Shown: positions 1 to 32,000 of the stretch, piece after piece
How positions within the stretch are numbered: position 1 is the stretch's first letter
Layout of the letters: each line of letters opens with the position of its first letter
Assembly: GCA_030668875.1 (NCBI GenBank)
Contig: DAOVER010000007.1
Coordinates: 59,645 to 91,644 of the forward strand
Length of the DNA: 32,000 bases
Source of the DNA: Candidatus Heimdallarchaeota archaeon
Lineage (GTDB): Archaea; Asgardarchaeota; Heimdallarchaeia; Heimdallarchaeales; Heimdallarchaeaceae
Reading direction: 5' to 3'
Made by a program: the position numbers and the translations under genes
Notes under the pieces: generated by a model
What the model saw: only the letters and a program-made list of their open reading frames with translations
The model's database searches: none
What the model was told of the DNA's origin: nothing

Positions 1-285
1 TATACCTTTACGATAGAGGTGAGCATAAGATCTCGCTTTTCCTTCTAAATCAGTCGTATAAGTTAGAAAACCATCAAATGTGTGACTGGTTTCAATGCCA
101 ATAGCCTTTATTGGAAGTAGATATTTGGGATTTCTTTCTATAATTTCAATATCGTAATTAGGATCTATAGCAGACCTACCCTCTGCCATTAGGTGTAGAA
201 TGATTTTCGCACCAGGAAGGAATCTTGTTGGAGTACGATTGTTTTGTAATTCTTTTACTCTATCATTACGAAATATACTGCTCAC
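1..285 (-). CDS. Hypothetical protein, 5' part only (runs off the left edge); not in the ORF track
   Basis: Hand translation of the minus strand from GTG at 285 gives 95 open codons to position 1 (MSSIFRNDRVKELQNNRTPTRFLPGAKIILHLMAEGRSAIDPNY...YAHLYRKGI). A GAAGGA purine tract lies just upstream. No family recognised. Confidence 0.7.
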   Translation of the reverse strand, partial: MSSIFRNDRVKELQNNRTPTRFLPGAKIILHLMAEGRSAIDPNYDIEIIERNPKYLLPIKAIGIETSHTFDGFLTYTTDLEGKARSYAHLYRKGI

Positions 286-489
286 AAAATTCAATCCTTC
301 TGTGCTTTTTTAAATATTTTTTTGTAACTAATTTTCTATAATATTACAGATGATGAAGTACTATATTACATTAGTGGAGTTGGGATGTTTGATAGAAAAA
401 TAAACTGAACTATATTTAGTAATTTCGAATAGATTTCCAATAGTCTTATCTTCAATTTAACACTTAGTAAAAAAAAAGTGAGAAGATAA

Positions 490-1446
490 TTATTTCAATT
501 TCTCTTTTAGGATTGGAAGGATAACATGCATATCACCAATGATGGCATAATCTGCATAATTGATGATAGGCGCCCCTTCATCTGTGTTTATGACAATTAG
601 TGTTTTTGCCTTAACACCAGACATGTGTTGAGGAGCACCTGAAATACCAGCAGCTATATACAAATCAGGAGATATTGACTGCCCAGTTTGTCCAATTTCA
701 TAAGTCTCTTCAACCCAATGAACGTCAGTGCAAGCTCTTGTAGCTCCTATTTGACCACCAAGTAAATCTGCTAATTCGCGAATAATCTGGAAGTTTTCTT
801 TACCAGCAACTCCACGACCTGCAGCAACAATTACTTTAGCATCTTTAAGATTGACAGTTCTCTCTGCTTTCTTTATTTCAATGTGTTTGACTAATTTGTC
901 TGCATCTTCAAAAGTAACTGAGACACTTGTGATTTCTGGGTTAGCACCCGAAGGATTTTCATCTATGAAAAAAGCACCAGGTCTAGATGTTGCAAAAATA
1001 ATGTCTCCTACAACCTGTGTAACTCTCATTGCTTGATCATCTCTAACGGGAGTGTGGAAATGTAAACTATCCCCTTCGATTGTGAGATCAACTATTCTCT
1101 GTGCACAAGAACTAGCATTTCTTACAGCTAATCTGGGAATCAAGTCTTCTCCATAAACTGTTCCAGCTGCAACTACAAACCTTGGATTAATTTGGTTGAT
1201 TATTTCCATCATAGCTCTTGTATATGTAGCGCTGAGATAAAATTCTAATTCAGGAGCATCAACAGTTACAACTTGTTGTACACCATGTAATCCTAACTCT
1301 TGAATCCATTCATCTTTCAAGTCTTTTCCAAGAAATGCACCAATTATTTTAGCTCCATCGATGGATGTTTTGATTTTGTTCAAAATTCCAAGAGTGTTTT
1401 CTTCGATTTTACCGTCTCTTATTTGAATAAATACTAATGTCTTCAT
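490..1446 (-). CDS. etfA: Electron transfer flavoprotein subunit alpha
   Basis: C-terminal FAD domain motifs AAGRGV, GATRACTD, IGQTG, YIAAGISGAPQHMSG and INTD-x2-API; adjacent to etfB. Confidence 0.95.
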   Translation of the reverse strand: MKTLVFIQIRDGKIEENTLGILNKIKTSIDGAKIIGAFLGKDLKDEWIQELGLHGVQQVVTVDAPELEFYLSATYTRAMMEIINQINPRFVVAAGTVYGEDLIPRLAVRNASSCAQRIVDLTIEGDSLHFHTPVRDDQAMRVTQVVGDIIFATSRPGAFFIDENPSGANPEITSVSVTFEDADKLVKHIEIKKAERTVNLKDAKVIVAAGRGVAGKENFQIIRELADLLGGQIGATRACTDVHWVEETYEIGQTGQSISPDLYIAAGISGAPQHMSGVKAKTLIVINTDEGAPIINYADYAIIGDMHVILPILKEKLK

Positions 1447-1450
1447 TTTA

Positions 1451-2251
1451 TCACGCTCCTAGTTTAACCTCATCTTCCTTCAGTTTCGCAAGAAGTTTGT
1501 CAACCATTTCTTCAGGTTCTCCTTCTTTAATGAGGAAGGTTTCTTTCTCAATAACAATGTTCGAAAGGGATATTTGCTTCAAGGAAGCAGCATCAGCACT
1601 AATCTCGCTGATTTCTAAGCCCAAATCAGTAGCTGACCAAATAGGAATTACAGCTTTCTTTGCAGCAAGAATACCTCTCATTGTTGTATAGCGAGGAATA
1701 AAATATTGACTGTCACTACAACTGATTAAAGCTTTCTGTGGGATTGCGACAACCTTCTTTCCACCTTCTAGAACATGTCCTACTTTAAAACCTTGATTTA
1801 TTGTTTCCATTTCTTCAGCGCATAAGACACTAGGAATATTCAACATTTCAGCTAGCATTGCTGGAGCAGCATAAGAGCTAGAAGATTGTTCTTCAACTCC
1901 GAGTAGAATTAAATCATACTCACCAATTTTATCTAATGCTTTAGCATAAATTTTTGCTAATAGATAAGGATCATCTGTGTAAAAAGCTTCATCAGTTATT
2001 TCTATTGCATTTGTGCAACCCATAGCAACTGCTTCTTTGAGAGCTTTGTTAGGCTTATTCCCTCTCACACAGACAGCTGTAACCTCAGCTCCTTGACTGT
2101 CTTTGAGTTTCAAGGCTCCTTCAATTGCATTTTTACCTGTTGGGTTGATCACTAAATCATCAACACTTACTCGTGAAGCATCAAAGTAATCTACACCCTG
2201 TAATTTTACTTGTGTGCTCACGATTTGTTGTATAAAAACAACGATTTTCAT
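1451..2251 (-). CDS. etfB: Electron transfer flavoprotein subunit beta (nucleotide-binding loop atypical)
   Basis: MKIVVFIQQI start, INP...AIEGALKLK, EAVAMG, PAMLAEML, PRYTTMRGILAAKK; 4 bp upstream of etfA on the same strand. Confidence 0.92.
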   Translation of the reverse strand: MKIVVFIQQIVSTQVKLQGVDYFDASRVSVDDLVINPTGKNAIEGALKLKDSQGAEVTAVCVRGNKPNKALKEAVAMGCTNAIEITDEAFYTDDPYLLAKIYAKALDKIGEYDLILLGVEEQSSSSYAAPAMLAEMLNIPSVLCAEEMETINQGFKVGHVLEGGKKVVAIPQKALISCSDSQYFIPRYTTMRGILAAKKAVIPIWSATDLGLEISEISADAASLKQISLSNIVIEKETFLIKEGEPEEMVDKLLAKLKEDEVKLGA

Positions 2252-2381
2252 ATTACTCAGAGTGTCTGAAGTTGCGTGTTAAATAAACATTACGTCTTTT
2301 CAAAAAATTTGTTGTGAGAAAACAGAAGAATTAAGAGGAAAAATATTAAAAGTAGAATAACTTACACTCAGTGGTATAGAA

Positions 2382-3440
2382 ATGAATATTGACAAAGAAA
2401 GCGTAATTCAAACACAAATGGAATTAAGCAACTTAATTGGTGTTCCAGGTCATGAGGATGAAGTAGCAGAATATTTGCTAATGAAACTAGAGCATCTAAA
2501 TGTAGATAAAGCGTGGATTGATCCTTTGGGGAATGTTCTAGCTATAAAGGAAGGTACAGACCCAAACGGTTTAAGGATATTACTTGACGCACATATTGAT
2601 GAAGTAGGTTTTATGATAAGTCATATTGGTGATAAGGGTTTTATCACCATTGAAACTCTAGGTGGGATTGATAAAAGATTGATGCTAGGAGCATTAATAC
2701 ACTTCCAGACTGAAAGTAAAGAAAGAATAATTGGTGTAGTTGGAGCATCCCCACCACATGTTACTAAGCCTGAAGATAGAGAAAAGATACCAGATATAAA
2801 CCAAATGTTTGTGGATATCGGATGTAGTTCATACAATGAAGTTAGACAAAAAGGTCTAGATATTGGATCAGTTGGTACCTTCTATACAGAATGCAAAAAA
2901 CTCAATGATGATACTCTATTAGGTAAAGCATTTGATGATAGAACTGCATGCAATGTCATCTTACACACACTAGAGAAATTGAAAGATGAACCAATAAAGA
3001 ATACAATCTTAGTTAACTTTGCTGTTCAAGAAGAAGTTGGAGGTAGAGGTGCTAGAGTTGGTACTTATTCTTTAGAACCTAGCATAGCACTAGCACTTGA
3101 AAATACCATTGCCAGTGATGTTCCTGGAGTCCCTCCACAGAAAATCGTTACCAAAATTGGTGGTGGACCAGCAGTTACAGCAGCAGATAGAACTCTAATA
3201 GTTCCTAAAAAAATACTTGACAGGATAAAGAAAGCTGCAGAAGAACTAGATATTAGTTGGCAATATAAAAAACCAACATATGGTGGTACTGATGCAGGAG
3301 CGATATCTGTAAGTAAATCAGGCGTTCCATCTGGAGTTATTTCTGTGCCATGCCGTTATATCCATTCAAATGCTGGTTTATTAAAAGTGGACGATATACT
3401 AAAGACTATTGAACTTGTAACAAAATTCCTAAAATTGTGA
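2382..3440 (+). CDS. M42 family metallopeptidase (TET/FrvX-like aminopeptidase)
   Basis: DAHIDEVG, GKAFDDR, QEEVGGRGA, GGTDAG and VPCRYIHS motifs. Confidence 0.93.
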   Translation: MNIDKESVIQTQMELSNLIGVPGHEDEVAEYLLMKLEHLNVDKAWIDPLGNVLAIKEGTDPNGLRILLDAHIDEVGFMISHIGDKGFITIETLGGIDKRLMLGALIHFQTESKERIIGVVGASPPHVTKPEDREKIPDINQMFVDIGCSSYNEVRQKGLDIGSVGTFYTECKKLNDDTLLGKAFDDRTACNVILHTLEKLKDEPIKNTILVNFAVQEEVGGRGARVGTYSLEPSIALALENTIASDVPGVPPQKIVTKIGGGPAVTAADRTLIVPKKILDRIKKAAEELDISWQYKKPTYGGTDAGAISVSKSGVPSGVISVPCRYIHSNAGLLKVDDILKTIELVTKFLKL

Positions 3441-3445
3441 AAAGT

Positions 3446-4021
3446 TTAATCTTCTTTGTATTTTTCTTCAAATTCATGTTCCAAAATATCCATTATTATG
3501 CAATCATGATACTTTCCTTGCATGAAAAAGCATTCTCTTTTCCTACCAACTTCTTTCCAACCTAGCTTCTTGTAAACATGATATGCTCTTTCGTTGTAAG
3601 AGACTACTCCTAATTCAATTCGATGAAGATTAAGAACTCTAAATCCGAATTTCATTAAGCAAATCATGGCATCTGTACCGTAGCCTTTATTAAAATTACC
3701 CGAGTTATGAATGCCAATACCTAATTCAGCAGTTCTAGACGTATGTGAAAATTCTCCAATTCCACAAGTTCCTAAATATTCTTTGGTATCTTTATGCTCA
3801 ATAACAAAATTATATTCTGTTCCCTTACTGTAGTTTTCAATTGACTTTTTAATCCAGTCTTCTTCTTGCTTGCTTGAAACTGGGGTGATATTTCCTAATC
3901 CCAAACGAGGTTCATACATGTTAAAGTATTTCATTATTTTTTCTAAATCAGTGATTTCAATTGCTCGTAATATAACCTTTTCACCAATAAAGGGAGACTT
4001 AATGCTATAAACATCTACCAT
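3446..4021 (-). CDS. GNAT family N-acetyltransferase (RimJ/RimL-like)
   Basis: VILRAIE, AELGIGI, NKGYGTDAM, LNLHRIELGV-x2-YNERAYHVYKKLGW-x2-VGR. Confidence 0.93.
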   Translation of the reverse strand: MVDVYSIKSPFIGEKVILRAIEITDLEKIMKYFNMYEPRLGLGNITPVSSKQEEDWIKKSIENYSKGTEYNFVIEHKDTKEYLGTCGIGEFSHTSRTAELGIGIHNSGNFNKGYGTDAMICLMKFGFRVLNLHRIELGVVSYNERAYHVYKKLGWKEVGRKRECFFMQGKYHDCIIMDILEHEFEEKYKED

Positions 4022-4168
4022 AAGAATTGTTTCATCTAATATTTTAATAATGTTTTGTTGTCAAGTATCCTATAGTCTTTTATGGATTATCGATTAACTG
4101 AAAAATACCCTTTATATACCCGAATTTGGTGAGAATAGATAAGCAGAGATTAAGCGACCAGGATAAAT

Positions 4169-7100
4169 ATGAGCTACATCAACAATATTTTGCGAAAAAC
4201 ATTCAGGAGAAGAATAGGAAAAAATGTAGGAACTTTAGTAGCTATCGCTCTTGGTGTCTCCTTAATGGTTGGAGTCCAAATAACAATAACAAGTTTTTCA
4301 ACAACAGCTTTAGATTTCTTTGTAGAAGCTATCGGTGAAAATGATATAATAATCAGTGGATTAGGATTTCCTATAACTGATTATGAGTCGATTATTGAAC
4401 AAATTGATAATTCGACAATTGAGTATGCAGCGATTAACGTACGCATTACGCAAGATGTGGCAGCATATAATCTTGAATCAGGTATTCTAGAAAAAGGTGT
4501 TAGTTTTACGGGGGTTGAGTTAAATGAAGATTCTGTATTCGGGAAGTTTTATGATGAAAATAAAACAGAAATTAATAGACTTCAATTAATGAACGTTTTC
4601 GAAAATGAATCCCATGTTCTTGTTGGTTACAGTCTGAAAGATGAGCTGAATGTAACTGTCGGATCTGATATCAAGATTCGTATTGGTGAATTTGATGGAA
4701 TGAAATTTAATTATATTACCCATGATTTGAAAGTTGCTGGTTTTCTCGGTGATGAAGGGAAAGGGAAAGAATTCGGTGGATGGGCTATTTGGACGAGTAT
4801 AGATAATATTAGAACAATCATTGGTTATACTCAAGATGTTTGTACAGAAATAAATATAGCTCTAAGTTCAAATCATAAGGAAAATCCCATTGACAGCGAG
4901 TATGCAACGCAGGTTGAAGACGAGCTTAAAATACTATTGGACGCTGAAAATTCAGGTTTGTTGATTATCGCTTTTCGCGCATTACTTCTAGATACTGCAG
5001 ATGAAATATTATCAAGTGTCTTAATAGCTTTCAACCTTTTTGGTGCTCTAATAATCTTTTCAGGTATTTTACTTCTTGTAAATATTCAATTGATTCAAGT
5101 TGAAGATAGGATACAGCAACTTGGAATTTTAAGAGCTATCGGTTCTAAACGAAGAGACATTGTTAAATTATTTCTAGTCGAATCAACTATTTTGGGTATA
5201 TTTGGATCATTTCTTGGCGTAGCTGGAGGGTACGGAATGTCTGTTTTTCTAGTGGATAGAATAGGCAAAACATTCTTTGATTCCTCAATAGGATTACAAC
5301 CTATAGTAACAGGAGGAGCAATAATATATTCCATCGCTCTTGGATTGATACTTTCTGTAGGTGCAGGTATACTCCCAGCAATTCGAGCTGCTAGAGTTGA
5401 TGTAATTGAAGTTATTAGAGGTATTAAGAAAACTACAAGGAAAAGATCAGGTAATGTTACACTGGGTTTAGGGCTAGCGTTCGTAATGTCGGGAATAACA
5501 ATTTTCGCAGCTCAAAATGTTGTTTATGATTCTTTCTTTACCACAGTTGGATGGGATACTGCTGTAGAACAATGGATGTTTATAGGTGGAACAATTGGAT
5601 TATTTATAGGTGTAAGTCTCTTGATGGGTTACCTCATTTCTAAAAAAGTTATGGGAAATGGGATTGGGTTGACATTTATTGGAACAGCAGTATTAATGCT
5701 CATATTCTCCCTACCACAACTTAAAGATGCAGCTGAGAATAGTAAGATATTAGCTACATTAGCTGTTGTTTTGGCTCTGGGTTCAATAATTTGGGTAGGA
5801 GTTAACCTAAAAACTGTTACCAATTTCATTAGAGGAGTAATGTATAGAACTAAATTAAAGAAAGGAGTTTCTCTAATCTCGAGTAAGTATATGACCTCGA
5901 AATCAATGAGAAGCACACTCACTTTTGGTATCTTTGCACTTGTTCTTACCATGAACATCTTTGCTAGTATCTACCAATCCACTTATTCATATAACACTCT
6001 TGAATCTGTAGATTTCTTCAGTGGAGGCGCGTCAATTTTCTTAGAATTAGACACTCCAATTTCCAACGAAACCCTTGTAAACGTTGAGCGAGATCTTTAT
6101 GCTTTGGACGAATCGATAACAAATGTGAAAGGCATAAATTCAACTATAGCATTCATTCAAAGTGACCCAGAAGTAAGCGATTTACATATCCCGGCAGAAA
6201 TTTTTCCGACTTACGTACATATGATTTATAATGATACATTCAAAGATGGTGATGAGTATAAATTTGATTTTATGTTTGATCTCTCTTTGCCCTATTTCAC
6301 CGAAGATTACAGACCCGCAGCTCCTGAATCCTATCAGCAACTCTATAGTCACAACATATGGGATTTCTACTATAATAGAACTAAATTCACAAAAGATGGA
6401 GTAGCAATAGATAATGAGAATGGTTTACCAACTGTAATTTCCACTAGTCCAATGTTAGCGCCAGGAGATGTTTTCAATCTCACAGGTCTATTTACAAATC
6501 CAACAGAAGTAATTGTTATTGCATCAGTCAGACAATACCCATTCAGTCAAGCACAATCGTTACCCGCTCTATTAGTTACACCTGATTTTACAGGAAAACT
6601 AAGTTACAATTTCGCTTTATTCCCCAAACATACAAGATTTTTAATCAGTACTACTGAGGACTTTAGAGAAGGAAAAAACACAGAAATAGCCACGAAAATT
6701 GAAGAATTCTTCAACAGTAATACTTCTATCCTTGTTCAAAATGAGGATTTTGTTGCAGCATCAGCATATAATGTATGGGATGTTATGTTAGAACTAGTTG
6801 ATTTTCAAGTTAGAACCTTTGATTTCCTCCAATACTTTGTAAGTTTTGGTTTAGTTGTTGGTGCTCTTGGAATGATTATTATTGCAGTGAGAAACGTTTC
6901 AGAAAGAAGAAGAGAAATAGGAATGATGAGAGCAATAGGATATAAGAAACGACAAATAATCGGTTCGATCATGATCGAACTCCTCATTCTGGCCTTTTTA
7001 GGACTAATAATGGGTTTTCTAAATAGCGTTGTTTTAGGATTATCATTTGCGGTTGTGTATGATTGGTTACTAATTATACCTGCAACGAGGGTATTACTTT

Positions 7101-7201
7101 ATGCAGGTATAATGATGGGAATAGCGATTGTAGCTTCCATAATGCCTGGAATAAGAGCGAGTCAAATAACTCCAGCTGAAGCAATAAGATATGTAGGGTG
7201 A
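4169..7201 (+). CDS. MacB/FtsX/LolC-type (type VII) ABC transporter permease with two FtsX repeats
   Basis: Two copies of the E/D-R-x2-[QE]-[LI]-G-x-[LM]-RAIG motif; two large soluble domains each following a single TM helix; C-terminal PGIRASQITPAEAIRY. Confidence 0.92.
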   Translation: MSYINNILRKTFRRRIGKNVGTLVAIALGVSLMVGVQITITSFSTTALDFFVEAIGENDIIISGLGFPITDYESIIEQIDNSTIEYAAINVRITQDVAAYNLESGILEKGVSFTGVELNEDSVFGKFYDENKTEINRLQLMNVFENESHVLVGYSLKDELNVTVGSDIKIRIGEFDGMKFNYITHDLKVAGFLGDEGKGKEFGGWAIWTSIDNIRTIIGYTQDVCTEINIALSSNHKENPIDSEYATQVEDELKILLDAENSGLLIIAFRALLLDTADEILSSVLIAFNLFGALIIFSGILLLVNIQLIQVEDRIQQLGILRAIGSKRRDIVKLFLVESTILGIFGSFLGVAGGYGMSVFLVDRIGKTFFDSSIGLQPIVTGGAIIYSIALGLILSVGAGILPAIRAARVDVIEVIRGIKKTTRKRSGNVTLGLGLAFVMSGITIFAAQNVVYDSFFTTVGWDTAVEQWMFIGGTIGLFIGVSLLMGYLISKKVMGNGIGLTFIGTAVLMLIFSLPQLKDAAENSKILATLAVVLALGSIIWVGVNLKTVTNFIRGVMYRTKLKKGVSLISSKYMTSKSMRSTLTFGIFALVLTMNIFASIYQSTYSYNTLESVDFFSGGASIFLELDTPISNETLVNVERDLYALDESITNVKGINSTIAFIQSDPEVSDLHIPAEIFPTYVHMIYNDTFKDGDEYKFDFMFDLSLPYFTEDYRPAAPESYQQLYSHNIWDFYYNRTKFTKDGVAIDNENGLPTVISTSPMLAPGDVFNLTGLFTNPTEVIVIASVRQYPFSQAQSLPALLVTPDFTGKLSYNFALFPKHTRFLISTTEDFREGKNTEIATKIEEFFNSNTSILVQNEDFVAASAYNVWDVMLELVDFQVRTFDFLQYFVSFGLVVGALGMIIIAVRNVSERRREIGMMRAIGYKKRQIIGSIMIELLILAFLGLIMGFLNSVVLGLSFAVVYDWLLIIPATRVLLYAGIMMGIAIVASIMPGIRASQITPAEAIRYVG

Positions 7202-7205
7202 TAAG

Positions 7206-7907
7206 ATGAAAACTGAAATTATTCTCAAAACAGAAGACCTGCATAAGATATATGCTGAAGGCACTTCCATGGAAGTACATGCTTTACGAGGAGTAAATAT
7301 AGAAATCAAGAGAGGTGAGATGGTCGCAATTATGGGGCCATCAGGTTGTGGAAAAACTACATTGCTGAATCTTCTAGGAGGTATCGACCAACCAACCCGA
7401 GGTCAAATATTCATCAATGACCAAGACGTCAATCAACTAGCTGATACAGAGATAACTGAATTTAGGTTGCATAATATCGGTTACATCTTTCAGCTATTCA
7501 ATCTCTTCGAATTCTTATCTGCTCTTGAAAACACAGTGTTACCTTTGCTTCTAACAGATACAACTAGATTAGAAGCTGAAGAAGAAGCAAAAATGCTTTT
7601 ACGACAAATGGGATTGGGTGATAAAATTCATCATCTACCAAATGAGTTATCAGGTGGAGAACAGCAGAGAGTTGCAGTTTCCAGAGCTCTCTTGATGAAT
7701 CCTTCCATAGTCTTGGGTGATGAACCTACAGGTGATTTGGATCAAGAAACATCTACAGATATTATGAACCTCTTTGTTTCAATAAATGAAAACTACAAAC
7801 AAACATTTCTTGTCGTCACACATTCTGAACATATAGCTCAATTCTGTCATCGAATCATAAGGATAATTGATGGAGAAATAGTAGAAACTGGAAAGGAGGG
7901 ATTATGA
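7206..7907 (+). CDS. ABC transporter ATP-binding protein (LolD/MacB family)
   Basis: Walker A GPSGCGKTT, Q-loop GYIFQ, signature LSGGEQQR, Walker [10 protein letters not shown]-loop VTH. Confidence 0.96.
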   Translation: MKTEIILKTEDLHKIYAEGTSMEVHALRGVNIEIKRGEMVAIMGPSGCGKTTLLNLLGGIDQPTRGQIFINDQDVNQLADTEITEFRLHNIGYIFQLFNLFEFLSALENTVLPLLLTDTTRLEAEEEAKMLLRQMGLGDKIHHLPNELSGGEQQRVAVSRALLMNPSIVLGDEPTGDLDQETSTDIMNLFVSINENYKQTFLVVTHSEHIAQFCHRIIRIIDGEIVETGKEGL

Positions 7908-9769
7908 TGGTATATACACCAGTACAGAACGTTGATCCACAAGAATTCTATGTTGAACTAACCTTGGGTATTCTTATCAACAAACTAAATAGAGATTCTC
8001 TAGATGGTTTGATTAGAAAATTAAGAAAGTTTATCCTTCGTAAACTACACGCAATATCCTTTGAAGTTCTTGAAGTTAATACTTTTCTATTCTTCAGCTG
8101 TATTTTCCCATTATCAATTGTAGAACAACACGAACAGAGAAAAAGCGTAGTGAACAAAGTAGAGACATTAGTTCAAAATTATTGCTATAATGAATGCAAT
8201 CTATATTCAAAAACCATACAGAAGAATGTAGAAATTAACGATATTACCAAAATGATAGTTCATCTAGTTAAGAGCTCAGAAACACCTGACAAAGAGGCTC
8301 TGATAGAACATATCCAAAACCAAGCTGATTACATAGATGAAAGAGTTGTTGGACACGTTAGTGATGTTCTATTAAACAGCTTCATTGCAGTCTGGGATTT
8401 CCCTCAAGGATATGCAGATATTATTATGTTCCCAGACTTGATTCTTAAACGAGAGATAACAGATAAGAAACAGAATATACCGCTTAAATTAATTGCTGAA
8501 AACCTTCTGATTATGCAATTTGGTAAAGCTTGTTCACTCAATCTAAATTCCATTATAACGTCAAATGAGGAAGCATTATTATCAATAGGTACTATCCTTC
8601 AAGATTCAAAGAGAGTTCAAGCTATTGAAGATCAGATGAGTAATAAACTATGGAGAGTTCTTAGAGTAATCTTTGGTTTACTCTCATCTACTCAACAAGC
8701 AATTTCTATACTATTAAAACAACTAAAACGAATTTCAGAAGTAAGAGACGAGCTGTTTAAAGAAGTTCAACAATTGAATTACGTACCATTAATGGATTAT
8801 ATAATGTTATTAGATACAACAATGAATTGTGCAGAAAATATTTTGAGATTAAATAGTCTCCAAGATAATGTCAAGAAAAATTATCAATCATTGCTGAAAA
8901 TCATTAATAAGTTCAAAGATGTTCAAACCGAACAAATTGGTGATATCCATAATCTAGCTCTAGTTTTTATCCAAACACTTATCGAAGTTCAGTTGATGAA
9001 ATTCTTCTCCGACAAATTTAGGGATCTTGCATATTTCCAAACCATTCCTACAGAAGTAGCACTAGAAAAGATTGATAGTATGCCTATTGAACAAGATGTG
9101 ATTCTAAAAGGAGCAGTTCTGTTTAAGACATATATGCTATTGAATTCAACAGTTTACGCGCTTCGTGGGGTTGATATAGATATTAGAAAAGGAGAAATGG
9201 TAGCAATAGTAGGAGCATCGGGTAGTGGAAAAACTACCCTCTTGAATCTTCTTTCAGGGTTAGATACGCCAAATCGTGGTGCAGTATTTCTATTAGGAAG
9301 AAATATTGATACTATGACAGATGCAGAAATTTCAATGTTCAGAAGAAGACATATGGGTTTTATATTCCAGTACTACAATTTAATACCACAGTTAACGGTG
9401 CTTGAAAATGTTATGCTCCCTGCTTTAATGATTAATATCCCCAAAAAAGAAGCAAAGAAAAGAGCACTTGAGCTAATAAGAGATGTGGATCTCGAAAGGT
9501 TTCAAAATCAGTTCCCAATCAAGCTTTCAGGGGGACAGATGCAACGAGTCACGATTGCAAGGGCAATGATAAATGATCCGGCAGTACTTTTTGCTGATGA
9601 ACCAACAGGAGACCTTGATTCTCAAACAGGAAAAGTTGTGATTGATCTTATCAGAAGATTTTCAAAAGAGAAAAACACTTCAGTAATACTGGTGACTCAT
9701 GACATCGCTATGGCCAAAACATGTGATAGAATGATTCAAATAGGTGATGGGAGAGTTATATCAGATTAG
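7904..9769 (+). CDS. Second LolD-family ABC ATPase fused C-terminally to a ~390-aa unknown N-terminal domain
   Basis: The last ~225 aa carry [30 protein letters not shown] and VTH. The N-terminal part has no motif I recognise. Start overlaps the upstream stop (ATGA). Confidence 0.88.
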
Positions 9770-11121
9770 AGATTTATCCTCTCAATCTTCTTTATTTTTT
9801 TTACCCATCTCGCAAACTTTTCCGGTGTCTTTGGATATTTGTTTGAAACCTTCTTAATTTTTTCAGCTATCATTAGACCTCTTGCTAGTTTAAACAAGAG
9901 TTTCGGTTTACGCATTCCTTTCACTATTTTTTGGAATATGGGTAGCTTAACAGAAGTTGACCCCATAATCGCATCAACATCGCTTTGGGATATGATTCCT
10001 TTCTCAAACAGATAGGAGAAATCACTAAAAGGAACTGCATTCAGCAATTTATGAACTGCGATACCCAGTCCTCCATCATAACCATAAGCATTCCAAATTG
10101 TTACATTGTAATTCCATAATTCTTCTTCACTGTAATTCTCATGTCTAATTGCTAATTCTATTCTTTCAGCTGCATAAAATCCACTTAGTAATGCTGGACC
10201 GTGCCCTTCTCCGCTGATTGGATTAACTAAGGCTGCAGCATCTCCACAAGTAATGAAACCATCTGCTACCATGGAGTAAAGAGGTAATCTTCCTGGAAGT
10301 GTATCGCCTGCTGCATCTATTACTTTAACGTCAGGGAAGAATTTATTTCTCAATTCTTCAAGTACTTTTTTAGCACTAAAGTCTCTGTTTGAATCGTTAA
10401 TTAGCCACCCAACGCCAATATTCAATAACCTCTCACCTCTTGAAAAAATCCAGAAATATCCTGGAGGTGGAAGTTCATCATGGGTCTCTATTCTCATTTG
10501 TTTTTGAAACTCATGGGGCTTAGATGTTTCGATAATCTCTCTAAAGGAAACTATAATTTCTTTTTTTGGTAGTTTCTTTTGGAATTTGTCACATACTTCA
10601 TCTGGAATGTTTCTCCTAACAATCCCTGTAACACCAGAACAGTCAGCAACGATTTTTGCATAAATGTCAATCTTATCACCATTTTCTGTTCTTACTTTAC
10701 ACCCGATTATTTTATCTCTCTTGATTATAGTATCAACAACTTTGTGTTTAGGTTTAAATTCAATCCAAGGAAAATCTACTAAACTATCTAGAAGACGCTG
10801 TCCGTATTTCAATCTATCAATAGTTTGGGAAACAAAAGGAATCCACAATTCAAAATCAGGAACAGGTTTGAAATGAGCTGATTCTAAATCTTCTCCTATT
10901 TCATCTCCCTTTGGTTGCAGAATTCCTGATAACTCATATAATATTCTTGTACTATTAGGACTCAAAGCATCTCCACAAGGTTTGTAACCAACATCTGAGC
11001 GCTTTTTCTGATCCAACAAGATACAAGGAATATTTCGTTTTCCAAGATTTATAGCTAAACTTATACCTGCTGGGCCTGCACCAACAATCAGTACATCTGT
11101 TTCCAAATCAAGATTTAACAT
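9766..11121 (-). CDS. Geranylgeranyl reductase family FAD-dependent oxidoreductase
   Basis: DVLIVGAGPAG Rossmann motif, KPCGDAL, IDR-x2-YGQRL, YFWIF, CGDAAALVNPISGEGHGPAL. Confidence 0.92.
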   Translation of the reverse strand: MLNLDLETDVLIVGAGPAGISLAINLGKRNIPCILLDQKKRSDVGYKPCGDALSPNSTRILYELSGILQPKGDEIGEDLESAHFKPVPDFELWIPFVSQTIDRLKYGQRLLDSLVDFPWIEFKPKHKVVDTIIKRDKIIGCKVRTENGDKIDIYAKIVADCSGVTGIVRRNIPDEVCDKFQKKLPKKEIIVSFREIIETSKPHEFQKQMRIETHDELPPPGYFWIFSRGERLLNIGVGWLINDSNRDFSAKKVLEELRNKFFPDVKVIDAAGDTLPGRLPLYSMVADGFITCGDAAALVNPISGEGHGPALLSGFYAAERIELAIRHENYSEEELWNYNVTIWNAYGYDGGLGIAVHKLLNAVPFSDFSYLFEKGIISQSDVDAIMGSTSVKLPIFQKIVKGMRKPKLLFKLARGLMIAEKIKKVSNKYPKTPEKFARWVKKIKKIERINL

Positions 11122-11209
11122 TACGAGTCACCAAAATATAAACAAAGTAATAAGGTTTTCACTGAGAAAGAAATACTCTATCTTTAAATATGGTCTTTTT
11201 TCATAATCA

Positions 11210-11677
11210 GTGACGATGACAATTTTAAAAGTTGATTTTTATTTAGAAATGATTAGCAAATCCCACAAAACTTTTCGAGAATTCTTATCTCATTTACCTG
11301 AGGATATTCTCAATTGGAGGGTGCACGAGTTTACCCCAACTGTTAGGGAATTAATTGTACATGTTATCCAAGACCAGATGTGGATAGTTAATTATATACT
11401 AGAAAAAAAAGAAGATAAACACATAATTCCAGAAAATACATCAAAATTCCTTTTAGAAGAAATTATCTCTGTTTATGATAATTTTGTAGCAGATGCAACA
11501 GAAAAACTCTCCAAAGTGAAGGATTTGAATTTAGATGATGAAAGGAATTATAAAGAATATCCTCTGGATATAGAAGATTGGTTGTTTGAGTATATTCATC
11601 ATTTACATAAGCATAGTGGAGAGATAAACATTGCTCATGTAACTTGGAAGAGAAAGGAAAGATCATTAGTTTCTTAG
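11210..11677 (+). CDS. DinB/DUF664 superfamily protein (alternative start ATG 11216)
   Basis: LNWR...TVRELIVHV N-terminal His and C-terminal HHLHKHSGEI, matching the DinB His-triad four-helix bundle pattern. Confidence 0.75.
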   Translation: MTMTILKVDFYLEMISKSHKTFREFLSHLPEDILNWRVHEFTPTVRELIVHVIQDQMWIVNYILEKKEDKHIIPENTSKFLLEEIISVYDNFVADATEKLSKVKDLNLDDERNYKEYPLDIEDWLFEYIHHLHKHSGEINIAHVTWKRKERSLVS

Positions 11678-11682
11678 TTTTT

Positions 11683-12576
11683 TCATGATTTCCCTTCTAA
11701 TGATTCTTCGGGTGTAAAAGGTTCTAAATGTATCATTAATTCTCTGAAAATTCCTTCCCTTTCCAAATCCTGCTTGACTTCTTCTGAAACTTCATGAGCT
11801 TTAAAAATAGTCATTTGTGGGTCAACTAGTATGTGAAAATTACCCGTATAATAACCCAAAATAGTTCTTAATCTGACTATGTGAACTTCCTTTACTTTAG
11901 GATGAGAAAGTGCAGTCTCTGTTAGTTTGTCTAATACTTCTTGTGGCGCTCCTTTATCAAGTAGGTCTGGAATTGATACTTTAATAATCTCAAAACCAGT
12001 AAAAATCATCAATCCTACAATTATGAATGCGCAAACAGGATCCAACCACCCAATACTGAAGTAGGAACCTACAACTGCTATTATTACAAAAATTGATGAA
12101 AAAGCATCTGTCCTATAATTTTTAGCATTAGCAATTATGACAACTGAATTTATTTTCTTCCCTATTCTAAATAGATTAATTGACATAGCTATCTTTCCCA
12201 CAAATGAAACAATTGCTACTATAAGTATTAGATACAATTTATCAAATGGGATAGGTTCTGGATTGAGCAACCTTTCTATCGCTTCACTCGCTATGAAATA
12301 TGATGAGATGAACAAGGTAAGAGCAATTGCTATACTAAATACTAATTGAAATTTTTGGTGGCCAAAAGGATGGGAAGAATCAGCAGGTTTCTTGCTGATT
12401 TTCTCACCAACACCTGCAAATGTTGCAGTTACTAAATCTAATATAGAATCAAATCCATCAGCAATTAAGCTTATAGATCCTGTAAAGAAGCCAATTGCTA
12501 ATTTAAATGCAACTAGAAGACTGTTTACTCCTACTGAAAGAATGTTTGCAATAGTTGCTGAGCTAAAAGATACCAT
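11683..12576 (-). CDS. Cation diffusion facilitator (CDF/FieF family) transporter
   Basis: SISLIADGFDSILD, KPADSSHPFGHQKF, NAKNYRTD and a C-terminal dimerisation domain (IHLEP). ATG at 12576 (the track starts at TTG 12579). Confidence 0.93.
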   Translation of the reverse strand: MVSFSSATIANILSVGVNSLLVAFKLAIGFFTGSISLIADGFDSILDLVTATFAGVGEKISKKPADSSHPFGHQKFQLVFSIAIALTLFISSYFIASEAIERLLNPEPIPFDKLYLILIVAIVSFVGKIAMSINLFRIGKKINSVVIIANAKNYRTDAFSSIFVIIAVVGSYFSIGWLDPVCAFIIVGLMIFTGFEIIKVSIPDLLDKGAPQEVLDKLTETALSHPKVKEVHIVRLRTILGYYTGNFHILVDPQMTIFKAHEVSEEVKQDLEREGIFRELMIHLEPFTPEESLEGKS

Positions 12577-12714
12577 CAATCAGCCAACTTTTTTTATAGC
12601 AATAAAGTTTATGATAAGTGATTTTAGAGGCTTGAAACACATTTTCATGAAGCTAAATTTTACGTTGCATCCAATAATATATCATTCTTCAAACATATAG
12701 TCTATTCAAAGAAA

Positions 12715-13680
12715 GTGTCAATTATGAGGGTATTTGGAAAAAATGTACACTTAGATTTCCGTAGAACTATGTATACCTTCTGGTCTTTTGTAAGGCATTT
12801 TGTATATTTCTTAGGATACTGGATCGCTAAAGTGGGTGGAATTATATTGTTTTTTTTCATTTACAAGTGGCGGAGAGAAACCAAAATTAGAAATTTGTTG
12901 AAGAACAATCAGATGACAGAGACCTTAAAAATCAGAATTAGTAAGGAAAAAGATCGAAGACAAGACAGTTTTGATGGTCTTTTCCTTTCAAGATTTTCCT
13001 ATCAGCAAGATGTTAAATTGAATAGTTTTGGTTTATTCATAATTCCTAGAAAAGGAGAAAGAGCTGAAATTGCACTTCTACGATATTCATCAGTAGTAAA
13101 AGACTTGGGATGTGATGTGTTTGTTTATAACAAACCTTCACGAGGTAATTCAAAATCGAAGCGTAGGTTTTTGGAGTTACAAAAACTTATTGAGTGTTAT
13201 AAATATTTTCAACTTAAAATAGGATTGTTGGAGAATGAAAGAATTTTCATTTTAACTGAAACCAAAGGAAGCCAATTAGCTTTATCAGTCTCAACTCAAA
13301 TAGAAACAAAAGGGATTATTCTTGATTTTACTAGAAAAAGAAAAACGCCAAAGTATTGGCAAGGTTTGATGGGGAGAGTGAAATTTCTATCTCTAGTGAA
13401 TCTAGTAACATCGATTATTGTAAAAGTAAAAACTTTGTCAAAATCAGAATGTCAAACTATTGAAATTCATACTCCTTTGATTTTGATATCTAGAAAAGAT
13501 AGGAAAACGAGATTGCTCAGATACTTGGAATACAAATTCGGTAATCTTAAGGAAGAATTGGTTAAACTAGCTATGAGGATTAAGGAAGTTGAATTCAATC
13601 AAGAATTTAGAGAAACAATATTGCTGGTTTCACGTGATGGAAAGATTAGAACTGAAGAAATAAAGAGTAATTATAATTAA
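12715..13680 (+). CDS. Membrane-anchored alpha/beta-hydrolase-fold protein, probably catalytically degenerate
   Basis: N-terminal hydrophobic helix; LGCDVFVYNKPSRGNS resembles the G-x-x-V-x-x-D-Y-R-G-x-G-x-S segment; ERIFILTETKGSQLA at the nucleophile-elbow position; KGIILD strand follows. Confidence 0.6.
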   Translation: MSIMRVFGKNVHLDFRRTMYTFWSFVRHFVYFLGYWIAKVGGIILFFFIYKWRRETKIRNLLKNNQMTETLKIRISKEKDRRQDSFDGLFLSRFSYQQDVKLNSFGLFIIPRKGERAEIALLRYSSVVKDLGCDVFVYNKPSRGNSKSKRRFLELQKLIECYKYFQLKIGLLENERIFILTETKGSQLALSVSTQIETKGIILDFTRKRKTPKYWQGLMGRVKFLSLVNLVTSIIVKVKTLSKSECQTIEIHTPLILISRKDRKTRLLRYLEYKFGNLKEELVKLAMRIKEVEFNQEFRETILLVSRDGKIRTEEIKSNYN

Positions 13681-13707
13681 GTTGATAATTAAGAAAAATG
13701 GGATAAA

Positions 13708-15057
13708 TTACTTGGCACCACTTACTTGAAGCGGTGAAAGTAACATCCAAGGAGATTTGTGTCCATGTCGATTTTGTTGTTCTTTACTGAAATCTTCTAT
13801 TTTTTCGAAAACTTCAAAGACAGTAGTACCAATCATTGCATTCTTTACAGGATATTGAACCTCTCCATCTTTAACATAAAACCCTTGATTTATCTGAGCT
13901 GAAATCTGAGGGTTACCAGACATATCGATGATAGAAGAACCTATCATGAGAATACCCTCTTTGAGATCCTCAAGAAGCGTATCCTTAGCAGTTTCTCCAG
14001 CTTTGATATCTAACGAGTATGTTGAAGGTGTAGGTCTTGATGCAAATGATCCTCGAGATGCGTGTCCAGTATTATCAAGCCCTACAAGAGGTGCGGTATA
14101 AGAATCAGTTATGTAGGTATTAAGAATACCATCCCTAACAAGTTCTAACTTCTTGGAAACTACTCCTTCATCATCGAAAGCAGAAGAATCGACTCCCCCA
14201 GGATAAAATGGGTCGTCAGTAATTGATAATTTATCCGAAGCAATTGCATCACCTATTTTGTCAACAAAGTAAGCTGTTCGATTAAATACACTGAAAGCAT
14301 TGATACCAGATGAAATAATAGGGGAGATTGTTCCCATGCAACTATCAGGATCAAGAAGGATTGGTAAAGTTGCAGATTCAATCTTTTGTGATCCGAGCAT
14401 CTTTAATGCTCGATTTCCAGCTTCCTTTCCTACAATTAAGTGATCAAAGTCAGCTAACACTTTGGAAGAATCAAAGTAATATGCATTTCCAATATCTTCT
14501 CCGTCTTGTATTTTAACGCTTAGATAGCCTGTAATTGATGTTTGTTTGGAAAACCTATCTATGCCTTGAGAACTAATGATGAATCGTTCACCGTTACCAG
14601 CTGTAAAACTACCACCTATTATAGCATCGTCTCTTACTTGAGCTTCTTGTACTCCTTCGAGAATCATTTCTGTGAAACCTTCAACTGATAAATCAATTAT
14701 GTTTTGATCAAAACAACCTTTAATCTCAGGAGTGGAGCGAGTGTCCTCAGGGAGTGTTTTGAAATTTTCATCTGGTGGACTAACTTTAGCTAAAGAATAA
14801 GCATCCTTCACAGTGCTTTCAATTGATTCATGAGAAAATATAGTTGTTGAAGCCATACCTATTGCTTTATCTTTTATGACTCTAACTCCTAAACCAGAGT
14901 TAGCAACATCAGTAAACCTTCTAATGGATCCTCTTTCTAATTGAACATTTCTAGCGGCACCATAAACAGTATAAGCTTCAACTTGATCTGCACCAAATGA
15001 TAAACCTAGTTTTATAACTTTTTCAGCTAATTCATGTAAATTTATTTTATCGGACAT
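13708..15057 (-). CDS. pmbA: PmbA/TldE family protein (start reassigned to ATG 15057, 1 nt after the tldD stop)
   Basis: GADQVEAY, GLGVRVI, FDDEGV, ELVRDGIL-x-TY-x-TD, STGH-like NTGHASR, GFYVKDGE; no HExxxH. Confidence 0.93.
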   Translation of the reverse strand: MSDKINLHELAEKVIKLGLSFGADQVEAYTVYGAARNVQLERGSIRRFTDVANSGLGVRVIKDKAIGMASTTIFSHESIESTVKDAYSLAKVSPPDENFKTLPEDTRSTPEIKGCFDQNIIDLSVEGFTEMILEGVQEAQVRDDAIIGGSFTAGNGERFIISSQGIDRFSKQTSITGYLSVKIQDGEDIGNAYYFDSSKVLADFDHLIVGKEAGNRALKMLGSQKIESATLPILLDPDSCMGTISPIISSGINAFSVFNRTAYFVDKIGDAIASDKLSITDDPFYPGGVDSSAFDDEGVVSKKLELVRDGILNTYITDSYTAPLVGLDNTGHASRGSFASRPTPSTYSLDIKAGETAKDTLLEDLKEGILMIGSSIIDMSGNPQISAQINQGFYVKDGEVQYPVKNAMIGTTVFEVFEKIEDFSKEQQNRHGHKSPWMLLSPLQVSGAK

Positions 15058-15058
15058 T

Positions 15059-16453
15059 TTATTGATTTCCTCCAATAACAATATTTGAAACACCAAGATC
15101 CGGACCACCAGCAGTAACTGGAATACCTTGACCTTGTTTCCCACATGTACCTAGAAATTTAGGTTTCCAATTCTTTCCTACAGCATAGGTGTTCTCAAAG
15201 ACTTCTAATGTCATCCCACTCATTCCAACATTACCTATCATGTCAGTCATTTCACCATTTTCAATGATATAGCCTAACTGGCAGGAGAAATAAAACTGCC
15301 CTTTTGCAGGCATAACATACCCTCCATAGGAATTTTTTAGATAAACACCTTCTTTGGTAAGTTCTGCAATTTCTTCAAGTGATTTATCACCTGAGTCGAC
15401 ATATGTGTTACCCATTCTAGCCAACGGAGTAAAATTGAAATTCATCGCTCTACCGGAACCATTGGGTTCCATGTCTAAAGCAGATGCTGTTTCAAGTGTA
15501 TGGAAATATTCTTTCAAAATACCATTTTCAACCAGTGTTCTTTTACGTGCTTTAGTACCTTCTGAATCATAATCAAAAGAACCTCTTAACCCTGGTAAGG
15601 TTGGGTCATCATAAACATTAATCTCCTCCACACCAACTTTGTTGTTAATCCTGCCTTCAAGTACTGATTGTTTTGCAATAACCGCATCAGCTTCACAAGC
15701 ATGTCCAAATGCTTCATGAACAAAAACACCAGTTAACGAAGGATCCATGATTACATTCATCCTACCAGAAGGAGGTTTTCTAGCAGATAGGAGTTTGAGA
15801 CCCATTTCAGCTGCTTTGAGACCCTCTTTCTCAGGTTCCCATTTCTGAATTAGCTCCCATCCACCTGCACCACCTATTGAATCAAAAACAGATTGCATCT
15901 CAGTTCCTTCTCTCGCAACTACGTTTTTCATTATACGAACAACATGGTTCTCATTTTCCACTTTAGTTCCCTTATTGTTTATAATAAACTCTTTACTGTG
16001 AGATTCTCTGTAAGTTGAAGATGTTTCTGCAATTCGGTCAGAAAATTCACGTGCTGCTTTTTCAGTTTGAACAATTTTTTCGAATTTAGTCTCTTTATCA
16101 ATCTCTCTTGGATCGATTTCGAGTTTTGTCCCACCTTCCCCCTCAAAAACCCAATCATCCTTAATCATTCTTTCTTGTTTGGCAAATTGCGATCCTATTT
16201 TAGCAATTCGGACAGCTTTTTCAGCAGACTTAAGAATAGATTCTTCATCTATATCAACAATAGTTGTAAATCCCCAAGCATTGCCGATTAGAGCTCTAAT
16301 AGCAACACCGCCAGTTGTCTGATTACTTACACTATCAAATCTTCCATTTCTAACTGTAAATGATTCTCCCATGGCGTAAGCATAACGAATGTCTAAGAAA
16401 TCTTTTGAGGATATACTAATTTTGTTGATTACTTTCTCTATAGTATCTAACAT
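15059..16453 (-). CDS. tldD: TldD family metalloprotease
   Basis: HEAFGHACEAD zinc motif, YDSEG, GSGRA, RMGNTY, and the C-terminal GTCGKQGQ Cys ligand. Confidence 0.95.
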   Translation of the reverse strand: MLDTIEKVINKISISSKDFLDIRYAYAMGESFTVRNGRFDSVSNQTTGGVAIRALIGNAWGFTTIVDIDEESILKSAEKAVRIAKIGSQFAKQERMIKDDWVFEGEGGTKLEIDPREIDKETKFEKIVQTEKAAREFSDRIAETSSTYRESHSKEFIINNKGTKVENENHVVRIMKNVVAREGTEMQSVFDSIGGAGGWELIQKWEPEKEGLKAAEMGLKLLSARKPPSGRMNVIMDPSLTGVFVHEAFGHACEADAVIAKQSVLEGRINNKVGVEEINVYDDPTLPGLRGSFDYDSEGTKARKRTLVENGILKEYFHTLETASALDMEPNGSGRAMNFNFTPLARMGNTYVDSGDKSLEEIAELTKEGVYLKNSYGGYVMPAKGQFYFSCQLGYIIENGEMTDMIGNVGMSGMTLEVFENTYAVGKNWKPKFLGTCGKQGQGIPVTAGGPDLGVSNIVIGGNQ

Positions 16454-16516
16454 TCTATCCTTACGTTATTTGAAATAATATAAATTTAATTATTCTACAT
16501 AAAAGAAAAGAGAAAC

Positions 16517-17542
16517 TCAAATAATAAGATCGGAAGGTTCACCACATTTTTTGCACGATGCATTTTTACCAAGATTTTTCTTTTTTATTGAATAACCCGC
16601 TCTTTCTACAAGGGTAACACCGCAGTTTTGGCAAATGGTAGAGTTGATTTCAGAATAAGGTAGATTTCCAGTATATACATATTTCATCCCGACAGCTTCT
16701 GCAATTCTGCTAGCTTCTAGAACAGTTTCAACAGGTGTAGGAGGAACATCTTGCATTTTATAATGAGGATAGAACCTGCTGAAGTGAATTGGTACTTTAT
16801 CATTCATAGAATTAAGAACCCATTCAGCAAATTGTTTGATTTCCTCTTTATTGTCGTTGTAACCTGGAATTAAAAGCATTGTGAGCTCAATATGGATGCC
16901 TTCTGAAAACATGAGAAGAACATTTTCTTTAATTTGATCTAAACCAGGAAAATGAGTTACCTTTCTATAGAAATCTTGATTAAAAGCTTTAATATCTATA
17001 TTGGCAGCGTCTATGATACCAAACAGTTCAGAAAGTGGTTCCTTATTGATTAAACCATTGGAAACTAATACGTTTCCTATATTATTTTCGTGAGCTAATT
17101 TTCCAGTATCTTTTATCCATTCAAAATTGATTAATGGTTCGTTATATGTATAAGCGATTGTATCACAATTATTATTTCTAACTTTTTCTAACGCTTGTAT
17201 TGAAGTGATATTTATCATATTGTTGCTTTCAGCTGATATTTGACTAATAGACCAGTTCTGACAATAATCACAATGTAAATTGCATCCTGCTGTTCCAAAA
17301 CTCATTGTAGAAGTTCCTGGTTTATAATGGTATATTGGTTTCTTCTCAATTGGATCGTCGTGAACTGAAGTAAACCGGTTATATCCTAATGCAAACAGTT
17401 TCCCATCTATATTTTTTCTAGACTTGCAGTTTCCAAGTTGACCTGGTTGTATTTTACACAATCGAGGACACAAAAGACAGTGAACATTCCCCCCGTCAAG
17501 TTTTTTGTAAAATTCTGCTTCGTGTAGACTCACTAAAATCAC
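16517..17542 (-). CDS. amrS: AmmeMemoRadiSam system radical SAM enzyme
   Basis: CLLCPRLC...GNCKSRKN, DPIEKKPIYHY, GCNLHCDYCQNWSISQ, YTYNEP, HFSRFYPHYKM, YVYTGN, CQNCG. Confidence 0.93.
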   Translation of the reverse strand: MILVSLHEAEFYKKLDGGNVHCLLCPRLCKIQPGQLGNCKSRKNIDGKLFALGYNRFTSVHDDPIEKKPIYHYKPGTSTMSFGTAGCNLHCDYCQNWSISQISAESNNMINITSIQALEKVRNNNCDTIAYTYNEPLINFEWIKDTGKLAHENNIGNVLVSNGLINKEPLSELFGIIDAANIDIKAFNQDFYRKVTHFPGLDQIKENVLLMFSEGIHIELTMLLIPGYNDNKEEIKQFAEWVLNSMNDKVPIHFSRFYPHYKMQDVPPTPVETVLEASRIAEAVGMKYVYTGNLPYSEINSTICQNCGVTLVERAGYSIKKKNLGKNASCKKCGEPSDLII

Positions 17543-17584
17543 AGATCTCTCTATGTTTATGTATTATAATAAAAACTTCACAAA

Positions 17585-17605
17585 ATCGACTTTAAATCTG
17601 TCGAT
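17585..17605. promoter_or_regulatory. Inverted repeat ATCGAC-N9-GTCGAT flanking a TTTAAA TATA-like box in the amrS / HTH-regulator divergent promoter
   Basis: Read directly from the sequence (atcgac tttaaatct gtcgat). The operator role is inferred from position only. Confidence 0.4.
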
Positions 17606-17688
17606 AATAAACAAATAAACATAAAAAAATACAAATTAAACCAAAAATTAAAAAACCTTCAACGCGAATTCCTCTTGGGTATAGATAA

Positions 17689-18438
17689 ATGAGTTCGAAA
17701 AAACAAAAAGCTAAGTCAGTTCATAAAGATTTGAACATAATAAAACTCAAAAAAGGTGAAACTGTCAATATGAGCAAAGCTTTAGGGTCAAACATTCGAC
17801 TTGCAATTTTAAGATTAACTTCTAAGGAAGAACTGAATCTTTCTGAAATCGCTGAAAAAGTTGTTTATGAAGCCAAAGACGCAGATGGAAATATTATCCA
17901 GAAAAAAGGTAGTACTCCTCAAGCAATTTATCACCATCTACAAATTCTAGAGAAGTCTAAGTTAATTCAAGTTGTGAGAGAAGAAAAAATCAAAAACATG
18001 AATAAAACAATAAAATACTATCGTGCAAGTTATGAACCTGATGGAATCAATATACTATTGTGGGCACCTTTAGATGTGATTGAACACACCTATTTGGAAT
18101 CTATGACTCCTATCCCAGAAAAACCTGTGGAAAGAATAGTCAAGAAAATAGCTGGTAAAGTTTTTGGGGACCTAACCGATGCAAAAATAGAAGTGCTAAC
18201 TGCTGTTGTTAAGAGTATGATAGATAACACTCACGATTCTATGAACTCTCTAAGAGAAGAATATGAACTTGATATCGATGAGAAATTATGGAGTTTAATA
18301 CTGCTATTTTCTAATCTCTCTGTTATGAGTTCAACGAAGAAGCTAATTGAGGACGAGAAATACAGACGACAACTTGATGATCTTTTCTCATTAATAGTTG
18401 AAGAAAAGCAAGAGTATTATACAAATAATACAAGTTGA
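17689..18438 (+). CDS. ArsR-like winged helix-turn-helix transcriptional regulator with a C-terminal helical domain
   Basis: KALGSNIRLAILRL, LNLSEIAEK, TPQAIYHHLQILEKSKLIQVV, wing KYYR. Confidence 0.88.
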   Translation: MSSKKQKAKSVHKDLNIIKLKKGETVNMSKALGSNIRLAILRLTSKEELNLSEIAEKVVYEAKDADGNIIQKKGSTPQAIYHHLQILEKSKLIQVVREEKIKNMNKTIKYYRASYEPDGINILLWAPLDVIEHTYLESMTPIPEKPVERIVKKIAGKVFGDLTDAKIEVLTAVVKSMIDNTHDSMNSLREEYELDIDEKLWSLILLFSNLSVMSSTKKLIEDEKYRRQLDDLFSLIVEEKQEYYTNNTS

Positions 18439-18470
18439 ACAAATTCATTCGAATTGTAATCAATTGTAAC

Positions 18471-26907: not shown

Positions 26908-27135
26908 TTAATCCTCCTTTTTCATAAGCCAATCGTGATAAGCTCTTTTCCTTTGACGTTCTTTGCGATCTGTTTCTTCATCAGATTCACCCATTTCCTT
27001 TTTGAATTCAGAGCGAATTGTAGATTTTACGCGATCGTATTCACCTCGCTTAAAGGATAAACCACAATCAAGACAAACCATGAAAGGAGCTCTATATTTG
27101 ACTTCTCCCCCACAATCGGGACATCGTGCCATCAT
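26908..27135 (-). CDS. Small zinc-ribbon protein with a charged helical tail
   Basis: CPDCGG...VCLDCG; GGTGA RBS immediately upstream of the start. Confidence 0.85.
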   Translation of the reverse strand: MMARCPDCGGEVKYRAPFMVCLDCGLSFKRGEYDRVKSTIRSEFKKEMGESDEETDRKERQRKRAYHDWLMKKED

Positions 27136-27161
27136 TTCACCTTCTTAATTAATCAAATATG

Positions 27162-27187
27162 AGCATTAAAGTTTAAAAATTAATGCT
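27162..27187. promoter_or_regulatory. Inverted repeat AGCATTAA-N10-TTAATGCT flanking a TATA-like box upstream of the zinc-finger gene pair
   Basis: Read directly. The spacer reads TTTTTAAACT on the minus strand, 35-44 nt upstream of the start at 27135. Confidence 0.35.
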
Positions 27188-27248
27188 TTGTGTCAAGTTT
27201 GGTATTATCTATTACTATAATGTTTAGCGTTAAATATTAACGTGAAAA

Positions 27249-27322
27249 TGGTGCAACTGCCGGGATTCGAACCCGGGTTTGCAGCTTGGGAAGCTGCAGT
27301 CCTACCACTAGACTACAGATGC
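27249..27322 (-). tRNA. tRNA-Gly: tRNA-Gly (anticodon CCC), intronless, CCA encoded
   Basis: Minus strand GCATCTG TA GTCT AGTGGTA GGAC T GCAGC TTCCCAA GCTGC AAAC CCGGG TTCGAAT CCCGG CAGTTGC A CCA folds into a full cloverleaf. Confidence 0.97.
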
Positions 27323-27449
27323 AGTAATCTATTGAAAAAACAAGTATCACATTCTTAATACTTTCTCTATAGAGCTTATATTTGCAAACTTATATATACA
27401 TAGAAAGTGATAATTAGTTAACATTAATCTAATAAAAAAAGGTGAAAAT

Positions 27450-27866
27450 ATGTCAGCTAAGTATTTTTGTGCAAATTGTGGATCTATAGTAGAACAAGGG
27501 ATAAAATTCTGTGCTAATTGTGGGACTGCTGTAAATGCTCAACAACCCCCTCAAAAACAAGCAGCTCCAGCAGCTCAACCTTATACTCCTGCTCAACCTT
27601 ATACTCCTGCACCAATATATGCTCCATCGCAACAAGGCGCTCCTGTAGGTGTATCTCCTCATAATAGAACTGTAACACTATTATTGTGTATTTTTCTAGG
27701 TTATATTGGAATTCATAAATTCTACGTAGGAAAAACAGGAGAAGGAATTGCGTATCTCTTATTATCATGGACAGGTATTCCAGCATTCATAGCTTTTATT
27801 GAGATATTCGTTATTGCTGCTGGTAGTTTCAAAGATGAAAGAGGTTTACCTGTTCTAACTTGGTGA
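27450..27866 (+). CDS. Zinc-ribbon + Pro/Gln/Ala linker + TM2 domain membrane protein
   Basis: CANCG...FCANCG; TM2 signature LLLCIFLGYIGIHKFYVGKTGEGIAYLL; GGTGA RBS upstream. Confidence 0.9.
   Translation: MSAKYFCANCGSIVEQGIKFCANCGTAVNAQQPPQKQAAPAAQPYTPAQPYTPAPIYAPSQQGAPVGVSPHNRTVTLLLCIFLGYIGIHKFYVGKTGEGIAYLLLSWTGIPAFIAFIEIFVIAAGSFKDERGLPVLTW
27573..27610 (+). repeat. Perfect 18-bp tandem duplication (GCTCAACCTTATACTCCT x2) encoding AQPYTP-AQPYTP
   Basis: Read directly at 27573-27590 and 27591-27608. Confidence 0.9.
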
Positions 27867-27910
27867 TAAATTCTCGATACGATATGGAGATTTTTACTCC
27901 ATTATTTTTC

Positions 27911-28033
27911 TTAATAATATGAAATCATCTTGTTCAATGAAGAGACGGGCATCTTTCCCATTGTTGCAGAATCGAGGTAAATCTTAACTTCAGGTATAGT
28001 GAACTCCTCACCAAACCTTGTGATAAATGACAT
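27911..28033 (-). pseudogene. Truncated 40-codon N-terminal fragment of a diverged SufS-like paralog (absent from the ORF track)
   Basis: Hand translation MSFITRFGEEFTIPEVKIYLDSATMGKMPVSSLNKMISYY* aligns without gaps to residues 1-40 of the 29419-start protein, with 21/40 identities. Confidence 0.85.
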
Positions 28034-28228
28034 TAATAAAGAGGAATTTACTAATTGTGTTAAAAGCTTACTAGACTAATATTTATTGAGCAATTCTCTT
28101 GGATAGCATAACATTTCTATAGTTAAAGATTAATATGAAATTAGGAATGATCGAAAGGCATTTGATTTAGCAATTTTGCTATGAGATCAAGAAGCTTAGG
28201 TGACCTAAACCTTAATTTTGTTTTTTCT

Positions 28229-29419
28229 CTAAATTTCTTCCATTATGCTCTTTACAGTTTCAATAAATGTTAATATTTGATCTTCAGTATTATAAATGTG
28301 GGTAGACAATTGTACTAATGAATTCTGCCCTATTTCTTCCATAAACAGATGCGAACATAGAGCTCCACTTCGAACCAATATCTTCTGAATATCTTCCAAG
28401 ATTATTGCAATGTCATGAGCATCAATAGATTCGCTTCTGAAAGAGAGAATGGGACCATTTTCAATGCTGTCTAGATTAATCAATTCAATATTTTGAATGC
28501 TCTTCATCCCCTCAACAAGTTGTCTTCTAAGCTTCTTTTCATGATTGTAAATCAACTCTAACCCAATATTATTGAGAAGTTGTAAACTTTTCGATAACCC
28601 TACAACTGCTGCAATATTAATAGTTCCTGTTTCGAATTTACTATTCCAGTTACTGAGTTTGTAATTGCTTTTGCTTAAAGAAACAATGGAGCCTCCACCA
28701 ACTAACAATGGTTTCATTTCCTCTATAATTTCTTCTGATACGAATTGAAATGCTATACTTTGTGGTCCTAGTGCGCCATTTGTACTTGATGATAGTACTA
28801 CATCGGGCATGACCTTGCTAAAATCAATACTTTCATGCCCAACAAGGTAACTCATATCCATAACAGTACGTATATTGTTGTCTCTGCATAATTTTGAGAT
28901 ACTCTCCCAATTGCGTTTTATACCCATACCTAGAGTTAAAGCTGAAAAGAGAAAAATAGATGAATCTTTTGAAATTCTTTCTTGAAGCACATCTAGAAGA
29001 TTTTGCTCATCATTCATCGATAAATAGCTTATTTTAGAATCAGTAAGTTCACTGAATTTCATAGCTGGTCCAATCAGAGAATGATCTTCTAAAACACTCA
29101 TAATTATTTTACTCTCTTTAACTGGAGAAATTGAGAATAAAGAGTTAAGTACCGCAGTTTCGCGCGAGGGTAGAAAGGATAATTGTTTTGGGTTAATTCT
29201 GAAAATTTGCGCAATGTTTTCCCTTTCTGTTTCTAAAACTTTTGAAGCTTTTATGGCATATTTATGAGTTCCTCTATTCACTCCTCCCCCCTCAGAGTTG
29301 TAATAATCACACATTGCTTTCAAGGTCGTTTTAGGCATTTTCCCTATAGTTGCAGAATCTAAATAGATTTCTTCCTTTGGAATGTCAAATTCGTCTTGAA
29401 TTCTAGAGGCTAAGTTCAT
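28229..29419 (-). CDS. SufS/cysteine-desulfurase-like class V aminotransferase-fold protein lacking the canonical PLP lysine (start reassigned to ATG 29419)
   Basis: YLDSA, EDHS, PLLVGGGS, KFETGT-x-NI and VRSGALCSH match SufS/CsdA. The SGHK motif reads SSTN. The start is supported by the paralog fragment alignment. Confidence 0.88.
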   Translation of the reverse strand: MNLASRIQDEFDIPKEEIYLDSATIGKMPKTTLKAMCDYYNSEGGGVNRGTHKYAIKASKVLETERENIAQIFRINPKQLSFLPSRETAVLNSLFSISPVKESKIIMSVLEDHSLIGPAMKFSELTDSKISYLSMNDEQNLLDVLQERISKDSSIFLFSALTLGMGIKRNWESISKLCRDNNIRTVMDMSYLVGHESIDFSKVMPDVVLSSSTNGALGPQSIAFQFVSEEIIEEMKPLLVGGGSIVSLSKSNYKLSNWNSKFETGTINIAAVVGLSKSLQLLNNIGLELIYNHEKKLRRQLVEGMKSIQNIELINLDSIENGPILSFRSESIDAHDIAIILEDIQKILVRSGALCSHLFMEEIGQNSLVQLSTHIYNTEDQILTFIETVKSIMEEI

Positions 29420-29504
29420 AAACAATTGCTTGAAGAGACATTCAGTTATTAACATTTGTTTTACACCACCATTTTTTTATATATTTTCCAGAAGCGTAGA
29501 TAAG

Positions 29505-29960
29505 ATGGCTACCAAAGCAGAGGATTTTGAAGACAACATTAGGAAATCTATTGAGAAGATTATCACAAGATACGCAATCCTGTTACCTAATTTATCAAAA
29601 TATGAAGACAGCAAGGTTAACCGTGAATTATGGGATATAAGATCAGATTTAGAATATATGATAGTAGAGATAAAGCATTTTCTCAAGAAAGATCTCATCG
29701 AAGAAAGGTGGCAAAAAATTTTTACAAATGAGTTAAAAGGCACTGGATCAAAAACCAAAGCAATTCCAATGCTTAGAGAATATTCTAAAACAGAGAATGA
29801 TTTAATTGAGCTATTTACCAAGGATAAAGAGAAATGTTATAGATACCTATGGAAATTGAAAGAGACAATAACTGTTGTTCTAGCAGCTTTTCCAACGGAA
29901 AAGTTCTCGTTGAAGAATGGCAAGCTCGTAAAAGACAGTGAGGAAATTTTCGAAATATAA
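29505..29960 (+). CDS. Hypothetical all-alpha-helical protein (151 aa, start reassigned to ATG 29505)
   Basis: The track's TTG start lies only 10 bp from the divergent SufS-like start and adds a non-protein-like leader. ATG 29505 follows a TTTATATA box by about 25 nt. Confidence 0.8.
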   Translation: MATKAEDFEDNIRKSIEKIITRYAILLPNLSKYEDSKVNRELWDIRSDLEYMIVEIKHFLKKDLIEERWQKIFTNELKGTGSKTKAIPMLREYSKTENDLIELFTKDKEKCYRYLWKLKETITVVLAAFPTEKFSLKNGKLVKDSEEIFEI

Positions 29961-30015
29961 TCTGTGATTACATCTAACAGTAAGTATAAAATAAGAGAAA
30001 GAGTGTTTTAATATA

Positions 30016-30510
30016 ATGAGCATGAGTCCAACTAGAAAGGAATTTCCCGACGATAAAGATAATATCAGGGAAGCTATGAAACTAGAACGCTTCGTATGTC
30101 CTACCAGAGAAATAAATTACCCTTGTGTGATCTGTAAAGATTGCCAGTTAATGGATTTGAAGCAGTTTGCTTTAAAGAATGGATTCATCGAAAAAACAAA
30201 AAATTCCAGTTTGATATCCCTTATATTAGAAATGCGTGATCCTTTTGATGATATGTTGTTAAAACGTTTAACTCTATCTTTAGCAGATGCTACAGGGATT
30301 GTTCAGAAAGAACCAGAACCTGGTTTTTCCATTACTTTCTATTTATCAGAAGCTTTACTTGAAAAAATAGAAGAAAAAGAGAAATTAGTGGAATTTATTG
30401 CAGACTTTCAGCATAGATTCCTATCTGAAACCATCGCAGCAAGAAGCGCATTAAATAAATGGGAAAGATCGACTACTCAAAGATTAATCTGGGATATGAG
30501 TATAAAATAA
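30016..30510 (+). CDS. ARPC4 (Arp2/3 complex subunit 4, p20)-like protein
   Basis: Near full-length by-eye match to human ARPC4 as recalled: LERF/LENF, N-x-P, IEKTKNSSLIS/IEGSINSVRVS, I-x2-KEP-x-PGFSITF/ILRRKPVEGYDISF, KEKLVEFI/KHKLVDFV, LN-x3-R/VN-x3-R. Length 164 aa vs 168 aa. Confidence 0.82.
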   Translation: MSMSPTRKEFPDDKDNIREAMKLERFVCPTREINYPCVICKDCQLMDLKQFALKNGFIEKTKNSSLISLILEMRDPFDDMLLKRLTLSLADATGIVQKEPEPGFSITFYLSEALLEKIEEKEKLVEFIADFQHRFLSETIAARSALNKWERSTTQRLIWDMSIK

Positions 30511-30541
30511 GGTAAATTTCTTAACCCACTACTGTAGTTGG

Positions 30542-31684
30542 TCATGATACACTTTTCCAATATATTCCCAACTTATCAGCATGGTTTTTTACATTAAACA
30601 TTTCTGTTGTTGTGGGTCTTCTATTAATTTCTGGAAATTCTCCCCTAAGAATTTTATAATCTGGATGATATTGAGCCATAATATTAACAAGAGGTTTTTT
30701 CAGATTCTCTGCAACCCAATCTAATATCGGAATTGAACAACATTCTGTATGTATTGGCATAACTAAGTGACGAATTATATACTCACCACTTCCTCGTTCT
30801 TCTATCATCTTCATGTTTCTCTTTAACGCATCCCAGTAGACAGGTGCTTTAGAATATTTGTTTGCACATTCATTATTAGCATACTTCATATCAGGTAACC
30901 AAATATCGAAAATATCAACTATGAGTTTCATGCTTACATCAGTAAGATACATGTTACTGTTCCACAACATAGGCAGATGGACTTGTGTTTCCAAAAATGA
31001 TTCCAAAATTACATGTAAATTAGGTGTTGGTTCTCCACCTACAAAATTAATGTTTCTGGCATGCTGTTTTCCAAGAGAATAATACATTTGAGCTAAATCT
31101 TTTGGTTCTGTGCCTCTTCCGCGAAATCTTTCTAAACTGAATTCATGACTTATATCGAAATTTTGGCAAAACGAACAATTCATTGTACATCCGTAGAAGA
31201 AGATGGTTCCACTAGGCACAATAGGGCTTTCTTCACCCATGTGTATAAAACCCGAAGAAACGTACGCTTTATCATCTACACCGCATTTCCCAATTTTGCC
31301 TTCTTTTCTATTAATCTTACATCTATTCTCACAAAATTCACAAGCTGAAAGTATATCTTTTAAAATAGTTAGTTTTAGCTTTAGATAGTTCTCTTTTTCT
31401 AGTGTTTCTGGTTTAACTTTAGAGAACACCTCTTTTTCAATCTCAGCTAAAGGTAAGACTTGTTTCTCCGTTATCCATTCTTTGAATTTCGGATAATAAT
31501 GTTCATGTATCTTAAGGAGTTCTTCTTGATCAAGATTTTCCTTAAAAGGTGTATGAAAAAGCCTTGCTAGCTTATATCGAGGTAAACGCTTTTTCTTAAA
31601 TATGTCTCTGTAATTATTTAATCTATCCTTTAACTCATGTTGCTGCCAAACAGTCATTGAATCTCGTCTCATTAAAGGTAACAT
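30542..31684 (-). CDS. PflX-family radical SAM protein (probable start ATG 31684; the track starts at 31699)
   Basis: CEFCENRCKINR...GKC, HMGEE-x-PIVPSGTIFF-x-GCTMNCSFCQNFDIS, NINFVGGEPTP, WNSNMY, DMKYAN-x2-CA, IRHLVMP, NIMAQY-x-P. Confidence 0.92.
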   Translation of the reverse strand: MLPLMRRDSMTVWQQHELKDRLNNYRDIFKKKRLPRYKLARLFHTPFKENLDQEELLKIHEHYYPKFKEWITEKQVLPLAEIEKEVFSKVKPETLEKENYLKLKLTILKDILSACEFCENRCKINRKEGKIGKCGVDDKAYVSSGFIHMGEESPIVPSGTIFFYGCTMNCSFCQNFDISHEFSLERFRGRGTEPKDLAQMYYSLGKQHARNINFVGGEPTPNLHVILESFLETQVHLPMLWNSNMYLTDVSMKLIVDIFDIWLPDMKYANNECANKYSKAPVYWDALKRNMKMIEERGSGEYIIRHLVMPIHTECCSIPILDWVAENLKKPLVNIMAQYHPDYKILRGEFPEINRRPTTTEMFNVKNHADKLGIYWKSVS

Positions 31685-31930
31685 GGTTAAATATACCATA
31701 TAACTATGAGATATTTATTACTTTTTGAATTTTCGACCTGTTGAGAAGAATTTTTACTAAATGGGGCTAAAACTGGAACAAGTGTAAATTTTTCTTCTTC
31801 ATAAAAGGTACATTTTATTACATATTTTCATGATGTCTATTTGTCTTCTTGTCTTCTTAGACAAAGCTAGGTACATGTCGTGCTTAGAGGTCATGATATA
31901 GGGCGAAGATACTCTATACTCACTCTTAGT

Positions 31931-32000
31931 GGATACATCACGTATCCTCCTACCCCGTTCGCACTACGTTTAGGTAGGGCTTTCGGATCGCTTTTTATCA
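31931..32000 (-). mobile_element. GC-richer hairpin cluster at the window edge, possibly the end of an IS200/IS605-family element
   Basis: Stems GGATAC/GTATCC and CCTACC/GGTAGG with an internal CGT/ACG pair. Minus strand GAAAGCC-[hairpin]-GGAGGA resembles remembered tnpB right-end layouts. No transposase lies inside the window. Confidence 0.3.

What the first reader, a model, noticed from the sequence alone, without database searches (positions are those of the whole stretch)
30016..30510. Full-length Arp2/3 subunit ARPC4-like gene in an archaeal locus
Seen: the 164-aa protein matches ARPC4 (recalled human sequence) collinearly from the N-terminus (IREAMKLERF vs LQAALCLENF) through the central sheet (IEKTKNSSLISL vs IEGSINSVRVSI) to the C-terminal helix (KEKLVEFIADF...E......LN...R vs KHKLVDFVIHF...E......VN...R). 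Established: ARPC4 and ARPC2 form the clamp core of the eukaryotic actin-branching complex, and ARPC4-domain proteins have been reported among Asgard eukaryotic-signature proteins. Inference: this may be a homodimeric ancestor of the ARPC2/ARPC4 clamp. No actin gene lies in the window.
Basis: partly seen in the sequence, partly recalled or inferred. Interest (0 to 1): 0.8.

Follow-up and report, generated by a model that had tools for sequence, protein, structure and literature searches.

The report
Heimdallarchaeal ARPC4-like protein, predicted homodimer
This is a real, strongly conserved gene of a Heimdall-group Asgard archaeon that encodes a full-length relative of ARPC4, a core subunit of the eukaryotic actin-branching Arp2/3 complex; the family is already listed for Asgard archaea. 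It carries four cysteines that eukaryotic ARPC4 lacks, is predicted to pair with itself, and has no tested function.

Summary
ORF 30016-30510 (+) encodes 164 aa that match Pfam ARPC4 above the curated cut-off (35.1 vs 22.2 bits, E 1.3e-8). Its AlphaFold model matches solved ARPC4 chains over almost the full length (Z 14.3, rmsd 3.5 A, 137 residues); ARPC2 is the next-best fold. The gene is under strong purifying selection (dN/dS 0.02-0.05) and has a conserved TATA-like element upstream.

It is an orthologue (77% identity) of a hypothetical protein of Heimdallarchaeota AB_125. The literature already names an Arp2/3 subunit-4 homologue as an Asgard eukaryotic signature protein, and this scan has met the family before on other DNA. 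The bare finding is therefore already known.

- The family is single-copy and patchy (95 of 399 Asgard genomes).
- No ARPC2, ARPC3 or ARPC5 was detected in this genome.
- All 24 archaeal members aligned keep four cysteines in the N-terminal arm (two with one ligand shifted), and all five eukaryotic ARPC4 lack them. This suggests a metal site, probably Zn.
- A homodimer prediction scored ipSAE 0.85 against a best control of 0.00. Its C-terminal helices are antiparallel, as in the solved ARPC2/ARPC4 pair, so the pass may come from that likeness.

Actin binding is inferred only.

The parts
30016..30510 (+). Coding sequence of the 164-aa ARPC4-like protein (P0001), stop codon included
   Evidence: ORF list and translation. 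Pfam ARPC4 35.1 bits. Fold match to ARPC4 with Z 14.3. dN/dS 0.02-0.05 against the closest orthologues.
30097..30144 (+). Four-cysteine motif C28-P-x7-C37-x2-C40-x2-C43 in the N-terminal arm; a putative metal site, Zn more likely than Fe-S
   Evidence: Invariant in 17 Heimdallarchaeaceae sequences. C28 and C43 are invariant and C37 and C40 at least 90% conserved in 24 diverse archaeal members. Absent from all five eukaryotic ARPC4 in the joint alignment. The identity of the metal was not tested.
30178..30483 (+). Core region matched by the Pfam ARPC4 model (residues 55-156): beta-sheet, helix alpha1 and the start of the C-terminal helix
30241..30300 (+). Helix alpha1 (residues 76-95), part of the predicted homodimer interface
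   Evidence: Secondary structure of the AF2 model; interface list of the complex prediction.
30364..30507 (+). Residues 117-164, including the C-terminal helices; predicted to pack antiparallel against the same helix of the second copy (pairs 142-149 and 138-153)
   Evidence: The antiparallel C-terminal helices of ARPC2 and ARPC4 are described in PMC9894260.
29968..29993 (+). Conserved upstream element TTACATCTAACAGTAAGTATAAAATA with a TATA-like box centred about 27 nt before the ATG; probably the gene's own promoter (inferred)
   Evidence: The same element lies at the same distance in most loci of the same genus, although synonymous sites in the gene are saturated.
29505..29960 (+). Conserved upstream neighbour, a 151-aa helical protein of unknown family (context; a possible lineage-specific partner)
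   Evidence: Immediately upstream on the same strand in 19 of the 20 distinct family-f1 genomes whose locus was fetched (the remaining one, G034, was not fetched), and not found next to the gene in the other Asgard families examined. Helical-bundle model with pLDDT 88 and no convincing PDB match.

Best explanation
The ORF is a functional, full-length archaeal member of the ARPC4 (p20-Arc) protein family. It is the Heimdallarchaeaceae orthologue of the 'Arp2/3 subunit 4' eukaryotic signature protein already catalogued in Asgard archaea (shown; about 0.95). It is not a subunit of an Arp2/3 complex: no ARPC2, ARPC3 or ARPC5 is detectable in the genome, and the gene is single-copy. Its N-terminal arm carries a family-wide four-cysteine site that eukaryotic ARPC4 lacks. 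This site most likely holds a structural metal (inferred; Zn about 0.6, Fe-S about 0.2). The protein most likely works as a symmetric homodimer. Helix alpha1 and the C-terminal helix of one copy would pack antiparallel on those of the other, which is the geometry of the eukaryotic ARPC2/ARPC4 heterodimer (model-supported; about 0.55). By analogy with isolated ARPC2/ARPC4, which binds the side of actin filaments, the dimer would be a small scaffold on the filaments formed by the genome's two eukaryote-like actins (pure inference; about 0.3-0.35).
For: Family membership:
- Pfam ARPC4 35.1 bits against a cut-off of 22.2.
- Foldseek's top 9 hits are all ARPC4 chains, E 1e-7 to 4e-5, TM 0.64-0.68.
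- VIA-align gives Z 14.3, rmsd 3.5 A, 137 aligned residues; ARPC2 follows at Z 9 and everything else is below 5.

Real gene:
- Orthologues of 161-166 aa at 60-95% identity.
- dN/dS 0.02-0.05 and a conserved TATA-like upstream element.

Known family:
- 77% identity to HeimAB125_10170.
- Literature: PMC7444086 and PMC7522288; listed as catalogue-matched in a 2026 preprint.

No complex partners:
- PF04045, PF04062 and PF04699 give no match at E<=1 in the 92%-complete genome.
- The archaeal profile finds one copy only.

Cysteine site.

Homodimer:
- ipSAE 0.85/0.86/0.85, best of 3 controls 0.00.
- The mark was reached by 20 of 30 proteins solved as pairs of one chain and 1 of 23 solved as single chains.
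- Runs agree in at least 98% of contacts; partner pLDDT at least 87.
- The interface is symmetric: residues 76-95, 117-127 and 134-164, with pairs 142-149 and 138-153, meaning antiparallel C-terminal helices.

Eukaryotic precedent: ARPC2 and ARPC4 have antiparallel C-terminal helices, and isolated ARPC2/ARPC4 binds actin filaments with micromolar affinity (PMC9894260).

Actins: two are present in the genome, about 650 bits to a solved 'HC1 actin' and about 540 bits to eukaryotic actins.
Against: - The dimer pass may come from the model's memory of the solved ARPC2/ARPC4 pair. My own alignment and two zinc ions were used, so the calibration holds only roughly.
- Predicted interface positions are not more conserved than the rest of the core, although buried core residues confound that comparison.
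- The family is absent from large actin-bearing Asgard groups (f20 0/135, f12 0/19, f19 0/14, f7 0/12), so it is not a general requirement of Asgard actin.
- No cytoskeletal gene is a conserved neighbour.
- The genome's ARP-like paralogue is confined to two families and is not co-distributed.
- Nothing here tests actin binding or which metal is bound.
Confidence: 0.55

Rival explanations
1. The ARPC4 fold has a job in archaea that is unrelated to actin, for example a metal- or redox-sensing adaptor or a platform working with regulatory domains. On this view it was recruited into the Arp2/3 complex only on the eukaryotic stem.
For: - The family is patchily distributed while actin is widespread in Asgard archaea (PMC7444086).
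- No other Arp2/3 subunit is detected.
- Neighbours differ by lineage and are never cytoskeletal: a helical unknown in Heimdallarchaeaceae, a Roadblock/LC7 protein in family f5, and fibrillarin/Nop5-like genes in Njord-type lineages, the latter identified by eye only.
- In small-genome lineages the domain is fused to an ATC-hydrolase/V4R-like cysteine-rich domain (P0063).
- The four-cysteine site is conserved more strictly than any other feature.
Against: The only characterised relatives, ARPC4 and ARPC2, are actin-filament binders (PMC9894260). The dimer geometry used for that function is predicted to be retained. The genome does encode eukaryote-like actins.
Confidence: 0.27
2. In Heimdallarchaeaceae the protein works as a heteromer with the 151-aa helical protein encoded 55 bp upstream, which would make them a two-gene module.
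For: The helical protein lies immediately upstream on the same strand in 19 of the 20 distinct family-f1 genomes whose locus was fetched, down to 61-63% identity of the ARPC4-like protein. Adjacent locus tags GPJ51_04520 and GPJ51_04525 in a public genome show the same pairing.
Against: - The neighbour is not found beside the gene in any other Asgard family that has the ARPC4-like gene.
- It evolves much faster (44-47% identity where the ARPC4-like protein keeps about 80%).
- The ARPC4-like gene has its own conserved promoter-like element.
- The neighbour's model is a generic helical bundle: best Z 8.6 to the Not5/CNOT3 N-terminal domain, within the noise range for helical proteins.
- The pair was not submitted to complex prediction, because the single job went to the homodimer.
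Confidence: 0.15
3. The similarity is chance, or the ORF is not a real gene.
For: None found. Pairwise identity to eukaryotic ARPC4 is only about 20%.
Against: The profile hit is above the curated cut-off. The full-length fold match stands far above the background. There are dozens of orthologues of conserved length. dN/dS is 0.02-0.05.
Confidence: 0.01

Closest known systems
Eukaryotic ARPC4 (p20-Arc, Pfam PF05856), subunit of the seven-subunit Arp2/3 complex
   Same: Same length class (164 vs about 168 aa). Collinear from the N-terminal helix to the C-terminal helix. Same alpha/beta globular domain and long C-terminal helix (Z 14.3). Shared motifs: the N-S strand, P-x-x-G-(F/Y)-x-I-(S/T)-F, and the (L/V)-N-x-x-x-R helix. 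The predicted pairing through antiparallel C-terminal helices resembles that of ARPC4 with ARPC2.
   Different: About 20% identity. A four-cysteine site stands where eukaryotes have S-x-x-V-E-R-H-N-K-P-E-V-E. A conserved N-K-W-x-R stands where eukaryotes have N-A-R-A-R. No ARPC2, ARPC3 or ARPC5 is detected in the genome. It is predicted to pair with itself rather than with ARPC2.
Asgard 'Arp2/3 complex subunit 4' eukaryotic signature protein (for example HeimAB125_10170 of Heimdallarchaeota AB_125, and K9W46_00190 of Ca. Heimdallarchaeum endolithica)
   Same: Orthologues at 77% and 62% identity, with the same length, the same cysteine motif and the same upstream neighbour.
   Different: Nothing of substance. 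This is another species of the same genus-level group. The public records call these 'hypothetical protein'.
ARPC2 (p34-Arc, PF04045) globular domains
   Same: Second-best structural match (Z 8-9). The ARPC4 globular domain is described as homologous to the ARPC2 globular domains (PMC9894260).
   Different: ARPC2 has two such domains in about 300 aa. There is no sequence-level match, and no ARPC2 gene in this genome.
Three-part ARPC4-like fusion of small-genome Asgard lineages
   Same: Same ARPC4-like module with the same four-cysteine motif.
   Different: There the module sits between an ATC-hydrolase/V4R-like domain and a small C-terminal Cys/His module. Here it stands alone.

Membership tests
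ARPC4 protein family (Pfam PF05856) | Profile HMM score above the curated gathering threshold | tested here: met
   35.1 bits against 22.2, E 1.3e-8. The same hit was found in the six-frame genome search.
ARPC4 protein family (Pfam PF05856) | ARPC4 fold: N-terminal helix, alpha/beta globular domain, long C-terminal helix | tested here: met
   AF2 model with pLDDT 84. Foldseek's top 9 hits are all ARPC4, TM 0.64-0.68. VIA gives Z 14.3, rmsd 3.5 A, 137 residues, model 10-148 against chain 7-155.
ARPC4 protein family (Pfam PF05856) | Full-length collinearity with eukaryotic ARPC4 | tested here: met
   MAFFT alignment with five eukaryotic sequences. The Pfam match itself covers only residues 55-156.
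Arp2/3 complex (seven-subunit actin nucleator) | Co-occurrence with ARPC2, ARPC3 and ARPC5 | tested here: not met
   No match to PF04045, PF04062 or PF04699 at E<=1 in a genome that is 92% complete. For PF04045 and PF04699 the control genomes (all prokaryotes) gave no match either, so sensitivity is unproven.
Arp2/3 complex (seven-subunit actin nucleator) | Arp2 and Arp3 orthologues | tested here: inconclusive
   The genome has two actins and one 490-aa ARP-like paralogue. The best solved relatives of the paralogue are an archaeal actin and Arp1, not Arp2 or Arp3. It occurs only in families f1 and f2. No phylogeny of the ARPs was made.
Arp2/3 complex (seven-subunit actin nucleator) | ARPC4 pairs with ARPC2 through antiparallel C-terminal helices | tested here: inconclusive
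   No ARPC2 is present. A self-pair with the same helix geometry is predicted: ipSAE 0.85, best of 3 controls 0.00; the mark was reached by 20 of 30 solved one-chain pairs and 1 of 23 single chains; at least 98% contact agreement; pLDDT at least 87. This may reflect likeness to the solved heterodimer.
Arp2/3 complex (seven-subunit actin nucleator) | Binding to the side of an actin filament | not testable with these tools
Filament binding needs biochemistry.
Asgard ARPC4-like signature protein family | Orthology to the published Heimdallarchaeota protein, and the four-cysteine motif | tested here: met
   77% identity over 99% of the length to HeimAB125_10170. The motif is conserved across 24 diverse archaeal members.
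Cys4 metal-binding site (Zn knuckle or Fe-S) | Four conserved Cys close together in sequence; bound metal | tested here: inconclusive
   The four Cys are conserved. C3-C4 spacing varies from 2 to 5 and C1-C2 from 7 to 9 residues. In two divergent members one ligand position has moved.

The most novel reading that the evidence does not exclude
The stand-alone, four-cysteine ARPC4-like protein is a metal-bearing homodimer that binds the side of Asgard actin filaments. That would make it the pre-duplication form of the ARPC2/ARPC4 clamp on which the Arp2/3 complex was later built. Eukaryotes would then have lost the metal site when the N-terminal arm was taken over for contacts inside the complex.
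Probability: 0.22. Interest if true: 0.75.

Novelty: already known. Interest (0 to 1): 0.38.

Why it matters
The origin of the Arp2/3 complex is an open piece of the eukaryogenesis puzzle. Asgard archaea have actin, profilin and gelsolin-like regulators that have been studied biochemically, but the ARPC4-like protein is only a catalogue entry. This gene does not change that picture, because it is an orthologue of the known entry. The analysis does turn the entry into a concrete, cheap experiment on a 164-aa soluble protein with three predictions:
- It forms a dimer through antiparallel C-terminal helices.
- It carries a stoichiometric metal on four cysteines.
- It possibly binds filaments of the same organism's actin.

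If all three held, the ARPC2/ARPC4 clamp would have a living model of its single-gene ancestor.

Tried and rejected
1. Interface conservation. Predicted dimer-interface positions are not more conserved than other positions of residues 55-164 (mean 0.40 vs 0.46 in the diverse alignment). Without solvent accessibility, buried core residues dominate the comparison, so it is uninformative either way.

2. Expression. No RNA holder was listed for the locus; the four runs that hold most of the stretch are marine-sediment DNA runs of one study.

3. Co-distribution with the genome's ARP-like paralogue (P0138). Orthologues occur only in f1 (17/29) and f2 (1/1), far narrower than the ARPC4-like family, so there is no support for a shared module.

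4. Upstream neighbour as ARPC3 or ARPC5. There is no Pfam hit. Foldseek found nothing at E<=0.001. In the wide VIA search, ARPC3 and ARPC5 are not among the 50 rows shown, and the best Z of 8.6 is within the noise for helical bundles. That is inconclusive, but it gives no support.

5. Direction of evolution. In the maximum-likelihood tree eukaryotic ARPC4 is one clade (100/100), and the non-Heimdallarchaeaceae archaeal sequences form one side of a 99/100 branch. With three groups and no outgroup, this says nothing about who descends from whom. The apparent nesting of eukaryotes inside the Heimdallarchaeaceae group has weak support (86/74).

6. Profilin Pfam search in the genome found nothing. 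Asgard profilins are too divergent for that model, and the controls gave no match, so no conclusion is drawn.

7. Distinguishing Zn from Fe-S. Zinc rode along in the complex job, but ligands are not scored, so it says nothing about the metal.

Full report
**The gene**

The ORF at 30016-30510 on the + strand encodes 164 residues. Fifty-five bases of AT-rich spacer separate it from a co-oriented 151-codon ORF (29505-29960). A convergent radical-SAM gene ends 32 bases downstream. The window is G+C-poor (about 34%). It lies on contig 34 of a 3.23-Mb, 92%-complete genome.

**Family membership**

- hmmscan against Pfam gives one family, ARPC4 (PF05856): E 1.3e-8, 35.1 bits against a curated cut-off of 22.2, covering residues 55-156 on model positions 60-163 of 167.
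- phmmer against PDB sequences puts fission-yeast and bovine ARPC4 first, with E 0.004-0.008.
- An AlphaFold2 model built on 17 orthologues has mean pLDDT 84 and pTM 0.80.
- Foldseek's nine best PDB matches are all ARPC4 chains (E 1e-7 to 4e-5, TM 0.64-0.68), followed by ARPC2 chains.
- Re-alignment with VIA-align gives Z 14.3, rmsd 3.5 A and 137 aligned residues, model 10-148 against bovine ARPC4 7-155. ARPC2 follows at Z 8-9 and everything else is below Z 5.
- The N-terminal helix that Pfam does not cover is therefore part of the match.

**A real, constrained gene**

The word-indexed search found 50 relatives of 161-166 aa (apart from one 119-aa fragment) at 60-95% identity, all carrying a precomputed ARPC4 domain. 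Those with names are 'hypothetical protein' of Candidatus Heimdallarchaeota or Heimdallarchaeaceae, including HeimAB125_10170 at 77% identity.

Against the two closest orthologous loci, dN/dS is 0.02 and 0.05. Against the others, synonymous sites are saturated while the proteins stay about 80% identical.

The spacer upstream holds TTACATCTAACAGTAAGTATAAAATA at 29968-29993. This element is conserved at the same distance in most loci of the genus, and its TATA-like box is centred about 27 nt before the ATG. By inference, the gene has its own promoter and a leaderless or nearly leaderless transcript.

**What is already known**

- Akil et al. 2020 (PMC7444086) state that some Heimdallarchaeota may contain a distant homologue of ARP2/3 subunit 4.
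- PMC7522288 lists Arp2/3 complex subunit 4 among Asgard actin-binding proteins.
- A 2026 preprint counts ARPC4 among catalogue-matched Asgard-eukaryote clusters.
- Earlier notes of this scan found the family on other DNA, including a fused Odinarchaeial form.

The finding as titled is therefore already known. I found no paper in the searchable library that characterises the protein.

**Distribution**

A profile of the Heimdallarchaeaceae sequences, searched against 1.84 billion representatives, found only 32 proteins at E<=0.001:
- archaeal proteins of 144-191 aa;
- a few longer proteins (361 and 383 aa, plus a 248-aa one with a low-complexity N-terminal extension that groups with the eukaryotes) and some fragments;
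- eukaryotic ARPC4, at the weak end of the list.

Names recovered for clusters include Wukong-, Njord-, Frey- and Sigyn-archaeota as well as Heimdallarchaeota.

A profile of 24 diverse archaeal members found the family in 95 of 399 genomes of the phylum:
- Nearly always one copy per genome.
- Near-universal in some families (f1 26/29, f5 21/22, f14 6/6, f27 4/4).
- Absent from others (f20 0/135, f12 0/19, f19 0/14, f7 0/12).

The genomes are incomplete and related to one another, so these are counts, not statistics.

**The rest of the Arp2/3 machinery**

- Pfam models of ARPC2, ARPC3 and ARPC5 find nothing at E<=1 in this genome. For two of these models the prokaryotic control genomes gave no match either.
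- The genome has two actins very close to eukaryotic actin, and a 490-aa ARP-like paralogue whose best solved relatives are an archaeal actin and Arp1.
- Orthologues of that paralogue occur only in families f1 and f2, so it does not travel with the ARPC4-like gene.

The protein belongs to the ARPC4 protein family but is not part of an Arp2/3 complex.

**The cysteine site**

C28, C37, C40 and C43 are invariant in the family alignment. Across the 24 diverse archaeal members, C28 and C43 are invariant and C37 and C40 are at least 90% conserved.

In the joint alignment, all five eukaryotic sequences have serine and P-(E/H/L)-(V/I)-E at these positions and no cysteines.

Spacing is C-x7-9-C-x2-C-x2-5-C. 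In two divergent members one ligand position is replaced and another cysteine appears nearby. That flexibility fits a structural Zn site better than a canonical ferredoxin motif, but Fe-S is not excluded, and nothing here measures a metal. The new point is that it is family-wide in archaea and absent in eukaryotes.

**Self-association**

Two copies, given with a 38-row alignment and with two zinc ions riding along, gave these results:
- ipSAE 0.85, 0.86 and 0.85 in three runs, against 0.00 for the best of three controls.
- The mark was reached in calibration by 20 of 30 proteins solved as pairs of one chain and 1 of 23 solved as single chains.
- The runs agree in at least 98% of contacts, and the partner's pLDDT is at least 87.
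- The interface is symmetric: residues 76-95, 117-127 and 134-164.
- The lowest-error pairs include 142 with 149 and 138 with 153. These pairs have a constant sum, meaning the C-terminal helices run antiparallel about a two-fold axis.

In the solved complex, the antiparallel C-terminal helices of ARPC2 and ARPC4 form the axis of the complex. Isolated ARPC2/ARPC4 binds actin filaments with micromolar affinity and provides 60% of the surface buried on the mother filament (PMC9894260).

The model therefore supports, but does not show, a homodimer with the geometry of the eukaryotic heterodimer. Because that heterodimer is solved, the pass may come from likeness. My alignment and the ligand also differ from the calibration. 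Interface positions are not more conserved than the rest, which is uninformative.

**Neighbours**

The 151-aa upstream protein is found immediately upstream in 19 of the 20 distinct family-f1 genomes whose locus was fetched, including Ca. Heimdallarchaeum endolithica at 62% identity of the ARPC4-like protein. It was not found beside the gene in the other Asgard families examined. It diverges faster than the ARPC4-like protein. It models as a helical bundle with no convincing solved relative.

In family f5 the upstream gene is instead a Roadblock/LC7 protein. In some other lineages, fibrillarin-like and Nop5-like genes lie nearby; these were recognised by eye only. A class-V aminotransferase-like gene lies divergently upstream both here and in H. 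endolithica. No neighbour is cytoskeletal.

**Tree**

Eukaryotic ARPC4 forms one clade on a long branch. The non-Heimdallarchaeaceae archaeal sequences form one side of a well-supported branch. The Heimdallarchaeaceae type sits closest to the junction. The tree is unrooted, so it is compatible with the 'ancestor' reading but does not show it.

**Verdict**

The gene itself is an orthologue of a catalogued Asgard signature protein, so novelty is low.

The most likely mechanism is a metal-stabilised homodimer that uses the ARPC2/ARPC4-type helix pairing. Its link to actin is inferred only, and a non-actin role remains a serious rival.

Noticed in passing
window 29505-29960 (+): A 151-aa helical protein of no known family (P0052). 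It is conserved immediately upstream of the ARPC4-like gene throughout Heimdallarchaeaceae, but not in the other Asgard families examined that have the gene. It evolves faster than its neighbour.
   Followed up: partly
L028 3424-3852, L033 3427-3834, L034 4560-4988, L045 3428-3856: In another family of the same class (f5), the gene immediately upstream of the ARPC4-like gene on the same strand is a 135-142-aa Roadblock/LC7 protein (PF03259, E 1e-8 to 4e-10 for the two scanned).
   Followed up: partly
L004 1492-2964 (-), genome contig C29: A 490-aa actin-related paralogue with a Cys-rich N-terminal extension of about 75 residues (C16, C41, C44). Its orthologues are confined to families f1 (17/29) and f2. 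Its best solved relatives are an archaeal actin and Arp1.
   Followed up: partly
window 28229-29455 (-): A class-V aminotransferase (SufS-like) gene lies divergently upstream of the gene pair, and the same arrangement is kept in Ca. Heimdallarchaeum endolithica (L005 3203-4387). A separate first-reader note says it lacks the PLP lysine; I did not check that.
   Followed up: no
P0063 (383 aa) and the 373-394-aa open frames in L030, L031, L043, L044: Fused forms of the ARPC4-like module. One has an N-terminal ATC-hydrolase/V4R-like domain plus a C-terminal Cys/His module. Another (P0072 type, Njord-labelled) has a C-terminal extension of about 200 residues with no Pfam match.
   Followed up: partly
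L024 2017-3166, L035 3266-4027, L037 1395-3331, L038 2549-3235: In several Njord-type lineages the ARPC4-like gene lies next to, or within 1-2 kb of, fibrillarin-like and Nop5-like genes. These were recognised by eye from their N-terminal sequences, not scanned.
   Followed up: no
model of P0001, rows 23-36: Below ARPC4 and ARPC2, the next structural neighbours (Z 3.8-4.7) are homodimeric type III secretion chaperones (CesT, SycT, Spa15) and YbjN-family proteins. These matches are too weak to claim kinship.
   Followed up: no
window 27450-27866 (+): A small protein with an N-terminal zinc ribbon, a proline/glutamine-rich linker and a TM2 domain (PF05154, E 2.6e-18).
   Followed up: no
window 30542-31699 (-) and 16517-17542 (-): Two radical-SAM enzymes lie in the window, one convergent with the ARPC4-like gene. 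An earlier scan note on a related genome describes the same neighbourhood. No functional link to the cysteine motif was shown.
   Followed up: no
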